Shown piece after piece: positions 1 to 64,000 of a stretch of 64,000 nt of DNA; the first letter of the stretch is position 1, and the number at the start of each line of letters is the position of its first letter. The position numbers and the translations under genes are program-made. The notes under the pieces are model-generated. The model was not told where the DNA came from. It saw only the letters and a list, made by a program, of their open reading frames with translations, and made no database searches. The DNA is taken from contig OX044368.1 of assembly GCA_943846775.1 (NCBI GenBank), forward strand, positions 283,153-347,152, read 5' to 3'. Origin of the DNA: an uncultured PS1 clade bacterium (lineage in GTDB: Bacteria; Pseudomonadota; Gammaproteobacteria; PS1; Pseudothioglobaceae).

Positions 1-201
1 TATATGATTAGCTATCAATATTTAGAGGAAAAAATGATTATTAATAGCCTTAATAATCGACCTAAGCATCAACACGTGGTTATTACTGGTAGAGCTGCTT
101 CAGAGAGTTTGATCGAGATCGCTGACACAGTGAGTGAAATTAAAGATATCAAGCACGCTTTTAGAGCCAACATTAAAGCTCAAAAAGGAGTTGATTTATA
201 G
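1..201 (+). CDS. cobO: cob(I)alamin adenosyltransferase, C-terminal part (gene starts before the window)
   Basis: C-terminal motifs HVVITGR, LIEIADTVSEI, KHAF...KAQKGVDL match the CobO/BtuR family. Confidence 0.85.
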   Translation, partial: YMISYQYLEEKMIINSLNNRPKHQHVVITGRAASESLIEIADTVSEIKDIKHAFRANIKAQKGVDL

Positions 202-262
202 GATTTTTTTCAATATCTTTATCTAATAAATAGTTACACTTTTACGCTTTATTATTTTCAAC

Positions 263-1513
263 TTATCTAGGCACAAACTCAAGCACAGTTGCATTAATGC
301 AATATCTTGGCTTGCCATTTGGTCCGTCATTAAACACATGACCTAAATGAATATCTGAACTAATAGAAAGAATTTCGGTACGCTTCATACCAAAGCTATT
401 ATCAGCTTTTTCATATGTTTCACCATCAACTGGCTTGGTAAATGAGAGCCAGCCAGATTTTGAATTAAAACGATCACGAGTGTCAAATAAAGCTCGGCCG
501 GATAATTTATCGATAAAGATACCGTCAGGTGTGTTTTTAAAAATATCATACTGCTTACAAAAACGAGCATCTGTACCTTTATTAAAAGCCACATTAAAAG
601 CTTCGGACTTTTTTCCAAGTTTAAATTCGCCTAAGGCCTTGTAAAACTCACTCGGAGACATGTAGCCTTGATTGGCCCAGATTTCCTTACCATCTTTAAT
701 AAAAAAAATAGTTGGCGTTGCCCAAGTTGGTGTTTTTAAGTCAAACCCCTTTAAAGCAGTCATTGGTGCGCTTCTAAGAGGAATGCTGCCTTTATATTTT
801 GATGTAACGTCTTGTTCAAATTGTAAACAATATAAGCATGAGCCTTCATCTTCGGCCTCAATGACTAATATCTCCATGCCACCGAGCGGCATAATCACTT
901 CATGAGTGTTCTGTACTTCAACTGATGAATCAAATTTCACACCAGTTGAATGATCAGGACAGTATCCATTCGGATTTTTAACTAAATAGTTTTGATGATA
1001 ATCTTCTGCCGGCCAAAATTTATCTAGCTGTTTTATTTCGGTGACAATTTTGCCATAGCCTTTAGCAGTTAGTAACTTTTGGAATTTTTGCCCAGTGTTT
1101 AAAGCAACGGCTTCCTGGTCTTTTGTTGTCCAGTAGAGAGCTGATCGATAATTATCACCGATATCATTACCCTGACCATTGACTTGAGTTGGATTGTGAA
1201 TTTCCCAAAAATTTTTAATCAAAGACTCAGTAGAAACCTTGTCTGAGTTGTAAGTGACTTTAACCACTTCAGTGTGATTAACCAATTCTTTATCAATTTT
1301 CAACTCACTTTTATCAGTGAGCCCAATATTTTGTAAAAAACTAACAAAACTGGAATTTTTCAAATTTTTGTTCTTGAGCACTTCATCATAAGTTGGATTA
1401 TCATAATTGCCTCCAGCATAGCCAGAAATCACTTGAGTAACACCCTCAATCTTTTCAAAATTTTTTTCCACCCCCCAGAAACATCCTGCTGCAAATACAA
1501 TTTCTAATATCAT
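263..1513 (-). CDS. msrAB: Methionine sulfoxide reductase fusion: MsrA + thioredoxin-like (CxxC) domain + MsrB
   Basis: MsrA motifs GCFWG, HNPTQ.NGQGND.G..YRS, AEDYHQNYL, GYC; middle CLYC and ATPTIFFIKDGKE; MsrB motifs SGWLSF, HLGHVFNDGP, RYCIN; AGAGGA RBS upstream of the ATG. Confidence 0.85.
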   Translation of the reverse strand: MILEIVFAAGCFWGVEKNFEKIEGVTQVISGYAGGNYDNPTYDEVLKNKNLKNSSFVSFLQNIGLTDKSELKIDKELVNHTEVVKVTYNSDKVSTESLIKNFWEIHNPTQVNGQGNDIGDNYRSALYWTTKDQEAVALNTGQKFQKLLTAKGYGKIVTEIKQLDKFWPAEDYHQNYLVKNPNGYCPDHSTGVKFDSSVEVQNTHEVIMPLGGMEILVIEAEDEGSCLYCLQFEQDVTSKYKGSIPLRSAPMTALKGFDLKTPTWATPTIFFIKDGKEIWANQGYMSPSEFYKALGEFKLGKKSEAFNVAFNKGTDARFCKQYDIFKNTPDGIFIDKLSGRALFDTRDRFNSKSGWLSFTKPVDGETYEKADNSFGMKRTEILSISSDIHLGHVFNDGPNGKPRYCINATVLEFVPR

Positions 1514-1687
1514 TGCTATCCTCTTTAATAAAAAACAATTTTTTAATCATTATATTACGTATCAAGTTAGCTATAAATATCAAATGCTTACAATTAAATA
1601 AAGTGTTTTATAGGTAATATTTTATAGATGAAAACACTTTCAAACTTTAAGCCATTTAGAGCATAAAAACATAATAAAATTAAAATT

Positions 1688-2308
1688 ATGCTTACATTTA
1701 TGCGTCTGTTCTTACTATTACTATTATCTTACTTACCTGTCCATGTAAGTGCTGAAGTAAAAAATCGAGTATTGTTTTTAGGTGATTCTTTGACTGAAGG
1801 ATTTGGAATCAATCCTAGCCAGTCATATCCACAATTATTGCAAAAAAAATTACAAGAAAACGGCTTTTCAATTAAAGTTATTAATTCAGGTGTCAGTGGC
1901 TCCACTTCAGCTAGTGCTGTTTCTAGACTGAAGTGGCTATTACAAACAAAACCTACTCATTTGGTTTTAGCCTTAGGAGCAAATGATGGCTTGCGTGGAC
2001 AGCCTATCAAAGCTTTACGTGAAAATCTAAAGAGAGCGATTCTTCTAGCAAAGTCTCAAGGATTAGAGGTGTTATTATTAGGTATGCGCATACCGCCAAA
2101 TTATGGTTTGCAGTATTCTAAAGACTTTTTTGACAGCTATCAAATAATTGCAGATTTAACTGAGACTTCCCTAGTCCCCTTTTTGCTAAAAAATATTGCG
2201 GGTAAGGCCAATTTAAACTTAGCAGATGGAATTCATCCGAATGCAAAAGGGCATATTATTATGGCAGAAAATATTTACCCTTATCTTAAGGTTCAATTGC
2301 AAAATTAA
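1688..2308 (+). CDS. tesA: GDSL/SGNH arylesterase / acyl-CoA thioesterase I with signal peptide
   Basis: FLGDSLT, NSGVSGSTS, ALGANDGLRG, PPNYG, DGIHPN motifs. Confidence 0.85.
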   Translation: MLTFMRLFLLLLLSYLPVHVSAEVKNRVLFLGDSLTEGFGINPSQSYPQLLQKKLQENGFSIKVINSGVSGSTSASAVSRLKWLLQTKPTHLVLALGANDGLRGQPIKALRENLKRAILLAKSQGLEVLLLGMRIPPNYGLQYSKDFFDSYQIIADLTETSLVPFLLKNIAGKANLNLADGIHPNAKGHIIMAENIYPYLKVQLQN

Positions 2309-2974
2309 ATGATTTCTGTTCAACATTTATTCAAAACTTATCAGTTACCATCAGGTGATGACTTGCCAGTATTACGAAATATTAACTTCACTATTAAGAA
2401 AGGACAATCAGCTGCTATTACAGGGACTTCAGGAAGTGGAAAAACAACACTATTATCTTTATTAGCAGGAATTGATAACGTTACCTCAGGAAATATTGTT
2501 ATTGATACAGAAGAAATAACTTGTATGAGTGAAAATCAATTGACAAAATTTCGCTCTCAAAAACTTGGATTTATTTTTCAAAGTTTTTACTTACTGCCTC
2601 ACTTAAATGTTTTAGAAAATGTTGCCTTACCACTTGATATTGTTGCAAAAAATAATGCCAATGATAAAGCTAAAGAGCTCTTAGAGCTAGTAGGTTTATC
2701 TAGCCGACAAGATGCTTTACCTAATAAATTGAGCGGTGGAGAAAAGCAACGAGTAGCTATTGCTAGAGCCTTAATCAACGAGCCTAAAGTTATTTTTGCA
2801 GATGAGCCTACTGGCAATCTAGATCTAGAAACAGGACAAATTATTACAAATCTTCTGTTTGATTTAGTGCAATCAAAAAACCTAACTTTGCTTCTTGTAA
2901 CACATGACTTAGCATTGGCAAATCGTTGTGATCGAGAATTAAAGCTAATAAATGGTCAATTAGATGACATTTAG
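2309..2974 (+). CDS. ABC transporter ATP-binding protein (YbbA/LolD-like)
   Basis: Walker A GTSGSGKTT, LSGGEKQRVAIARAL, FADEPTGNLD, LVTHD. Confidence 0.9.
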   Translation: MISVQHLFKTYQLPSGDDLPVLRNINFTIKKGQSAAITGTSGSGKTTLLSLLAGIDNVTSGNIVIDTEEITCMSENQLTKFRSQKLGFIFQSFYLLPHLNVLENVALPLDIVAKNNANDKAKELLELVGLSSRQDALPNKLSGGEKQRVAIARALINEPKVIFADEPTGNLDLETGQIITNLLFDLVQSKNLTLLLVTHDLALANRCDRELKLINGQLDDI

Positions 2975-5528
2975 CCGTTTTTCTTTTTTAAGTCGCTACG
3001 CTCTTAAAGAATTATTTAACAATCGATTTTTTTCGATTTTTTTCGCTATTAACCTTTGGCTTGGACTAGTTGGCTTTGTTTTTATTGGAAATATTAGTGT
3101 AGGTGTTGATAAATACTTTAATCACAATTTAAAAAAAATTCTTAATGGTGACTTGCAAATTTCTAGCCGCCAACCCTTGCCACAAGATCTTTCTAAAAAA
3201 GTAAAAGAATTTTTAGTTAAAAATAACTCAAATTTTGAAATTACAGAAACCGTTAGCCTTTTCTCTATGGTTAATAGTATTGAACAAACAGCACTATTTA
3301 ATGTTCGAGGCGTTGATGCAAATTTTAATCTATATAGTGATTTTTCCATTCAAAATGGTAAAGTTAATAGTGTGTCTATTAGTGAGAGTTTGCTAGAACA
3401 GAAAGGTATTTGGCTTGATAAAGAGAGTATGCGATTATTACAAGTTAAGGTTGGCAATAAAGTTAAAATTGGAAATACTTCATTCACAATCAATCAAACA
3501 ATTAATCGCTTGCCTCAAATGGGGAGTGCATTTAGTGCTTTTGTTCCAACTGTATATATTCATCGCCAATATATTAAAGATACTGGTTTGTTATTGTTAG
3601 GAAGTCGAGCATCTTCTAGTATTAATATTAAGCTGCCAAACATTCAGTCGATCGACAACTTAAAACAAGGTCTGATTTCATTAATCTATCAGCATTATCC
3701 AAATGCTGGCGACTTACGTGTACGTAGCTTAAAAGATGCTAGCGAGCGACTAGATGTATTATTAGAATATATTACTGGTTTTTTAAATATAGTATCCTTG
3801 ATAGCTTTATTTTTATCTGGCATCGGTACAGCTTTTTTATTTAGAAATTATGCTTTAAAACGCCTTAAAAGTTCAGCCATTGCAGCTTGTTTAGGATTGT
3901 CTAACAAACAATCTAACGTTATTATACTAATACAGTTATTGTTACTAGCATCATTTGCCGGCATTTTGGCTATACTCTTTGGTGGATTATTAAGCTATAT
4001 CTTTAGTATTTACTTTTCGGATTATATTGGAGATTTTGAATTTGTCTTATTCAATTTTACAACTGCATTCGCTGGTCTTTTAATCGCTATTTTTTCAGCC
4101 TTATTATTTTCTTTACCTACCTTGCTACAAGTTAGAAATATTAAGCCCATTGTTCTACTTAAAAGCGAAGGCGTTCCGGTAGTTAGTCAAAATAAAAAAC
4201 AGTGGTTTTTTTACCTGCCTGGGTTAATTTTTTTCTGGTTAGTAGCAACATACTTAACAAATTGGATACAAGGAAGTTTTTTCATACTAGTATTTTGCTT
4301 TGTTTTATTACTTTTAATTGGCTGCGTATCGCTTATTTGTGATTTTTCTTTGTGGCTTAGCAAAAGACACAAAGGTCTTTATAAAATGGCATTACGACAA
4401 ATTGCACGACATAGAAATGCCACCATTTCAGGCGCTACATCAATAGCTTTAGGTGTATTTCTAATAGCAATAATCCCACAAATTTCTATGGGTATCAGCG
4501 ATGAAATCAAGCAACCAAAAGGCTCATTATTGCCTAATTATTTTCTCATCGATATTCAAGAAGAGCAACTTGAAGGCCTGGAAAAGCTAATTATTAAATC
4601 TGGATTAAGATTAGATTATATTTCGCCATTAGTTCGTGGCCGATTAACGCACGTCAACAATGTTCCTGTTGGGCGACGGTATGATAACCCTGACCAAAAA
4701 AAACTAGGACTTCTTCGAGCATTTAATCTTAGCTATCGTCAAAAACTACTACCATCAGAAAAAATTGTTACAGGCAATTCTTTTGATAAATACTCTCTTG
4801 AAGGCACCGCTCAAGTTTCAATTGAAGAAAAATTTGCTAAACGCAATAATCTAAAAATTGGTGATCTGTTAGTTTTTGATATTCAGGGCGTTCCTATTGA
4901 AGGCATTATCCAAAACTTACGCAGCGTTAAATGGAATAGTTTTCAGCCTAATTTTTTTGTTTTATTTCAAACTCAAGCATTGATATTAGCACCGAAAACT
5001 TATATTGCCAATATCCCTGATATTGAAGGTGAAAATAAGTTTCAGTTTAGAAAAGCATTAATAGAGGCGTATCCAAATATTTCGGCTATTGATATTCAAA
5101 AACTAATTGACTCTACTTTAAATATTGGCGCAAAAGCTTTAGAGTTAATTTTATTTTTAGCAACTATCACTTTCCTGTCTGGAATGATGGTTGTTTTTTC
5201 AATTTCTATTATGCGTGCTTATGAGAAAAAAACAGAATTATCGCTACTGAAAACCCTCGGAATGTCTTCGTTATCTTTACAAAAACTTATGTTAATTGAG
5301 TTTTCTTTACCTGCAATTATTGCAGTGTTTATTGGTGTAATATTAAGTATCGCAGTTTCATTTGCATTTTCATACTTAACATTTGAACGAATTTTTGATG
5401 TTCATTTCAATGCACTTATAATTGTTTTATTGCTAGCTACCCTTCTGATTATGCTTATGGCTTGGCTAGTTGGTAGCTACGTGTCTAAAATTAAACCTTT
5501 ACAAAATTTACGTGATGAACAATCTTGA
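2964..5528 (+). CDS. FtsX-like ABC permease (YbbP-like)
   Basis: 854 aa with multiple hydrophobic segments, GDLQI, PNYFLIDIQ.EQ and V.WNSFQPNFFVLF motifs; coupled to the ATPase gene. Confidence 0.8.
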   Translation: MTFSRFSFLSRYALKELFNNRFFSIFFAINLWLGLVGFVFIGNISVGVDKYFNHNLKKILNGDLQISSRQPLPQDLSKKVKEFLVKNNSNFEITETVSLFSMVNSIEQTALFNVRGVDANFNLYSDFSIQNGKVNSVSISESLLEQKGIWLDKESMRLLQVKVGNKVKIGNTSFTINQTINRLPQMGSAFSAFVPTVYIHRQYIKDTGLLLLGSRASSSINIKLPNIQSIDNLKQGLISLIYQHYPNAGDLRVRSLKDASERLDVLLEYITGFLNIVSLIALFLSGIGTAFLFRNYALKRLKSSAIAACLGLSNKQSNVIILIQLLLLASFAGILAILFGGLLSYIFSIYFSDYIGDFEFVLFNFTTAFAGLLIAIFSALLFSLPTLLQVRNIKPIVLLKSEGVPVVSQNKKQWFFYLPGLIFFWLVATYLTNWIQGSFFILVFCFVLLLLIGCVSLICDFSLWLSKRHKGLYKMALRQIARHRNATISGATSIALGVFLIAIIPQISMGISDEIKQPKGSLLPNYFLIDIQEEQLEGLEKLIIKSGLRLDYISPLVRGRLTHVNNVPVGRRYDNPDQKKLGLLRAFNLSYRQKLLPSEKIVTGNSFDKYSLEGTAQVSIEEKFAKRNNLKIGDLLVFDIQGVPIEGIIQNLRSVKWNSFQPNFFVLFQTQALILAPKTYIANIPDIEGENKFQFRKALIEAYPNISAIDIQKLIDSTLNIGAKALELILFLATITFLSGMMVVFSISIMRAYEKKTELSLLKTLGMSSLSLQKLMLIEFSLPAIIAVFIGVILSIAVSFAFSYLTFERIFDVHFNALIIVLLLATLLIMLMAWLVGSYVSKIKPLQNLRDEQS

Positions 5529-5549
5529 CTTGGAAAGACTCTTAAAAAA

Positions 5550-6911
5550 TTATGTATTTTCGCTCATGTATTGCAAAGCTTGATATAGATATTCTACAGG
5601 GACAATTTTCAAGCCATTAGGGGCTTTTTTAGGTAAATTACCCTTTGGTATAATAGCTACCTTAAAGCCGTGTTTTTGCGCTTCTTGTAAACGCTCAAGG
5701 GCATTATAAACTGGGCGCACCTCACCTGTTAAGCCCACTTCACCAAAAGCGATCCAATCATTTGGAATTACTTTATCTCTAAGCGAAGACATAATAGCCA
5801 GCATTACCACCAAATCAGAAGCAGTTTCACTCACCTTAATACCACCGACTACATTAACAAAAACATCTTGATCGTGCGTAGCAATACCGCCATGTTTATG
5901 CAACACAGCTAATTGCAATGCTAGTCGGTTTTGCTCTAAACCAACACTCACTCGCTTTGGGTTACTACCTGCTTGATCAACTAAAGCTTGCACTTCGATC
6001 ATTAATGGACGCGTAGCCTCACGCGTAACCATCACCATTGAGCCTGGAGATGGCTTAGCTTGGTTAGATAAGAAAATAGCCGAAGGATTTTCTACTTGCT
6101 GCAAGCCTGTTTCACCCATGGCAAAGACACTAATTTCATTAACAGCGCCGAAGCGATTTTTGACAGCGCGAATAATACGATAACGCCCGCCCGCATCACC
6201 CTCAAAATAAAGTACAGCGTCAACCATATGCTCTAAAATTCTTGGACCAGCTAAAGCACCACCCTTAGTAACATGGCCAATCATTAGCAAAATAGTATTG
6301 GTTTGCTTGGCAAACTGAGTCAGTTGTGCAGCGCAATCACGCACTTGAGTGACTGATCCTGGAGCCGAAGTTGAGCCATCGGTAACCATAGTCTGAATGG
6401 AGTCAATTACGATAACTTTTGGCCGAACCTCTTTGGCCAGCTTAATAATTTTTTCTAGATGTGTTTCGCTCAGTAAAAGAATATCTTCATGAATATTTAA
6501 GCGAATTGCACGATCACTTATCTGCTGAGCTGACTCCTCACCGCTAACATACAAGGTGGTATCTGTTTTATTAATAGCTGCCATCGCTTGCAATATAAGG
6601 GTTGATTTACCAATACCTGGATCTCCACCAATAAGCACCACGGAGCCATCTACTAGCCCACCACCCAGTGTTCGATCCAGCTCGCTAATTCCAGTACAAA
6701 GCCTAGCTCTATTTTCGGATTTAATGTCTGATAAATTTTGAACTTTTGATGGTGGAAGATCTTTAAGGCTTTCAGGCTTTGAGGAAGTTGCTTGAGATAA
6801 AACCACCTCCTCCAATGTATTCCAAGCTTTACAATCGAGACACTGGCCTGCCCATTGTGGCTGCGATGAGCCGCATTCACGACAAACAAATTCAACCTTG
6901 GTTTTTGCCAT
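5550..6911 (-). CDS. radA: DNA repair protein RadA/Sms
   Basis: N-terminal C4 zinc finger, GGDPGIGKSTL, KNRFG. Confidence 0.97.
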   Translation of the reverse strand: MAKTKVEFVCRECGSSQPQWAGQCLDCKAWNTLEEVVLSQATSSKPESLKDLPPSKVQNLSDIKSENRARLCTGISELDRTLGGGLVDGSVVLIGGDPGIGKSTLILQAMAAINKTDTTLYVSGEESAQQISDRAIRLNIHEDILLLSETHLEKIIKLAKEVRPKVIVIDSIQTMVTDGSTSAPGSVTQVRDCAAQLTQFAKQTNTILLMIGHVTKGGALAGPRILEHMVDAVLYFEGDAGGRYRIIRAVKNRFGAVNEISVFAMGETGLQQVENPSAIFLSNQAKPSPGSMVMVTREATRPLMIEVQALVDQAGSNPKRVSVGLEQNRLALQLAVLHKHGGIATHDQDVFVNVVGGIKVSETASDLVVMLAIMSSLRDKVIPNDWIAFGEVGLTGEVRPVYNALERLQEAQKHGFKVAIIPKGNLPKKAPNGLKIVPVEYLYQALQYMSENT

Positions 6912-7363
6912 TATTTATGCATGAGCTTTTCAATCTCATTTTTGAAAGCTTCGATATCTTGAAATTGACGATAAACTGAGGCAAAGCGAATGTAGGCTAC
7001 CTCATCTAGCGCTTTAAGTTCTTCCATTACCCATTCGCCAATTTTGGCTGAAGACACTTCACGCTCTGCTTGAGTCATTAGTTTGCGTGAAATGCGAGCA
7101 ATAGAGGTTTCAATTTGCGAGGTTTTAACCGGACGTTTTTCCAAGGCTTTAAGCAGACCAGAACGAAGTTTTTCTTCGCTAAATGATTCACGAGATTCAT
7201 CGCTTTTAATTAAGCGCGGTAAATTTAGGTCAACCGTTTCACGAGTAGAATATCGCTCACCACAGGAAGTACACTCTCGACGCCTGCGCACTTGCGAGCC
7301 ATCATCCACTAAACGTGTATCTAATACTTTGGTATCGTCAGACTGACAAAATGGACAGCGCAT
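6911..7363 (-). CDS. nrdR: Transcriptional repressor NrdR
   Basis: MRCPFC, RRRRECxxC, ATP cone, [10 protein letters not shown]. Confidence 0.97.
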
Positions 7364-7381
7364 TCTCCCTCTTAACGCTAA

Positions 7382-8635
7382 CTATTTGTAAACCGGATGC
7401 TTAGCGCAAACCTTAGCTACTTTTGCTTTCACTTCATCGATCACAGTTTGATTATCTAGATCATCACAAATATCACAAATCCAGCTAGCCAAATCACGAC
7501 ATTCGGCTTCACCAAATCCTCGAGTAGTTATCGCAGGCGTACCCACGCGAATGCCACTAGTTACAAATGGTGATTGTGGATCATTTGGTACAGCGTTCAT
7601 GTTTACCGTAATATGGGCATTGCCAAGTGCTGCGTCAACTGCCTTACCAGTTAAACCTTGATCAATGAAGCTCACTAAAAATAAATGATCATCTGTACCG
7701 CCAGAAACCACGTCAAAACCACGTTTAATAAAGGTATCAGCCATCACTTGCGCATTGACCTTAACTTGCTTTTGATAAGTCTTATACTCATCGCTCATTG
7801 CCTCTTTAAAGCACACCGCTTTAGCAGCAATAATATGCATGAGTGGGCCGCCCTGAATACCTGGGAAAATCGCTGAATTCAGCTTTTTCTCAATCTCTTC
7901 ATTGGCTTTGGCTAAAATTAGACCGCCACGAGGACCACGTAAAGTTTTATGTGTAGTGGTGGTTGTTACGTCAGCAATACCTACTGGCGATGGATATTCA
8001 CCTGCAGCAACAAGGCCAGCAACATGCGCCATATCCACCAATAAATACGCACCTATTGAATCAGCAATATCTCTAAAACGCTGCCAATCAACCACGCGGG
8101 AATACGCTGAAAAACCTGCAATAATCATTTTTGGCTGATGATCTTTGGCTAGTGCCTCTACTTGAGCGTAATCAATTTCACCAGTACTTTCATCTAAACC
8201 GTATTGAATGGCGTTAAAATTTTTGCCAGAAAAAGAAGGTGCTGCACCATGAGTTAGATGTCCACCATGTGCAAGACTCATACCTAAAATAGTATCACCT
8301 GGCACTAACAAAGCCTGAAAAACTGCTGCATTTGCTTGAGAGCCAGAATGTGGCTGAACATTCACATAATCTGCGCCGAATAATTCTTTAGCACGATCAA
8401 TTGCCAATTGTTCAACAACGTCAACATGCTCACAACCGCCATAATATCGTTTTTTAGGATAACCTTCAGCATATTTATTAGTAAGCTGAGAGCCTTGGGC
8501 CTCCATCACAGCTGGCGACGTGTAGTTTTCACTAGCAATCAGCTCGATATGTGCCTCTTGACGAGCCACTTCTGCAATAATTGCATTTGAAATTTCATTA
8601 TCTACTTTGGCTAAAGTTTGAGATCTATCAAACAT
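7382..8635 (-). CDS. glyA: Serine hydroxymethyltransferase
   Basis: [29 protein letters not shown]. Confidence 0.98.
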
Positions 8636-8901
8636 AACACTCTCCTTTTATTAATATATTGCTTAGATTTAAGTTGATAATTTTAACTCAATATATCCAT
8701 AATAAGTTAACAGCTAATTTTAAAAATTTAGCAAATATTGCAAATGAACTAAATTAACTACTTAAAAAGATTAAGTTCAGAGCAAACATCCTCTTAAAAA
8801 TGCATTTATAAGACATAAACAACTAAAAATAAGATGGTTTAATCTTAAATCTTTAAAAATTTAGAAATTTTAAGAATGACTCTTAAGAATGCTTAAAACG
8901 T

Positions 8902-8940
8902 AAAAAGCCGCAAACTAATTGCTCAGTTTGCGGCTTTTTT
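8902..8940. terminator. Intrinsic terminator (A/T tracts on both sides) downstream of the 60-aa ORF
   Basis: aaaaagccgcaaact (8902-8916) pairs with agtttgcggcttttt (8925-8939). Confidence 0.85.
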
Positions 8941-8962
8941 GTAACAATAATTTAATTAAAAA

Positions 8963-9145
8963 TTATGGCTTCTTAGGTGTTTGGTATGGCACTTCAGTTT
9001 GAACAGATTCCCATTCAGTTGTATACCCAACGTGAAAACCTGCTGGTACTTTACCGTCTACTGTCTTTTGGGTTGTTGTAACTTGGAAGCCTTTTTTACC
9101 TGTTACACCAGTTGGAACTGCAGGTCTTTGCATTTGTCCGCTCAT
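8963..9145 (-). CDS. Small hypothetical protein (60 aa)
   Basis: AGGAG RBS a few nt before the ATG, TATAAT at 9238-9233, terminator about 20 nt past the stop, codons like those of the ribosomal protein genes. Confidence 0.7.
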   Translation of the reverse strand: MSGQMQRPAVPTGVTGKKGFQVTTTQKTVDGKVPAGFHVGYTTEWESVQTEVPYQTPKKP

Positions 9146-9327
9146 ATTCTACTCCTAGAAAAACTTAAAGTATCCGCTGTAAAGGTCTACAACTAAAAAA
9201 TACTTTAATCAATAAAATTTATAATCTGAGTAATTATACCGCGATGTCTACCAATAATCTATTTTTTATAAAAAAAATTATCCAATTTAACGCTATTAAA
9301 TTTAGCGCATTTAATTAGTTTTTTAAT

Positions 9328-10068
9328 TCAGTTCTTACAAATTGGACAAGCGGCGTCTTTAGCAACTCCTACCGTTCTAAAGTCTAGCTTTAGCGCATCA
9401 ATTATCATTAATTTTCCTGTTAACTGTTCTCCCAAATTTAACACCACTTTAAGTGCTTGCAGTGCTTGTAGCGTACCCATAATTCCTGCAACCGGGGCAA
9501 GGATTCCGCTTTCTGCACAGCTTTCACCCTCTTCCCCTGTTTTGCCATACAAGCACTGATAACAAGGCTGATCCGCCTCATAACCTTTAAAGACTGATAA
9601 TTGCCCCTCAAAACGAATAACCGCTGCAGAAACAAGTGGCACTTGCTTTTGCGTGCAAGCAGCATTAATCTTAAAGCGCGTAGCAAAATTATCCGTACCG
9701 TCGAGCACAACATTCGCCTTTGATACCCAATGATTAAGATTCTCCTCACTAAGATCCTTGAGAGTGGTGACTTTAATATCAGGATTAATGGCCAACATCT
9801 TTTCCTGGGCAGAATCGACTTTGTATTGACCAATATTAGGCGTATGGTGAATCACTTGACGCTGCAGATTTGATAGCTCAACTTTATCAAAATCAGCAAT
9901 AATAAGATGTCCTACGCCAGCTGCTGCTAAATACAAGGCACTAGGAGAGCCCAAACCACCAACACCAATTAATAACATCGTAGATTCTAACAAGCTTTGT
10001 TGGCCTTCAATACCTACTTGTGGTAGCATAATTTGGCGAGAATATCTAAGTAGTTCTTGATCGTTCAT
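9328..10068 (-). CDS. moeB: MoeB/ThiF family adenylyltransferase
   Basis: [48 protein letters not shown]. Confidence 0.85.
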
Positions 10069-10556
10069 GAGTGAAAGTATTTATTGAGTTTGGGTGCAAT
10101 TAGCATTCTGCAATAAGCTTGATCAGGGTTGTTGTTAAAGTAGTTTTGATGGTAGTTTTCCGCTGGATAAAACACATCCAGAGCGCTCACTTCTGTCACA
10201 ATATTATCACCCAATGTTTGGCTATATTGCTGTGCTATATTTTTTTGTTCGATATCTTCATAAAATATGGCTGATCGATATTGCGTGCCTTTGTCATTAC
10301 CTTGCTGATTCAATGTCGTAGCATCATGTGTGTCAAAAAATACAGCTAATAATTGTTGAAATGTTACCTTTTTTTCGTCAAATACAATTTTAACCACCTC
10401 AGCATGACCCGTACTACCTGTACAAATATCTGCGTAACTAGGGTTTTGAGTATGTCCATTACAATAGCCAGATACCACGCTCGTCACACCTGAAATACGC
10501 TGAAATATTGCTTCAACACACCAAAAACATCCACCGGCAAAATACGTTGTTTGCAT
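10065..10556 (-). CDS. msrA: Peptide methionine sulfoxide reductase MsrA (stand-alone)
   Basis: [37 protein letters not shown]. Confidence 0.95.
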
Positions 10557-10595
10557 GTATGATTAAACTCTTAATAAAAACCCATAGTATAGTCG

Positions 10596-11300
10596 ATGAG
10601 CGCTAATAAAATTATTGCAGAACTAAAATCTTTTGCAACTGCTGAACGAAAAAAACAAAATGAGGTGTACTTTAAAACTGGCCTAGGGCAATATGCTGAA
10701 AACGACCAATTTATAGGGGTTCGTGTTGCGCATACTCGTCAAATCGCTAAGCAATACTTTAAAAATATTGCTTTTGAGCAAATAAGTCAGTTGATCAACC
10801 ATCCTATTCATGAAGTTCGTTATTGCGGATTGATCATATTGGTTAAGCAATATCAAGCTGGTCAGCAAGACAAAGTGTTTGGTTATTATCTTAAAAATAT
10901 TCATACAGTCAACAACTGGGATCTGGTTGATTATTCAACACCTCAGGTTATGGGTGATTATATTTTCCATCATCAAGACAAATTACCCCTACTTTTTGAT
11001 TTGTCCCAATCAGACAATTTATGGAAAAAACGTATTGCTATTGTGGCCACTTTTGCTTTTATTAAACAAGGTGAATTTAGTCCTACTTTATCCATTGGTA
11101 AACTGTTGTTAAACGATCATGAAGATCTTATTCACAAGGCAGTAGGCTGGATGCTAAGGGAGGTTTACAAGAAAAATAACAACCTATGCAAAGCTTTCTT
11201 AAGAGAAAATTACGCACAACTTCCAAGAACTACTTTAAGATATGCGATTGAACATATGGATGAAATTGAGCGAAAAGCGTATTTAAAAGGAATTTTTTAA
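10596..11300 (+). CDS. DNA alkylation repair protein (AlkD-like, HEAT-repeat family)
   Basis: VNNWDLVD, LWKKRIAIVAT, DLIHKAVGWMLRE, PRTTLRYAIE. Confidence 0.85.
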   Translation: MSANKIIAELKSFATAERKKQNEVYFKTGLGQYAENDQFIGVRVAHTRQIAKQYFKNIAFEQISQLINHPIHEVRYCGLIILVKQYQAGQQDKVFGYYLKNIHTVNNWDLVDYSTPQVMGDYIFHHQDKLPLLFDLSQSDNLWKKRIAIVATFAFIKQGEFSPTLSIGKLLLNDHEDLIHKAVGWMLREVYKKNNNLCKAFLRENYAQLPRTTLRYAIEHMDEIERKAYLKGIF

Positions 11301-11301
11301 C

Positions 11302-11610
11302 ATGTATCAAATTAGTTTTTATGTGCCAGAGGCCGACTTGGAAATTGTCAAAAATGCAATGTTTGACGCAGGTGCCGGCCAATTTGATAACTACGAACAA
11401 TGCGCCTGGCAAACAATTGGCATGGGACAGTTCAAACCCATTAATGAGGCACAGCCCGCTATTGGACTGCTGGACGAATTAGAAGCCATAGAAGAATATA
11501 AAGTTGAAATGCTCTGCGTTGATGACAATCTTGATTTGGCCATTAAAGCGATGAAATTCTCCCATCCTTACGAGCAGGTAGCTTACAACATTATTAAAAT
11601 GGAATATTAA
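11302..11610 (+). CDS. YqfO/NIF3-associated small PII-like domain protein
   Basis: FYVPE, AGAG...Y..CAW...G.GQF.P, HPYEQVAY. Confidence 0.8.
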   Translation: MYQISFYVPEADLEIVKNAMFDAGAGQFDNYEQCAWQTIGMGQFKPINEAQPAIGLLDELEAIEEYKVEMLCVDDNLDLAIKAMKFSHPYEQVAYNIIKMEY

Positions 11611-11615
11611 TTATC

Positions 11616-12692
11616 ATGAAAAACCAAGCCCCCTACGAACATGGCTTTATGCTGAGCTTATTGCTACTTGCCCTTGGTGGACTTATTTGGCTATTAATGC
11701 CTTTTATACCCGCTTTATTCTTAGCACTGCTTATTGCTATCGCTACCTTTTCTCAATACAGCCAACTCAAAAATCGCCTATCTGCTAATAATGCAGCGCT
11801 AGTAATGACGCTATTAGTAACCACTATTCTTATTCTACCACTGAGCTATATTTTGCTAATTAGCGGACTTGAAATCTCCACATTGATTCAAACCATTAAC
11901 ACCGACTTTAGCCTTGAAAAAAGCCGTCAATTGCTTGAAAAAACTATTCTCGGGCTACCTTTTCCTGAATCACTTAAAGCGACACTAAGCACAGCAGCCA
12001 ATAATAATTTAGAAGGGTTATTAATTAGTATTAAAGATTTTTCAGTGGTTATTTTGAGCAGCATATTATCCTTATCCTCGAATTTTATACTCTTCTTAGT
12101 GATTAGCATTTTTGCCCTTTACTACTTTTATATAGACGGCAAAAACACAATTAAGCGTCTCAAAGATCTTTCACCTTTAGAGAATCACTTGGATGACATT
12201 CTTTTAAAACAATTTTCAAGTCTATCTATTACATTAGTAGGTAGTGTCTTTAGTATTGCACTATTACAAGGAATTTTATTTGCTATTGCAGTAACAATAA
12301 TAGGCTTGCCAGGTTTGTATTTCGGTATTGCTATGGCGCTTGCCAGCTTCATTCCGGTACTTGGCGGACTAATTATTTGGTTACCATTAAGTATTTATCT
12401 TTATGCACAAGGGCAAACAACAGAAGCCTTAATAATTGTTGTGTTTGGTGCTGTATTTATTGGAATTATTGTTGATCATTTTGTCAGACCCTTAATTATT
12501 CAAAAGTTTACTCAATATAGTCAGCAATCTAGCCCATTAGACCATACTTTAATTACAGTTTTATCAACCTTGGCTGGAATTATTCAATTTGGCGTTTTAG
12601 GTTTATTTATAGGGCCAATTATTGCAGCTATGGCCATCAGTATCTTTGACGTCTATGCTATTAAGTACGCAGACTCATTAGACAGGCGATAA
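11616..12692 (+). CDS. AI-2E family transporter
   Basis: Multi-TM protein with SFIPVLGG.IIW.P, D.F.RP.I, G..G...GP motifs. Confidence 0.85.
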   Translation: MKNQAPYEHGFMLSLLLLALGGLIWLLMPFIPALFLALLIAIATFSQYSQLKNRLSANNAALVMTLLVTTILILPLSYILLISGLEISTLIQTINTDFSLEKSRQLLEKTILGLPFPESLKATLSTAANNNLEGLLISIKDFSVVILSSILSLSSNFILFLVISIFALYYFYIDGKNTIKRLKDLSPLENHLDDILLKQFSSLSITLVGSVFSIALLQGILFAIAVTIIGLPGLYFGIAMALASFIPVLGGLIIWLPLSIYLYAQGQTTEALIIVVFGAVFIGIIVDHFVRPLIIQKFTQYSQQSSPLDHTLITVLSTLAGIIQFGVLGLFIGPIIAAMAISIFDVYAIKYADSLDRR

Positions 12693-12786
12693 ACAGCAGT
12701 CCAAACGGACAAGCGCTAAACAGCAGTCTAACAAAAAAACTTGAATTAGGTATAATATCTCTGTTTAATTTACCAATAGGATTCTC

Positions 12787-13257
12787 ATGTTAAATAAGCT
12801 AGTTGAGTATATTCAAAACAACCATCCAGATACCAATATTGATGACTATTTAGATGCCAAATACATCCAACTTAACAACACACAATTAAAGCAAATTGCT
12901 GATGCATTAGAAAGTGGAGAGCTTACCGCAAGCCCGGCTTCGAATTGTGGCGCTAGTCATTTTATTTTTCATTTTGGCGGTACTATTATTTTATTGCAAA
13001 AAGATACGACAGAATCTAATGCAGTGTACACGGCTGAACTTGCTTGGGAAACCGACTTTTTATCTGTCAGATCAGTAAGAGATAAAGCCAAAGGCTTTTA
13101 TTTTATCAATTTTGAGATTGATGATGATTATCAAACAAAGTTACTAGATACGCAAAAGATTATTAAAGGACATGTCAATAATAGCGAAAAAAATCAGAAA
13201 ATTGTTGACAAGGTTATGCCAGTTTTAAAAGGTTTTATGAATGCTATTTCAGATTAA
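12787..13257 (+). CDS. Hypothetical protein (156 aa)
   Basis: AGGA RBS, upstream TATAAT (around 12751), long open frame; no family recognised. Confidence 0.7.
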   Translation: MLNKLVEYIQNNHPDTNIDDYLDAKYIQLNNTQLKQIADALESGELTASPASNCGASHFIFHFGGTIILLQKDTTESNAVYTAELAWETDFLSVRSVRDKAKGFYFINFEIDDDYQTKLLDTQKIIKGHVNNSEKNQKIVDKVMPVLKGFMNAISD

Positions 13258-13264
13258 CAACTAA

Positions 13265-13549
13265 CTAGCCAGCTTGAGTAAGCTTCTTAAGCTTGGGTCC
13301 TGCTTTAAAATTAACTACTTTTCGCGCTGATATCTCTACCGCTTCTCCTGTTTTAGGGTTTCGACCTGGGCGGGCAGCTTTCTCTCTTAGGATGAAATTA
13401 CCAAAACTAGATAGTTTGACTTCTTCCCCAGACGCAAGTGTTAATCTGATTTGATTAAAAAAGTCGTTGGTTAATTGAAGTGCTTGCGCATGTGTTATTT
13501 CAATCTCACGAACTAATGCGTCGGCAATATCTTTTTTACTGAGTGACAT
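13265..13549 (-). CDS. ihfA: Integration host factor alpha
   Basis: VKLSSFGNF, RPGRNPKTGE; follows pheT. Confidence 0.95.
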   Translation of the reverse strand: MSLSKKDIADALVREIEITHAQALQLTNDFFNQIRLTLASGEEVKLSSFGNFILREKAARPGRNPKTGEAVEISARKVVNFKAGPKLKKLTQAG

Positions 13550-15912
13550 TATCGAAGAGTAGCTGAAAATTTATCTTGCATTAGCGTCAACACCTCTTCT
13601 ACCTTCGCATTGACTTCGTCATCTGCCAAGGTAGCCTCTAGAGATTGATAGCTTAAATTAAGCGCAACACTCTTTTTGCTAGAGTCGATGTGCTCGCCTT
13701 CATAAACATCAAACAAGCTCACGCCCATAAAATGCTCTTGTTGTAAATTGTTAATTGCATCTGTCAACTGAGCAACTGGCGTTGCTTTATCAACAACAAT
13801 TGCAAGATCTCTTTGTACTTGCTGATAAGATGAAAAAGCTTTATATTTGGCAACTTTTCCTGTGAGAACAGCGGCCAAATCAACCTCATACAAATAACAT
13901 TTAGGCAGTGATAATTCTTTTTGGAGGGTTGGCGATAATGCACCAATCCAACCCACAATATCGCCATTCAGACTAATCTTCGCACTTTGGCCTTTTTGTA
14001 AGGCTGAATGCTCGCCTGCTTCAAAACTAAAGTTAGCTGACGTAAAACTTAATAACGACTCAAGATCTGCTTTAGCATCAAAAAAATCTAACGCTTGAGT
14101 CTCGCCTGACCACTGAGCATTAAACCGATTACCTGAAACAACACCTGCAAGTTTATTTGACTGCTGATCAGCTTGAACACCATCAAAACACAGACCAATT
14201 TCAAAAAATCTTGCATCGGTATGACCACGCCTTTGGTTCGATTCTACTGTTTGCAAAAGACCGGCCCAAAGTGACGAACGCATAGTCGACATATCAGCTG
14301 ATATTGGATTTGAAAGTGTTATTTTCTGAGCAGATGGATCGATGAATTCCTGATATTTTTCAGAAATAAAGCTATAAGTAATAACCTCTTGATAACCGCG
14401 ACTCACCAAAGCTTGCATGACATCATATTTATCAACTTGAGCTTCTTTAATAACATTAATATTGGCATCTAAAGATAGCTTTTGCACAGGTAACTTATCA
14501 TAGCCATAAAGTCGAGCCAATTCTTCAATTAAATCAGCAGGAATACGAATATCGAACCTAAAGCTTGGCGGAATAATGGTCCACGAGTCAGCTGTTTTGT
14601 CGCTAATTTCAAAATCAAGATTGATGAATTTTTCTTCAATCCATTGACTATCTAGCTCAAAACCCAAAACTTTTTGAATTTTAGCTTGGCTAATGGTAAT
14701 TGGATCGAGTATTGGCAAAGCTGATTGGTCAACGCTACTGGCTATTTCGCTTACTTCACCACCACATATTTCAACGATCAATTGTGCTGCACGATCAAGT
14801 GCCAACTCAGTAATGTTAAAATCAACGCCTCGCTCAAAGCGCAGTGATGACTCTGTATGCAGGCCGTAATTTCTCGCCTTTCCTGCGAGTGATACTGGCT
14901 CAAAAAAAGCACTTTCTAACAAAATATCAGTGGTAGTTGGCTGAGTAGAGCTCGACTCACCACCCATCACACCAGCTATAGCCAATACAGAATGATCATC
15001 TGCAATAACAAGTGTATCTGCTTTTAGCTCAACTGTTGAATCATTAAGCAGCTCAAGTGTCTCACCTGATCGAGCGTTTCTAACTTCAATGTCTCCACTA
15101 ATCTTAGACAAGTCAAAGCCGTGCATAGGCTGCCCTAGCTCCATTAATACATAGTTAGTAACATCAACGACAGGTGAATGTGTTGCTTGGGCTGAACGAG
15201 TAAGTTTGTCCACCATCCATTGCGGGGTTTTAACTGAATTGTCAATCCCTTTAATGGTTCGAGTGAGGTATTTTGGGCAAGCTTTGGTGTTACTCACTTT
15301 GGTGTTAACACTGGACACGCCAGATGCATTAACCTGAATTTCTGGCATCACAAATGCCATATTGTAATTAGCGCTCACTTCACGCGCCACACCTAACACT
15401 GAGAAACAATCGCCACGATTAGGCGTGATATCTAACTCAATAATATGATCATCAAGATCCAAATACTCTCTGATATTTTGGCCAATTGGCGCATCAACAT
15501 CTAGCTCAGCAATACCATCAGAAGCATCGCTCAACCCTAGTTCTGACTCAGAACAAATCATGCCGAACGACTCAACGCCACGAAGCTTGGCTTTTTTAAT
15601 TTTAAAATCACCTGGCAGTTTAGCACCGACTAAGGCGGCCATTACTTTAAGCCCAGTACGTACATTTTTAGCACCACAAATGATTTGCACATTCTCTTCT
15701 AAGCCTACATCAACTTGGCACAGATTGAGCTTGTCAGCATCTGGATGTTTTTCACAAGACACAACATGACCAACTACCACCTTACTAAAAGCAGGCGCAA
15801 CAGTTTCAATGCCGTCCACTTCTAGACCTGCCATTGTTAGTTGCTCAGCGAGCACTTCGTCAGTAACAACTGGTGAGATCCACTCACGTAACCAAGATGT
15901 TGAAATATTCAT
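13549..15912 (-). CDS. pheT: Phenylalanine-tRNA ligase beta
   Basis: HPDADKL, ITPNRGDC, RFERGVD, C-terminal anticodon-binding domain. Confidence 0.98.
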   Translation of the reverse strand: MNISTSWLREWISPVVTDEVLAEQLTMAGLEVDGIETVAPAFSKVVVGHVVSCEKHPDADKLNLCQVDVGLEENVQIICGAKNVRTGLKVMAALVGAKLPGDFKIKKAKLRGVESFGMICSESELGLSDASDGIAELDVDAPIGQNIREYLDLDDHIIELDITPNRGDCFSVLGVAREVSANYNMAFVMPEIQVNASGVSSVNTKVSNTKACPKYLTRTIKGIDNSVKTPQWMVDKLTRSAQATHSPVVDVTNYVLMELGQPMHGFDLSKISGDIEVRNARSGETLELLNDSTVELKADTLVIADDHSVLAIAGVMGGESSSTQPTTTDILLESAFFEPVSLAGKARNYGLHTESSLRFERGVDFNITELALDRAAQLIVEICGGEVSEIASSVDQSALPILDPITISQAKIQKVLGFELDSQWIEEKFINLDFEISDKTADSWTIIPPSFRFDIRIPADLIEELARLYGYDKLPVQKLSLDANINVIKEAQVDKYDVMQALVSRGYQEVITYSFISEKYQEFIDPSAQKITLSNPISADMSTMRSSLWAGLLQTVESNQRRGHTDARFFEIGLCFDGVQADQQSNKLAGVVSGNRFNAQWSGETQALDFFDAKADLESLLSFTSANFSFEAGEHSALQKGQSAKISLNGDIVGWIGALSPTLQKELSLPKCYLYEVDLAAVLTGKVAKYKAFSSYQQVQRDLAIVVDKATPVAQLTDAINNLQQEHFMGVSLFDVYEGEHIDSSKKSVALNLSYQSLEATLADDEVNAKVEEVLTLMQDKFSATLR

Positions 15913-15913
15913 A

Positions 15914-16927
<1,014 letters not shown>

Positions 16928-16948
16928 TTAGTTTAATAATTTGGTATG

Positions 16949-16975
16949 AAAAAAGCCATGATAAATCATGGCTTT
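16949..16975 (-). terminator. Intrinsic terminator after rplT
   Basis: aaagccatgat/atcatggcttt stem with a T tract on the minus strand. Confidence 0.8.
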
Positions 16976-16983
16976 AAGTTTGG

Positions 16984-17352
16984 CTATTTGGCTGCTTTAG
17001 CAATGGCCTCTTTCGCCTGATCCGCAATCTTGGCGAATGCGGCTTTATCAAAAATTGCAATATCTGATAAAACTTTACGATCAATCTCGATACCCGCTTT
17101 GTTTAAGCCATCAATTAATCTTGAATAGCTTAAACCACAATTACGAGCTTCTGCGTTAATACGTACAATCCAAAGTCTACGGAACTGACGACGCTTCTGA
17201 CGACGATCGCGGTATGCATATTGACCAGCCTTAATAACGGCTTGCTTAGCAACACGATAAACTTTTGATCGTGCACCGTAATAGCCTTTAGCTTTCTTTA
17301 AAATCTTTTTGTGTTTTGCGTGCGCCTGCACACCTCTTGATACTCTTGCCAT
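16984..17352 (-). CDS. rplT: 50S ribosomal protein L20
   Basis: [27 protein letters not shown]. Confidence 0.98.
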
Positions 17353-17365
17353 TTTCTATTCTCCT

Positions 17366-17563
17366 TTAACTATACGGTAACATTCTACGAACCATTGGTA
17401 CATCTACCTTCTCTACTGTATCAGGTGAACGTAAACCACGTTTTCTTGAAGTGCTCTTTTTAGTCAGGATATGACGTAAGTGCGAGTGTTTACATTTGTA
17501 ACCGCCCTTTGCGGTTTTTTTGAAGCGTTTTGCAGCGCCTCTATTGGTTTTTAACTTCGGCAT
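17366..17563 (-). CDS. rpmI: 50S ribosomal protein L35
   Basis: [20 protein letters not shown]. Confidence 0.98.
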
Positions 17564-17723
17564 AATTTTCTCCTTGTCCTTTGGACATATTTGTTATTCA
17601 TATGAATAACTTATTATAAAACTGAAGAAATAACGAGGTGTAAATTAGACAAGGCTTTTCAATCTTGAACAGTACACTTGGGTACGATAAAGACTGAATA
17701 ACTCAGTATCATTTAATGCATCG

Positions 17724-18257
17724 TTACTTCTTCTTTGATTTGGGTGCCAGCATCATGCCTAGCTGACGACCCTCCATCTTTGCTTTTTGTTCTACATTAG
17801 CAAATTCTTCTGTATCTTTCTCAATTCTATCTAGCATTTCCATGCCTAGTTCTCTGTGTTGCATTTCGCGACCACGGAACCAAATACTCACTTTAACCTT
17901 GTCACCATTATCTAAAAATTTGACCAAATTTCTAAATTTAATTTGGTAATCGCCTTCTTCTGTTCCTGGGCGATATTTAATGGTTTTAACCTGGGTTTTC
18001 TTTTGTTTCTTTTTAGCTTCTTTCTTTTGCTGCTTCAATTCATAAAGATATTTACCAAAATCCATGATTTTACAAACAGGTGGTACAGCATTCGGAGATA
18101 CCTCTACCAAATCTAAATTAACTTCTTTAGCTCTTTGCTTGGCCTCATTAGTATCAACAATACCAACTTGCCCACCTTGCGCATCAATCAATCGAACTTC
18201 TGAAACTCTAATATAGTCGTTAACTCGAGTTTTATTCTTAGTACTTGGTTTTTTAAT
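17724..18257 (-). CDS. infC: Translation initiation factor IF-3 (ATT start; longer than the ORF track call)
   Basis: Frame stays open upstream of 18191 ([25 protein letters not shown]) to ATT at 18257, preceded by AGAGGGA; DLVEVSP, KIMDFGK, FRGREM motifs. Confidence 0.95.
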
Positions 18258-18259
18258 AA

Positions 18260-20164
18260 TTATCCCTCTATTGTTTCTTTTTTCACTAGCGCCACAAACG
18301 CTTCGATCGACATAGAACCTAAATCTTCGCCGCCGCGTCTGCGCACTGAAATCTCGTTATTTTCCATTTCACGTTTGCCGGCCACCAAAATATACGGATA
18401 ACGTTGCATAGAATGCTCGCGTATTTTAAAGCCTATCTTCTCATTACGCAAGTCTGAAATCACTCTAAGCCCTTGTTTTTTTAACTTTTTGTTAACATCT
18501 TTAACAAAATCAAGCTGTTTTTCAGAAATATTCAGCACAACTGCCTGAATTGGCGCCAGCCACGACGGGAATGCACCTTCATAATGCTCGATTAAAATTC
18601 CGACAAATCGCTCCAGTGATCCAACAATTGCGCGGTGCAGCATAACAGGCGTTTGCTTAGAGTTATCTTGGGCAATATAGTGGGCATCCAAGCGTTCAGG
18701 CATAGAAAAATCAACTTGTAAAGTACCGCACTGCCATTCTCGATCTAGACAATCTTTGAGCACAAATTCAATTTTAGGACCGTAAAACGCACCTTCGCCC
18801 TCTTGTAATTCCCATTTAATGCCTTTAGCATCTAGTGCTTCAGCAAGTGCTGCTTCAGCTTTATCCCAGACTTCATCAGAACCCACACGCTTTTCAGGGC
18901 GAGTTGAAAGTTTAATATCAACATTTTCAAATCCGAAATGCTTATAAACATTAAAGGTTAAATCAATAAAATTAGATACTTCTGATTGAATTTGATCAGC
19001 CGCACAAAAAATATGCCCATCATCTTGTACAAAATTACGCACACGCATAATGCCGTGCAAAGTGCCTGAAGGTTCATTACGATGGCACGAGCCAAACTCT
19101 GCCAAACGCAATGGTAAATCCCGATACGACTTAAGACCTTGATTAAAAATCTGAATATGCGCTGGGCAATTCATCGGCTTTACTGCATAATCGCGATTTT
19201 CACTATTGGTGGTAAACATCGCATCGCCAAACTTATCCCAATGGCCTGATTTTTCCCAAAGCGTTCTATCAATTAGCTGTGGCGTGTGCACCTCTTTGTA
19301 GTCATTATCTCTAAATACGTCGCGCATATATTGCTCAACGATCTGATACAGTGTCCAGCCTTTTTCATGCCAAAACACCATACCAGGTGCCTCTTCTTGC
19401 ATGTGGAATAAGTCTTGAGTTTTTCCAATTTTACGATGATCACGCTTTTCAGCTTCTTCTAAGCGGTGCAAGTGCGCCTCTAAATCTTCTTTGGTTGCCC
19501 AAGCGGTGCCATACACTCGCTGCAGCATTTCGTTATTGCTATCACCGCGCCAATAAGCACCAGCAAGCTTCATTAGTTTAAAAGCTTTAAGTCTTGAAGT
19601 TGACGGCACGTGCGGACCGCGACACAAATCAATAAAATCACCTTGCTGATAAAGTGATAATGTTTGATCTGCAGGAATAGATCCGATAATCTCCGCCTTA
19701 TAATGTTCACCCTTAGCTTTAAAGAACTCAACTGCCTCATCACGGCCCATCTCAGAGCGCTCAATCTTGAGACTCTGCTTTACCAGCTTTTTCATGTTTT
19801 TTTCAATCTTGGCTAGATCGCCTTCTGAAAAACCATCTTTGTAAGCAAAATCATAAAAGAAACCATTATCAATCACCGGGCCAATCGTGACTTGCGCATC
19901 CGGATAAAGCATTTGCGTAGCTTGTGCCAAAAGGTGCGCCGTAGAATGACGAATCACATCCAGACCTTCTTCATCTTTTGCAGTAATAATCGAAACACTA
20001 GCATCTGACTCAATCAAAAAAGAAGCATCTACCATCTCGTCATCTACTTTGCCTGCAAGAGTGGCTTTTGCCAGTCCAGAGCCAATCGACTTAGCCACTT
20101 CAAAGACGGTTAACGCTTGATCAAAAGATTTTGTGCTGCCGTCTGGCAGTGTGATAATTGGCAT
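18260..20164 (-). CDS. thrS: Threonine-tRNA ligase
   Basis: TGS domain, RHSTAHL, DLCRGPH, KPMNCP, WQCGTLQ.DF. Confidence 0.98.
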
Positions 20165-20201
20165 GATAAGGACATCAAAAATAAAAAGAGTTTATTTTAC
20201 C

Positions 20202-21902
20202 TTATTCTGTTGAAGATATTCTCTCAACCATGAGTTGTAATGAAGCATTGCCACGCCAAATATTAATTGATAATTTGTAGGCAACTTTTACCTCATCTGA
20301 CTCAAGTGGCACTTGGAAAAATGCAATGGCATCATGCACTTGAGTATCACCTTTGAGCTTTAATCGGCATTTAAGGTGTTTTTCACCAACTACTTTTTGT
20401 TCAACAATTTCAAATTGACCATAAAAAATAGGCTCGTCGAATCCCTGCCCCCAAGGGCCAGCATTTTTGATGATTTCAGCATTTTCTAAAGAAATGTCAA
20501 ACCCTTCAAGCTCGCCATCGGTTAAGAGCTCTACTGTTGGAATTTGATCATTAAGATGAGCTTTAATAGCGTCGTTAAAAGCCCGCTTAAATGACCAAAA
20601 GTTTTCTGCTTTAATGCTTAAGCCTGCTGCCATTGCATGGCCACCAAATTTTAAAATTAAGCCAGGGTTTTCCCGGTCTACTAAATCTAGTAAATCCTTA
20701 ATATGCACGCTAGGAATAGAACGAATAGAGCCTTTTAAAAATTCTCCTGATTTAGCAAATACAGCTACAGGACAATGATAATCTTCTTTAAGCTTGCCAG
20801 CAACAATACCGACAATACCTTCATGCCAAGAAGGGTCGAATAAGCTAAGGGCAAATTTACCTTCAGATACTTCTTGCTCATCGACAATCGCTTGCGCCTG
20901 CTCTTGAATACGCGCTTGCTCTTGTTTGCGTTTTTGGTTGAACGATTCAAGCTCTTGAGCATAACGCCTAGCATCATTGATATCATTCGTTAACAAGCAC
21001 TTAATACCTCGAGAAATATCACTTAAGCGCCCTGCTGCATTTAGACGCGGACCTACAGCAAAACCCAAATCGCTAGCTTGTAAGGTTTGTACTGGCCTAT
21101 TGGCAATTTCCAGTAGTGCCAAAATTCCAGGGGCGCATTGCTTGGCTTGAATGCGTTTAATACCTTGATCAATCAAAATACGGTTATTTTGATCAAGCCT
21201 AACCACATCAGCCACCGTACCAAGTGCAACTAGATCAAGCACAGCACGTAGGTCTGGCAGAGGAATGCTATTTTTAGCAAAATATTGGGCTTTATTAAGG
21301 TGAGTTTTAAGCGCTGAGAACAAATAAAAACACACGCCAACCCCAGCAAGATTTTTACTTAAAAACTCGCATCCTTTAAGGTTTGGATTAATAATTGCGT
21401 CTGCTTCAGGAACATTGTCACTAGGCAGGTGATGATCAGTAATAATCACTTGAATACCTGATTCTTTCGCTAACTTAGTGCCATCAAAGCTAGAAATGCC
21501 ATTATCAACGGTGATGATTAAATCAGGTTGTTTTTTTTGTATAGCAAGCTTGACAATTTCTGGTGACAAACCGTAGCCATGCTCAAAACGATTCGGCACT
21601 AAAAAATCCACATATTTAGCACCCATGAGTCGTAGGGATTTGACCGCAACCACTGAGGCAGTCGCCCCATCACAGTCAAAATCGCCAATAATTAAAACAC
21701 GCTTTTGCGCTAATAAGGCTTGCTCTAACAACTTTAATGCTTGCTCAAGTTGAGAAAAATTAGGGCTGAGTAGATTAGCCAAACCTAGAGATAACTGCGA
21801 CTCGCCAACTCCCCGAGCAGCATAAATTTTCTTTAAAAAAGTGGGGATATCATCTGAGTAAGACTCAAATAAGGTTTGATCGAATTCTCTAGTTAGCATC
21901 AC
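20202..21902 (-). CDS. recJ: ssDNA exonuclease RecJ
   Basis: GDFDCDG, PNRFEHGYG, ITVDNG, TDHH, GGHAMAAG. Confidence 0.97.
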   Translation of the reverse strand: MMLTREFDQTLFESYSDDIPTFLKKIYAARGVGESQLSLGLANLLSPNFSQLEQALKLLEQALLAQKRVLIIGDFDCDGATASVVAVKSLRLMGAKYVDFLVPNRFEHGYGLSPEIVKLAIQKKQPDLIITVDNGISSFDGTKLAKESGIQVIITDHHLPSDNVPEADAIINPNLKGCEFLSKNLAGVGVCFYLFSALKTHLNKAQYFAKNSIPLPDLRAVLDLVALGTVADVVRLDQNNRILIDQGIKRIQAKQCAPGILALLEIANRPVQTLQASDLGFAVGPRLNAAGRLSDISRGIKCLLTNDINDARRYAQELESFNQKRKQEQARIQEQAQAIVDEQEVSEGKFALSLFDPSWHEGIVGIVAGKLKEDYHCPVAVFAKSGEFLKGSIRSIPSVHIKDLLDLVDRENPGLILKFGGHAMAAGLSIKAENFWSFKRAFNDAIKAHLNDQIPTVELLTDGELEGFDISLENAEIIKNAGPWGQGFDEPIFYGQFEIVEQKVVGEKHLKCRLKLKGDTQVHDAIAFFQVPLESDEVKVAYKLSINIWRGNASLQLMVERISSTE

Positions 21903-22440
21903 TCACCAAGCGCACATAAGCATCAAACGATTTATCTGAACTCTGACTACCGCCATAATAAAACGGTACGTCAATGGCGATACTATTACTTAGTTGATTA
22001 GAGCTCCAATAAGATTTCAATTGAGTATTTGGAAAAAACTGCTGATCAATGAGTAAATCATTATCGCCAAATACGAGTAAAGTTTTAAGTTCTGCTTGTG
22101 TTGGCAGGCGCCAGTCTTTCTGCTTACAAAGCTTGATGGCATTAATGGCTTGAACATATGCTTGCGTATTGCAAGACTCTGCCCAATGACAATTGTGCGA
22201 ATAATCGCCATTTTGAGTGCCTGTTTTCTCATCAAACCAAGTGTAGGTATTTTGGGTATTTTGCAAACCTTTTGCGTTAAGCTTGACCTCCCAAACCAGT
22301 TTTGATCGATCGTCTAAAACGCAACGATGATCAGCAGAAGTGTTGCTTAGAATCAAGCCTCGATCAGACACCTTAAAAAGCTTAGCGTTAGCCACGCTAG
22401 CAATTGATATTAAAATTGAAAATAATAATCTAGACGTCAT
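21889..22440 (-). CDS. Secreted DUF1566 (Lcl C-terminal domain) protein
   Basis: Signal peptide; V.D..S.L.WE, LC...DWRLPT..EL..L, FPN.....YWSS, VRLV motifs. Confidence 0.8.
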   Translation of the reverse strand: MTSRLLFSILISIASVANAKLFKVSDRGLILSNTSADHRCVLDDRSKLVWEVKLNAKGLQNTQNTYTWFDEKTGTQNGDYSHNCHWAESCNTQAYVQAINAIKLCKQKDWRLPTQAELKTLLVFGDNDLLIDQQFFPNTQLKSYWSSNQLSNSIAIDVPFYYGGSQSSDKSFDAYVRLVSDAN

Positions 22441-23419
22441 GAGTAATAAGCTGGGTCACTCTTTTGGCACTTTCTGGCGCTGTATTAAGACCGTTACGAA
22501 AATGACCCGTGTTTAAAAAGACATTATCAAATTGAGCGTGCTTGCCCAGCATCACTTTAGAAGATTTGCTTGCTGGCCTAAAGCCTGCCCAATGATGCTC
22601 AACTTTAGCATTTGAAAGTGCGCTGAATTTTTGCAAAGCAAACTTATGCAAATCATGACGAGTTTTATCATCTGTGGAACGATCAAATCCAACATTTTGC
22701 ATGGTTGATCCGACCAAAATTCGTCCATCTTGACGTGGAATAATATAGAGACCTTGATCAAGCACAATATGCTCAACCACCTCTGGCTTGGACCTAAGCA
22801 CAATCATTTGCCCCTTCATAGGGAATACTTCTTCTTTTAGCGACAACCATTGAGAACTCCAAGCACCTGAACAAGCCACGACACAATCTGCTAAATATGT
22901 TTGATTGTTGCTTGCAACGCCCAAGGCTTTATAATGTTGTGTTAATAATTTTTCAATTTTAACCTGTTCAATAATCTTAACTCCTTTTTGAATAATATCA
23001 GCCTTAAGCGCTTTAAGTAAACGTGGGTTCCGCACTTGGGCGATATTATCAAACAAAGCACCGTGAGGATGCGAGCGATAAGCTAAATCATAACGCGTCA
23101 TCCATTCTTTTGCCTCATCTGAGTCATACTCATCTATCATTAATAGTCCAGATTTTAAATACTGTGGATCAAGCCCCGTGTCTTCTAATATTTGAGCGCA
23201 TAATTGTTCATATACAGCCTGAGAAGCTAAGCTTAAATCATTAGTTAAATCATCATATTTCCAAGGGTAGAGTGGAGAAATAATACCGCCACCTGCCCAA
23301 GAAGACTCTTGAGCGCAAGCTTGTTGATCAATTAAGGTGACCTGAGCACCAGCTAAAGCAAGCTCTCGAGCATTCATCATGCCAATCACACCTCCGCCAA
23401 TAATCAAGCAATCACTCAT
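22430..23419 (-). CDS. thiO: FAD-dependent glycine oxidase (ThiO/DAO family)
   Basis: IIGGGVIG, SSWAGGGI..PL.PW, KGQM, WAGFRP, NTGHFRNG; start MSD overlapping the lspA stop. Confidence 0.8.
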   Translation of the reverse strand: MSDCLIIGGGVIGMMNARELALAGAQVTLIDQQACAQESSWAGGGIISPLYPWKYDDLTNDLSLASQAVYEQLCAQILEDTGLDPQYLKSGLLMIDEYDSDEAKEWMTRYDLAYRSHPHGALFDNIAQVRNPRLLKALKADIIQKGVKIIEQVKIEKLLTQHYKALGVASNNQTYLADCVVACSGAWSSQWLSLKEEVFPMKGQMIVLRSKPEVVEHIVLDQGLYIIPRQDGRILVGSTMQNVGFDRSTDDKTRHDLHKFALQKFSALSNAKVEHHWAGFRPASKSSKVMLGKHAQFDNVFLNTGHFRNGLNTAPESAKRVTQLITHDV

Positions 23420-23891
23420 GCTTTGTTTTTTTTTCATTGTATAAATCCACTAAAATCAATAAAATAACGCCCAAAGTAATTGCTATATCTGCCACATTAA
23501 ATACCGGCCAATAAAAATCTTGGTAATGCAAATCAATAAAATCAATCACAAAGCCAAGCACAGCCCGATCAATTAAATTACCAATCGCACCTGAGAGAAT
23601 AAGGCCAAGTGCAGCAAGCTTAAACACTTGGGTCTGGCTTGTTTTAACCATCCAAATAACAATTGCCAAGCTGGCCACTGATGAAATAGTTACTAAAAAA
23701 TACTGTTGCCAGCCATCTTCATTGGCCAAAAAACTAAAGGCAGCGCCATAATTATGCACATGACTAATGCTTAAAAAACTAGTAATTTCAAAAGACTCAT
23801 ATAGTTTTAAATAGTCATACACCATTAGCTTAGTCAGCTGATCAATCACCACCAATAACAACACTAAAACGAACCACTTAGCATGCTTCAT
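23412..23891 (-). CDS. lspA: Lipoprotein signal peptidase II
   Basis: DQLTK, NYGAAFS, GAIGNLIDR, VIDFI, FNVAD. Confidence 0.97.
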   Translation of the reverse strand: MKHAKWFVLVLLLVVIDQLTKLMVYDYLKLYESFEITSFLSISHVHNYGAAFSFLANEDGWQQYFLVTISSVASLAIVIWMVKTSQTQVFKLAALGLILSGAIGNLIDRAVLGFVIDFIDLHYQDFYWPVFNVADIAITLGVILLILVDLYNEKKTKHE

Positions 23892-25348
23892 GCTTTACTA
23901 GGGTTGTATTTAATAATGGTTACAATTGGAACAACAAATCCAGTAATAATTACCACCCAAAGTAAACTACCAAGTTCACTATAGTTTTGAGCGGTAGTAA
24001 TAACACCCTCTGTAACCACCTCACGACTAACGACAAAGACCTGATTTAAATATTTGGTAAAGAGCCCACCAGCAGTTAAAGCAATATTCATCAAACTTGC
24101 CATAAGCGCAAACCAAGTGCCCTTTTTACCCTCAGGCGCATAAATAGCGACCAAAGTTAGCATAAGCACTTGGGCGATATAATCAAAAGGAGAAGCTATT
24201 GCTGTATCCACTAAAGCTACCGTTCGTGCATCAAACCCTAACATAGTGTGTATATCGTAATACATGGCAACAATTGGCATAGACAGTAACGTACCAATAA
24301 TGGTTAAAAAAATAAGCACTTCAGCAATATCACGTTTAATGATAAATTTAGCTGAAAACCACATGCCTGCTAAAGCAATACCACCACCAATAGCGGATAA
24401 TTTTGCAAAAAAAGATTCGTCAAAGCCAAGCACATCAATTTGCCACCAACTTAATCCTGCGCCAACGGAAGGCATAGCGCGATAAACAAAAATAATAATC
24501 ATGGCCATTTTGATATGACGAATGGTTTTTGGATCAAGATCATTGATTAAATCATTCAATAAATACAAAATAACAAACAAAGATATAACAAAGACTATTT
24601 CTTGTGAATAAGCTATATCATTGTAACCCATGACAATAATAAAAACTGCAAATGCCATTCCACCATAAAGCACGTGCTTATTTATCGGGGATATTTTTAC
24701 GTCATTAAGCCTAACTAAACCAACACCAATGATTGATAAAACAGGTACAAAAAGTGCAATCATAAATACAATTTCGCGCTCATCTTTGTAAATATCTGCA
24801 ATTTCTCCGCCAATCCAGCCAGTGAGAAATATCGCTAAACCTAGAGACAGTCTTGCTAAAACTTGAATAGTGGCAAGCTCGTGATGAATTTCTTCTTCAG
24901 ATTGGTTTTTATCATAAACTTCAGTAGTCATGGTATCAGCCACCACATCTTGCATTACAAAACCAATAACAGCAATTACACTAGCAAAAATATAAATAGT
25001 TTTCTTTGAGTAATCCTCAACAATAGGATAATCACCCACTACAGCAATCATTAATAATGAGCTTATGGTGATAAGTGCCGCACCAATGTATACATAGGAT
25101 TTTCGATTAGATCCAAAAATATTAATACTATCAACCATGGAACCAAAAATCATTTTTACTGTCCAAGGTACGGTAAGCCAAATACCTAATTCGGCGAGAT
25201 CTGCCGCAGTCATGTCTAATGCTTCTTTAACCCAAAACTGCTGAGCAATGCCCACAAAAACACTGCTTCCATAAGCAAAATAAATCAACAGCAACGGAAT
25301 ATATCGCATTCTAAAAGCGCGAATCGGGGTTAAGAAAATATCCAACAT
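23888..25348 (-). CDS. BT1/FBT-family (folate-biopterin) MFS transporter
   Basis: PW.VK..FG...D....FG..RKSY signature; about 12 TM segments; likely start MLDIFLTP. Confidence 0.7.
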   Translation of the reverse strand: MLDIFLTPIRAFRMRYIPLLLIYFAYGSSVFVGIAQQFWVKEALDMTAADLAELGIWLTVPWTVKMIFGSMVDSINIFGSNRKSYVYIGAALITISSLLMIAVVGDYPIVEDYSKKTIYIFASVIAVIGFVMQDVVADTMTTEVYDKNQSEEEIHHELATIQVLARLSLGLAIFLTGWIGGEIADIYKDEREIVFMIALFVPVLSIIGVGLVRLNDVKISPINKHVLYGGMAFAVFIIVMGYNDIAYSQEIVFVISLFVILYLLNDLINDLDPKTIRHIKMAMIIIFVYRAMPSVGAGLSWWQIDVLGFDESFFAKLSAIGGGIALAGMWFSAKFIIKRDIAEVLIFLTIIGTLLSMPIVAMYYDIHTMLGFDARTVALVDTAIASPFDYIAQVLMLTLVAIYAPEGKKGTWFALMASLMNIALTAGGLFTKYLNQVFVVSREVVTEGVITTAQNYSELGSLLWVVIITGFVVPIVTIIKYNPSKA

Positions 25349-25440
25349 TTGTAAAATAATAATTAGCAGAAACAGTTGATTATTATAGGGGTTGTGTAGG
25401 TTATAATCTAGGATTTTATAAATCACAAAATGGAGAATTT

Positions 25441-26223
25441 ATGGGTTTCATGACTGGAAAAAAAGCATTGATTGTTGGCGTTGCTTCTAATCGCTCTATC
25501 GCTTGGGGTATTGCCGAAGCCATGGCAAAACAAGGGTGTGAAATTGCACTAACCTATCAAAACGAAAAATTAAAAAAACGCGTTGATAAATGTGCCGAAG
25601 TTTGTAACTCTAACATCGTGATTGAATGTGACGTAGCAACAGATAAAGGTATTGAACAAACCTTTACAGAGCTTAAAAAACATTGGGATAATTTTGACAT
25701 TATTGTTCATTCAGTCGCATTTGCACCTCGTGAAGCACTTGATGGCAACTACGTTGAAGCCACCACGCGTGAGAATTTTGCCACTGCACACGATATTAGC
25801 TCTTACAGTTTTACGGCATTGGCTAAATATGGCTCATCCATGCTTAACGACAATGGTGCGCTATTAACTGTTAGCTATCTAGGTGCGATTCGCGCCATTC
25901 CTAACTACAACGTCATGGGTGTTGCCAAAGCCTCGCTTGAGGCGAATGTGCGTTATATGGCTGCAGCTATGGGGCCTGAGCGAGGTATTCGTGTTAATGC
26001 GGTATCGGCAGGACCGATCAAAACCCTAGCTGCCTCAGGTATTAAAGACTTTGGAAAATTGCTGGACTATGCCGCGGACTCTTCAGCCTTAAAACGCACC
26101 GTCACTACAGAGGAAGTTGGCAATGCCGCGGCTTTTTTATGCTCAGATTTAGCCTCGGGCATTACTGGCGAAGTGACTTATATCGATTCAGGTTATAGCT
26201 TTTATGACAAAGGGCCTGAATAA
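25441..26223 (+). CDS. fabI: Enoyl-ACP reductase
   Basis: [36 protein letters not shown]. Confidence 0.97.
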
Positions 26224-26241
26224 GCATTAAACACTTAAAAC

Positions 26242-26273
26242 AAAAAAAGCCTTGATAAATCAAGGCTTTTTTT
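26242..26273. terminator. Bidirectional intrinsic terminator between fabI and the DUF302 operon
   Basis: aaaaaaagccttgat-aa-atcaaggcttttttt. Confidence 0.9.
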
Positions 26274-26277
26274 GTGT

Positions 26278-26733
26278 CTATTTATATTGATTTTTAACTT
26301 GTTTTAAGATGTTTTTCATATCTTCATTCCAGCGAAAAATCTGCATTCTATCTTCATCAGTCTCAACTAATGGTAATAAATTTATTGGAGGCGTGGCAAT
26401 GATCAATGTATGTATGCCCTCTTCCATAGCAGTTATCTTTAATGGAAAAAAAGGTGACAGCTTTGGATATTTCTTACTCATCGCCTGCATTTCATCATAC
26501 TGACCAAAAAACAAAATACGGTATTTATCTGATTTGTAATGACGCTCATTTAAAGCAAAGTCACAACGCTGAAGATAAGCTGCTTTATAGCCATTTGCCT
26601 TAATGGTTTTATCAAGTGCTAACCAAGTATAAGAAAACTTAGCATTCACTCGCTCGATCAGCAATTCACCTTGATTAGCAAAAGCATTTGAAGTAAAAAT
26701 TAAAACCCATAGAGCTAAAATTCTAACTACCAT
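26278..26733 (-). CDS. Secreted DUF302-family protein
   Basis: Signal peptide (AFA site); Y.ILFF, P.L....PLKI...EE pattern of DUF302; start overlaps the upstream stop. Confidence 0.6.
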   Translation of the reverse strand: MVVRILALWVLIFTSNAFANQGELLIERVNAKFSYTWLALDKTIKANGYKAAYLQRCDFALNERHYKSDKYRILFFGQYDEMQAMSKKYPKLSPFFPLKITAMEEGIHTLIIATPPINLLPLVETDEDRMQIFRWNEDMKNILKQVKNQYK

Positions 26734-27752
26734 ATCGCCTCCTCAACCATCTCTTTCATACTATCAATCAAATCCTTTGCTTCAATAGCAATTTGCTCAT
26801 TATTGAAACGAAGTACAGCATGCATATAGTTTTCTAAATAGATGTGCACTTCTCCTTGATCGTTTTCGATGACTGTCGCTCTACACGGCAACATAACACC
26901 TAGTCTCGGATCAAGCTTGAGAAATTTTTGCATGTTTTTAAAATTACAAAATCTGACCACAACCTGCTTTTCATCTTCAATTGACTGCTTTCCAAAGCCC
27001 TCAAATAAGGTTCTAGATGGGTACACTCTAAAATTATAAGCGGCAGCTGAATCTCTTAGTTTGTCAACTGTCGTTCCAAGATTATGTTGAGATTGGTAAA
27101 CAAATACCAACGGCTCTTTGGTTGCTTCAGGTTTATTATCAAACTGCGCTGACTTTTGATGTGAGCGAATATAAGCCACCAAGTCATTTGCCATTTGATC
27201 GGTAAAATTAAACTCTTTCTTAAACGACATCATTTCCGTATCTTTGATACCGTTCATGATAATGTGTTTAATCATTTGATCTTCAGCAGCATGCAAAAAA
27301 CCTTGATTAGCCAGTGCTGGCGGAGAGACCTCTCGATCTTTTTGCCATGAGAAATTTTTACCTGTACCTTCACCACCTTCTAGTTGTGAGCCATGACAAC
27401 GTTGACAATACTGCTCATAGGTATGTTTGCCTGCCTGCGCATCACCTGCAATGACTGCTTGGCTGTATTGAGGCGCTTTAACACCAGCACGCAAGAAACG
27501 AATCAACTTGGTCATTTGCGCATTAGAAAGATTAAACCCTGGCATAATTCTTCCAGGACGACCATATTTAATAGTTTTTTTAAGGTAATTATCTGAATGA
27601 TTGGCAATGGTTGAACGATACAACGGCAAACCTAAAGACCCTTGTTGAGAAAACCCGTGACACTTTTCACAATTTTCAAAATAAATTTCTTGTCCGCCAG
27701 CAAAACTTAACCAAGGTAGCAAAAAAATAATCAATAACTTCTTTGATTTCAC
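26727..27752 (-). CDS. Dihaem c-type cytochrome (CcoP-like class I domains) fused to a C-terminal DUF302
   Basis: Signal peptide; CEKCH and CQRCH haem motifs with candidate axial Met in GRIMPGF and TEMMSF; C-terminal FCN...DPRLGVMLPCR. Confidence 0.8.
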   Translation of the reverse strand: MKSKKLLIIFLLPWLSFAGGQEIYFENCEKCHGFSQQGSLGLPLYRSTIANHSDNYLKKTIKYGRPGRIMPGFNLSNAQMTKLIRFLRAGVKAPQYSQAVIAGDAQAGKHTYEQYCQRCHGSQLEGGEGTGKNFSWQKDREVSPPALANQGFLHAAEDQMIKHIIMNGIKDTEMMSFKKEFNFTDQMANDLVAYIRSHQKSAQFDNKPEATKEPLVFVYQSQHNLGTTVDKLRDSAAAYNFRVYPSRTLFEGFGKQSIEDEKQVVVRFCNFKNMQKFLKLDPRLGVMLPCRATVIENDQGEVHIYLENYMHAVLRFNNEQIAIEAKDLIDSMKEMVEEAIW

Positions 27753-27783
27753 TATATCTCTCTCTTTATATTTTTATAAGCAT

Positions 27784-27825
27784 ATTCTAATATACTTACC
27801 CTATAAAAAAATTGATGTATGTCAA
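27784..27825 (-). promoter_or_regulatory. FNR/Anr-type site plus -10 element (class II promoter) for the cytochrome c-DUF302 operon
   Basis: TTGAT-GTAT-GTCAA at 27812-27825 (9/10 to TTGAT-N4-ATCAA); minus-strand TAGAAT at 27789-27784 places the site centre at -41.5. Confidence 0.7.
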
Positions 27826-27876
27826 TAAAAGATTTTTTATTTTAGCTAAGCTAATCGTCTCATGATTAGCTACGGA

Positions 27877-29721
27877 TTAAAGTTTCGAATTAAAGACTTT
27901 AATTTCAGCTTTTGCACGCAAAGTTTGCAAGATATTAACAAACACTTCATTTGACTCAAAACCTAATAATATAGCCTCAAGGTTCGCCGCTGATGTTTTA
28001 GATTCCGACACCTTAACCCCTGTTAAGTTGATGACTAATGCATTTCTTGCGTCTAGACTTTGAGCGCTAATAACAGGTTCAGATGCTGGCTTTGATAGTG
28101 CAAAAACCTTATTTACAATCGCAACATCTGTTTTAGTTGTATCGCGTTTAATCCAATCAACCGACTCCCACTTAAGAGAATTTTTATCTAACAATTGATC
28201 TAAAGATTTGTCATCTCCGCCTTTCGCAGAAGTGACAATTTGAGCGGCGACATTATCAACAAAAGTCTTAGCTAATAGACGAGTTAAGTGTATATTAATT
28301 TCGTCCTTTACCTCATCAAATGTCTTTTGACGTTGAGCCAATTTATCTTTTAGGCGCACCACAACAAAACGATCCTTATCTAGCTCTAAGACTTCTGAAT
28401 TTTCACCCTTGTTTAAGACAACATCACTAAATGCAGTGGCAACAATCTTAGAGTCAAGTTGAGTGCTTGATCTGGTGAAAAAATCACTGGTATTAATCTT
28501 TAATGCCATTTGGCTGGCCAACTCTTCTAGATTGGTCTCATAAGCTAAATTAGCCATTTGCTCGGTTAAATTATAAAGATCTTTTTGCGCTTTCGTCTCA
28601 GTATAAAGCTGCATTAACTCAGATCTAACTTCCGAAAAAGGCTTTACTGAGCCAGCTTGAATCTTGTTAAGCTTAATAATATGGTAGCCAAAATCAGACT
28701 TTACCAACTCACTCAGCTGCCCTTCTTGCATAGCAAACACGGCATTTTCAAAAGCATCAACCATCACCCCACGACCAAACAAACCTAAATCACCGCCTGA
28801 ATCTTTAGAGCCTGTATCTTCAGAATATTGCGCTGCCAACTTATCAAAGTCAACGCCTTGGCCAAGCAAGTCTAGCACCTTGTTGGCTAACTCTTTACTA
28901 GGTAACAAGATATGTTGTGCTTGACGCTCTTCTTCTGAGGTAAATCTAGCCTGCTCATCTTCATAGAAATTAAACAGTTCATCATCTGTTGCCTCAATAG
29001 TTTTGGCAATCTCAGCTAAAGAAAGCTCAACAAACTCAATTTTTGCCTGCTCAGGTTCAAAAAATGATTCTTTTTGATTATTGTAGTAATCCTTAACACT
29101 TTTAGCGTCAACAGTAACCTTGTTGGTGTAATCATCAGCATTCAACTTAATATAGGAAAACTTTCGCTGTTGATCATTTAGATTTTGTAATCTTTGAAGC
29201 TGCGAAGGCAACATAAAAGCAGAATCAAGTAGATTGTATTTAATCTGATTTTGCGTTAGCTCTTTAGCTCTAACAGATTCATATTCGGCGGGCGTATAGC
29301 CATTTAATCTTAATAAATTTTTGTATTTGTCTAGCGAGAAACGCCCCTGCTCTTGAAATAACTCATTAGCTTGGATAATGGCGTTTAATTCTGAACTACT
29401 GGTTGCATGAGACATCTGCTCAGCCAACTGATTTAACAAGCGCTTATCAATCATTTGGTTAATAATTGATTGCTTTAAAACAGCGTCAAATTCTGTATTG
29501 TACTGCTCGGCTAACTTTTGTTGAAGTCGTCTTTTTTGAGGGTTAAATTCGGCCAAAAAGGCTTCTTTTGAAATCTCGTCATCATCAATTGAGGCGACAA
29601 CAACATTAGAGGCGCCAGTAAAGTATTCGTTAACACCGAATAAGGCAAATGGAACAGTGATCAAACCGACAATTAAATAGGCCAACCAGCCCTTGGTTTT
29701 GTTTTTAATAGAACTAAGCAT
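27877..29721 (-). CDS. ppiD: Periplasmic chaperone/PPIase PpiD
   Basis: N-terminal anchor, SurA-like domain, parvulin domain (RQAQHIL, YSEDTGSKDSGGDLG, SDFGYHII); downstream of hupB. Confidence 0.93.
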   Translation of the reverse strand: MLSSIKNKTKGWLAYLIVGLITVPFALFGVNEYFTGASNVVVASIDDDEISKEAFLAEFNPQKRRLQQKLAEQYNTEFDAVLKQSIINQMIDKRLLNQLAEQMSHATSSSELNAIIQANELFQEQGRFSLDKYKNLLRLNGYTPAEYESVRAKELTQNQIKYNLLDSAFMLPSQLQRLQNLNDQQRKFSYIKLNADDYTNKVTVDAKSVKDYYNNQKESFFEPEQAKIEFVELSLAEIAKTIEATDDELFNFYEDEQARFTSEEERQAQHILLPSKELANKVLDLLGQGVDFDKLAAQYSEDTGSKDSGGDLGLFGRGVMVDAFENAVFAMQEGQLSELVKSDFGYHIIKLNKIQAGSVKPFSEVRSELMQLYTETKAQKDLYNLTEQMANLAYETNLEELASQMALKINTSDFFTRSSTQLDSKIVATAFSDVVLNKGENSEVLELDKDRFVVVRLKDKLAQRQKTFDEVKDEINIHLTRLLAKTFVDNVAAQIVTSAKGGDDKSLDQLLDKNSLKWESVDWIKRDTTKTDVAIVNKVFALSKPASEPVISAQSLDARNALVINLTGVKVSESKTSAANLEAILLGFESNEVFVNILQTLRAKAEIKVFNSKL

Positions 29722-29872
29722 AAGTATGAATGGCTTGATCCTTGAAAGACAAGCGACAAAATTTAAACAATAAAAAACAAATGATTATAAACGAAAAAGT
29801 TTATAAAAATAAAAGGTGTTTTAGATAGTTTTAAATTGATTTGAATTCGGATGCCAAAACTAGGGATAGTTA

Positions 29873-29949
<77 letters not shown>

Positions 29950-29961
29950 GAGATGTTTTTT

Positions 29962-30037
29962 TGGTGGGCGATACAAGACTTGAACTTGTGACATTCGCCT
30001 TGTAAGGGCGACGCTCTACCAACTGAGCTAATCGCCC
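29962..30037 (-). tRNA. tRNA-Val (TAC)
   Basis: Minus strand GGGCGATTAGCTCAG...CTTACAA...GTTCAAG...CCA; 76 nt cloverleaf. Confidence 0.98.
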
Positions 30038-30096
30038 AAAAAAACATGTGCCTAATACTTAAAGATAAGCACCGGGCACATTATACTGAAAAAATC

Positions 30097-30372
30097 TTAA
30101 GAGTTAACTGATTCTTTAAGTAATTTACCTGCTTTAAATGCAGGAACTTTAGATGCAGCAATTTGAATCGCTGCACCTGTTTGTGGATTACGACCTGTGC
30201 GTGCTGCACGGTCTCTTACCAAAAAGCTTCCAAAGCCTGTAATTGCTACACTATCGCCTGCTGACAATGCTGAAGTGATCGCACCTGTTGTTGCATCTAA
30301 TGCGCGAGCTGCGTCTGCTTTTGTTAAACCTGAAGTTTCTGCAATTGCTGCTACTAAATCTGATTTATTCAT
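30097..30372 (-). CDS. hupB: DNA-binding protein HU
   Basis: [27 protein letters not shown]. Confidence 0.95.
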
Positions 30373-30448
30373 TACTTTATTCTCCTATTTTGTAATTTGT
30401 ATGTCATTATTAAATTTTGTTAAGCCTTTGAGCTACTGCTTTAGAGGA

Positions 30449-30476
30449 ATTATCCATTAAATACCCACACTGTCAA
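30449..30476 (-). promoter_or_regulatory. Sigma70-type promoter for hupB-tRNA
   Basis: TTGACA (30476-30471), 16 nt spacer, GATAAT (30454-30449). Confidence 0.6.
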
Positions 30477-30504
30477 TCAATTTTTTTTAAAAAAAATATA
30501 AATT

Positions 30505-31044
30505 TTATGTATTAGTTTTTGCTGATATTTTAAGCTGTTGAATTAACGGTAAAATTTGTGTTTTCCAGATCTCTGGTGTGAGCTGACCAATGCGCTTGTA
30601 GCGAATAATTCCTTGACTATCGACAAGAAAAGTCTCAGGTGTAGCATATACACCAAGCTCTAAACCTAAATTTCCCTGCTCATCAAATATAATTTGATCA
30701 TAAGGATTACCCAATCTATCTAAAAAAAACTGACCTTCTTTTCGCGTATCTTTGTAATTAACGCCAAGCATTTTGACATTACTGGATTGCGCAATTTCCA
30801 TTAACATTTGATGCTCTGCTCGACAAGTAACACACCATGAGGCCCAAACATTAACCATGGTTATATTGCCTTCTAGTTGAGATTGAGTTGTATAGCGCTT
30901 ATAAGTATTAAAATCTTCTACTTCTAGATTTGGAAAAGATTTACCAATTAAAGGAGAAGGAAGCTTTTTGGTATCACGGCCCAGACCATCAAACAAAAAC
31001 CACGCCAAAATAACAAAAACAGCTAATGGTAAAAATTTACCCAT
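30505..31044 (-). CDS. ccmG: Cytochrome c maturation thiol:disulfide oxidoreductase CcmG/DsbE
   Basis: LPSPLIGK, NVWASWCVTCRAEH, GVYATPETF. Confidence 0.93.
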   Translation of the reverse strand: MGKFLPLAVFVILAWFLFDGLGRDTKKLPSPLIGKSFPNLEVEDFNTYKRYTTQSQLEGNITMVNVWASWCVTCRAEHQMLMEIAQSSNVKMLGVNYKDTRKEGQFFLDRLGNPYDQIIFDEQGNLGLELGVYATPETFLVDSQGIIRYKRIGQLTPEIWKTQILPLIQQLKISAKTNT

Positions 31045-31047
31045 AAT

Positions 31048-31464
31048 TTACTTTTCAGCCTTTTCTAGCGCATCAGCTACTTCAGGTGGCATGTAGTTTT
31101 CATCATGCTTAGCTAATACCTCTGTTGCAATAAAAGTACCATTTACCAAAGAACCTGTCGTAATAATACCCTGGCCCTCTCTAAATAAATCTGGCAAGAT
31201 GCCTGTGTATTTAATTTTAAACGTCTCTTTATTATCAGTAACCTCAAAATTAACCGTCATATCTTCGCGTATGACACTGCCATTTGCAACCAGCCCGCCT
31301 AAGCGGAAACTTTTTCCAACTGGCGCTTTACCCTCAGCCACTTCAGTCGGCGAATAAAAGTAATTGGTATTACTGCCTAGCGCTTGTAGTAACAAAGTAA
31401 TTGCCAATATCGCACCCGCCACTAGCAAGGCCACTAACACCATTCTATTTTGTCGTTTTGTCAT
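31048..31464 (-). CDS. ccmE: Haem chaperone CcmE
   Basis: RLGGLV, LPDLFREGQG, LAKHDENYMPPEV. Confidence 0.96.
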   Translation of the reverse strand: MTKRQNRMVLVALLVAGAILAITLLLQALGSNTNYFYSPTEVAEGKAPVGKSFRLGGLVANGSVIREDMTVNFEVTDNKETFKIKYTGILPDLFREGQGIITTGSLVNGTFIATEVLAKHDENYMPPEVADALEKAEK

Positions 31465-31465
31465 G

Positions 31466-31627
31466 TTATAAATCCCTTAAATATTTAACTCGTAATTTTC
31501 TAATAGTGTCGAGGCGAGACTTTTTTGCTCTTAAAAATAAAAATGCAATCGTGACAAAAGTCAATCCATATGAAAACCAAATATAGACCGCATATTTGTC
31601 AAATACTAATTGTGCGAATATGTCCAT
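31466..31627 (-). CDS. ccmD: Haem exporter protein CcmD (53 aa; missing from the ORF track)
   Basis: Hand translation MDIFAQLVFDKYAVYIWFSYGLTFVTIAFLFLRAKKSRLDTIRKLRVKYLRDL; Y..YIW.SYG motif; TAATG overlap with ccmC. Confidence 0.9.
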   Translation of the reverse strand: MDIFAQLVFDKYAVYIWFSYGLTFVTIAFLFLRAKKSRLDTIRKLRVKYLRDL

Positions 31628-32367
31628 TATTTATCACCTTTTGTAATTAATGTCTTTACCCAGCCTGAATTTTGCTCTCGAATTAATACCTCATCACGTG
31701 CTCGCATTAACAGCAAAGCACCATACAAAAACTTAAAGGCAAAACTAATCAACATCAGTGAAATAAACATATCTATTTGCATTGACACTTTATTAACACT
31801 AATTGAAGAACCTTGATGTAGGCTATTCCACCATTCAACTGAATAATAAATAATAGGAATATTAACCAAACCCACAATTGCTAAAACAGCGCTGGCTTTA
31901 GAGGCTGTTTTAGGATTGTCAAAGGCATTATTAAGCGATATATAGGCCAAGTACAAAAACAACAAAATAAGCTCTGACGTTAAGCGTGCATCCCATACCC
32001 ACCAAGTGCCCCACATAGGTTTACCCCAGACAGCGCCAGTTACCAATGCCAAAAACGTAAAAGCAGCGCCAATAGGTGCCGAAACTTTTGCAACGATATC
32101 GGCCAATTTGATTTGCCAAATAAGGCCAATAGCACTTGCGACCGCCATCACAATATAAATCAATAAACTCATCCATGCCGCAGGCACATGCACATACATA
32201 ATACGAACGCTATCGCCTTGCTGATAATCTGCAGGCGAAATGATGAGTGCCCAATACAACCCAACTATCGTTAAACCGATAAAAGGATACAAAAACCAAG
32301 GAATAATTTTCGCACTAATTTGATAGAAATTTTTAGGGGAGGCAAATGCCTGAATCCATTTCCACAT
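31627..32367 (-). CDS. ccmC: Haem exporter protein CcmC
   Basis: YVHVPAAW, WGKPMWGTWWVWDARLTS, WWNSLHQ. Confidence 0.97.
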   Translation of the reverse strand: MWKWIQAFASPKNFYQISAKIIPWFLYPFIGLTIVGLYWALIISPADYQQGDSVRIMYVHVPAAWMSLLIYIVMAVASAIGLIWQIKLADIVAKVSAPIGAAFTFLALVTGAVWGKPMWGTWWVWDARLTSELILLFLYLAYISLNNAFDNPKTASKASAVLAIVGLVNIPIIYYSVEWWNSLHQGSSISVNKVSMQIDMFISLMLISFAFKFLYGALLLMRARDEVLIREQNSGWVKTLITKGDK

Positions 32368-32394
32368 AAATGATTAATAATTAAAAGTTGAGAA

Positions 32395-33054
32395 TTATTT
32401 TAAGGATTTTTGCGCTACATTGTTGCGTAAATAAGTAGGCAATGGCAAATTACCATCAAACGCCTGATTTTTATCAATATGAGCCAATGCCAAATTAATT
32501 AGGTTTTCAGATTTAGGGTAAAAGTCTGCAGCATACTTGTTTATATTTGTCGCCCCAATCAGTTCGTTCTCATACGCACCCCATCCAGTGCCCACCCCCA
32601 TATAATCCATACCAAGCACTGGCGCTTCATCTGGTTTGCATAACGTCTCATGAGTCAAGACACCGCCCTCATAAATCCCCAAATAAACTTCACTCATACG
32701 GGCGTCGAGTGCGATAGCCACCTTATCAGTCTTATATTTTTTGCTCGCCCCAAAACCCACCACTTCCAACGTAGAAAAACCCAGCGTAGGGATATCAAAA
32801 GCCAACGACATGCCTTGTACTACACTCACGCACATGCGCACTCCGGTAAACGCACCAGGCCCTTTGGTATAAACGATCAAATCAAGATCAGCCACATTTA
32901 AGCTCGCCTCGTCAAGCACTTCATCGCACAATGGCAATATTAAGCTAGAACTTTTGGCCACATCTTTTAAAAATCGAGAAGTAGTATTGCCCTGTGTATA
33001 CAGACTAACAGAGCAAACCTCTGTACACGTATCAATAGCGAGAATATTTTTCAT
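32395..33054 (-). CDS. tsaB: tRNA threonylcarbamoyladenosine biosynthesis protein TsaB
   Basis: LAIDT.T..CSV, GPGAFTGVR, DARM.EVY, P.YLRN.VA. Confidence 0.93.
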   Translation of the reverse strand: MKNILAIDTCTEVCSVSLYTQGNTTSRFLKDVAKSSSLILPLCDEVLDEASLNVADLDLIVYTKGPGAFTGVRMCVSVVQGMSLAFDIPTLGFSTLEVVGFGASKKYKTDKVAIALDARMSEVYLGIYEGGVLTHETLCKPDEAPVLGMDYMGVGTGWGAYENELIGATNINKYAADFYPKSENLINLALAHIDKNQAFDGNLPLPTYLRNNVAQKSLK

Positions 33055-33058
33055 TAGG

Positions 33059-33709
33059 CTATTTTACAATCTTTTCATACTTATTGTACAAGCTCAACAC
33101 CAACTGTCTGCGCTTTGCTAGTCTTTGTGGATGTCTAACTGGATGATAAAAACTTGGACCCTTAACCAGAGCAACTAAAGTAGCAACCTCTTCTAAGCTT
33201 AACAACTCAATTGTTTGATTGAAATAAAATTGCGCTGCTTGGCCAAATCCACGCACTGGACGAGCACCCTTTTGCCCCAAATAAACACTATTCATATAAC
33301 GATTGAGAATGAATTGTTTATCAAAAGACATTTCTAGCAATAACGCCATCAAAACTTCTTTAAGCTTACGAGTCACTGTTCGCTCGCGAGTTAGTAGCGA
33401 ATTTTTAATCAATTGCTGTGTGAGCGTACTTGCTCCTCTCAAAGGCTTATCGTGTAATACATAATCTCTGATAACACGAACGATCTCTTTAAAATCCACG
33501 CCAGAATGCTCAAAAAACGACTGATCTTCTGTTATCAACAGCATATTTATTGCCACGCTAGATTGCTGATCATAGGTGATGAAATTAGCGCTTTCTGGCT
33601 TTGAAAACTCACGCTTCACAATATTATTAAGATAATTCACATACACAGCAAACACAACAAAAACAAGTGCTATAGAGTATCTAAGCCATTTTAAAAAATT
33701 TCGATTCAT
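33059..33709 (-). CDS. Stand-alone peptidoglycan glycosyltransferase (GT51) with N-terminal anchor
   Basis: EDQSFFEHSGVD, GASTLTQQLIKN, RKLKE, YMNSVYLG; no transpeptidase domain. Confidence 0.85.
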   Translation of the reverse strand: MNRNFLKWLRYSIALVFVVFAVYVNYLNNIVKREFSKPESANFITYDQQSSVAINMLLITEDQSFFEHSGVDFKEIVRVIRDYVLHDKPLRGASTLTQQLIKNSLLTRERTVTRKLKEVLMALLLEMSFDKQFILNRYMNSVYLGQKGARPVRGFGQAAQFYFNQTIELLSLEEVATLVALVKGPSFYHPVRHPQRLAKRRQLVLSLYNKYEKIVK

Positions 33710-34142
33710 CGCCTATTATTTGAATTTATTGTAAAAATACATGTTGCACAGTTTAACAACTAAGCAGCATTTAATCTACACAAGCTTATAAGCAAAATTA
33801 CTCTCTAAAAAATTAGCAAATATTGAAAATAAGGAAACTTGTAGGCAAAACATTCATTTTTTAACAATATTTTTCTTATCAATATTCCTTTATTGATTGA
33901 AAAATACCTAAAAACAAGCATTTTAAGGATTTTAGCGCGATAAAATCTCACGCTAACGTATATTTATTAACCAAACAAAGATATTTCTTGACTTTGAGCG
34001 AGCGCCTTTAAAAAATTTCACAAATTTTGCAAATGGATAGATTTTAAAAAAAATAAACCACGCCGAATCAAAATGTGGGCTTTAATCAATATATGATAGT
34101 AATTTAAACGTTCAAAACCCATCAATTAGTATAAAATACCCA

Positions 34143-34196
34143 CTCCCTTGCTTGAGAACATGGTGTTCCAAGCTATTTATTAATAACCATAAGGAG
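34143..34196 (+). promoter_or_regulatory. Putative S6:S18-responsive rpsF leader
   Basis: CTCCCTT (contains CCC) can pair with the AAGGAG SD; inner hairpin gcttg-a-gaaca/tgttc-caagc. Confidence 0.55.
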
Positions 34197-34204
34197 AAAG
34201 ACTC

Positions 34205-34552
34205 ATGAGACATTATGAGATTACACTTATTGTGCACCCTGACCAATCGGCTCAAGTAAGCACAATGATGGATAACTACAAAGAGATCATCACCACTGGT
34301 GGCGGACAAATTCATAGAGAAGAAGATTGGGGTCGTAAGCACCTAGCTTACCCAATTAACAAAATCTATAAAGCCCACTACTTATCAATGAACATTGAGT
34401 GTGATCAAGATACGCTTGATAAACTTAACTATAACTTCCGTTTTAACGATGCGGTGCTTAGAAACTTAATTATTTCTGAAAATAGCGCAATTACTGAGCC
34501 TTCAATTATGATGAGCACTAAAGACGAAGACAAGAAACCCGTTAGAAAATAG
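34205..34552 (+). CDS. rpsF: 30S ribosomal protein S6
   Basis: MRHYEI..IVHPDQS, EDWGR..LAYPI.K. Confidence 0.98.
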
Positions 34553-34561
34553 GAGAATATT

Positions 34562-34816
34562 ATGGCTAAGCAACAAAAGAGAAAGCGTAGACCTCAAATC
34601 AAAGTGAACACTTTTTGTCGTTTTACAGCGGCAGGTGTTGAAAAAATTGACTATAAAGATGTTGATACATTATTAAAGAATATTGATGAAAGTGGAAAAA
34701 TCACACCATCAAGAATGACAGGCACTAGCGCTAAATTTCAGCGTCAGTTAACAACTGCCATTAAGAGAGCTAGATTTTTAGCCCTAATTCCTTACACTGA
34801 TAAGCACAAGAAATAG
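34562..34816 (+). CDS. rpsR: 30S ribosomal protein S18
   Basis: IDYKDV, GKITPSR.TGT, AIKRAR.LAL.PY. Confidence 0.98.
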
Positions 34817-34827
34817 GAGGTCTGATC

Positions 34828-35280
34828 ATGCAAGTAATTTTATTAGAAACCATTCAGAAAGTAGGCGCCTTAGGCGAGCTTGCTAATGTTAAAGCGGGCT
34901 ATGCTCGTAACTATTTAATCCCTCAAGGCAAAGCTAAGCCAGCAACAAAAGCTAACTTAGCAGAATTTGAAACACTTAAAGCTTCTCTTCAAGCAAAAGA
35001 AGCAGCTGTGCTTAAAGAAGCTCAAGCTGTTGAAGCTAAAATGACAGGTACAGTTTGTACAATTAGCGCTAATGCAGGTGACGAAGGCAAACTATTCGGC
35101 TCGATCACTACAGCTGATATTTCAGCAAGCTTAGCAGCTGCTGGATTTGAAGTTGAAAAACGCAACGTTAATATGCCAGAAGCTATTCGCCATACAGGTG
35201 AGTACGATGTTAGTGTTACCTTACATTCTTCAATTTCAGTGGCTATTAAAGTGGTTATTGAGGCGCAAGAAGAAGAGTAA
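34828..35280 (+). CDS. rplI: 50S ribosomal protein L9
   Basis: VKAGYARNYLIP, GKLFGSI. Confidence 0.98.
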   Translation: MQVILLETIQKVGALGELANVKAGYARNYLIPQGKAKPATKANLAEFETLKASLQAKEAAVLKEAQAVEAKMTGTVCTISANAGDEGKLFGSITTADISASLAAAGFEVEKRNVNMPEAIRHTGEYDVSVTLHSSISVAIKVVIEAQEEE

Positions 35281-35311
35281 AAATTTAACTTAAAATTGAG
35301 TTAAAATTAAG

Positions 35312-35333
35312 AACCCTCGCAAGAGGGTTTTTT
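35312..35333 (+). terminator. Intrinsic terminator after rplI
   Basis: aaccctc-GCAA-gagggtt followed by a T tract. Confidence 0.85.
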
Positions 35334-35350
35334 ATTTTTTAAACTAGCTT

Positions 35351-36796
35351 ATGAACATCGAAAACGTTAAAGTTCCGCCTAATTCTATCGACTCAGAGCA
35401 ATCTGTTTTGGGCGGCCTTCTTTTGCATAATGATGCCTGGGATCAAGTAGCTGATATTTTAACGGAGGTGGATTTTTACAATGCCGCACACCGAATTATT
35501 TTTGAGGCTATCTCTACCTTGCTTCAGCATGATCAGCCAGCTGACATTTTAACTGTTAAAGAACATGTTAAAAAAACGGGCAACGAAGAGGTGATTGGTG
35601 GTTTTGTATATTTGGCACAAATTGCTGAAAATACGCCTAGCATTTCAAATATTGAGGCATATGCCAAACACGTGCGCGAGTTGAGTGTTTATCGACAATT
35701 AATTATTGCCAGCCACGAAATTGCAGATACAGCCTACAACCCTAAAGAAATGGAAGTGCAACAACTCATCGACCTATCTGAGAAAAAAATATTCGAAATT
35801 GCCGAGCAAGTAACTCGTGGCAAGCAAGATGTGACGAATGTTAAAGATATAATTAAAGATGTGGTCAATCGTGTTCATGAAATGCAAGAATCTGAAGGTG
35901 TTACCGGCCTAGAGACAGGATTTACCGAACTAGACAAGCTCACTTCAGGTCTGCAAAATGGCGATTTAATTATTGTTGCAGGGCGTCCTTCTATGGGTAA
36001 AACTGCTTTTTCAATGAATATTGTTGAGCATGTGGCTATTACTGCTAAAGAGCCTAAGCCTGTGGCAGTCTTCAGTTTGGAGATGCCGACAGAGTCGTTA
36101 GTTATGCGTATGATTACTTCATTTGGTCATATTAAAGGTGAAAACCTAAAAGACACTATGACTGAAACAGATTGGAATAGTTTTAACCATGCAGTTTTAG
36201 CACTGGAAAAGTCAACGGTTTTAATTGATGAAACCCCTTCTATCACACCGACTGAAATCAGAGCTAAATGTCGGCGTTTAAAACGACAATATCCTGATTT
36301 GTCGCTTATTATGGTGGATTATTTACAGCTAATGGTTGTACACGGTAAGAGTGAGAATCGCGTTCAAGAAATCTCAGAAATTTCTCGCTCTCTAAAAGCG
36401 CTTGCTAAGGAAATCAACGTGCCTGTTATTGCTCTTTCTCAGCTTAATCGTGGCGTAGAATCTCGTCCTAAAGCTGGCAAAGGGCGTATGCCACAAATGT
36501 CAGACTTGCGTGAATCCGGCTCAATTGAACAAGATGCAGATATTATCGCTTTTATTTATCGTGACCAACAATACCACGATGACACTTATTCTAACCCTGA
36601 AGAAATAGGCAAGGCAGATCTGCAAATTGCCAAACACAGAAATGGTTCTACCGGCAGACTCAAGCTGGCCTTTATTGGTGAATATGCACGCTTTGAAGAT
36701 TTGGCCAATGAAGATCAATTCCAAGGTATGCCTGATGAACAAATAGATGCAGCCTACAATAACAATATAGCCAACTTTGACCAAGAGCCTTTCTAG
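35351..36796 (+). CDS. dnaB: Replicative DNA helicase
   Basis: PP.S..SEQSVLGG, AGRPSMGKT, DYLQL, LSQLNR, DLRESGSIEQDAD. Confidence 0.98.
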   Translation: MNIENVKVPPNSIDSEQSVLGGLLLHNDAWDQVADILTEVDFYNAAHRIIFEAISTLLQHDQPADILTVKEHVKKTGNEEVIGGFVYLAQIAENTPSISNIEAYAKHVRELSVYRQLIIASHEIADTAYNPKEMEVQQLIDLSEKKIFEIAEQVTRGKQDVTNVKDIIKDVVNRVHEMQESEGVTGLETGFTELDKLTSGLQNGDLIIVAGRPSMGKTAFSMNIVEHVAITAKEPKPVAVFSLEMPTESLVMRMITSFGHIKGENLKDTMTETDWNSFNHAVLALEKSTVLIDETPSITPTEIRAKCRRLKRQYPDLSLIMVDYLQLMVVHGKSENRVQEISEISRSLKALAKEINVPVIALSQLNRGVESRPKAGKGRMPQMSDLRESGSIEQDADIIAFIYRDQQYHDDTYSNPEEIGKADLQIAKHRNGSTGRLKLAFIGEYARFEDLANEDQFQGMPDEQIDAAYNNNIANFDQEPF

Positions 36797-36802
36797 CTTT
36801 TT

Positions 36803-37849
36803 ATGAATGCTGTAGCCGCTATTTCACAATCAGCCTTGGCTCACAATTTATCTGTTGTTCGCATACATGCGCCACAGTCAAAAGTGGTTGGCATGGTAAA
36901 AGCAAATGCTTATGGTCATCACCTTGACTTAATTACACCTTTGTTTGCAGCTGACATATTAGCCGTTAGTGAGCTCAGCGAAGCTCGAAGATTACGCTCA
37001 TTGACGCAAAAACCCATTCTACTTCTACCGGGTGTTTTTACTAAAAAAGACCTACAAGAAGCCTTATTGCTAAATTGTCATCTGACTTTTCATGATCTTA
37101 CGCAGTTGGAAGTTCTCATGAGTAGCAAACATCCTGTCAAACTGTGGATTAAAGTTGATACTGGCATGCATCGACTCGGGATTTCAAGCGATAGCTTAAA
37201 AAGCGTTTTAGATCAACTGAAAAACCATAAGCATATTCAGATTGAATGCATTATGAGTCACTTCTCTTGTGCTGATGAGCCTACGCATCCTAAAAATACT
37301 CAACAATTAGATACTTTTAATCAGCTCGACACGCAAGATTTTTATCGGTCGATGGCCAATTCAGCCTCGATTATAAGCCGAACCAAATCACATTTTGATT
37401 ATGTGCGCCCTGGCATTATGTTGTATGGCGCCTCCCCCTTTTCAAAAGTTGATAAGCAACTCATGCCTGTGATGGAACTATCTGCGCCTATTTTGAGCAT
37501 TAAAGTCGTTAAAGCTGGTGAGAGTGTTGGTTATGGCGCCACTTGGCAGGCAGAAAAAGACACGCGCATTGCAATTGTTGGGATTGGTTATGGTGATGGC
37601 TATCCTCGCCATGCAAAAAATGGCACACCTATATTAATCAATAACAACTTATGTGCATTAGCAGGTCGGGTATCAATGGATCTGATTTGCGTTGATATTA
37701 AAGAAACAGACGCTCAGATTGGCGATCGCGCCATCTTGTGGGGGAATGATCAACTACACGTTGAAACAGTAGCCTCTCATAGTCAAACCATCGCCTACGA
37801 ACTACTAACCGGGGTTAGCAATCGTGTAACCTTTGCCCAGCGTGCCTAA
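36803..37849 (+). CDS. alr: Alanine racemase
   Basis: VKANAYGH, KVDTGMHRLG, VRPGIMLYG, GYGDGYPR, GRVSMD. Confidence 0.96.
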   Translation: MNAVAAISQSALAHNLSVVRIHAPQSKVVGMVKANAYGHHLDLITPLFAADILAVSELSEARRLRSLTQKPILLLPGVFTKKDLQEALLLNCHLTFHDLTQLEVLMSSKHPVKLWIKVDTGMHRLGISSDSLKSVLDQLKNHKHIQIECIMSHFSCADEPTHPKNTQQLDTFNQLDTQDFYRSMANSASIISRTKSHFDYVRPGIMLYGASPFSKVDKQLMPVMELSAPILSIKVVKAGESVGYGATWQAEKDTRIAIVGIGYGDGYPRHAKNGTPILINNNLCALAGRVSMDLICVDIKETDAQIGDRAILWGNDQLHVETVASHSQTIAYELLTGVSNRVTFAQRA

Positions 37850-38540
37850 ACTGATTCAAATAAGCGATTGTCATATTGATGATCAACGTATAGTCATGGG
37901 AGTTGATTCTCAAAGCAACCTTCAGTTGGTTGTTCAGCAGATTAATCAGAGCGAATTTGACGCTTTATTGATTAGTGGTGATTTAACACATCACGGCTCC
38001 TTAAATTCTTATCAAACTTTAAAAACTATTCTCTCCCCTATTCAGCAGCCAATTTTTGTTATTGGGGGTAATCATGATCAAGCTCAAAACCTAACTCAAG
38101 TTTTTAAACAAAATTTATTAACAAGTGCTAAATTTGATAATTGGGAAGTGATTAGTATCGATTCCGTCCAAGTAGAACAAACTAACGGTCTTGTTAGCGA
38201 ATCAGCTTTAATAGAACTAGATAAGGCTTGTTTAAACTCTAGTGCGACACATATTATGATTGTTCTGCATCATCCCGTTGTGCCTATGAACAGTAGCTGG
38301 GATGACGAATTGTCATTAACCAACCCTCAAAATTTGTTTGAAATATTAGACAAGCATTCTAAAATACGTGCTGTTGTGTTTGGCCATGCTCATGAGGCTG
38401 CTAAATTTTCTCGTTTAGGGGTGGATATCTATTCATGCCCATCAACTGCCTTACAATTTGACTCAGAAACTAGAATAGGTTTTAACGAATTTGAACTCGC
38501 CAATAATGGAGCCATCAACCATAAAACGCAATGGATTTAA
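37842..38540 (+). CDS. cpdA: CpdA/Icc-like metallophosphoesterase (probable GTG start)
   Basis: SDCH, SGDLT, GNHD, LHH, FGHAH, CPST. Confidence 0.8.
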   Translation: MPKLIQISDCHIDDQRIVMGVDSQSNLQLVVQQINQSEFDALLISGDLTHHGSLNSYQTLKTILSPIQQPIFVIGGNHDQAQNLTQVFKQNLLTSAKFDNWEVISIDSVQVEQTNGLVSESALIELDKACLNSSATHIMIVLHHPVVPMNSSWDDELSLTNPQNLFEILDKHSKIRAVVFGHAHEAAKFSRLGVDIYSCPSTALQFDSETRIGFNEFELANNGAINHKTQWI

Positions 38541-38986
38541 ACTCACAATATTTACATAATTTATACAATTCTCGCCAGTCTAAAACTTATAGTGATGTCT
38601 CGCAATTATTTGAATTAAATTATCAAAAAATTCTTAAGCTCATTCCTTTGATTGAGCAAACAGCTCATACTAGTGTGATTCTCCATCCTAGTCATCCAGA
38701 CTTATATCTAATGGTGGAACAGCGTTTTGCTCATACGGGTATTTTTACGTTGACGCATATTCTTAAAGAGAATATTCATAAACCCGATATTAAATTTAAA
38801 GTCTATTTTGATGCGCAGCTCGTTGAAGTGCTGTCAGTTTGCAATGAAACTGTATTAAATAGTGAACACCCCTATTTAACTCAATGTAGCGATTTAAATA
38901 TACAATGGGAGCTAAACTTATTTATCGAAAAATGGCTAGACTATTGTTTGGACCAATACCAAGGAAAACCATGGCAGACACTGTAG
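38531..38986 (+). CDS. DUF1249 (YqiB-like) protein
   Basis: E.NY..I.KLIP, PD..FKVY.DAQL.EV, LN.F...WL.YCL. Confidence 0.8.
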   Translation: MDLNSQYLHNLYNSRQSKTYSDVSQLFELNYQKILKLIPLIEQTAHTSVILHPSHPDLYLMVEQRFAHTGIFTLTHILKENIHKPDIKFKVYFDAQLVEVLSVCNETVLNSEHPYLTQCSDLNIQWELNLFIEKWLDYCLDQYQGKPWQTL

Positions 38987-39873
38987 ATCCAAAGGCTAAA
39001 AACAAACTAGTGATTGCGATTTCTTCTAGAGCATTATTTGATCTAGATCAATCGCATCAAATCTTTAAAAAGCAAGGGGTTGAGGCCTATGCTAAGCATC
39101 AAGAAGAGAACGAGAATGTCGTCTTACCACCAGGCGTTGGCTTTTCTTTGGTCAAAAAATTACTAGCACTCAATACCAAAAAAAATCCAATCGATGTTAT
39201 TTTGCTCTCTAGAAATAGTGCGGATACGGGTCTACGTATTTTTAACTCGATTGAACACTACGACCTTAATATTTCACGCGCCGCTTTTACTCGTGGAGAA
39301 AGTACGCACAACTTGGTTGGCGCTTTTGAAGCAGATTTGTTTTTATCTAGCAACTATCAAGATGTGCAAAAAGCTTTAGAATCAGGCTTTGCCGCTGCCT
39401 CAATTGTAGGTGCAAGCTCTAAAGATGCTCATGAAACACAACTTAGAATTGCCTTTGATGGAGACGCTGTTATATTTTCGGATGAAGCTGAAAAGATATT
39501 TCAAGAAAAAGGCATTGATGCTTTTGAAGAAAATGAACGAAAATCTGCTAATGTAGAGCTTAAAGCAGGGCCATTCAAGTGTTTCTTAAAATCATTACAT
39601 AAGATTCAATCAGCTTTTCCTGTTGAAAACAATCCTATTCGCACCGCACTCGTCACTGCACGCTCTGCCCCTTCACACAAACGTGTTATTCATACGATGC
39701 GTGAATGGGGTATTCGTATCGATGAATCGTTTTTTTTAGGTGGGCTCGATAAAGGGGTTTTTTTAAAAGAGTTTAGTGCTGATATTTTCTTTGATGATCA
39801 ACACTCGCATTGCGAATCTGCTTCTCAATATGTGCCTACTGGGCATGTTCCTAATGGCATCTCAAATTCATGA
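38971..39873 (+). CDS. 5'-nucleotidase (cytosolic IB-like family)
   Basis: LVIAISSRALFDL, LLSRNSADTGLR, RIAFDGDAVIFSD, LVTAR, DIFFDDQ; AAGGA RBS before ATG 38971. Confidence 0.88.
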   Translation: MADTVDPKAKNKLVIAISSRALFDLDQSHQIFKKQGVEAYAKHQEENENVVLPPGVGFSLVKKLLALNTKKNPIDVILLSRNSADTGLRIFNSIEHYDLNISRAAFTRGESTHNLVGAFEADLFLSSNYQDVQKALESGFAAASIVGASSKDAHETQLRIAFDGDAVIFSDEAEKIFQEKGIDAFEENERKSANVELKAGPFKCFLKSLHKIQSAFPVENNPIRTALVTARSAPSHKRVIHTMREWGIRIDESFFLGGLDKGVFLKEFSADIFFDDQHSHCESASQYVPTGHVPNGISNS

Positions 39874-40779
39874 CTTTTGACACTCGGGCTTTTTTTAGTA
39901 GCGCCTTATCAACAGCCAAAGTTATTGTATTTACGGTGATTCCTTATTTTTTACTGGCTGAATTACTTATGTATTTTGAGTTAATGCCTATCATTGCTCA
40001 AGTGTTTGAGCCTTTTACTACTTTGCTTAACCTGCCACCAGAGGCAGCACTAGCGCTGGCTTCAGGTGTATTTCTAAATTTATATGCTGCTATTGCCTTT
40101 GCCGCTCCTTTAGGATTAAGTGTTTATGATTGGACTGTTTTGGGATTGTTCTTAGGCGTATTACATTCTATTCCAATCGAATCAGCAATTATGAAAAAAT
40201 TGGGTATTGATTGGTTACACTCAGTTGGTTTTAGACTAGTCATGGCCTTTGTTGTGCTGACGCCGCTACTCATTATCCCAACGGAGCTCTTATTTGACAA
40301 TCCGGATCAAATTGCCAGCGCCCTATATCAGCCTACATTAGTTGTGGCGGATAATTTCACCGACTTTATATTGCAAAAAAGTTATGAGGCCACCTTACTG
40401 GCGGTTGAGATTATTATTTTAGTCAGTTTGGTTATTTTTGTTGTAACGATTATCAAAGGTTTAAAAATTTTACAAAAATTTGATCACCATCTCAGTACAG
40501 TTATGGCGCTAGTTACCGGCTCTACTAATTGGTATTACTTATGGTGCAGGCGTGCTTCTCAAGGAAGCTCGCTATATGAGTAAAAAACAAGTGATCTCAG
40601 TGTGTTATTTTTTAATGGTGGCGCACGCTATTATTGAAGACACCTTACTGTTTGTATTTTTTGGCGCTGATATTTTCTTGCTCATAGGAATTCGTTTATT
40701 TTTTGCTATTATTGTGTTTTTTCTCATCTCTACTTATTACAATACAAGTGACACTGAATACAAGGCTAAAGCCTTGTAA
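39870..40779 (+). pseudogene. Nucleoside-recognition (Gate) domain membrane protein with a +1 frameshift
   Basis: Removing one base at about 40520-40521 turns GSTNWYY into GLLIGITYGAGVLLKEAR and joins the two ORFs, ending in HAIIEDTLLF. Confidence 0.7.
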
Positions 40780-40824
40780 TTATTGGTAAAATACTTGCTT
40801 TAATCTTATCTTTTGACCATCAAA

Positions 40825-42093
40825 ATGAGCAAGAAAATCCAGGCCATTCGTGGCATGAACGACCTTCTACCCAAAGACTCTAATCTTTGGACGTTTGTCG
40901 AGCGACATATGAGCGATTTATTTGCCTCTTACGGCTATAAAAATATTCGCACGCCGGTTGTTGAAAAAACTGACACCTTCTGTCGTGCCATTGGTCAAGC
41001 AACAGATATTGTTGAAAAAGAAATGTACTCTTGGAAAGAGTCTAATGGCGACTCTTTAAGTTTACGCCCTGAAGGCACTGCAGGTTGTGTGCGTATGATG
41101 ATTGAACATAATCTACCACGTGAAGGCATTCAAAAAGTCTTTTACCAAGGCGCGATGTTTCGACATGAGCGACCGCAAAAAGGACGCTATCGCCAATTTC
41201 ATCAAGCAGGTCTAGAAGTATTTGGTGCACCAGATGCCAAAGTAGATGCTGAGCTGATGATGATCACGCACAGTCTTTGGCAAAAACTTGGCTTAAAAAA
41301 CATCACGCTTGAAATTAATACCCTTGGCTCTAGTGAAGCCAGAGCGAGCTATCGAGATATTTTAATTGACTACTTTTCCTCTCGTAAAGACCAATTAGAT
41401 GAAGACAGTCTTAGACGCCTTGAAACTAATCCATTAAGAATTCTTGATAGTAAGAACCCAACTATGCAAGATTTAATTAATAACGCGCCCAAACTAATGG
41501 CGCATTTAGATGAAGAATCTGCCCAGCATTTTGAACAATTCAAAGCATATCTAAACGCTTTAAATATTGACTTTGTTATTAATACGCGCTTAGTTCGCGG
41601 GCTTGATTACTACAATCGCAGTGTATTTGAGTGGACCACCACTGATTTGGGTGCTCAAGGTACGATTTGCGCCGGCGGACGCTATGACAGTCTGGTTGAA
41701 AAAATGGGTGGCAAGCCAACGCCTGCTGTTGGACTAGCCATTGGCCTGGAGCGTCTTATTTTGCTATTAGAGGCACAAGAAGTAACTACCCAACAGCAAC
41801 AGCTTGCTATTTATATTATTACCCCAGATAAAGAAGCGCAACTCAAATCGATGCAAATAGCCAGCACGCTTCATCAAGCGCTTGCTAATGTTACTATTTA
41901 CAATGACATAACAATGGGTAGCTTAAAGAGTCAATTCAAAAAAGCCGATAAAGCTGGTGCCGATTTCGCCTTAATATTGGGCGAAGAAGAATTAAATAAT
42001 GACCAAGTTAGCATTAAACCATTAAAATCTCAAGAACAACAATTAACATTAAGTCTTGATGAGGCGATTAAGTATTTTAAGGATCACACATGA
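40825..42093 (+). CDS. hisS: Histidine-tRNA ligase
   Basis: IRGMND.LP, LRPEGTA, ERPQKGRYRQFHQ, LVRGLDYY. Confidence 0.98.
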   Translation: MSKKIQAIRGMNDLLPKDSNLWTFVERHMSDLFASYGYKNIRTPVVEKTDTFCRAIGQATDIVEKEMYSWKESNGDSLSLRPEGTAGCVRMMIEHNLPREGIQKVFYQGAMFRHERPQKGRYRQFHQAGLEVFGAPDAKVDAELMMITHSLWQKLGLKNITLEINTLGSSEARASYRDILIDYFSSRKDQLDEDSLRRLETNPLRILDSKNPTMQDLINNAPKLMAHLDEESAQHFEQFKAYLNALNIDFVINTRLVRGLDYYNRSVFEWTTTDLGAQGTICAGGRYDSLVEKMGGKPTPAVGLAIGLERLILLLEAQEVTTQQQQLAIYIITPDKEAQLKSMQIASTLHQALANVTIYNDITMGSLKSQFKKADKAGADFALILGEEELNNDQVSIKPLKSQEQQLTLSLDEAIKYFKDHT

Positions 42094-42704
42094 AAAATTT
42101 TATTGAAGTAGGAAAAACTGAAGACGAGCAGGCTCAGCAAATCAAAAAATGGTTAAAAGATAATGGCTTGCAAATTGTCGCCGGTATTGCGCTTGGATTA
42201 GGTGGAATTTGGGGATTGGGCGCTTATAAAACTTACCAGCAGCAACAGTCCGTTGAAGCTAGATCCTTATATTTAAATACCGCATCAACAGATAATGTAG
42301 CGGCTTATGAAGCCTTAAGCGCTCAGCATTCTGATAGTGGATATGCACAACAAGCAACTTTGATATTGGCAAAAACCGCTGTTAAAAGTCAAGATTATCA
42401 ATCTGCCTTGCAACATCTATCCACATTGGTTAATGATGATAATCATTTAATTGCTATTATTGCCAATATGAGAATAGCCAGCATACAGCTTGAAATGGGT
42501 AAATATCAAGAAGCAATTGATACACTAGATAGTAAAAACCCTGGCGAGTTTAATGGCCTATATAGCCAACTCAAAGGTGATATCTATGTGGCCAACAATC
42601 AAATTGAAAAAGCCAAAGAACAGTATAAATTAGCTTTGAGTCAAATCTCTAGAGATTCAGAACTGCAAAGCCTAATCAGCATTAAACTCGCTGACCTTAA
42701 CTAA
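42090..42704 (+). CDS. yfgM: YfgM-like TPR membrane protein
   Basis: TE.EQ...IK.W...NG, one TM segment, TPR-like region, GDI......A...Y; follows hisS. Confidence 0.85.
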   Translation: MKNFIEVGKTEDEQAQQIKKWLKDNGLQIVAGIALGLGGIWGLGAYKTYQQQQSVEARSLYLNTASTDNVAAYEALSAQHSDSGYAQQATLILAKTAVKSQDYQSALQHLSTLVNDDNHLIAIIANMRIASIQLEMGKYQEAIDTLDSKNPGEFNGLYSQLKGDIYVANNQIEKAKEQYKLALSQISRDSELQSLISIKLADLN

Positions 42705-42718
42705 TCGCAAAAATCACC

Positions 42719-44125
42719 ATGGGCCTACCTACCATCTCCCTTGTTGGACGCCCGAATGTGGGTAAGTCTACTTTATTTAATCGATTAAGTCACTCTCGCC
42801 AGGCGCTTGTGTCTGACTTTGAAGGTCTAACTCGCGATCGTCAATATGCAGAGGTTTTACTTGATGAAGATAGCAACACCTTTGCAACGATTATTGACAC
42901 AGGTGGTCTGACCAATGAAGACAATGTTGTAGATAGCGGTATCCAAGGACAGGTGTTAAGTGCTCTTGAAGAATCTGACATTATTTATTTTATTGTCAGT
43001 AGTCGAGATGGTGTTATTGGTCTAGATTTAGAAATTGCTTCTCGTCTTAGACGACTAAAAAAAGAAGTTATTCTTGTTTGCAACAAATCTGAAGGTTTGG
43101 ACGAAATTAAAGCAGCTGAATTCTACGAATTAGGCTTAGGCACGCCTAGATTAATATCAGCTGAACACGGCCAAGGCCTAGCCGATTTGATCGAACTAAC
43201 CCTACCTTTGCTACCTAAAAAAGTAGTAGAAGAAAAAGAAGAGGTAGAGGGGATTGCAGTAGCAGTACTAGGCAGGCCGAATGTTGGAAAGTCAACCCTT
43301 ATTAATCGAATTTTAGGCGAAGAGAGAGTTCTAGCCATTGACATGCCCGGCACAACACGTGACAGCATCTACATCCCTTTTGAACGCGAAGATCAAAAAT
43401 ACACACTGATTGATACCGCTGGCATTAGACGTAAACGCTCTACTCACGAAAAAATTGAAATTTTTTCCATTATTAAAGCTATCGATGCACTTGATCGATC
43501 GCACGTGGTGATTCTCGTTTTGGATGCGCGTGAAGGTGTTACCGAGCAAGATGCAACACTCCTTGGTATGATTGCAGATAAGGGTCGAGCACTGCTGATT
43601 GTAATTAACAAGTGGGATGGTTTGGACGAATATCAAAAATCCGAAGTGAAGCGCAAACTAGACGTTAAACTTTCATTTGTTAATTATGCCAGCGTGCACT
43701 ACATTTCAGCATTACATGGCTCAGGTGTTGGTAAATTATTTGCACCGATTATCAAATCTTACAAAAATGCAGGCGCTCAGCATTCCACTTCAACGTTAAA
43801 TAAAATCTTAGAAGCAGCTAATCATGGCCATCAACCGCCACCAGTTAAAGGCAGACGTTTAAAAATTAAATATGTCAATCAAACAGATGTGTTTCCGCCA
43901 ACTCTTACTTTTCATGGCAATCACCTTCAAAACGTTCCAAATGCGTATGATCGCTACTTAAAGAATTTCTTTACTGATGCACTTAAATTAACAAATACAC
44001 CTTTGAGATGCGAATATAAAAGTGGAGAAAACCCTTTTAAAGACAACAAAAATGAGTTAAACGCCAGACAAGTGACTAAAAAGCGCCGCTTAATGAAATT
44101 TATTAAAAAAAGAAAAAAGCGCTAG
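42719..44125 (+). CDS. der: Ribosome biogenesis GTPase Der
   Basis: Two GRPNVGKST G-domains, GLTRDR, GTTRD, KH-like C-terminus. Confidence 0.97.
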   Translation: MGLPTISLVGRPNVGKSTLFNRLSHSRQALVSDFEGLTRDRQYAEVLLDEDSNTFATIIDTGGLTNEDNVVDSGIQGQVLSALEESDIIYFIVSSRDGVIGLDLEIASRLRRLKKEVILVCNKSEGLDEIKAAEFYELGLGTPRLISAEHGQGLADLIELTLPLLPKKVVEEKEEVEGIAVAVLGRPNVGKSTLINRILGEERVLAIDMPGTTRDSIYIPFEREDQKYTLIDTAGIRRKRSTHEKIEIFSIIKAIDALDRSHVVILVLDAREGVTEQDATLLGMIADKGRALLIVINKWDGLDEYQKSEVKRKLDVKLSFVNYASVHYISALHGSGVGKLFAPIIKSYKNAGAQHSTSTLNKILEAANHGHQPPPVKGRRLKIKYVNQTDVFPPTLTFHGNHLQNVPNAYDRYLKNFFTDALKLTNTPLRCEYKSGENPFKDNKNELNARQVTKKRRLMKFIKKRKKR

Positions 44126-44451
44126 TTAAAGCTTAATTGAGCATTTTTCTTGTGAAGTGTTGCATTGAATTCACAATAAGAATTCTCAAGCATTATCGCT
44201 TGAGAGGGATCATCACTACAAGCGCAGCCTGATAAAATTTCACAGAAAAACACGCCAATCTTTAAATAGATTGCTTGAGAATCTGCTGAGCTTGTTAAAA
44301 TGGTTACGCCAATTGTATCTTTGTCGATGACACCACTGTGTTGACAGCAATCAAGTAGTGGCAACTCCTCTAAACTTAATTCGCCAAAAGCACGCTTAAA
44401 ATACTCAGAGAAATCTGCACTACCCCAATATTTAAGCGCCTGATCAAACAC
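44122..44451 (-). CDS. Cys-rich hypothetical protein (109 aa)
   Basis: GTG start directly after the pyrG TAG; motifs LPL..CC, G.FF.EI..GC.C.DDP, YCE. Confidence 0.65.
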   Translation of the reverse strand: MFDQALKYWGSADFSEYFKRAFGELSLEELPLLDCCQHSGVIDKDTIGVTILTSSADSQAIYLKIGVFFCEILSGCACSDDPSQAIMLENSYCEFNATLHKKNAQLSFN

Positions 44452-46116
<1,665 letters not shown>

Positions 46117-46172
46117 TTATGATACCCTAACGCGTTATAATAGGGATCAACAAAATACAAAGTAATTGCAAA

Positions 46173-47894
46173 ATGCAGTACAAACAGTTCGTCTCCCGCC
46201 TATTTGTCTATTTAAAACCACACATCGGCAAACTCATATTTACCTCAGTAATGATGATGTTAGCCACCGCCCTAGAAAGCGCCATACCAGAGATCACCGG
46301 ACAAATTGTTGATGAGCTTTTTGCTAGTGAGCGTAATGAGAGTTCAGCTTTCTTGTATGCGCTTGCACTATTTGGCGTTATTGTTTTAAGCTCTATTTTT
46401 GCACTCACTTCAACAGCTGCTAGCTCTTGGGTATCCAACAAAGTCATTATGGATTTAAGGGAAACCATGTTTGCTAAACTACTTAAATTACCCAAATCCT
46501 ATTTTGATCAAAATCCTACTGGGAAAACCCTTTCAAAACTCACTTTTGATGTTGAGCAAATTGCAGCAGCAGCCTCGACTATTTGGCTTGATTTTATCAA
46601 GTCATCAATGACTGTTATTATTCTTATTAGCTACCTATTTTATAAAAACTGGCAGCTGAGTTTAAGTTTAATCATTTTATTGCCTTTGGTGTATTTAGCT
46701 GTTCAGTTATCATCAAAACGTATGCGAAGCGCTAGCACCCAAGTGCAAAAATCTATGGGTAGCATGACTCACCTTTTGGATGAAAATATTTCTGGATCAT
46801 CCTTGGTTAAAATTTATCATGCGCAAGATCAAGAAAGCACTAAATTTAACAATCTCATTAAAAACATTCGTCAACAACGCTTTAAGGTTGATATGACGGG
46901 CGCATTTAACACAGCCTTTGTCAATATATTAATAGGACTATCTTTAGGTAGTGTGGTGTACTTTTCTTCAACCTCATTGCAAATGAGTGCTGGTGAATTC
47001 TTATCTTTTTTTACTGCAATGGGTATGCTGATTAAGCCCGCCAAAAGCTTAGTTAATATTAATAAACCGCTACAAACTGCTATGGCTGCAGGCGAAAGTG
47101 TTTTTGGATTAATTGACGAGCAAGAAGAGCGTAATCAAGGTGTCAAAATCTTATCAAATGCCAAAGGTCATATTCAATTTAACGACGTTTCTTTTAATTA
47201 CCAAAATAACAAAACCGTTCTTAATAAAATCAACTTGAATATTGCCCCAGGTGAAACCGTTGCTTTGGTTGGCTCTACAGGTAGTGGCAAAACCACGATT
47301 ATTCAATTAATTACGCGTTTTTATAGCCCTACTCAAGGTTTTATTAGTATTGATGGCGTGGACATTAGTGAATTTGATATAGACTCTCTACGCTCTCAAA
47401 TTGCTTTTGTTGATCAAAATGTGCGCTTATTTAATGACACAGTTAAAGGTAATATTGCGCTAGGGCAAACTGAAACAATGAGTGATGAAAAAATTAAACA
47501 TGCTGCCAATACCTCTAATGCCTTGCAATTTATTGAACAAATGCAGGCAGGTTTTGACAGTGAAATTGGAGAAGATGGTGGTAAGCTTTCTGGTGGTCAG
47601 CGTCAGCGATTAGCGATTGCAAGAGCGATTGCTAAAGACAGTCCAATCTTAATCTTAGATGAAGCCACTTCAGCGCTTGACTCTGAAACTGAAAAACAAG
47701 TGCAAGCTGCGATTGATGATATGCAAAAAGATCGAACTACGATTATTATTGCTCATAGACTCAGTACCATTCAAAAGGCCGATAGAATTGTTGTTTTGCG
47801 CCAAGGTAATATTGTTGAGCTAGGTTCTCACCAAGAACTTCTAGATCAAAAGGGTGAATACGCCTCGCTTTACAACCACCAATTTAAAAGTTAG
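46173..47894 (+). CDS. msbA: Lipid A-core flippase (ABC exporter)
   Basis: TM domain plus GSTGSGKTT, LSGGQRQRLAIARA, ILDEATSALD. Confidence 0.85.
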   Translation: MQYKQFVSRLFVYLKPHIGKLIFTSVMMMLATALESAIPEITGQIVDELFASERNESSAFLYALALFGVIVLSSIFALTSTAASSWVSNKVIMDLRETMFAKLLKLPKSYFDQNPTGKTLSKLTFDVEQIAAAASTIWLDFIKSSMTVIILISYLFYKNWQLSLSLIILLPLVYLAVQLSSKRMRSASTQVQKSMGSMTHLLDENISGSSLVKIYHAQDQESTKFNNLIKNIRQQRFKVDMTGAFNTAFVNILIGLSLGSVVYFSSTSLQMSAGEFLSFFTAMGMLIKPAKSLVNINKPLQTAMAAGESVFGLIDEQEERNQGVKILSNAKGHIQFNDVSFNYQNNKTVLNKINLNIAPGETVALVGSTGSGKTTIIQLITRFYSPTQGFISIDGVDISEFDIDSLRSQIAFVDQNVRLFNDTVKGNIALGQTETMSDEKIKHAANTSNALQFIEQMQAGFDSEIGEDGGKLSGGQRQRLAIARAIAKDSPILILDEATSALDSETEKQVQAAIDDMQKDRTTIIIAHRLSTIQKADRIVVLRQGNIVELGSHQELLDQKGEYASLYNHQFKS

Positions 47895-47954
47895 CACTTT
47901 ATTTTCTTAGATTGTTAACTAAATCTATTTTTTCAATCCAAAAATTAACAATGC

Positions 47955-49334
47955 CTAGCTTTTGATCACTAGCATCTTATGTTCAAGCATATCTTTCATA
48001 CTATAGCCAATACCACCAATGCCATAACCCGAATGCTTGCGCCCAGCAAATGGCATCCAGTCTACTCTAAAGGTGGTGTAATCATTAATCATGACTGCAG
48101 AAGCCTCTAGCTTTTTAGCAATATCCATAGCTTTGGAGATATCATCACTAAAGACAGCTGCTTGAAACGAAACATCCAAACTATTTGCCTCTGCGATAGC
48201 TTCGTCGATATCTTGGTAGCCATAGACACAAACAACCGGGCCAAAAATCTCCTGAGTGGAGACTTTCGAATGTTTGCTCGGATTAAGTAGTACCGTTGGC
48301 TCATAACTTACCTCATTAATACGCCTGCCACCTGTAACTACTTGCGCACCTTCTGCTAGTGCTTCATTAACCCATGATTCTATTCTATCAGTCTCTTTTG
48401 GTAAGATAAGCGGGCCTAAATCACTCTCCTCATTAATCGCATCGCCAACGATCTGTTTAGCGGCAATATTAGCAATTTTCTGCGCTAGCTCGCTTGCTCG
48501 GTTTTGGGGGACATAAACACGTTGTACCGATACACAAACTTGGCCTGAATGATACATACTTGCCTTAACCACGCCATTAACAAAACCCACCTCATCTGCG
48601 TATTGGTCAAAAATAAGTGGCGCCACACCACCATGCTCTAGTGCGCAGCGCACACCAGGCGCTAGCTTGGATTTAAGGTACCAACCAACTTTGGCAGACC
48701 CAATAAAACTAAAAAAGGCAACGCGCGAATCAGTAACTAATTTTTCAGAATTTTCACGATTAGTGAGTGCCACTTGTACCCAGCCCTCTGGCAAACCAGC
48801 TTCCAAAATAAGCTCTGCTAAACGCAAGGTTGATAGAGGCGTCAGTGCAGCTGGCTTAATAATAACAGGACAACCCGTTGCAACTGCCGGAATAACCTGG
48901 TGAATGGCTAAATTTAACGGATGGTTAAAAGCACTTACTGCTACAACTACACCGATCGGCTCTAAAATTGTAAAAGCCTTGCGCCCACTACCTGCTGCAC
49001 TTAAATCCATTGGGACTTCAAAACCTTGACTATTTTGAATTTCGGCGATTGCAATATGAATGCCGCCTACTGCACGTGTTACTTCCACACGAGCATCTCG
49101 AATTGGCTTGCCACCTTCATTAGCAACCAACCGAGAAAACTGCTCATGCTCATTTGCCACCAAATCAGCAAGCTTTCTTAATATATTGACACGCTCATAA
49201 ACGGGTAAGGCACCTTGTTTGTGCAATAATTGCGCTGTCGCCAACATGTTATCTACCTGCTTGGCATCATGCATTGTTAATTCTTTTAAGATCTCACCTG
49301 TATAGGCCTGCTTTACTTGTAGTAAATTTGACAT
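47955..49334 (-). CDS. NAD(P)-dependent aldehyde dehydrogenase (ALDH21/RL0313-like; candidate succinic semialdehyde dehydrogenase)
   Basis: EPIGVV.AVSAFNHPLNL, IKPA, FIGS, LEHGG (Glu), GQVCVSVQR (Cys), EIFGP, VDWMPF.GR..SG. Confidence 0.85.
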   Translation of the reverse strand: MSNLLQVKQAYTGEILKELTMHDAKQVDNMLATAQLLHKQGALPVYERVNILRKLADLVANEHEQFSRLVANEGGKPIRDARVEVTRAVGGIHIAIAEIQNSQGFEVPMDLSAAGSGRKAFTILEPIGVVVAVSAFNHPLNLAIHQVIPAVATGCPVIIKPAALTPLSTLRLAELILEAGLPEGWVQVALTNRENSEKLVTDSRVAFFSFIGSAKVGWYLKSKLAPGVRCALEHGGVAPLIFDQYADEVGFVNGVVKASMYHSGQVCVSVQRVYVPQNRASELAQKIANIAAKQIVGDAINEESDLGPLILPKETDRIESWVNEALAEGAQVVTGGRRINEVSYEPTVLLNPSKHSKVSTQEIFGPVVCVYGYQDIDEAIAEANSLDVSFQAAVFSDDISKAMDIAKKLEASAVMINDYTTFRVDWMPFAGRKHSGYGIGGIGYSMKDMLEHKMLVIKS

Positions 49335-49341
49335 AATCTTT

Positions 49342-50979
49342 TTAATTATTAAATTGTTTCAAATCATCAATGAGTGTTTTAGTGTTTTGAGAATAATCAA
49401 TAGGCAAATCAATTAAATGTACGCCTCCTTGATTAAACGCTTTTTGCATAGTTGGAATAAGCTCCTCACTAGAAGAAATTAAATGACCATTTGCACCATA
49501 ACTTTTTGCATACATAACAAAATCTGGATTGTTAAAATCGAGTGCAAAATCAGGCAACTCCTGTACTTTTTGCTTCCACTTAATCATGCCATAACCACTA
49601 TCATTAAATATAATTACTATCAAGCTTAATTTTAGCCTTACTGCTGTTTCCAGCTCTTGGGAATTCATCATAAAACCGCCGTCACCACAAACTGCAACTA
49701 CCTGTCTATCTGGATACATTAGTGCACATGCAATGGCTGACGGAAGTCCAGCACCCATTGTTGCTAAGGCATTATCTAATAGTAAAGTATTGGGTTGATA
49801 CGTATGATAATGTCGAGCAAACCAAAGCTTAAACATACCATTGTCTAAAGATACAATTCCATTATCATCGAGCACTTTCCTTACATCAGAAACTGCTCTT
49901 TGCGGTAATACAGGAAAAGACGTATCATCATCTAAAGAATGAATTGCGTGCTTTATTCTTGCGCGGATCGGCTCAACCCATTTTCTATTGCAAGCATAGC
50001 AATTATTTAACGCATCATTAATCCGATCCATAGAATTAGAAATATGACCAACTACTTCAACCTGAGGATAGTAGATATCTTTGATTTGTGCTGAATGAAA
50101 ATTTACATGAATAACTTGCTGCTTATTACCTTTCATTATAAAGGGTGGCTTCTCAATAATATCATGACCTACATTAATAATTAAATCTGCTTTTTTAATA
50201 GCTTCATGAACATAGTCTTTAGATGAAAATGCAGCCGTTCCTAAAAAGTGTGAGTCATCACCACTTAAAACACCTTTACCCATCTGAGTATTAAAAAACA
50301 TAATGCCTGTTTTATTAACAAAATCAGATAAAGGTTTTCTAATGCGCTTACGATTGGCTCCAGCACCCACTAACAACAAAGGCCTTTTAGCCACTTTAAT
50401 AATATTAACTGCTTTTTCAATAGCGCGATCGCTGGCAAACACTCGATGGATGGTTTGCCTAGGAAAAACTCTTTCGTCTTCAACTTCCTCTCTAGCAATA
50501 TCTTCTGGTAATTCTAGATGAACAGCGCCTGGTCGCTCTTCTTCAGCAATACGAAATGCTCCACGAACTAATGAAGGGATTTGCCTCCCATAAACAATTT
50601 GATCAGAGTCTTTAACCAAAGGCTCCATCATTCTAATAATATCTAAAATCTGAAACTTTCCTTGCAAGCCCGCTTTGATAGGTTTTTGACCTGTAATAAC
50701 CACCATAGGCATACCACCTAATTGCGCATATGCAATTGCTGTAACTAGGTTTGTCGCACCTGGACCTAAGGTTGCTAAACATACGCCAGCTCTTCCTGTT
50801 AACCGACCATAAGTTGCCGCCATAAAAGCCGCAGCTTGTTCATGACGTGTTAAGATAAATTTAATTTTTGAGTTACGCAAAGAATCAAGTAAATCTAAAT
50901 TTTCCTCACCAGGAATGCCAAAAATATACTCTACACCTTCATTTTCTAAAGCTTTTACAAATAGGTCTGATGCCTTCAT
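49342..50979 (-). CDS. ThDP-dependent enzyme, acetolactate-synthase-like (cyanobacterial OgdA-like subfamily)
   Basis: LENEGVEYIFG.PGEENL, RHEQ.AAFMA, TLGPGATN, GDGGFMMNSQE; no ilvH-type small subunit adjacent. Confidence 0.85.
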   Translation of the reverse strand: MKASDLFVKALENEGVEYIFGIPGEENLDLLDSLRNSKIKFILTRHEQAAAFMAATYGRLTGRAGVCLATLGPGATNLVTAIAYAQLGGMPMVVITGQKPIKAGLQGKFQILDIIRMMEPLVKDSDQIVYGRQIPSLVRGAFRIAEEERPGAVHLELPEDIAREEVEDERVFPRQTIHRVFASDRAIEKAVNIIKVAKRPLLLVGAGANRKRIRKPLSDFVNKTGIMFFNTQMGKGVLSGDDSHFLGTAAFSSKDYVHEAIKKADLIINVGHDIIEKPPFIMKGNKQQVIHVNFHSAQIKDIYYPQVEVVGHISNSMDRINDALNNCYACNRKWVEPIRARIKHAIHSLDDDTSFPVLPQRAVSDVRKVLDDNGIVSLDNGMFKLWFARHYHTYQPNTLLLDNALATMGAGLPSAIACALMYPDRQVVAVCGDGGFMMNSQELETAVRLKLSLIVIIFNDSGYGMIKWKQKVQELPDFALDFNNPDFVMYAKSYGANGHLISSSEELIPTMQKAFNQGGVHLIDLPIDYSQNTKTLIDDLKQFNN

Positions 50980-52481
50980 TTATTTTCTCCTTCAACACAT
51001 AACGGACACAACTCAGCCATAGGGATAGACTTGCCATCATTTTGAACAATTCTAACATGTGTTTTATTTAGCATTCGCACTTCTTTAACCCCACATGAAT
51101 GGGCTATAGTTTGCAATGCGATCGAAATTCCTGAAACATATTCAGCTACTTTATCTGCTTTATTAATAGGATTAAGCCCTTTTTGTAACCTTTTGTTATG
51201 GGTAGTAATACCAGTTGGACAGGTGTTTTTATTACACTTTAACGATTGGATACAGCCAATAGCAAACATAAAGCCACGCGCTGAGGTAACAAAATCAGCG
51301 CCAGCACAAACAGCCCAAGCTACATCTGCTGGTGTAATTAACTTACCAGAAGCTATGACCTTTATTCTATCTTTTAGGCCATTCTGAATAATCTTGTCTA
51401 CAACAATTGGCAAAGCTTCTTTTAGGGGCAAACCGACATTATCCATTAACTCCATTGGAGCAGCGCCAGTGCCGCCATCCCCACCATCAATTGCAATAAA
51501 ATCTGGGGCAAAATCTCTTCCTCTGCCATTAACCTCTTTAAGTAAAGTAGTTAGCCAGGTCACATCCCCAATAACAGTTTTAAAGCCTACAGGTTTTTTT
51601 GTAATTAACTTAACATGATTAATTAAATCTAATAATTCACCAATATTAGAAACCTCAAGGTGACGATTAGGGGAGATTGAATCCAATCCTTTAGGAATAC
51701 CTCTAATGCTTGCTATTTCAGCTGTTACTTTAACCCCAGGTAAAATTCCGCCTTTTCCAGGTTTTGCACCTTGAGAAATTTTTATTTCAAACATCTTCAC
51801 TTGCTGATGAGAAGCTACCTTAGCAAGTTTTTCATCATTTAAACTACCATCGGCATTTCTAACGCCATATTTAGCAGTTCCAATTTGAAAGACTAAATCT
51901 GCACCTCCTTCAAGGTGGTAAGGGCTTAATCCACCCTCACCAGTATTCATCCAACAACCTGATTGTCTTGCGCCATTAGATAGAGCTAAAACAGCTGGCT
52001 TAGATATAGCGCCATAACTCATGCCCGAAATATTAAAAATTGATCTTGCTGTATAAGGATTGTCACTATAACCCTTGCCAATTATCACGGATTCGGTTTG
52101 TACGCCATCTGAATCTAAGGTTGGAAATGGACAATTGATAAATATTGGCGTTCCAGGTGAACTTATATTTTTAGTAGAGCCAAATGCAATCGTGTTATCT
52201 CTTCCTTTAGAAGCTCTATCTACCCACTCTCTTTCTGCTCGATTAAAAGGCATTTCTTCACGATCCATCGCAAAGAAATATTGACGAAAAAAACTTCCTA
52301 AATTACTAAAAAGGTAACGAAAATGTCCGACAACTGGGTAGTTTTTTAAGAGGGCATTTTTACTTTGGCTAATATCATAGATAAAAGTTACTAAAATTGT
52401 CGCGAAAATCAATCCTAACAACCAAATAAACAAGATTGGCATTAAATTTAAAACAGTATTAAATGTTTCAGTCTGCTGCAT
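50976..52481 (-). CDS. FMN-binding glutamate synthase family protein with N-terminal TM segment
   Basis: ISGMSYGAIS, NTGEGG, KISQGAKPGKGG.LPG, DGGDGGTGAAP, C-x5-C-x4-C (CIQSLKCNKNTC); GGAGGG RBS. Confidence 0.88.
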   Translation of the reverse strand: MQQTETFNTVLNLMPILFIWLLGLIFATILVTFIYDISQSKNALLKNYPVVGHFRYLFSNLGSFFRQYFFAMDREEMPFNRAEREWVDRASKGRDNTIAFGSTKNISSPGTPIFINCPFPTLDSDGVQTESVIIGKGYSDNPYTARSIFNISGMSYGAISKPAVLALSNGARQSGCWMNTGEGGLSPYHLEGGADLVFQIGTAKYGVRNADGSLNDEKLAKVASHQQVKMFEIKISQGAKPGKGGILPGVKVTAEIASIRGIPKGLDSISPNRHLEVSNIGELLDLINHVKLITKKPVGFKTVIGDVTWLTTLLKEVNGRGRDFAPDFIAIDGGDGGTGAAPMELMDNVGLPLKEALPIVVDKIIQNGLKDRIKVIASGKLITPADVAWAVCAGADFVTSARGFMFAIGCIQSLKCNKNTCPTGITTHNKRLQKGLNPINKADKVAEYVSGISIALQTIAHSCGVKEVRMLNKTHVRIVQNDGKSIPMAELCPLCVEGENK

Positions 52482-52703
52482 TATCCCTCCAAGTTTTTGA
52501 TAGCTATCTTACGCCTAATTGGGATAATTTCAACCGTTAATATGCGCAAATTTTTACTATGCGTTTTCAAGTCAAAATAAAACACAATTCGAGAACAATA
52601 AAAAATTTGAAATGAATGGAATTATTTGACTGATTTTATCTTGAAGTCAATCAATTTTACGATTACTAAAAAAATATCAGAAGTAGCCAGTATTAATAAA
52701 AAA

Positions 52704-52733
52704 ACCACCTAAAAAACTATTTTTTAAGGTGGT
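52704..52733 (-). terminator. Intrinsic terminator after the TrpD-like gene
   Basis: accacct/aggtggt stem extended by A/T runs; T tract on the minus strand. Confidence 0.7.
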
Positions 52734-52758
52734 AATTACTGATAAATTAATCAATAAG

Positions 52759-53829
52759 TTACTGGAGTCGTGCTAATACTTTTTTCGAATCTAAAACAGC
52801 TCTAACCATATCTGCCGCTTCAGCCAAAGTTGTTGCTTTTTTAGTATGCCAAAGCACAAGTGAAGCGCTCAATACCAAGCCATCATAAAACATACCTTGC
52901 TCTCCAGCCAACGCTGCCTTGCCTAATTTCACCGTATATTTTGCCAAAGCTGGAATATCGCTGTGGACATCCATCTCAGCTGGAAATGAAATCGCACGCA
53001 TATCTTGCTCAATACCCAATGAAGCTGGCTCAATATCTACTCGATTTTGCTCAACATTTCCTGCATATGAAACCATGAGTCCTTTTTGTCGCAAAGACGG
53101 AATCACGCCGCCTTCCACACCGCGCACTAAAAGTGCGCTATCCATGCCGGAAGATTTGACTAGCTCTGCATAGATTGGCGGATAAGGCTTATGCACATAG
53201 CCCAATATCGAATGAGTTTTCTTGCCGCGCAATGGACCGATTAAAGTTTCTACCGTATTAACAACAGTGCGTTTAATGACTCGATTACGCAGTTCAACTA
53301 AATCATGTAAACCGCGACAATAACTCGCTTGATCAATATAGGACCAACCAATACTTGGGTTTTCCAATCGGGCTTTGGCTTCTGCGGTGGAATGATCAAC
53401 ATCTAAACCTAAAGCTTCAACAATATGTCGGTGTGTGAGTCCAAATTTAGGACTAACACTATCTAAACCATGGATAACACAAGGCAAGCCTAACTCGGCT
53501 AACACAGGAGGCAAAAAAGACGAAATAGGAATTGAGCGATTATAACCACTATAAGGATCGCCTAAATCGACTAACTCATCAACATCAACAAACTGCTTGT
53601 CACTCTGAGCTAAAATACCCGCTAGAATACCCGTGTTTTCATCCATTGTTTCGCGCTTCATACGTAAGGCGATTAAAAAAATAGCTGATTGAACATCATC
53701 AATTTCACCGCGCAAAATAGCTTGCATGCCATCTCTAGCTTCCTCAAAGTCAATATTTTTACTCAAGTCTGGACCAGTGGCCACACGCTGAATAATAGAT
53801 TTCATTAATGCTTGCGAGTCGATACTCAT
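52759..53829 (-). CDS. Anthranilate phosphoribosyltransferase-like (glycosyl transferase family 3, TrpD2/YbiB-like) protein
   Basis: N-terminal helical domain FLIALRMKRET..E; lacks the TrpD GTGGD PRPP loop (DLGDPYSG instead). Confidence 0.75.
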   Translation of the reverse strand: MSIDSQALMKSIIQRVATGPDLSKNIDFEEARDGMQAILRGEIDDVQSAIFLIALRMKRETMDENTGILAGILAQSDKQFVDVDELVDLGDPYSGYNRSIPISSFLPPVLAELGLPCVIHGLDSVSPKFGLTHRHIVEALGLDVDHSTAEAKARLENPSIGWSYIDQASYCRGLHDLVELRNRVIKRTVVNTVETLIGPLRGKKTHSILGYVHKPYPPIYAELVKSSGMDSALLVRGVEGGVIPSLRQKGLMVSYAGNVEQNRVDIEPASLGIEQDMRAISFPAEMDVHSDIPALAKYTVKLGKAALAGEQGMFYDGLVLSASLVLWHTKKATTLAEAADMVRAVLDSKKVLARLQ

Positions 53830-53831
53830 GA

Positions 53832-54134
53832 TTAAACCTCGATATAAATTTCGTTATTCTCTTGTTTGACAGGATAAATATGCATATTATCCACATCTTC
53901 TTCTGAACTATCGCCAGTAGCCAAGTCAAAACTATAGCCATGTAAAGAGCATTTTACTCGATTACCCTTTAGACAACCTAGTGTTAACTCGATATCCTCA
54001 TGAGGACAACGATTCTCAGCACAATACAAATGACCATTATTTAAGGTAACAAATAATTTTTGACCTTTAACTTCCACTTCGACCATCGTGCCCTCTTTAG
54101 GAGGGCTATTAAGAACCTTGTACCAATGAGACAT
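53832..54134 (-). CDS. Rieske [2Fe-2S] ferredoxin
   Basis: NRCPH and KCSLHG ligands; start MSHWY via TAATG overlap. Confidence 0.88.
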   Translation of the reverse strand: MSHWYKVLNSPPKEGTMVEVEVKGQKLFVTLNNGHLYCAENRCPHEDIELTLGCLKGNRVKCSLHGYSFDLATGDSSEEDVDNMHIYPVKQENNEIYIEV

Positions 54135-54739
54135 TAAAATAAACTCCAAATACTATTACTATTTAACTCAGATTCACATTGCTGAAGTTGACGCTGATAA
54201 CGCTGTGCATTATCTTCAACCTTGCGCGCTACTTTTTTCAACCAAGGCTTCTTATTGTAAGATTGCCTTTGAAACCCACCATGACCTTCATGATAAGCCA
54301 AGTACTGATTGTAAGCATCAGATTTAGCAATACCCGCTAATTTTGCAGACTGATTAACATACCAGCCAACGAAATCTGCTGCATCATCAAAATCATCACG
54401 ATCTGCACTATGATTGCCTGTTTTTAACTGATACCATTCCCATGTTTCATCTTTAGCTTGAGCAAAGCCATAAGCCGTTGTTGGTCTAAACCACGGCACT
54501 ACACCAAAGAGTTTTTCTCTAGGCGGTTTAGCGTCTGAGGCAAAATGAGACTCTTGATACATAATGGCTAAAGACACATGTGCTGGTGCTCCATATTTTT
54601 TTTCAGCGGCTTTAACAGAACGATACCAGCTCACTTCTTCATCCATTAATGTACAGATGTTATTAACAGTCACTGCAGGTGTTGAAAAACACCCACTTAA
54701 AGCAAGTGACAAGAATGCTAATAATAAAATTTTGCTCAT
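54134..54739 (-). CDS. Lipoprotein with lytic transglycosylase (SLT-like) domain
   Basis: Lipobox LSGC; AIMYQES.F, AYGFAQA...TW, QYLAYHEG..G. Confidence 0.8.
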   Translation of the reverse strand: MSKILLLAFLSLALSGCFSTPAVTVNNICTLMDEEVSWYRSVKAAEKKYGAPAHVSLAIMYQESHFASDAKPPREKLFGVVPWFRPTTAYGFAQAKDETWEWYQLKTGNHSADRDDFDDAADFVGWYVNQSAKLAGIAKSDAYNQYLAYHEGHGGFQRQSYNKKPWLKKVARKVEDNAQRYQRQLQQCESELNSNSIWSLF

Positions 54740-55084
54740 TTAGCCTGCAACAGTGGTAAAAAATACTTTATAAATAACCGCAGCTTGAGCGATAAACAAG
54801 ATAGCTAATGCCGCTTTAATTGTTCCGTTAGATAAGCCTGAAGAGGTCTTTGACGATTTTCCAAAATTAGACATTTTAGCGCCATCTTCAAGCTCAACAT
54901 TGGTGGCTACTAAGCCTTTTTCAGACTCCTCAAAACCAAACACAACTCTTGTGCCTGCCTTTAGACGAGACTTATTAAAGATATTTTTTTGATGAACAAA
55001 ATATTTCTCATCATCATCACCTGTAATAAATCCATATCCTTTAGTACCAAACTGTGCGACAACGCCTTTTATTTTTTTAGCCAT
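54740..55084 (-). CDS. Cold-shock domain protein with C-terminal hydrophobic helix
   Basis: KGYGFI (RNP1), YFVH (RNP2), KGLVATNV; tail AALAILFIAQAAVIY. Confidence 0.8.
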   Translation of the reverse strand: MAKKIKGVVAQFGTKGYGFITGDDDEKYFVHQKNIFNKSRLKAGTRVVFGFEESEKGLVATNVELEDGAKMSNFGKSSKTSSGLSNGTIKAALAILFIAQAAVIYKVFFTTVAG

Positions 55085-55093
55085 TTTTTCCTC

Positions 55094-55744
55094 TTAATAT
55101 TTACGCAAACAATATGTTGCTTTTTCAATAAAATCAACGTTCTCACGCTGAAACTTAGGCTCATTTTCTATGTCATTAAAACATTGCAATAGTTGACACT
55201 CGAACCCATCTTTGTATAGTGACAGCACTTCATCCTTATTAACTGCATAAGGCGGGCCACTGATTTGTGCTTGCGGATAATTTAGTGTTAATAACAACAT
55301 CCGACAATCGCTAGATATTATAGCGTATAAATGTTGTGCATATTTGACCCTTAACCCCATAGGTAATGCGATTAAAGCCGCCCTATCATAAACAGCTACA
55401 ACACCGCTGAGTTGGTGCTTAGACAATTCAAAGAAATCTCCAATATAAAGACAAATATTGTCAGCGCTATAAACCTTAAAACAACCTTCTTGATGCTTTT
55501 GATAAGTCAATTGATTGTCAGCAAAAAACTGCTCAGCTGCTAAAGCGCTTAGCTCCACAGCAATCACTTGATACCCCTGCTCCATCAAATAAAGCATATC
55601 CTTGCTTTTGCCACACAAAGGTACAAAAACCTTATCGCCAGGGTTTAATTCAAGGCAATCAATAAATTCAATCAATTTAGTATTTGGAAAATCTCGATGC
55701 CAGCCAATTTTATTCTCTTGCCAACGTTGTATCCAATCAGTCAT
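55094..55744 (-). CDS. tpm: Thiopurine S-methyltransferase
   Basis: W..RW....IGWH, VFVPLCGKS.DM, GDFF, YDRAALIALP, GPPY.V; AAGGA RBS. Confidence 0.92.
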   Translation of the reverse strand: MTDWIQRWQENKIGWHRDFPNTKLIEFIDCLELNPGDKVFVPLCGKSKDMLYLMEQGYQVIAVELSALAAEQFFADNQLTYQKHQEGCFKVYSADNICLYIGDFFELSKHQLSGVVAVYDRAALIALPMGLRVKYAQHLYAIISSDCRMLLLTLNYPQAQISGPPYAVNKDEVLSLYKDGFECQLLQCFNDIENEPKFQRENVDFIEKATYCLRKY

Positions 55745-55771
55745 CCGCATCCTTAAGATATAATATTCAGC

Positions 55772-56272
55772 ATGAAAATAAAACGACCAAATCGAAAAAC
55801 CCTCATGCAATTTATGATGGTTATTTTAGCCATTTTTATTATCCGTGCCTATCAACAGCAAGATTTAACTATTGGCTTAGTGCCAAGCTTTAGTTCACAA
55901 ACACTGAGTGGCGAAGTCATGAGCTCCAACCCACTGCCAGACCAAGGGATATTAATTCACTTTTGGGCAACTTGGTGTCCTGTGTGCAACCTAGAAAATG
56001 ACAACATTCAGGCTATTTCAAAAGACTATAAAGTGCTGAATATTGCTATTCAGTCAGGCAGTGATTTAGAGATTCAAGCGCATGCTAAAGAAAACAATAT
56101 GCGACTCGACAATATTATTAACGACCAATCTGGATCGATTGCCAGGCTATTTGGCGTTAAAGGCACACCTAGTAGCTTTTTTGTAAACACCAAAGGTAGA
56201 ATTCAGTTTGTTGAAGTGGGCTATGTCACGACACTAGGCTATCGTTTAAGGCTATGGTGGGCAGGCCTCTAA
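55772..56272 (+). CDS. Membrane-anchored TlpA-like thiol-disulfide oxidoreductase
   Basis: N-terminal TM, HFWATWCPVC, GVKGTPS. Confidence 0.82.
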   Translation: MKIKRPNRKTLMQFMMVILAIFIIRAYQQQDLTIGLVPSFSSQTLSGEVMSSNPLPDQGILIHFWATWCPVCNLENDNIQAISKDYKVLNIAIQSGSDLEIQAHAKENNMRLDNIINDQSGSIARLFGVKGTPSSFFVNTKGRIQFVEVGYVTTLGYRLRLWWAGL

Positions 56273-56922
56273 CTAACGACTGGTCTAAACATCTAGACCC
56301 TTTGTTTAAACGAGATTCTTTTCAAAGACTTGAGGAATTTTTACAATATCAAAAAGATAAAAAAATCAGTATTTTTCCACCTGAGGCGCAAATTTTTAAA
56401 GCCTTTGAGCTTAGTAGTTTTGCCAAAACTCAGGTAGTCATCCTTGGACAAGACCCTTATCATAATGAAGCTCAAGCGCATGGGCTGAGTTTTTCAGTGC
56501 CCGATGGGGTCAAAATCCCGCCTTCACTGGCCAATATATACAAAGAGTTAGAATTAGATTTGCACATTACGCCTAATATCAATGGCAACTTAGAACGCTG
56601 GGCATCTCAAGGAGTCTTATTGCTTAATAGCGCACTCACTGTTGAAAAAAACTCACCAGCATCTCACAGTAAAACCCCATGGGTTGACTTTACCGAAGCT
56701 GTTATTGCCGAGCTGAGTGAGCACAAACACAATTTGGTTTTTTTGCTTTGGGGTACGCACGCACAACAAAAATCTGAATTAATAGATGCTAGCAAACATC
56801 TAATCTTAACAGCCTCGCACCCTTCTCCTTTTTCAGCGTACAAAGGATTTTTTGGCTGCAAACATTTTTCTAAGACAAACGAGTACCTTAAAATGCATCA
56901 TTTACAACAAATTAACTGGTAA
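56254..56922 (+). CDS. ung: Uracil-DNA glycosylase
   Basis: [26 protein letters not shown]. Confidence 0.96.
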
Positions 56923-56924
56923 TC

Positions 56925-57965
56925 ATGAAACTAATTATTGATGACGCTTGCTACGCCTATGAAACCATATTCTCTCAATTTGGAGAGATTGTCGCTATGG
57001 CTGGGCGTGATATTAACGCCAAATCTGTCAAAGATGGTGACATACTTATTGTGCGTTCGCGTACTCAAGTTAATGAGCAATTACTCAAAGGCAGTTCGAT
57101 CAAATTTGTCGGCTCAACCGTGGCAGGACTTGACCATGTCGATCAAGACTATCTAAAAAATAATAATATTGAATTTTTCTCAGCTCAAGGCTGCAACTCA
57201 ATGGCAGTAGCTGAATTTGTTATTAGCACTATTTTAAATTTAGCTGACAAGCATCAGTTTAATCATCAGCAAAAAACTTTGGGAATTATTGGTGTGGGCA
57301 ATGTAGGCTCACGCCTAGCCGCTAAAGCAGAACTGTTAGGCATTAAAACCTTACTTAACGACCCAATTAGACAGCAAAATGAAAATTTGCCAAATTTTGT
57401 TGATTTAGATACTGCACTCAGCGCTGATATTGTTACCTTTCACACACCTTTGACATTTGACGGCGAATTTCCGAGCTTCAAACTACTAAATCAGACGAAT
57501 TTTCATCATATTAGTGAAAAAACCATCCTTTTTAATGCGGCACGCGGCGGAGTGATTGATGAAAAAATTTGGGAAAAAACGAAAACGCTTGAAAATGTGA
57601 TTGATTGTTGGGAAAATGAACCAAACATTAACCAAAATTTACAAAAAACGGCGTATTTAGCCTCACCTCACATCGCTGGACACTCTGTTGATGCCAAATT
57701 TATGGGAAGTTTTATGGTTTATGAGGCTTTATGTAAATTTTTAAATGAAAATCAGCAAGAAAATATCAAAAATTTGATAAATCCTGGGATTTTGACGCTA
57801 AAAAGTGATAATTTACTTGACGCCCTTAACGAGATTTACGATTTCAAACAAGACACGCTAGCTATTAAAAAAATTGAAAATTTTGAATATTACCGTCGAA
57901 ACTACCCAATTCGCTATGAATGGCCCCATTACAAAAGCATGGTTAAGCTACCTATTGTGAATTAA
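56925..57965 (+). CDS. pdxB: Erythronate-4-phosphate dehydrogenase
   Basis: VRSRT.V...[32 protein letters not shown]. Confidence 0.88.
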
Positions 57966-58754
57966 TTTTTTTGCATAGAGTGAATATAAGGGTAAGCCAG
58001 TTAATAACAAACCACCAACAAGATTACCGAGTAAAACAGGTATTTCATTCCAAATAAAGAATTCTGTCAATGAAAAGTCAGCGCCCATTGCAATTGCCAT
58101 TGGAAATAAAAACATATTAACTATTGCGTGCTCAAAGCCCAAATAAAAAAACAACATAATTGGCATCCACATTGCGATCGCTTTGCCGCCAACTGATTTT
58201 GATACTTTCGAGCCAACCACTCCCATTGATACCATCCAGTTGCATAATACGCCAGCTATAAAAACTGTTAACCATCCAAACAAGCCATATTGGGCATAGC
58301 CTAACGTTCTGGACTCTCCGATGCTAGCAATTTTTAACCCAATACTGTTAGGCTCTATAGAGTAGCCATAAGTCATAAAAAAACTAAAGGCAAATACAAC
58401 ACTCAGCGCCCCTAAGAAATTACCAATAAATACCCAAAGCCAGTTTTTAAAAATTTTATTGATTGAAACACCTTTTCTATGATTTAGCAAAGCAAGTGGT
58501 GCTGTAACGAACATACCTGTTAACAAGTCTAAACCTAAAAGATTCAACATAATAAAACCGACTGGAAATAATACTGCGCCTAATAATACTGAACCCGTAT
58601 TCACTGAAACGGAAATTGCAAAAGCAGCAGCAAGGGCTAGAATTGCACCTGCAAAATACGAGCTAATTAATGTTTGTTTAGCTGACAGTGAAATTTTAGA
58701 TTCGCCAAGATCAATAATATCTTTAACAAATTCTTTTGGGCTTAAATAAGACAT
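57948..58754 (-). CDS. Formate/nitrite transporter (FNT) family channel
   Basis: [36 protein letters not shown]. Confidence 0.9.
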
Positions 58755-59006
58755 AAGTCATTTAATTTTATAACATACCGTATAAGCTAGTTTAATTAAT
58801 ATTGACACTGGAATCAGGGTAATACATCACTGAGCATAATCAAGAAAATAGCCCTTGAGTACCTATCAAAAAAATTGAAGAGTATTATTTACTTGTTAAG
58901 TAATACTTTAATATTTAAGTATATTTTTTAAAAAAACAAAGTATCAAGCAATTAAAGCGGGAATTTTATATAAAGATAAGTTGGAAATCGGACAGATAAA
59001 TCCAAT

Positions 59007-59609
59007 TTATAAAATTGACTGAATTCCTTCAAATAATAAAAATAGACTAAATCCGCTTAATAACAAGAAAATTAAATATGAAAAATTGTTTTTTAATATT
59101 ATTTGGCCTATTTTGCCAATCATTACATAAAAGAAAAACATTACGCTAGAGATGATAAACATTGTTAACGCATAAACACCTGCGTTTGTTAGCAAACCTA
59201 AGTTTAACTGATTGGCAATCAATGCGCCTGAAGGAAACAATATCCATATTTTAGGAGACAAAAGCATAATCAATGACAAATTAGAAAAGCTTAGCTGTAT
59301 AGAGGATTCTGCTTGATGCGATTTAAGTGTTTGTATGGCCAAATAAAAAATATACCCACCGCCTAAAAAGTAAAAAATAAAACCAATTTCTCCAAACAAT
59401 CTTATAACTGTATCAATAAAAACCACGCTGAAAAATGCTTGTGGAAATTGTACGATGAGATTGACCGTTAGAAATATACTGAAAAAAACTAATATTTGAT
59501 GATAATTTTTTTTTGCAGTGGCAGCCATAACGGCTAGCCAAACTGGCCCAGGAGTAATATAAAAAATAAACCAAAAAAACAAAACTTTATTAAAAATTGC
59601 AATATCCAT
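59007..59609 (-). CDS. LysE-superfamily-like membrane exporter
   Basis: ITPGP near the N-terminus, GG.Y..YLA, SPK.W; about 6 TM; GAGGAG RBS. Confidence 0.55.
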   Translation of the reverse strand: MDIAIFNKVLFFWFIFYITPGPVWLAVMAATAKKNYHQILVFFSIFLTVNLIVQFPQAFFSVVFIDTVIRLFGEIGFIFYFLGGGYIFYLAIQTLKSHQAESSIQLSFSNLSLIMLLSPKIWILFPSGALIANQLNLGLLTNAGVYALTMFIISSVMFFFYVMIGKIGQIILKNNFSYLIFLLLSGFSLFLLFEGIQSIL

Positions 59610-59641
59610 TATTAGCAACTCCTCAAGCAAGAGGCTTACTA

Positions 59642-60520
59642 CTAACCACTAATTAGATTTGCCAATCGTTGTCGATATGCACTGCTTTCTTCTGGATTGG
59701 TATTAGCCAACATATTACACATCATGCCGATCATTTCCCTAGGTGCGCCCTCTTTAAAATTTGATTCATTCTCTTGAATAAAGAACAGCATCTCCATTCC
59801 CTCTTCAATATCATGCTGTGCAAACAAACAAATCGCCAAATCAAAGCGCACTTGATAATCATTGGGAAAATTTTGCATTTGCGTCCTTAGCACGTTTATT
59901 CCTGAGGTATTTTGAGCTAATTTTATAAAATTAAGTTGGCTTGCAATAGACAAGCCTAAATCCTTAGCTTTAATCGATTCAGGAAGCTTATCAAATAAAG
60001 CCTTAGCTTGATCTACTTCATTAATATCTAAGAAAATTTGCACCATATCTAGCGCAATACGTGCATTACTTGGATCAGATGAGATGGCCTGTGTTAATAA
60101 CATAATCGCTGACTGAGTATCGCCCGCCATATGCTTGACTCTAGCTTGATCACGTAAATCATCAGATGCTCGAAAAACACCATAATGCTTTAGCAAAATA
60201 CGCAACTCCTCTTGTCGCAACTCTCCTTGTTCACGCTGAACCTCTTGTCCATCTTTAAATACAGCTAATGTAGGAATATTTGTGATTGAGAATTTCTTTT
60301 TTAATTCTTCTTGTTCATCGATATCAACCTTTGCAAAAACAAAACCACCAGGAAACTCTTTAGCCAAGTCTGATAAAGCATATTCAGTTTTAATACACGG
60401 CTCAGACCAAATTCCCATAAACTCAACCAAAACAGGTAGGTGAGACGAATTATGCACAACAAGATCTTCAAAATTGTTTTGACTAACTTCAAATATTAGA
60501 GGTTTATTTTCATCACTCAT
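59642..60520 (-). CDS. CnoX/YbbN-like chaperedoxin (Trx domain with SxxC plus TPRs)
   Basis: PVLVEF..WSEPC, AKVDIDEQ, IPT; C-terminal helical repeats; YRQRL at the end. Confidence 0.8.
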   Translation of the reverse strand: MSDENKPLIFEVSQNNFEDLVVHNSSHLPVLVEFMGIWSEPCIKTEYALSDLAKEFPGGFVFAKVDIDEQEELKKKFSITNIPTLAVFKDGQEVQREQGELRQEELRILLKHYGVFRASDDLRDQARVKHMAGDTQSAIMLLTQAISSDPSNARIALDMVQIFLDINEVDQAKALFDKLPESIKAKDLGLSIASQLNFIKLAQNTSGINVLRTQMQNFPNDYQVRFDLAICLFAQHDIEEGMEMLFFIQENESNFKEGAPREMIGMMCNMLANTNPEESSAYRQRLANLISG

Positions 60521-60760
60521 GAGATCTTCCTTTTTTTAATAGGGGTTAAATAATTAGTAATTAGTTACCATATTTCTTAAACTTTCTTTGCCCATGCTCA
60601 CAATCAATTTAATTTTTTTGCCTAATCAATATAGGTTCAAATTAAGGGCACTCAAGATTATAATTATCTCATAAACATCAATTATATAGCCATTCTTTCA
60701 TTAAAAAACTGTCATCGTGAAACAGTCCGAATATAATGTAAAATAATTTTAATTAAATGA

Positions 60761-60775
60761 ATAATAATTTCTTAT
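60761..60775. promoter_or_regulatory. LysR-type T-N11-A box (ATAA-N7-TTAT)
   Basis: ATAATAATTTCTTAT ends 1 nt before the regulator ATG; AT-rich context lowers significance. Confidence 0.5.
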
Positions 60776-60776
60776 T

Positions 60777-61655
60777 ATGATTAATTACACTTTAAAACAA
60801 ATGTATAGCTATGAAGCTGTTATTCGACTGAAAAGCTTTACTAAAGCTAGCCAAGAGTTACACATCACTCAACCTGCTGTTTATATGCAAATTAAGCAAT
60901 TACAAGAAAGCCTTGGTTCAGAGCTCATTAGCATACAGGGAAAGGCTATTAGACCTACTTTTATTGGAAAAAAATTTTATCAAACTAGCCTTGATATAAT
61001 TGATAAATTAGAACAAAGTAAGGCAGAAATTGAACAAACACTTGACCCTGAAGCTGGCCACTTACAAATTGCCGTAGCCACAACTACCAACTCATTTGTT
61101 AGTCAAATTTTGGCAAAATTTAAAAAACAATATCCACGCATGTCTTTTTATTTAGATGTAACTAATCGAGAATCTTTACTTACAAAGCTCAGTAATAGTG
61201 AAGTGGACCTAATTATTATGGGTGAGCCACCGACAAACATGTCTTTGATTACGCAGCCTTTTATGGAAAACCCTTTAATTGCCATTGCCCATCCAGAACA
61301 CCCTCTGCTTAACAACAAAAACAATACTATTAGCGACTTAACTCATGAGACACTTATCACTAGAGAGCAAGGGTCAGGAACACGCATTACCATTGAAAGG
61401 ATTATTGGTATGCAGTTAAACTCGGATATTGAGATTAACTCTAATGAAGCTATCATCCAAGCTGTTCAAGCTGGATTGGGTATTGGGTTTGTATCAAAAC
61501 ACACAGTTAAATTAGAGCTCGAAAACAATGTTATCAAGCAACTTGATATTGATAAATTCCCTATTACCCGTCATTGGTATGTTGTGCATCATTCTAAAAA
61601 TAAACTTTCACCGATTGCCGAGCGCTTTAAAGAATTTATAGTTGCAAATAGTTAA
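60777..61655 (+). CDS. cbbR: LysR-family regulator, CbbR-like
   Basis: TLKQ, SFTKA..ELH.TQPAV.MQIKQL, V.NRE.LL..L, MGEPP, FMENPL, REQGSGTR, SNEAI.QAV.AGLG. Confidence 0.7.
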   Translation: MINYTLKQMYSYEAVIRLKSFTKASQELHITQPAVYMQIKQLQESLGSELISIQGKAIRPTFIGKKFYQTSLDIIDKLEQSKAEIEQTLDPEAGHLQIAVATTTNSFVSQILAKFKKQYPRMSFYLDVTNRESLLTKLSNSEVDLIIMGEPPTNMSLITQPFMENPLIAIAHPEHPLLNNKNNTISDLTHETLITREQGSGTRITIERIIGMQLNSDIEINSNEAIIQAVQAGLGIGFVSKHTVKLELENNVIKQLDIDKFPITRHWYVVHHSKNKLSPIAERFKEFIVANS

Positions 61656-61881
61656 ACAATTATTCTCTTAACTAATAATGCAAAAGCTACAAAAATAAAC
61701 ATGCTAAGCTTTTATTTCATGTTCTTTATAGATTCAATTTAAAAGTTTGTGTTATATTAAGGCCTTTAACTTTACAAAAGTAAAAACTTATAACTATCAC
61801 TGACATTAAAGCAAGCAATACTCGCAAAAAGCTTTCTGAGAAGAGTACGGCATTTATGTCAATATAGACAGCTGAAAAAAG

Positions 61882-62733
61882 TTAAGAAAACACAATAGTT
61901 TTGTTGTTACACACCAAGACTCGATCCTCTAAATGATATTGCAACCCTTTGGCTAAGGTAATTTTTTCTACATCTTGGCCCATTTTTTTCATATCATCGG
62001 CACTATCACCGTGATCAACACGAACCACATCTTGCTCAATAATTGGACCTTCATCCAGATTAGCTGTCACATAATGACAAGTTGCGCCAATAAGTTTAAC
62101 GCCACGTTCAGCAGCTCGCGCGTAAGGATTAGCGCCTACAAAGGAGGGTAAGAATGAATGATGAATATTAATAATATTGCCGCTATATTTAGCACACATT
62201 TCTTCAGGAATAATTTGCATATAGCGAGCTAGAACAATCACATCTGGATTAAATCTGTCAACTGCTTGCATCATCTCAGTCATATCAGCTTCTTTGGTTG
62301 CTTTAGCAATACTCACTTTTTCAAACGCCACGTCATACCAACTAGCGAGTTTTGATAGCTTATCATGGTTAGACAAAACACCAACAATTTGACCCTCAAG
62401 CTCGTCTTCATGACCGCGATGTAAAAGATCTGCTACACAATGTGAAGCATTTGACCCCATAATTAAAACACGCTTAAGTTGTGCTGCATCACTTAATCTC
62501 CAAACCATATTGCAACGCTCAGCCACAATCAAAAACGCCGCTCTAAACTCATCTAAAGAGCAAGAGATAGAATTTGACTCAATCTCAATGCGCATAAAAA
62601 AGTGTTGGTTTTGCTCATCCAAATGATGGTGCGCTTCTTTAATGTTACCATTGAATTCAAGAATAAATTGACTCACAATAGCCACTAGGCCATGTGTATC
62701 TGGGCAAGAAATTAACAGTCTATAAACACTCAT
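61882..62733 (-). CDS. purU: Formyltetrahydrofolate deformylase
   Basis: ACT domain SCPD..GLV, LARYMQI, INIHHSFLP, GVKLIGAT.HYVT. Confidence 0.96.
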   Translation of the reverse strand: MSVYRLLISCPDTHGLVAIVSQFILEFNGNIKEAHHHLDEQNQHFFMRIEIESNSISCSLDEFRAAFLIVAERCNMVWRLSDAAQLKRVLIMGSNASHCVADLLHRGHEDELEGQIVGVLSNHDKLSKLASWYDVAFEKVSIAKATKEADMTEMMQAVDRFNPDVIVLARYMQIIPEEMCAKYSGNIINIHHSFLPSFVGANPYARAAERGVKLIGATCHYVTANLDEGPIIEQDVVRVDHGDSADDMKKMGQDVEKITLAKGLQYHLEDRVLVCNNKTIVFS

Positions 62734-63914
62734 GTGCGATACTCCGCATTAATCTTTACATAATCATAAGAAAAATCAGTAGTCCATACACTTTCTTGAA
62801 GATTGCTACTACCAATTGAAATATCAATCACAATATCAGTTTTCTGCATTTGCTCACTTCCGCGTGCTTCTGTATAAGTAGGATCAGGCTCGCCAGCTCT
62901 GATTAGACCAACTGAATTAAGATCAATATCAATGTCACTAATACTCAAATTTTTAATATTAGCCCGGCCAACCGCCGCCAAAATTCGACCCCAGTTAGCG
63001 TCAGAGGCAAATAAGGCAGTTTTAACCAAAGGAGAATGTGCAACGGTATAAGCTACCTCCAAACAATCTTGACTACTCACACCACCTTTAACGCGTATTT
63101 CAACAAACTTGGTTGCTCCTTCACCATCTTTAATAATTTGATGTGCTAAAGATTTTGTTACCTCATTTAACGCCTGTTGGAATTCATCGTCACAATCTAC
63201 AATATCCACGCCGCTTGCACCAGTTGCACTAAGTGTACAAGCATCATTTGTAGACGTATCTCCATCTACGGTAATTCGATTAAAAGATTGATTAGTAGCG
63301 CTATATAGACAAGTCTGCAGTTGTGATTGTGTTGCTTTAATATCGGTAAAAATAAAACTTAGCATAGTAGCCATATCAGGACGAATCATGCCTGAACCCT
63401 TTGCTATACCCGCAATTGAAACAGTTTTTCCAGCCACTTTAAATGTTGCAGAGTGGGTTTTTTCTACTAAGTCTGTAGTTAGTATGCCTTGGGCCACATC
63501 ACTCAAACCACCATCTGACAACTGAGCGGTGACGCTTGGAATACCCACCTCAAACTTAGATAAATCAAGTTGTTGACCAATCACGCCCGTTGAAAAAGGC
63601 AGCACTTGTTCTGTTTTAATACTCAACTCATTGGCTAAAATTTCACAAGTTTTCACAGTATTTTTTAATCCTTGCGCACCTGTACCTGCATTGGCATTTC
63701 CACTATTAATCAACAGTGCGAGTGGCGCTTGCTGTAAGTGGTTCTTAGCCACTAAAACAGGGGCGGCGCAAAATACATTTTGTGTAAATACACCTGCTGT
63801 TTTTGTTCCTTTGGCTAGTGAAATAACAGACAAATCTAGAGCATCATTATTCTTAATATGCGCATTCATTGCGCCACAGGCTATACCTTTAATTTTTAAT
63901 AATGCTTGACTCAT
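62730..63914 (-). CDS. argJ: Bifunctional ornithine acetyltransferase/N-acetylglutamate synthase
   Basis: NSGNANAGTG, STGVIG, KGSGMIRPDMATML, DGDTSTND, DGEGATK, INAEYRT. Confidence 0.97.
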   Translation of the reverse strand: MSQALLKIKGIACGAMNAHIKNNDALDLSVISLAKGTKTAGVFTQNVFCAAPVLVAKNHLQQAPLALLINSGNANAGTGAQGLKNTVKTCEILANELSIKTEQVLPFSTGVIGQQLDLSKFEVGIPSVTAQLSDGGLSDVAQGILTTDLVEKTHSATFKVAGKTVSIAGIAKGSGMIRPDMATMLSFIFTDIKATQSQLQTCLYSATNQSFNRITVDGDTSTNDACTLSATGASGVDIVDCDDEFQQALNEVTKSLAHQIIKDGEGATKFVEIRVKGGVSSQDCLEVAYTVAHSPLVKTALFASDANWGRILAAVGRANIKNLSISDIDIDLNSVGLIRAGEPDPTYTEARGSEQMQKTDIVIDISIGSSNLQESVWTTDFSYDYVKINAEYRT

Positions 63915-64000
63915 GATGGGGTAAGAAATCCTTAATAATTAAGGGTATTTTACTGACTTACGAAGTTTTTGACGATTTTTTATCTAGATACTGAAAAATA

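Follow-up and report, generated by a model that had tools for sequence, protein, structure and literature searches.

The window, by which we mean the whole 64,000-nucleotide stretch of DNA analysed here, comes from a sulfur-oxidising marine bacterium and carries on its minus strand a two-gene unit in which a putative periplasmic dihaem cytochrome fused to a DUF302 domain (gene A) is followed by a second, diverged DUF302 protein (gene B). B follows immediately downstream of A in the window and in 79 of 79 related loci in which A keeps its cysteine pair and the contig can be checked; it is absent from all three loci that have lost both cysteines (L015-L017), and from no others. A functional partnership of A and B is strongly suggested. 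The haem part is optional and not intrinsic to the A/B module, because the same DUF302 pair also occurs free of any cytochrome. We tentatively interpret the locus as a periplasmic module whose core is the DUF302 pair A·B with one cysteine-pair site, to which this organism and many other sulfur-oxidising Gammaproteobacteria have fused a c4/CcoP-like domain as a proposed electron wire. The unit probably wires a cysteine-based site into the respiratory chain.

The preliminary description of this DNA had proposed two secreted proteins, the first with two CxxCH haem domains joined to a DUF302 that keeps its FCN and LPC cysteines. Both reading frames were recovered, on the minus strand and with Sec-type signals (Table 1), and the Pfam searches and alignments agree with the proposed architecture. 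The signal of A (MKSKKLLIIFLLPWLSFA, followed by GG) has no lipobox on reading of the sequence, and a hydrophobic N-terminus recurs in all aligned A homologues. The predicted domain architecture of A rests on highly significant profile matches, namely Cytochrome_CBB3 (82.7 bits over two stretches), Cytochrom_C (59.6 bits) and DUF302 (PF03625; 36 bits, E 6.3e-9, which passes the family's gathering cut-off of 23 bits). Of 51 A homologues of 35 to 99% identity, nearly all are full length and show the same three Pfam domains. Among 45 aligned homologues the residues C28, C31, H32 and M70 of the first putative haem domain, and C116, C119, H120 and M174 of the second, are invariant. With two CxxCH motifs, a downstream methionine for each as its presumed ligand and predicted export, A has the sequence characteristics of a class I dihaem c-type cytochrome.

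Table 1. Features of the A/B locus, with positions counted from the first letter of the window.
Feature	Position	Strand	Basis and details
Gene A, predicted secreted dihaem c-type cytochrome with cysteine-pair DUF302	26727..27752	-	ORF, 341 aa; GTG start, TAG stop at 26727-26729
Predicted Sec signal peptide of A, ~aa 1-19, MKSKKLLIIFLLPWLSFAG	27696..27752	-	Sequence reading; putative cleavage site
Haem-binding motif 1, CEKCH, aa 28-32	27657..27671	-	Presumed distal ligand Met70 at 27543-27545
Haem-binding motif 2, CQRCH, aa 116-120	27393..27407	-	Presumed distal ligand Met174
DUF302-A domain, aa ~213-341	26730..27116	-	Pfam, profile and Foldseek; Cys269 (26946-26948) and Cys290 (26883-26885)
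Gene B, predicted secreted partner DUF302	26278..26733	-	ORF, 151 aa; AF2 and Foldseek fold; 76-sequence partner alignment
Shine-Dalgarno GAGGAGG for B	26738..26744	-	4 nt before the ATG of B; embedded in codons of the C-terminal EEA motif of A
Bidirectional intrinsic terminator common to B (-) and fabI (+)	26240..26275	.	16-bp stem, U-runs on both strands

The C-terminal domain of A, proposed earlier to be a DUF302, is borne out as such. In addition to the Pfam match, its profile matches 1q9u with an E-value of 1.2e-10, and in the AF2 model of A (pLDDT 81.5) the domain superposes on the Foldseek targets 7tj1, 1q9u and 1j3m with TM scores of 0.70-0.86. It displays the motifs NFR, RFCNF, PRLG, LPCR, FNN and EEA. 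Conservation among the 45 aligned homologues is 90% or more for both Cys269 (RFCN), at the end of one strand, and Cys290 (LPCR), at the start of the next.

Gene B also starts with a Sec-type signal (MVVRILALWVLIFTSNAFA, followed by NQ, as read from the sequence). It scores 14.8 bits against Pfam DUF302, under the 23-bit cut-off, although a precomputed PF03625 match is present in many of its homologues. A search of NCBIfam with B gave no match, and a sequence search of the PDB gave nothing meaningful. The AF2 model of B (pLDDT 85.4) finds 1q9u, three chains of 7tj1 and 1j3m as its five best PDB matches (E 1e-6 to 1e-5, TM 0.64-0.76). By its modelled fold and its conservation across loci, B is thus a predicted DUF302 in spite of its sub-threshold Pfam score. 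B had been described as a DUF302 that lacks the FCN and LPC cysteines. These are indeed absent, FFG and FPLK standing in their places; B is not cysteine-free in this clade, as it contains Cys57 (QRCD), a residue that only some members of the family conserve. Residues invariant in the 76-sequence alignment include R28, Q55, D58, Y71, R72, F75, P97, K99, E105 and W135.

The translational coupling and strong terminator that had been noted for the pair are both substantiated. A 7-nt overlap (ATGGTAG) holds both the start codon of B and the stop codon of A, and the Shine-Dalgarno sequence of B lies within A. Of 82 related loci, 79 have stop/start overlaps of 1, 4 or 7 nt, and GAGGAGGC-like Shine-Dalgarno sequences stand at most related A/B junctions, especially in the SUP05 clade. 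The terminator, shared with the convergent gene fabI, has a folding energy of -21.1 kcal/mol (z = -6.9); no sequence among 200 shuffles folded as stably. A promoter scan of the 124-nt gap upstream of A returned no minus-strand sigma-70-like site; a promoter of its own and read-through from ppiD are both possible. The two-gene unit is conserved, and it is expressed to the extent that metatranscriptome contigs cover the locus at a depth of 130-370, these being assembled contigs that are blind to strand and operon ends and may include DNA.

The cytochrome is separable from the DUF302 pair. Pairs without any haem domain occur in Thiothrix lacustris, in Thiotrichaceae and in low-GC relatives of the organism of the window (SUP05-clade relatives), and Thiothrix caldifontis has a fused A, a free A and B side by side. 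In a tree of the A domain, the unfused forms are nested in two separate positions. These cytochrome-less pairs show that the DUF302 function needs no dedicated haem. Conversely, the clade L015-L017 has kept the cytochrome after losing both a functional DUF302 site and the partner: the NFR, PRLG, FNN and EEA motifs have gone together with both cysteines, and both haem motifs are retained. The earlier proposal of a dihaem-DUF302 redox module therefore holds in part: the fusion is conserved, but the A/B pair also exists free of cytochrome and the cytochrome also exists free of B. Taken together, the fused and free A/B forms connect the pair to c-type cytochromes in the Rosetta-stone manner. Fusion or loss of the cytochrome on at least two occasions argues that the DUF302 chemistry exchanges electrons with c-type cytochromes.

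On our preferred reading, in which the DUF302 pair is the core and the cytochrome its wire, the translational coupling would be expected to yield approximately 1:1 A and B product. DUF302 structures are reportedly dimeric, and the wider family includes secreted proteins with two DUF302 domains in tandem; by this analogy, A and B would most likely form a pseudo-dimer with a single intact cysteine-pair site. The N-terminal dihaem domain would shuttle electrons between this site and the respiratory chain, the haems being electron carriers rather than catalysts because both appear to be His/Met-ligated. The probable direction would be from a thiol-based two-electron oxidation, either of dithiol to disulfide or by oxidative attachment of sulfur species, to high-potential cytochromes and a cbb3 oxidase. 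A more specific version holds that A·B is a hitherto unrecognised periplasmic enzyme of thiol redox chemistry, or a carrier of sulfur, that works without a cofactor. Its cysteines would be oxidatively loaded with a reduced sulfur species, or oxidised by one, and haem-wired to an aerobic or denitrifying chain in many sulfur-oxidising Gammaproteobacteria. We regard this version as unlikely; were it true, it would provide the first function for a DUF302 and a new entry of sulfur electrons alongside Sox, SQR and FCC.

Genomic context gives no clue to function. As had been described, cytochrome c maturation genes lie about 3 kb away, with ccmG, ccmE and ccmC at 30505-32367, 2.75 kb upstream of A. 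This proximity is probably incidental, because ccm synteny is confined to SUP05-type loci and two outliers (L018 and L024), and we rejected it as a functional clue. When the five genes on either side were clustered in 83 loci and the contexts of six unfused pairs were read, the neighbours proved to be clade-specific housekeeping synteny (ppiD/fabI, CNP1-parE...parC, recJ, argH, cyaA and GGDEF genes). Co-occurrence with sox, dsr, cbb3 or nitrate-respiration genes had been put forward as a check on the proposal; no such gene and no SQR gene is linked in the 83 loci or the six unfused pairs, and these neighbourhoods contained no other sulfur, metal or oxidase genes. Among 72,556 plasmids there were no matches. 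The named carriers among the top 80 matches, out of more than 523, are mostly sulfur-oxidising (Thioglobus, Ruthturnera, Thiothrix, Sedimenticola, Chromatiaceae, Thiohalomonadaceae and Ectothiorhodospiraceae).

Other explanations account for parts of these observations. The dihaem domain could be an ordinary c4/CcoP-like respiratory cytochrome that is tethered, being positioned or gated by a DUF302 pair with a non-redox task in ligand binding, docking or regulation, the two cysteines forming a structural disulfide. Both haems are predicted to be of His/Met carrier type, the closest sequence relatives of A are the cytochrome domains of CcoP, c4 and NirS, and in L015-L017 the cytochrome outlives both the DUF302 site and B, all of which favour such a carrier. 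Periplasmic cysteine pairs are usually disulfides, and the two adjacent cysteines of A may be a mere structural disulfide. We judge this account somewhat improbable all the same. The CN(P) and LPC cysteines are also conserved in the DUF302 proteins 1q9u and 1j3m, in which a structural disulfide is unlikely because they are cytoplasmic. The polar residues that are invariant in the alignments, roughly 20 in the A domain and 12 in B, speak for a specific site and not a scaffold, and free-standing A/B pairs have no cytochrome to tether. Nor need A and B touch at all: B could act independently, the co-occurrence reflecting inheritance of a tight operon and not contact. In keeping with this, the sole covariation found between the two proteins is a single phylogenetic event: A-R268 and B-C57 covary perfectly in the paired sequences, but the alternative state is one clade, and we therefore discounted it as evidence of contact. 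Independent action is nonetheless very unlikely in our estimation, since A and B stay together down to approximately 30% A-domain identity despite complete neighbour turnover, keep their stop/start overlap, lose the A site and B jointly, and retain complementary subsets of the ancestral motifs.

The cysteine pair of A·B, joined in this clade by B-Cys57, might instead handle a soft metal, binding Cu(I), Hg(II) or As(III) for reduction or oxidation by the haems. An example would be a periplasmic cupric reductase, or a chaperone for cbb3 oxidase or NosZ, analogous to a CopG-cytochrome c. Elsewhere, DUF302 genes belong to a resistance island for copper and heavy metals, to the arsenic locus suoC-suoT of Synechocystis, which ArsR regulates, and to a microoxia-induced pair of Bradyrhizobium, next to ccoG; one co-occurs with CusF, and three cysteines might come together in the R/C-type clade. 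Against these parallels, none of approximately 90 loci links the pair to metal-resistance, cop, mer, ars or cco genes, and the module has no match on plasmids, where metal-resistance modules are common. Moreover, 31 of 76 pairs have Val or Ile in place of B-Cys57, and A and B are devoid of Met- or His-rich motifs. Soft-metal handling strikes us as distinctly unlikely. In some lineages, CopG (DUF411)-cytochrome c fusions likewise combine a small periplasmic cysteine-site domain with a c-type cytochrome, an arrangement that suggests redox chemistry on a ligand. CopG, in contrast to A and B, has a thioredoxin-like CxCC copper cluster of another fold and motif, and a Pfam search of A and B returned no DUF411 match.

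Comparison with better known cytochromes delimits what A may be. Tandem CxxCH...Met domains and Sec export liken it to cytochrome c4 and CcoP, and its best sequence matches are to CcoP (3mk7_C, E 3e-7). Identity with CcoP was ruled out, since A scores 42.4 bits against TIGR00782, far below the equivalog cut-off of 179.95, and adjacent cco genes are found in no locus; unlike CcoP, A has no membrane anchor, lies outside a ccoNOQP operon and possesses an additional DUF302 domain. Among the curated names of NCBIfam, A obtains generic cytochrome matches only, all sub-threshold. A functional analogy, and only that, may be drawn with SoxAX-SoxYZ and TsdBA, in which sulfur oxidisers combine periplasmic c-haems with two-electron sulfur chemistry at cysteines. 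Weak fold similarity to TsdA and TsdB is seen for the dihaem part of A (E 4e-3 to 0.1). Assignment as SoxX/SoxA or TsdA was rejected, given a SoxX match of 12 bits (E 0.21) where the cut-off is 61, two presumably Met-ligated haems and no sox neighbours. In contrast to the Sox and Tsd systems, A and B have neither a Cys-ligated haem nor the GGCGG carrier arm of SoxY, and they reside outside a sox cluster.

In oxygen-minimum zones and hydrothermal symbioses, SUP05/Thioglobus and their relatives are sulfur oxidisers of high abundance. An obligate A/B pair with a single cysteine-bearing site and a variable cytochrome makes the function of DUF302 directly testable, the cytochrome-less pairs and the cysteine-less, partner-less clade serving as natural controls. 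If the site oxidises sulfur species or handles metal, a periplasmic energy or metal component would be added in globally important bacteria; if it has neither role, A would be one further accessory cytochrome.

The DUF302 family is widespread and represented by three solved PDB entries. In line with the earlier statement that it has no established function, our literature search on the DUF302/TT1751 family found no functional study and no assigned role, nor did it find a published function for a dihaem cytochrome-DUF302 pair. Structure matching could not supply a function either, for the confident DUF302-type matches are all uncharacterised proteins. DUF302 genes have been described inside sox clusters of Acidithiobacillia, Thiohalorhabdus and Sulfitobacter, and Synechocystis SuoC is encoded beside SQR. 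These have in common with A/B the domain family and the association with periplasmic sulfur oxidation, a likeness at family level only; they are single genes of about 190 aa without a cytochrome or a described partner, and are uncharacterised. The modelled C-terminal domain of A and the model of B share the alpha/beta fold of the DUF302/TT1751-like proteins (PF03625; 1j3m, 1q9u, 7tj1), and A keeps the CN(P) and LPC cysteine motifs of the family. The known structures are of stand-alone proteins, whereas A and B are diverged paralogues in an obligate, translationally coupled pair, both with predicted secretion, A fused to a dihaem cytochrome and B below the Pfam threshold. Conserved-domain annotation suggests a dimer for the family, probably homodimeric. 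The entry 7tj1 is titled CrcB, yet it matches as a DUF302 fold, and it too is without the CN(P) and LPC cysteines.

The product of gene A is secreted. Its signal peptide is of the Sec type, two c-type cytochrome domains of class I follow, and a DUF302 domain makes up the C-terminal part. Pfam profiles match the protein as Cytochrome_CBB3 (82.7 bits, in two stretches), Cytochrom_C (59.6 bits) and DUF302 (36 bits, against a cut-off of 23), and its AlphaFold2 model (pLDDT 81.5) matches the solved DUF302 structures 1q9u, 7tj1 and 1j3m with TM to target of 0.70-0.86. Across 45 aligned A homologues neither CxxCH motif varies, nor does the Met that follows in each domain (M70, M174), which argues for His/Met electron-carrier haems; the DUF302 cysteines C269 (RFCNF) and C290 (LPCR) show conservation of 90% or more in the same alignment. 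The N-terminal half is a class I dihaem cytochrome, resembling in structure comparison the Kustc0457/0458 partner, QcrC and TsdA/TsdB. The Pfam matches, signal peptide, haem motifs and C269/C290 thus bear out the secreted dihaem-DUF302 fusion, with both cysteines kept, that the preliminary description proposed. Narrower assignments were rejected, CcoP at 42 bits versus a cut-off of 180 and without cco context, and SoxX, SoxA or TsdA for want of a profile match, with Met-ligated haems and no sox context. Databases label proteins of the A and B types only as 'c-type cytochrome', 'cytochrome c oxidase cbb3-type subunit 3' or 'DUF302 family'.

Coordinates of the features discussed, in the window and in locus L020 (Thiothrix caldifontis DSM 21228)
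Feature	Sequence	Position	Strand	Remark
Gene A	window	26727-27752	-	341 aa ORF; GTG start after a purine-rich stretch
Haem motif CEKCH of A	window	27657-27671	-	read from sequence
Haem motif CQRCH of A	window	27393-27407	-	read from sequence
Residue 268 of A	window	26949-26951		precedes the FCN cysteine
Glu-Glu-Ala codons of A	window	26738-26752		GAGGAGGC
Gene B	window	26278-26733	-	151 aa ORF with signal peptide
Residue 57 of B	window	26563-26565		Cys57
Lcl C-terminal domain protein	window	21889-22440	-	183 aa, secreted
Formate/nitrite-family transporter	window	57948-58754	-	142.6 bits
LysR regulator	window	60777-61652	+	249 bits, best match CbbR
ORFs of 200-320 aa	window	38905-39873, 39870-40583, 42090-42704, 54134-54739		
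Three-gene run: fused A, then free A, then B	L020	5971-8058		
Fused cytochrome-DUF302-A	L020	5971-7020		
Free secreted DUF302-A	L020	7106-7582		
DUF302-B	L020	7579-8058		

Gene B had been described as a second secreted DUF302. Its signal peptide and fold uphold this; its Pfam DUF302 score of 14.8 bits, however, is sub-threshold, and within QRCD it bears its own cysteine, C57, kept in part of the family only. B has no match in NCBIfam and none by sequence in the PDB; the five best PDB matches of its AlphaFold2 model (pLDDT 85.4) are 1q9u, 7tj1 (three chains) and 1j3m, at E values of 1e-6 to 1e-5. As modelled, both proteins are DUF302 by fold, A passing the Pfam score and B missing it. The two secreted DUF302 paralogues retain complementary motifs, the cysteine pair in A and, in B, D58, which aligns by eye with an Asp of 1j3m and 7tj1. 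The title of entry 7tj1 (Brucella abortus Bab1_1389), 'putative fluoride ion transporter CrcB', looks like a mislabel: among structures, this is the one that a soluble DUF302 domain matches best, and it aligns to the DUF302-A profile. It has neither of the family cysteines (FGNP, LPIR).

The A stop and B start overlap by 7 nt (ATGGTAG), with a perfect GAGGAGG 4 nt upstream of B's ATG, as expected from the translational coupling suggested earlier. The strong terminator reported behind the pair is likewise present, a 16-bp hairpin (-21.1 kcal/mol, z -6.9) flanked by U-runs on both strands that serves as terminator for the convergent fabI too. Relatives turned up in more than 523 species when species-representative genomes were scanned; the best 80 loci were kept and two added, giving 82. 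The A stop overlaps a start codon in 79 of these 82. Across 83 junctions, the window included, the overlap is ATGA in 35, GTGA in 16, ATGGTAG/A in 14, TGATG or TAATG in eight and TTGA or ambiguous in the remaining seven. GAGGAGGC, or a sequence very like it, stands ahead of most junctions, above all those of the SUP05 clade; in the window and at equivalent positions in L001-L082 it doubles as codons for A's conserved C-terminal Glu-Glu-Ala and as Shine-Dalgarno sequence for B. This motif of A and the translation signal for B constrain each other, and both are gone in the partner-less clade.

The two genes co-occur, a B homologue lying directly downstream of A in the related loci. B is truncated by the contig end in three, and the contig of a fourth stops too early to tell; real absence is confined to the Ruthturnera-like clade L015-L017, in whose A both cysteines are lost (RFFN, LPLR), as are the NFR, PRLG, FNN and EEA motifs, with both haem motifs kept. 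B is tied to the DUF302 site of A by having been lost along with it, and the retained haem motifs indicate that the cytochrome can be maintained by itself. Next after the fusion gene in these MAGs come genes for a 393-aa multi-pass membrane protein, NnrS-like by eye, and a 147-aa protein, hemerythrin-like by eye. Residue 268 of A and residue 57 of B covary perfectly over 76 pairs, Arg going with Cys57 in 45 and Tyr/His/Phe with Val/Ile in 31; the second state is one clade, a single event, and the covariation was rejected as contact evidence.

Cytochrome-less forms were retrieved with A4, a profile of the A-type DUF302 domain, which matched many short proteins; some of these are fragments. Complete secreted stand-alone A proteins of 147-165 aa, with RFCNF and LPC kept, occur in Thiothrix lacustris (P0119), Thiotrichaceae (P0097) and low-GC genomes (P0153, P0160, P0165, P0168, P0191); the RecJ adjoining P0153, P0160 and P0191 is 57-59% identical to that of the window. 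Every stand-alone A examined is followed by a B gene with the same junction pattern (4- or 7-nt overlap), and no cytochrome gene lies near any pair examined. In L020, fused and unfused A coexist beside a single B, which overlaps the free A by 4 nt, the free A thus sitting between fused A and B. A neighbour-joining tree built on A domains has unfused A nested at two distinct points, implying cytochrome fusion or loss at least twice. The A-domain subfamily is small (30 clusters at E ≤ 1e-30 and 156 at E ≤ 1e-10 in an exhaustive profile search of 1.84 billion representatives), its top matches including both fusions of ~330-375 aa and stand-alone forms of ~145-170 aa. The core unit is the DUF302 A/B pair rather than the cytochrome, which is optional.

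The closest homologues (65-99% identity) belong to SUP05-clade Candidatus Thioglobus, Ruthia and Ruthturnera, and near-identical sequence occurs in marine and salt-marsh metagenomes. Metatranscriptome contigs of 3.3-3.5 kb, starting near the fabI 5' end, span A/B at word depth 130-370, which indicates expression in situ, though DNA may be present in assemblies of this kind. Three salt-marsh runs gave contigs whose starts all fall at 25431-25481, no more than 50 nt from the start codon of fabI (25441). This would fit a transcript with its 5' end at that place, and also an overlap of the convergent transcripts of fabI and B at the terminator they share. Besides A/B, the window (GC 37.8%) carries housekeeping genes: ppiD, hupB, ccmG/E/C, fabI, lspA, recJ, thrS, dnaB, alr, hisS, der, pyrG, msbA and argJ. 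Neighbours are conserved within clades only: ppiD before the pair and convergent fabI after it in the SUP05 clade, CNP1-parE before and parC after it in Sedimenticola/Chromatiaceae, recJ before it in low-GC relatives, and esterase, GGDEF, argH, cyaA or argA genes elsewhere. In the Sedimenticola/Chromatiaceae-type loci (L001, L002, L029, L033, L063, L066, L069, L071 and relatives) the pair lies between the topoisomerase IV subunit genes parE and parC, an unusual site for periplasmic redox genes, overlapping the parE end by 4 nt in L001. No pathway linkage emerged, sox, dsr, cbb3 and nitrate-respiration genes having been named earlier as candidates for co-occurrence: the neighbours in the loci examined include none of sox, dsr, sqr, cco, nar, nir, cop, mer and ars. 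Nor does proximity to ccm genes (2.75 kb) carry weight as a clue, since this synteny is confined to SUP05-type loci and two outliers (L018, L024) and is treated as incidental. No plasmid copies of A/B were found.

Paralogy with complementary motifs, coupling, co-occurrence and co-loss, and the repeated gain or loss of the dihaem domain suggest that A and B may form a pseudo-dimer, modelled on reported DUF302 dimers and on the secreted tandem DUF302-DUF302 proteins of the wider family; that they form no physical complex at all seems very improbable. The pseudo-dimer would hold one intact cysteine-pair site, which could trade electrons with c-type cytochromes, here as part of A and in other cases as separate proteins; by thiol chemistry it would perhaps oxidise a sulfur species or be oxidised by one, the haems carrying the electrons away. 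The heteromeric redox module proposed earlier is plausible, and as a whole we hold this reading tentatively, at somewhat below even confidence.

The carrier-type dihaem domain has been gained or removed repeatedly. It might instead be an ordinary cytochrome tethered to a DUF302 pair whose disulfide is structural and whose role, docking or ligand binding, is not a redox one; we consider this rather unlikely. Within the redox-module reading, sulfur is favoured because A's haems resemble the high-potential CcoP/c4 type, because named carriers among the best 80 loci of more than 523 species are mostly sulfur oxidisers, and because DUF302 genes elsewhere lie inside sox clusters or adjoin SQR; as the specific substrate it is nonetheless doubtful. 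Handling of soft metals would fit other DUF302 genes, which are found within metal islands, next to ccoG and at a locus under arsenic regulation, but the A/B loci are without such linkage, and we judge it decidedly unlikely.

A/B is a real, conserved module combining known kinds of protein, DUF302 and c-type cytochrome; the literature searched yielded no account of a DUF302 function, of the A/B pairing or of the fusion. The module is valuable chiefly because it opens DUF302 function to experiment. Elsewhere in the window, the LysR/CbbR match (NCBIfam cut-off 450) and the formate/nitrite transporter match (cut-off 232.3), both below threshold and unlinked to A/B, together hint, faintly at best, at an autotrophic lifestyle with nitrite handling. 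None of the four ORFs of 200-320 aa finds a match in NCBIfam at E ≤ 1e-10. The Lcl-domain gene (PF07603, 81.7 bits) lies between recJ and a DAO-family (ThiO-like) oxidase gene, overlapping each by a few nucleotides.

What the first reader, a model, noticed from the sequence alone, without database searches (positions are those of the whole stretch)
47955..52481. Candidate 2-oxoglutarate decarboxylase / succinic semialdehyde shunt operon in a chemolithoautotroph
Seen: three co-directional genes with an ATGA overlap and a 7-bp gap: FMN glutamate-synthase-like, ThDP enzyme, ALDH; no ilvH or ilvC nearby. Known: in Synechococcus PCC 7002 an enzyme annotated as acetolactate synthase (OgdA) and an adjacent SSA dehydrogenase bypass the missing 2-oxoglutarate dehydrogenase. 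Moss ALDH21 is an NADP-dependent SSA dehydrogenase. Several SUP05-clade genomes are reported to lack 2-oxoglutarate dehydrogenase. From memory, the LENEGVEYIFG.PGEENL start fits the OgdA-containing subfamily and AFNHPLNL fits the ALDH21/RL0313 group. Inference: glutamate -> 2-OG -> SSA -> succinate, closing or feeding a TCA cycle thought to be broken; I know of no description of this in the lineage.
Basis: partly seen in the sequence, partly recalled or inferred. Interest (0 to 1): 0.85.

Follow-up and report, generated by a model that had tools for sequence, protein, structure and literature searches.

The report
Probable 2-oxoglutarate-to-succinate shunt operon in SUP05
A three-gene operon in a SUP05 sulfur-oxidising marine bacterium most likely converts glutamate/2-oxoglutarate to succinate through succinic semialdehyde, which could fill the gap in a TCA cycle that the literature still describes as an open horseshoe; no enzyme here has been assayed.

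Summary
Three minus-strand genes (GltB-like FMN protein, ThDP enzyme, ALDH) are joined by an ATGA overlap and a 7-bp gap. A hairpin+U7 terminator separates them from the upstream genes. The organism is a close relative of Ca. Thioglobus autotrophicus.

- The ThDP enzyme and genuine cyanobacterial 2-OG decarboxylase (OgdA/KGD) score alike on the same NCBIfam model (848 vs 852 bits on NF006187, misnamed 'acetolactate synthase').
- It is 43-45% identical to KGD and keeps the two lysines modelled to bind 2-OG's carboxylates, where AlsS has H/Y and Q.
- It sits in a sister subclade to OgdA, and four other pocket residues differ.

In 67 judgeable non-SUP05 genomes, 79% have an ALDH directly downstream. 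The pair is fused in some proteins. In one Pseudomonas the partner is a bona fide GabD succinate-semialdehyde dehydrogenase.

The GltB-like gene is only a sporadic accessory: intact in part of SUP05, a pseudogene or absent in symbionts, and adjacent in 6 of 68 judgeable non-SUP05 loci. It retains the GltS 2-OG ligands and the 3Fe-4S cysteines.

The module is common in heterotrophs, so it is not an adaptation specific to broken TCA cycles. Substrates are inferred, not shown. No SUP05 paper I found mentions the route.

The parts
52697..52733 (-). Intrinsic-terminator-like hairpin (ACCACCUUAAAAAA-UAG-UUUUUUAGGUGGU) plus U7, directly after the TrpD-like gene; it insulates the trio from upstream transcription
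   Evidence: Sequence. RNA fold -13.3 kcal/mol, z = -3.86, 0 of 200 shuffles as stable. Missed by the pattern scan.
52621..52650 (-). Sigma-70-like promoter candidate TTGACT-18-AATAAT in the 278-bp leader; GGAGG ribosome-binding site 5 nt before the FMN ATG
   Evidence: (10/12 match, best minus-strand site; the overall site count is not above chance). Weak evidence.
50976..52481 (-). Membrane-anchored stand-alone GltS-synthase-domain protein (FMN, predicted 3Fe-4S); proposed glutamate/2-iminoglutarate <-> 2-oxoglutarate oxidoreductase
   Evidence: PF01645 at 298 bits. Aligns to GltS FMN domains. E182/Q237/K240/R260 correspond to GltS E903/Q969/K972/R992, and C410/C416/C421 form C-x5-C-x4-C-P. 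N-terminal hydrophobic helix around residues 13-35.
49342..50979 (-). ThDP-dependent 2-oxo-acid decarboxylase of the NF006187/PRK08322 family; proposed 2-oxoglutarate decarboxylase (succinic-semialdehyde-forming)
   Evidence: NF006187 848 bits (cut-off 509); fails the AlsS and AHAS models. 43-45% identical to cyanobacterial KGD. K384/K469/A406 match KGD rather than AlsS. Sister clade to KGD.
47955..49334 (-). NAD(P)+ aldehyde dehydrogenase of the MJ1411/ALDH21-like clade; proposed succinic semialdehyde dehydrogenase
   Evidence: PF00171. Best PDB hit ALDH21, 297 bits, 35% identity. R87/Y261/R423 correspond to ALDH21 R121/Y296/R457; catalytic C267 and E233 present. Directly downstream of the ThDP gene in 79% of judgeable non-SUP05 loci.

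Best explanation
The three genes form one transcription unit encoding a short oxidative pathway at the 2-oxoglutarate node.

Step 1 (inferred, least certain): the membrane-anchored FMN/[3Fe-4S] protein is a glutamate synthase 'synthase domain' without the amidotransferase domain. It would oxidise L-glutamate through 2-iminoglutarate to 2-oxoglutarate + NH3 and pass electrons to a membrane or Rieske-type acceptor.

Step 2 (inferred from family membership, residues and partners): the ThDP enzyme decarboxylates 2-oxoglutarate non-oxidatively to succinic semialdehyde + CO2, as cyanobacterial OgdA/KGD does.

Step 3 (inferred): the ALDH oxidises succinic semialdehyde to succinate with NAD(P)+.

Steps 2-3 are a widespread, self-contained two-gene module. 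Step 1 is an optional add-on. In SUP05, which lacks 2-oxoglutarate dehydrogenase, the module would be the only direct route from 2-OG (or glutamate) to succinate. It would either link the two arms of the 'horseshoe' TCA cycle or supply succinate/succinyl-CoA where the reductive arm is also incomplete.
For: Operon anatomy: ATGA overlap, 7-bp gap, upstream terminator hairpin (z = -3.9) and own leader.

ThDP enzyme: NF006187 848 bits; genuine Microcystis-type KGD, identified through four published MaKGD peptides, scores 852 bits on the same model. 43-45% identity to KGD against 31-33% to AlsS-type sequences. K386/K471, the carboxylate ligands of 2-OG in the MaKGD model (PMC10418658), are conserved as K384/K469, whereas AlsS types have H/Y and Q; A408 is conserved where AlsS has Q.

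The product is an aldehyde handed to an ALDH: an ALDH lies directly downstream in 53 of 67 judgeable non-SUP05 loci, and ThDP-ALDH fusion proteins exist (P0143 cluster of 3 members with an 85-aa linker).

The aldehyde is probably SSA: in Pseudomonas chaetocerotis the partner is a true GabD (NF008415 950 > 828; TIGR01780 766 > 646). In three other loci the partner's best hit is an SSADH model. The window ALDH's closest solved relative is the SSADH ALDH21, with R121/Y296/R457 conserved.

Glutamate/2-OG link: the GltB-like protein is the single most recurrent upstream neighbour among 108 Pfam families. All such partners keep the GltS E903/Q969/K972/R992 equivalents and the three cluster cysteines. 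One Arenicella genome has GdhA glutamate dehydrogenase in that position.

Need: 149 of 216 Thioglobaceae genomes, including all SUP05, lack 2-OGDH (PMC13508795).
Against: - No enzyme of the window-type subclade has been assayed as far as I could find. 43-45% identity is too low for safe function transfer, and even within cyanobacterial KGDs activity varies about 500-fold at 80% identity.
- Q254, V382, A384 and H385 of MaKGD are replaced by S, N, M and F. The MaKGD contacts come from docking into an AlphaFold model, not a crystal structure.
- The window ALDH passes no NCBIfam SSADH model (269 vs 646) and is 35% identical to ALDH21. Both arginines also occur in M. jannaschii lactaldehyde dehydrogenase.
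- The FMN gene is dispensable: absent in L126-L129 and L004, a pseudogene in clam symbionts.
- The B. thermophilus symbiont ALDH carries an ~86-aa internal deletion, so the pathway is not universally maintained in OGDH-less relatives.
- The GltS ligand assignments (E903/K972/R992) rest on my memory of the GltS literature; my paper search found no source.
- Transcript data were uninformative.
Confidence: 0.5

Rival explanations
1. Same chemistry, different substrate. The module degrades another amino or 2-oxo acid with an anionic side chain (for example 2-aminoadipate/2-oxoadipate to glutarate, aspartate/oxaloacetate to malonate, or cysteate/sulfopyruvate to sulfoacetate) by oxidation, ThDP decarboxylation and aldehyde oxidation, an Ehrlich- or mandelate-type logic.
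For: Four modelled pocket residues differ from KGD. The window enzyme is in a separate subclade. The second-best NCBIfam hits of the ALDH are sulfoacetaldehyde and phosphonoacetaldehyde dehydrogenases (276 and 271 bits). 18 partner ALDHs form a further uncharacterised class.
Against: All those ALDH hits are far below their cut-offs. A true GabD and SSADH-like partners occur in the same slot. The GltS-type ligands for a C5 dicarboxylate are retained in the FMN partner. A GdhA neighbour occurs in Arenicella. The only characterised members of NF006187 are strict 2-OG decarboxylases.
Confidence: 0.25
2. The annotation is right: the ThDP enzyme is a catabolic acetolactate synthase (AlsS-like), and the flanking genes are functionally unrelated.
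For: Public annotations call it acetolactate synthase. The closest solved structure, 13bb, is labelled acetolactate synthase (455 bits). AlsS models are the next-best hits.
Against: It fails both AlsS models (457 < 510; 420 < 551) and the AHAS model (383 < 538). It lacks the AlsS-type residues at KGD positions 386, 408 and 471. No small subunit, ilvC or acetolactate decarboxylase gene is nearby. Conserved ALDH coupling and fusion imply an aldehyde product. Proven KGD carries the same misleading name and even passes an AlsS cut-off.
Confidence: 0.05
3. The ThDP-ALDH pair is a 2-OG shunt, but the GltB-like protein is not its feeder. It works reductively as an ammonia-dependent, membrane- or Rieske-coupled glutamate synthase, or on another substrate, and is merely co-regulated at the 2-OG/nitrogen node.
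For: The FMN gene is absent from most loci carrying the pair and from several SUP05 genomes. It decays independently of the pair in clam symbionts. The native direction of the GltS synthase domain is reductive (established enzymology, from memory). Q978 is replaced by Ile/Leu/His in all these proteins.
Against: Translational coupling (ATGA) to the ThDP gene. It is the most recurrent upstream neighbour in unrelated phyla. In five of the six non-SUP05 cases it accompanies the same ALDH21-type partner.
Confidence: 0.3
4. The ThDP enzyme is a carboligase that uses decarboxylated 2-OG (or another donor) to form a C-C bond, like 2-hydroxy-3-oxoadipate synthase or MenD, rather than releasing a free aldehyde.
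For: The wider superfamily is rich in carboligases (one search lists glyoxylate carboligase, CeaS, BbmA and HACL). M. tuberculosis Kgd was re-assigned in this way.
Against: The tight and sometimes fused ALDH partner suggests a free or channelled aldehyde. Characterised family members release SSA.
Confidence: 0.08

Closest known systems
Cyanobacterial OgdA/KGD + SsaD bypass (SynPCC7002_A2770/A2771; sll1981; MAE_06010)
   Same: Same NCBIfam model for the ThDP enzyme (848 vs 852 bits). Shared N-terminal motif. The Lys386/Lys471/Ala408 equivalents are conserved. An ALDH gene is adjacent. The host lacks 2-OGDH. Proposed net reaction 2-OG -> SSA -> succinate.
   Different: Sister subclade at 43-45% identity. 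Four pocket residues differ. Gene order is reversed (ThDP then ALDH). The ALDH is non-orthologous (27-30% identity). A GltB-like FMN gene is present here but in none of 120 KGD loci. No biochemistry exists for the window-type subclade.
Moss ALDH21 (PpALDH21A1), NADP+-dependent SSADH (PDB 5mz5)
   Same: Closest solved structure. Arg121/Tyr296/Arg457 SSA-carboxylate ligands, the catalytic Cys/Glu and the oxyanion Asn are conserved.
   Different: Only 35% identity. The cofactor preference is untested. The two Arg are also present in M. jannaschii lactaldehyde dehydrogenase, so they do not prove SSA specificity.
Glutamate synthase alpha-subunit, synthase (FMN/3Fe-4S) domain
   Same: PF01645 domain. 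Equivalents of E903, Q969, K972 and R992, and the C-x5-C-x4-C-P cluster motif.
   Different: No amidotransferase, central or GXGXG domains. N-terminal membrane helix. Q978 -> Ile. Partner and electron acceptor/donor unknown. The proposed direction is oxidative.
Mandelate pathway MdlB-MdlC-MdlD (from my own knowledge)
   Same: Same three-step logic: a membrane-associated FMN dehydrogenase makes a 2-oxo acid, a ThDP decarboxylase makes the aldehyde, and an NAD(P)+ ALDH makes the acid.
   Different: Unrelated FMN fold family, a 2-hydroxy acid rather than a 2-amino acid, and an aromatic substrate.
Proposed 2-OG decarboxylase/SSADH route in Hydrogenovibrio/Thiomicrorhabdus/Thiomicrospira (Scott et al. 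2018, as cited in PMC9751133)
   Same: Related marine sulfur-oxidising autotrophs lacking 2-OGDH; same proposed bypass.
   Different: I could not read that paper or check whether the same gene family is meant. It concerns a different family (Thiomicrospiraceae), and no GltB-like component is mentioned in the citing text.
Catabolic acetolactate synthase AlsS
   Same: Sister clade in the tree. Same three-domain ThDP fold, no small subunit.
   Different: Fails the AlsS HMM cut-offs. Has Lys/Ala/Lys where AlsS has His-Tyr/Gln/Gln. Partner is an ALDH, not acetolactate decarboxylase.

Membership tests
NCBIfam NF006187 / PRK08322 (named 'acetolactate synthase large subunit'; contains cyanobacterial KGD) | Whole-protein HMM score above the curated cut-off (509 bits) | tested here: met
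   847.8 bits, full-length match. Genuine cyanobacterial KGD scores 851.6 bits.
OgdA/KGD clade (2-oxoglutarate decarboxylase, EC 4.1.1.71) | Branches within the clade of characterised cyanobacterial KGDs | tested here: not met
   The NJ tree places it in a sister subclade (LLDNALATMGAGL type) separate from the KGD/IISNGF type. No bootstrap was run.
OgdA/KGD clade (2-oxoglutarate decarboxylase, EC 4.1.1.71) | 2-OG carboxylate ligands Lys386 and Lys471 (MaKGD numbering) | tested here: met
   K384 and K469. AlsS-type sequences have H/Y and Q.
OgdA/KGD clade (2-oxoglutarate decarboxylase, EC 4.1.1.71) | Remaining modelled pocket residues Gln254, Val382, Ala384, His385, Leu467 | tested here: not met
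   S252, N380, M382, F383, M465.
OgdA/KGD clade (2-oxoglutarate decarboxylase, EC 4.1.1.71) | Strict decarboxylation of 2-OG to SSA in vitro | not testable with these tools
   Needs enzyme assays.
Catabolic acetolactate synthase AlsS | Score above the NF006378 (510) or TIGR02418 (551.1) cut-off | tested here: not met
   456.6 and 420.0 bits. Note that proven KGD passes NF006378 (532 bits), so this cut-off is not function-specific.
Biosynthetic AHAS (IlvB/G/I) | TIGR00118 score at or above 538.35, and an adjacent regulatory small subunit | tested here: not met
   382.8 bits. No ilvH/ilvN-like ORF in the neighbourhood.
ALDH21 family (NADP+ SSADH) | At least 40% identity to family members (ALDH nomenclature rule, from my own knowledge) | tested here: not met
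   35.0% over 452 aligned residues to PpALDH21A1.
ALDH21 family (NADP+ SSADH) | SSA-carboxylate ligands Arg121, Tyr296, Arg457 | tested here: met
   R87, Y261, R423. Both Arg are also present in lactaldehyde dehydrogenase 3pqa, so the discriminating power is low.
GabD-type SSADH (TIGR01780 / NF008415) | HMM score above cut-off (646.35 / 828) | tested here: not met
   268.6 and 237.3 bits.
Glutamate synthase large subunit (GltB) | Complete four-domain architecture with the amidotransferase domain (NF008730 cut-off 1047) | tested here: not met
   131.5 bits. Only the FMN domain region 861-1163 of the model is matched.
Stand-alone GltS synthase-domain proteins (PF01645) | PF01645 domain with FMN-site/2-OG ligands and the 3Fe-4S Cys triad | tested here: met
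   298 bits. E182/Q237/K240/R260 and C410/C416/C421. The ligand roles are recalled from memory, not from a paper read here.

The most novel reading that the evidence does not exclude
The membrane-anchored GltS-synthase-domain protein is a respiratory glutamate:acceptor (quinone- or Rieske-linked) oxidoreductase. It feeds 2-oxoglutarate directly into a decarboxylase/SSADH shunt. That would give a previously unrecognised three-enzyme glutamate-to-succinate pathway, which lets 'obligately autotrophic' SUP05 bacteria gain electrons, NAD(P)H, ammonium and C4 skeletons from glutamate. The same module recurs in Nitrosomonas, lucinid symbionts, Arenicella, Opitutales, Bacteroidota and Roseobacter-group bacteria.
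Probability: 0.2. Interest if true: 0.75.

Novelty: new variant of a known kind. Interest (0 to 1): 0.55.

Why it matters
SUP05/Thioglobaceae are among the most abundant chemoautotrophs in oxygen-minimum zones, vent plumes and bivalve symbioses. Their central carbon metabolism is still modelled as a horseshoe TCA cycle because 2-OGDH is missing (PMC13508795, 2026).

A working 2-OG -> SSA -> succinate route would change flux models. It would provide a source of succinate/succinyl-CoA where MDH/SDH are also absent, and it would open the possibility of glutamate use (mixotrophy).

More broadly, the window-type ThDP subclade is present in many phyla and is uniformly annotated 'acetolactate synthase large subunit'. 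The evidence here suggests a systematic misannotation of a widespread 2-oxo-acid decarboxylase/ALDH module. It also gives stand-alone GltB-like membrane flavoproteins, which have no assigned function as far as I know, a first testable functional context.

Tried and rejected
1. I looked for cyanobacterial KGD among the top 150 50%-identity representatives using MaKGD primer-derived peptides. No close match turned up. A degenerate DNA pattern scan of metagenomes solved this instead.
2. Metatranscriptome contigs cover the locus at 57-363x. They also span convergent genes and give flat depth, so they say nothing about co-transcription or expression level.
3. Consensus promoter/terminator counts were not above the shuffled expectation. 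Only the manually found hairpin was significant.
4. An Rfam scan of the operon and leader found nothing; the one hit (SNORD38) has E = 0.33 and is below its gathering score.
5. My own ORF clustering of neighbours was distorted by antisense ORFs in high-GC genomes. I replaced it with a bulk Pfam census.
6. I rejected the ALDH21 Arg/Tyr triad as a specificity marker after finding both Arg in lactaldehyde dehydrogenase.
7. The P0121 fusion is a singleton without a linker and may be a sequencing artefact of a short intergenic gap. Only the P0143 cluster is counted as solid.
8. A literature search for the GltS ligand residues found nothing.
9. I could not identify the organism or function behind PDB 13bb.
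10. I could not scan the host genome for sucAB, sdh, mdh, sucCD or ilvIH. The window itself holds only housekeeping genes.

Full report
OBSERVATION. The window carries three co-directional minus-strand ORFs at exactly the stated coordinates:
- 52481..50976: 501 aa, Pfam Glu_synthase PF01645.
- 50979..49342: 545 aa, three ThDP-enzyme domains.
- 49334..47955: 459 aa, Aldedh.

The FMN gene's TGA overlaps the ThDP ATG (ATGA). The ThDP TAA is followed by 'aaagatt' and then the ALDH ATG, giving the 7-bp gap. Upstream, the TrpD-like gene ends in a hairpin (ACCACCUUAAAAAA-UAG-UUUUUUAGGUGGU) plus U7. It folds at -13.3 kcal/mol, z = -3.86, and 0 of 200 shuffles are as stable. A promoter-like TTGACT-18-AATAAT and a GGAGG ribosome-binding site lie in the 278-bp leader. 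The promoter scan as a whole is not above chance. The trio therefore looks like its own transcription unit. No ilvH/ilvN/ilvC is nearby. The organism is a SUP05-clade bacterium: the proteins are 80-93% identical to those of Ca. Thioglobus autotrophicus EF1, which has the identical arrangement.

THE ThDP ENZYME. It scores 848 bits on NCBIfam NF006187/PRK08322 (cut-off 509). It fails AlsS (457 < 510; 420 < 551) and biosynthetic AHAS (383 < 538). To compare it with real 2-oxoglutarate decarboxylase, I took four MaKGD peptides from the mutagenesis primers of PMC10418658. I scanned metagenome contigs for a degenerate pattern encoding FNDGGYGLIEW and recovered Microcystis-type KGD (L055, one mismatch across the four peptides) and relatives.

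Main results:
- The window enzyme is 43-45% identical to these KGDs, against 31-33% to AlsS-type sequences.
- Genuine KGD scores 852 bits on the same NF006187 model, so the model's name 'acetolactate synthase large subunit' is misleading. KGD even passes an AlsS cut-off.
- Of the residues that contact 2-OG in the MaKGD docking model, Lys386, Lys471 and Ala408 are conserved as K384, K469 and A406. AlsS types have H/Y, Q and Q there. Gln254, Val382, Ala384, His385 and Leu467 are replaced by S, N, M, F and M.
- A neighbour-joining tree places NF006187 as sister to AlsS and splits it into a KGD-containing group and a second group that holds the window enzyme.

The enzyme is thus a family member but not an OgdA orthologue. 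The contact residues derive from docking into an AlphaFold model, and cyanobacterial KGDs themselves differ about 500-fold in activity. Function transfer is therefore plausible but not secure.

LINKAGE. The one genome-collection scan used an alignment of window-type sequences and returned 80 loci at 56-85% identity. They come from very diverse bacteria: Burkholderia, Pseudomonas, Alteromonas, Colwellia, Marinobacter, Methylophagaceae, Nitrosomonas, Planctomycetes, Bacteroidota, Bradyrhizobium and others.

ALDH partner:
- Among 67 judgeable non-SUP05 loci, 53 (79%) have an ALDH directly downstream on the same strand.
- Across all 57 loci with a downstream ALDH, SUP05 included, the partners fall into four types: 35 window/ALDH21-like (47-57% identity outside SUP05), 18 in a conserved sister class, 3 whose best model is an SSADH (PRK09406-type, below cut-off), and 1 true GabD.
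- The true GabD is in Pseudomonas chaetocerotis: NF008415 950 bits against a cut-off of 828, and TIGR01780 766 against 646.
- ThDP-ALDH fusion proteins exist. The P0143 cluster has three members and an ~85-aa low-complexity linker. P0121 is a singleton and may be an artefact.
- A bulk Pfam census of flanking genes found no other conserved partner: 108 upstream and 116 downstream families.

Together these results say that the ThDP enzyme makes an aldehyde that is handed to a dedicated ALDH. The GabD displacement points to succinic semialdehyde.

THE ALDH. The closest solved structure is moss ALDH21, an NADP+-dependent SSADH (297 bits, 35% identity). Its SSA-carboxylate ligands Arg121/Tyr296/Arg457 (bioRxiv 10.64898/2026.01.13.699213) are conserved as R87/Y261/R423. 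Three points weaken this:
- Both arginines also occur in M. jannaschii lactaldehyde dehydrogenase.
- The protein passes no NCBIfam equivalog.
- It is not orthologous to the cyanobacterial SsaD, which lies upstream of KGD and is 27-30% identical.

THE GltB-LIKE PROTEIN. It comprises an N-terminal hydrophobic helix followed by a GltS synthase domain.
- Counting along the Synechocystis Fd-GltS chain in the printed alignment, the equivalents of E903, Q969, K972 and R992 are conserved, as are the three 3Fe-4S cysteines. From memory, those four residues are the 2-OG/2-iminoglutarate ligands; I found no paper to cite. Q978 is Ile.
- All GltB-like proteins found next to the pair share these residues.
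- The protein lacks the amidotransferase domain, so the chemically simplest roles are glutamate oxidation to 2-OG + NH3 with a membrane or Fe-S acceptor, or the reverse reaction.

Its linkage is sporadic but recurrent.
- Within SUP05 the trio is intact in EF1 and in a divergent free-living Thioglobus lineage.
- The gene carries the same frame break plus internal stops in two clam symbionts.
- It is absent from L126-L129 and from the B. thermophilus symbiont.
- Outside SUP05 it is adjacent in 6 of 68 judgeable loci: Leisingera, Nitrosomonas, a Lucinoma symbiont, Arenicella, Vicingaceae and Opitutales. It is nonetheless the most frequent upstream Pfam family.
- In Nitrosomonas one of two tandem copies is fused to a Rieske domain. 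The window has a stand-alone Rieske gene two genes upstream.
- One Arenicella genome has a GdhA-type glutamate dehydrogenase in the position where its congener has the GltB-like gene.

PHYSIOLOGY AND LITERATURE. SUP05 and Bathymodiolus symbionts are reported to lack 2-OGDH, often MDH as well, and in symbionts SDH (PMC5581435, PMC10199937). A 2026 survey finds 2-OGDH missing in 149 of 216 Thioglobaceae genomes, including all SUP05, and interprets this as a horseshoe TCA cycle (PMC13508795). None of the papers I found mentions a decarboxylase bypass in this lineage. A 2-OG decarboxylase/SSADH route has been proposed for the related Thiomicrospiraceae (PMC9751133 citing Scott et al. 2018).

The module is widespread in heterotrophs, so it is not a specific adaptation to a broken cycle. 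Where MDH/SDH are missing it could supply succinate rather than close a cycle; that is my inference. I could not examine the rest of the host genome. The window's other genes are housekeeping.

VERDICT. The best reading is a (Glu ->) 2-OG -> SSA -> succinate module. Its core is a widespread and misannotated ThDP-decarboxylase/ALDH pair, and its optional first step is a membrane GltS-domain flavoprotein. Substrate identities are inferred from family membership, two conserved lysines, partner displacement by GabD and neighbourhood hints, not from any assay. I put the confidence at 0.5, with a different anionic 2-oxo acid as the main rival. It is a new variant of a known kind of bypass, of moderate to good interest because of the ecological weight of SUP05 and the breadth of the misannotated family.

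Noticed in passing
L005:4508-5997 and L208:2489-3996: The GltB-like gene of two vesicomyid clam symbionts (Abyssogena phaseoliformis symbiont, Ruthia sp.) has the same frame break between residues 223 and 224 and internal stops, with a near-identical junction sequence. The downstream ThDP and ALDH genes stay intact. This looks like a shared inherited pseudogene.
   Followed up: partly
L004:7635-8756: The ALDH of the Bathymodiolus thermophilus symbiont lacks roughly residues 102-187 (373 aa called), and the GltB-like gene is absent. The module may be decaying in this symbiont, or the draft assembly may be faulty.
   Followed up: partly
window 52759-54149 (-): A TrpD2/YbiB-like protein (356 aa, below all NCBIfam cut-offs) and a 105-aa Rieske ferredoxin form a pair that is conserved upstream of the ThDP gene in SUP05, whether or not the FMN gene is present. 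The Rieske protein is a candidate redox partner of the GltB-like protein, given the Rieske-GltB fusion in Nitrosomonas.
   Followed up: partly
L148:2455-5971: Nitrosomonas sp. has two tandem GltB-like genes upstream of ThDP-ALDH. The first carries an N-terminal Rieske [2Fe-2S] domain (Pfam-confirmed).
   Followed up: yes
L181:3849-5207: Arenicella sp. 4NH20-0111 has a GdhA-type glutamate dehydrogenase divergently upstream of ThDP-ALDH, where another Arenicella genome (L158) has the GltB-like gene.
   Followed up: yes
L196:7795-9147: Pseudomonas chaetocerotis has a bona fide GabD NADP-dependent succinate-semialdehyde dehydrogenase (950 bits, cut-off 828) directly downstream of a window-type ThDP enzyme.
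   Followed up: yes
L106 (cyanobacterial-type KGD) vs NCBIfam: Genuine KGD scores 852 bits on NF006187 ('acetolactate synthase large subunit') and passes the AlsS equivalog cut-off NF006378 (532 > 510). This points to systematic misnaming of this family in public annotation.
   Followed up: partly
window 23888-25426 (-): A 512-aa ORF with no NCBIfam match at E <= 1e-30, lying among housekeeping genes.
   Followed up: no
window 44122-44451 (-): A 109-aa Cys-rich ORF between pyrG and der, conserved and called in related contigs, with no Pfam family.
   Followed up: no
window 49593-49664: One low-depth (6x) metatranscriptome contig in run X1 joins 49593 to 49664, replacing the 70 bases between them inside the ThDP gene with 70 unmatched letters. 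This is probably a divergent strain variant or an assembly artefact.
   Followed up: no
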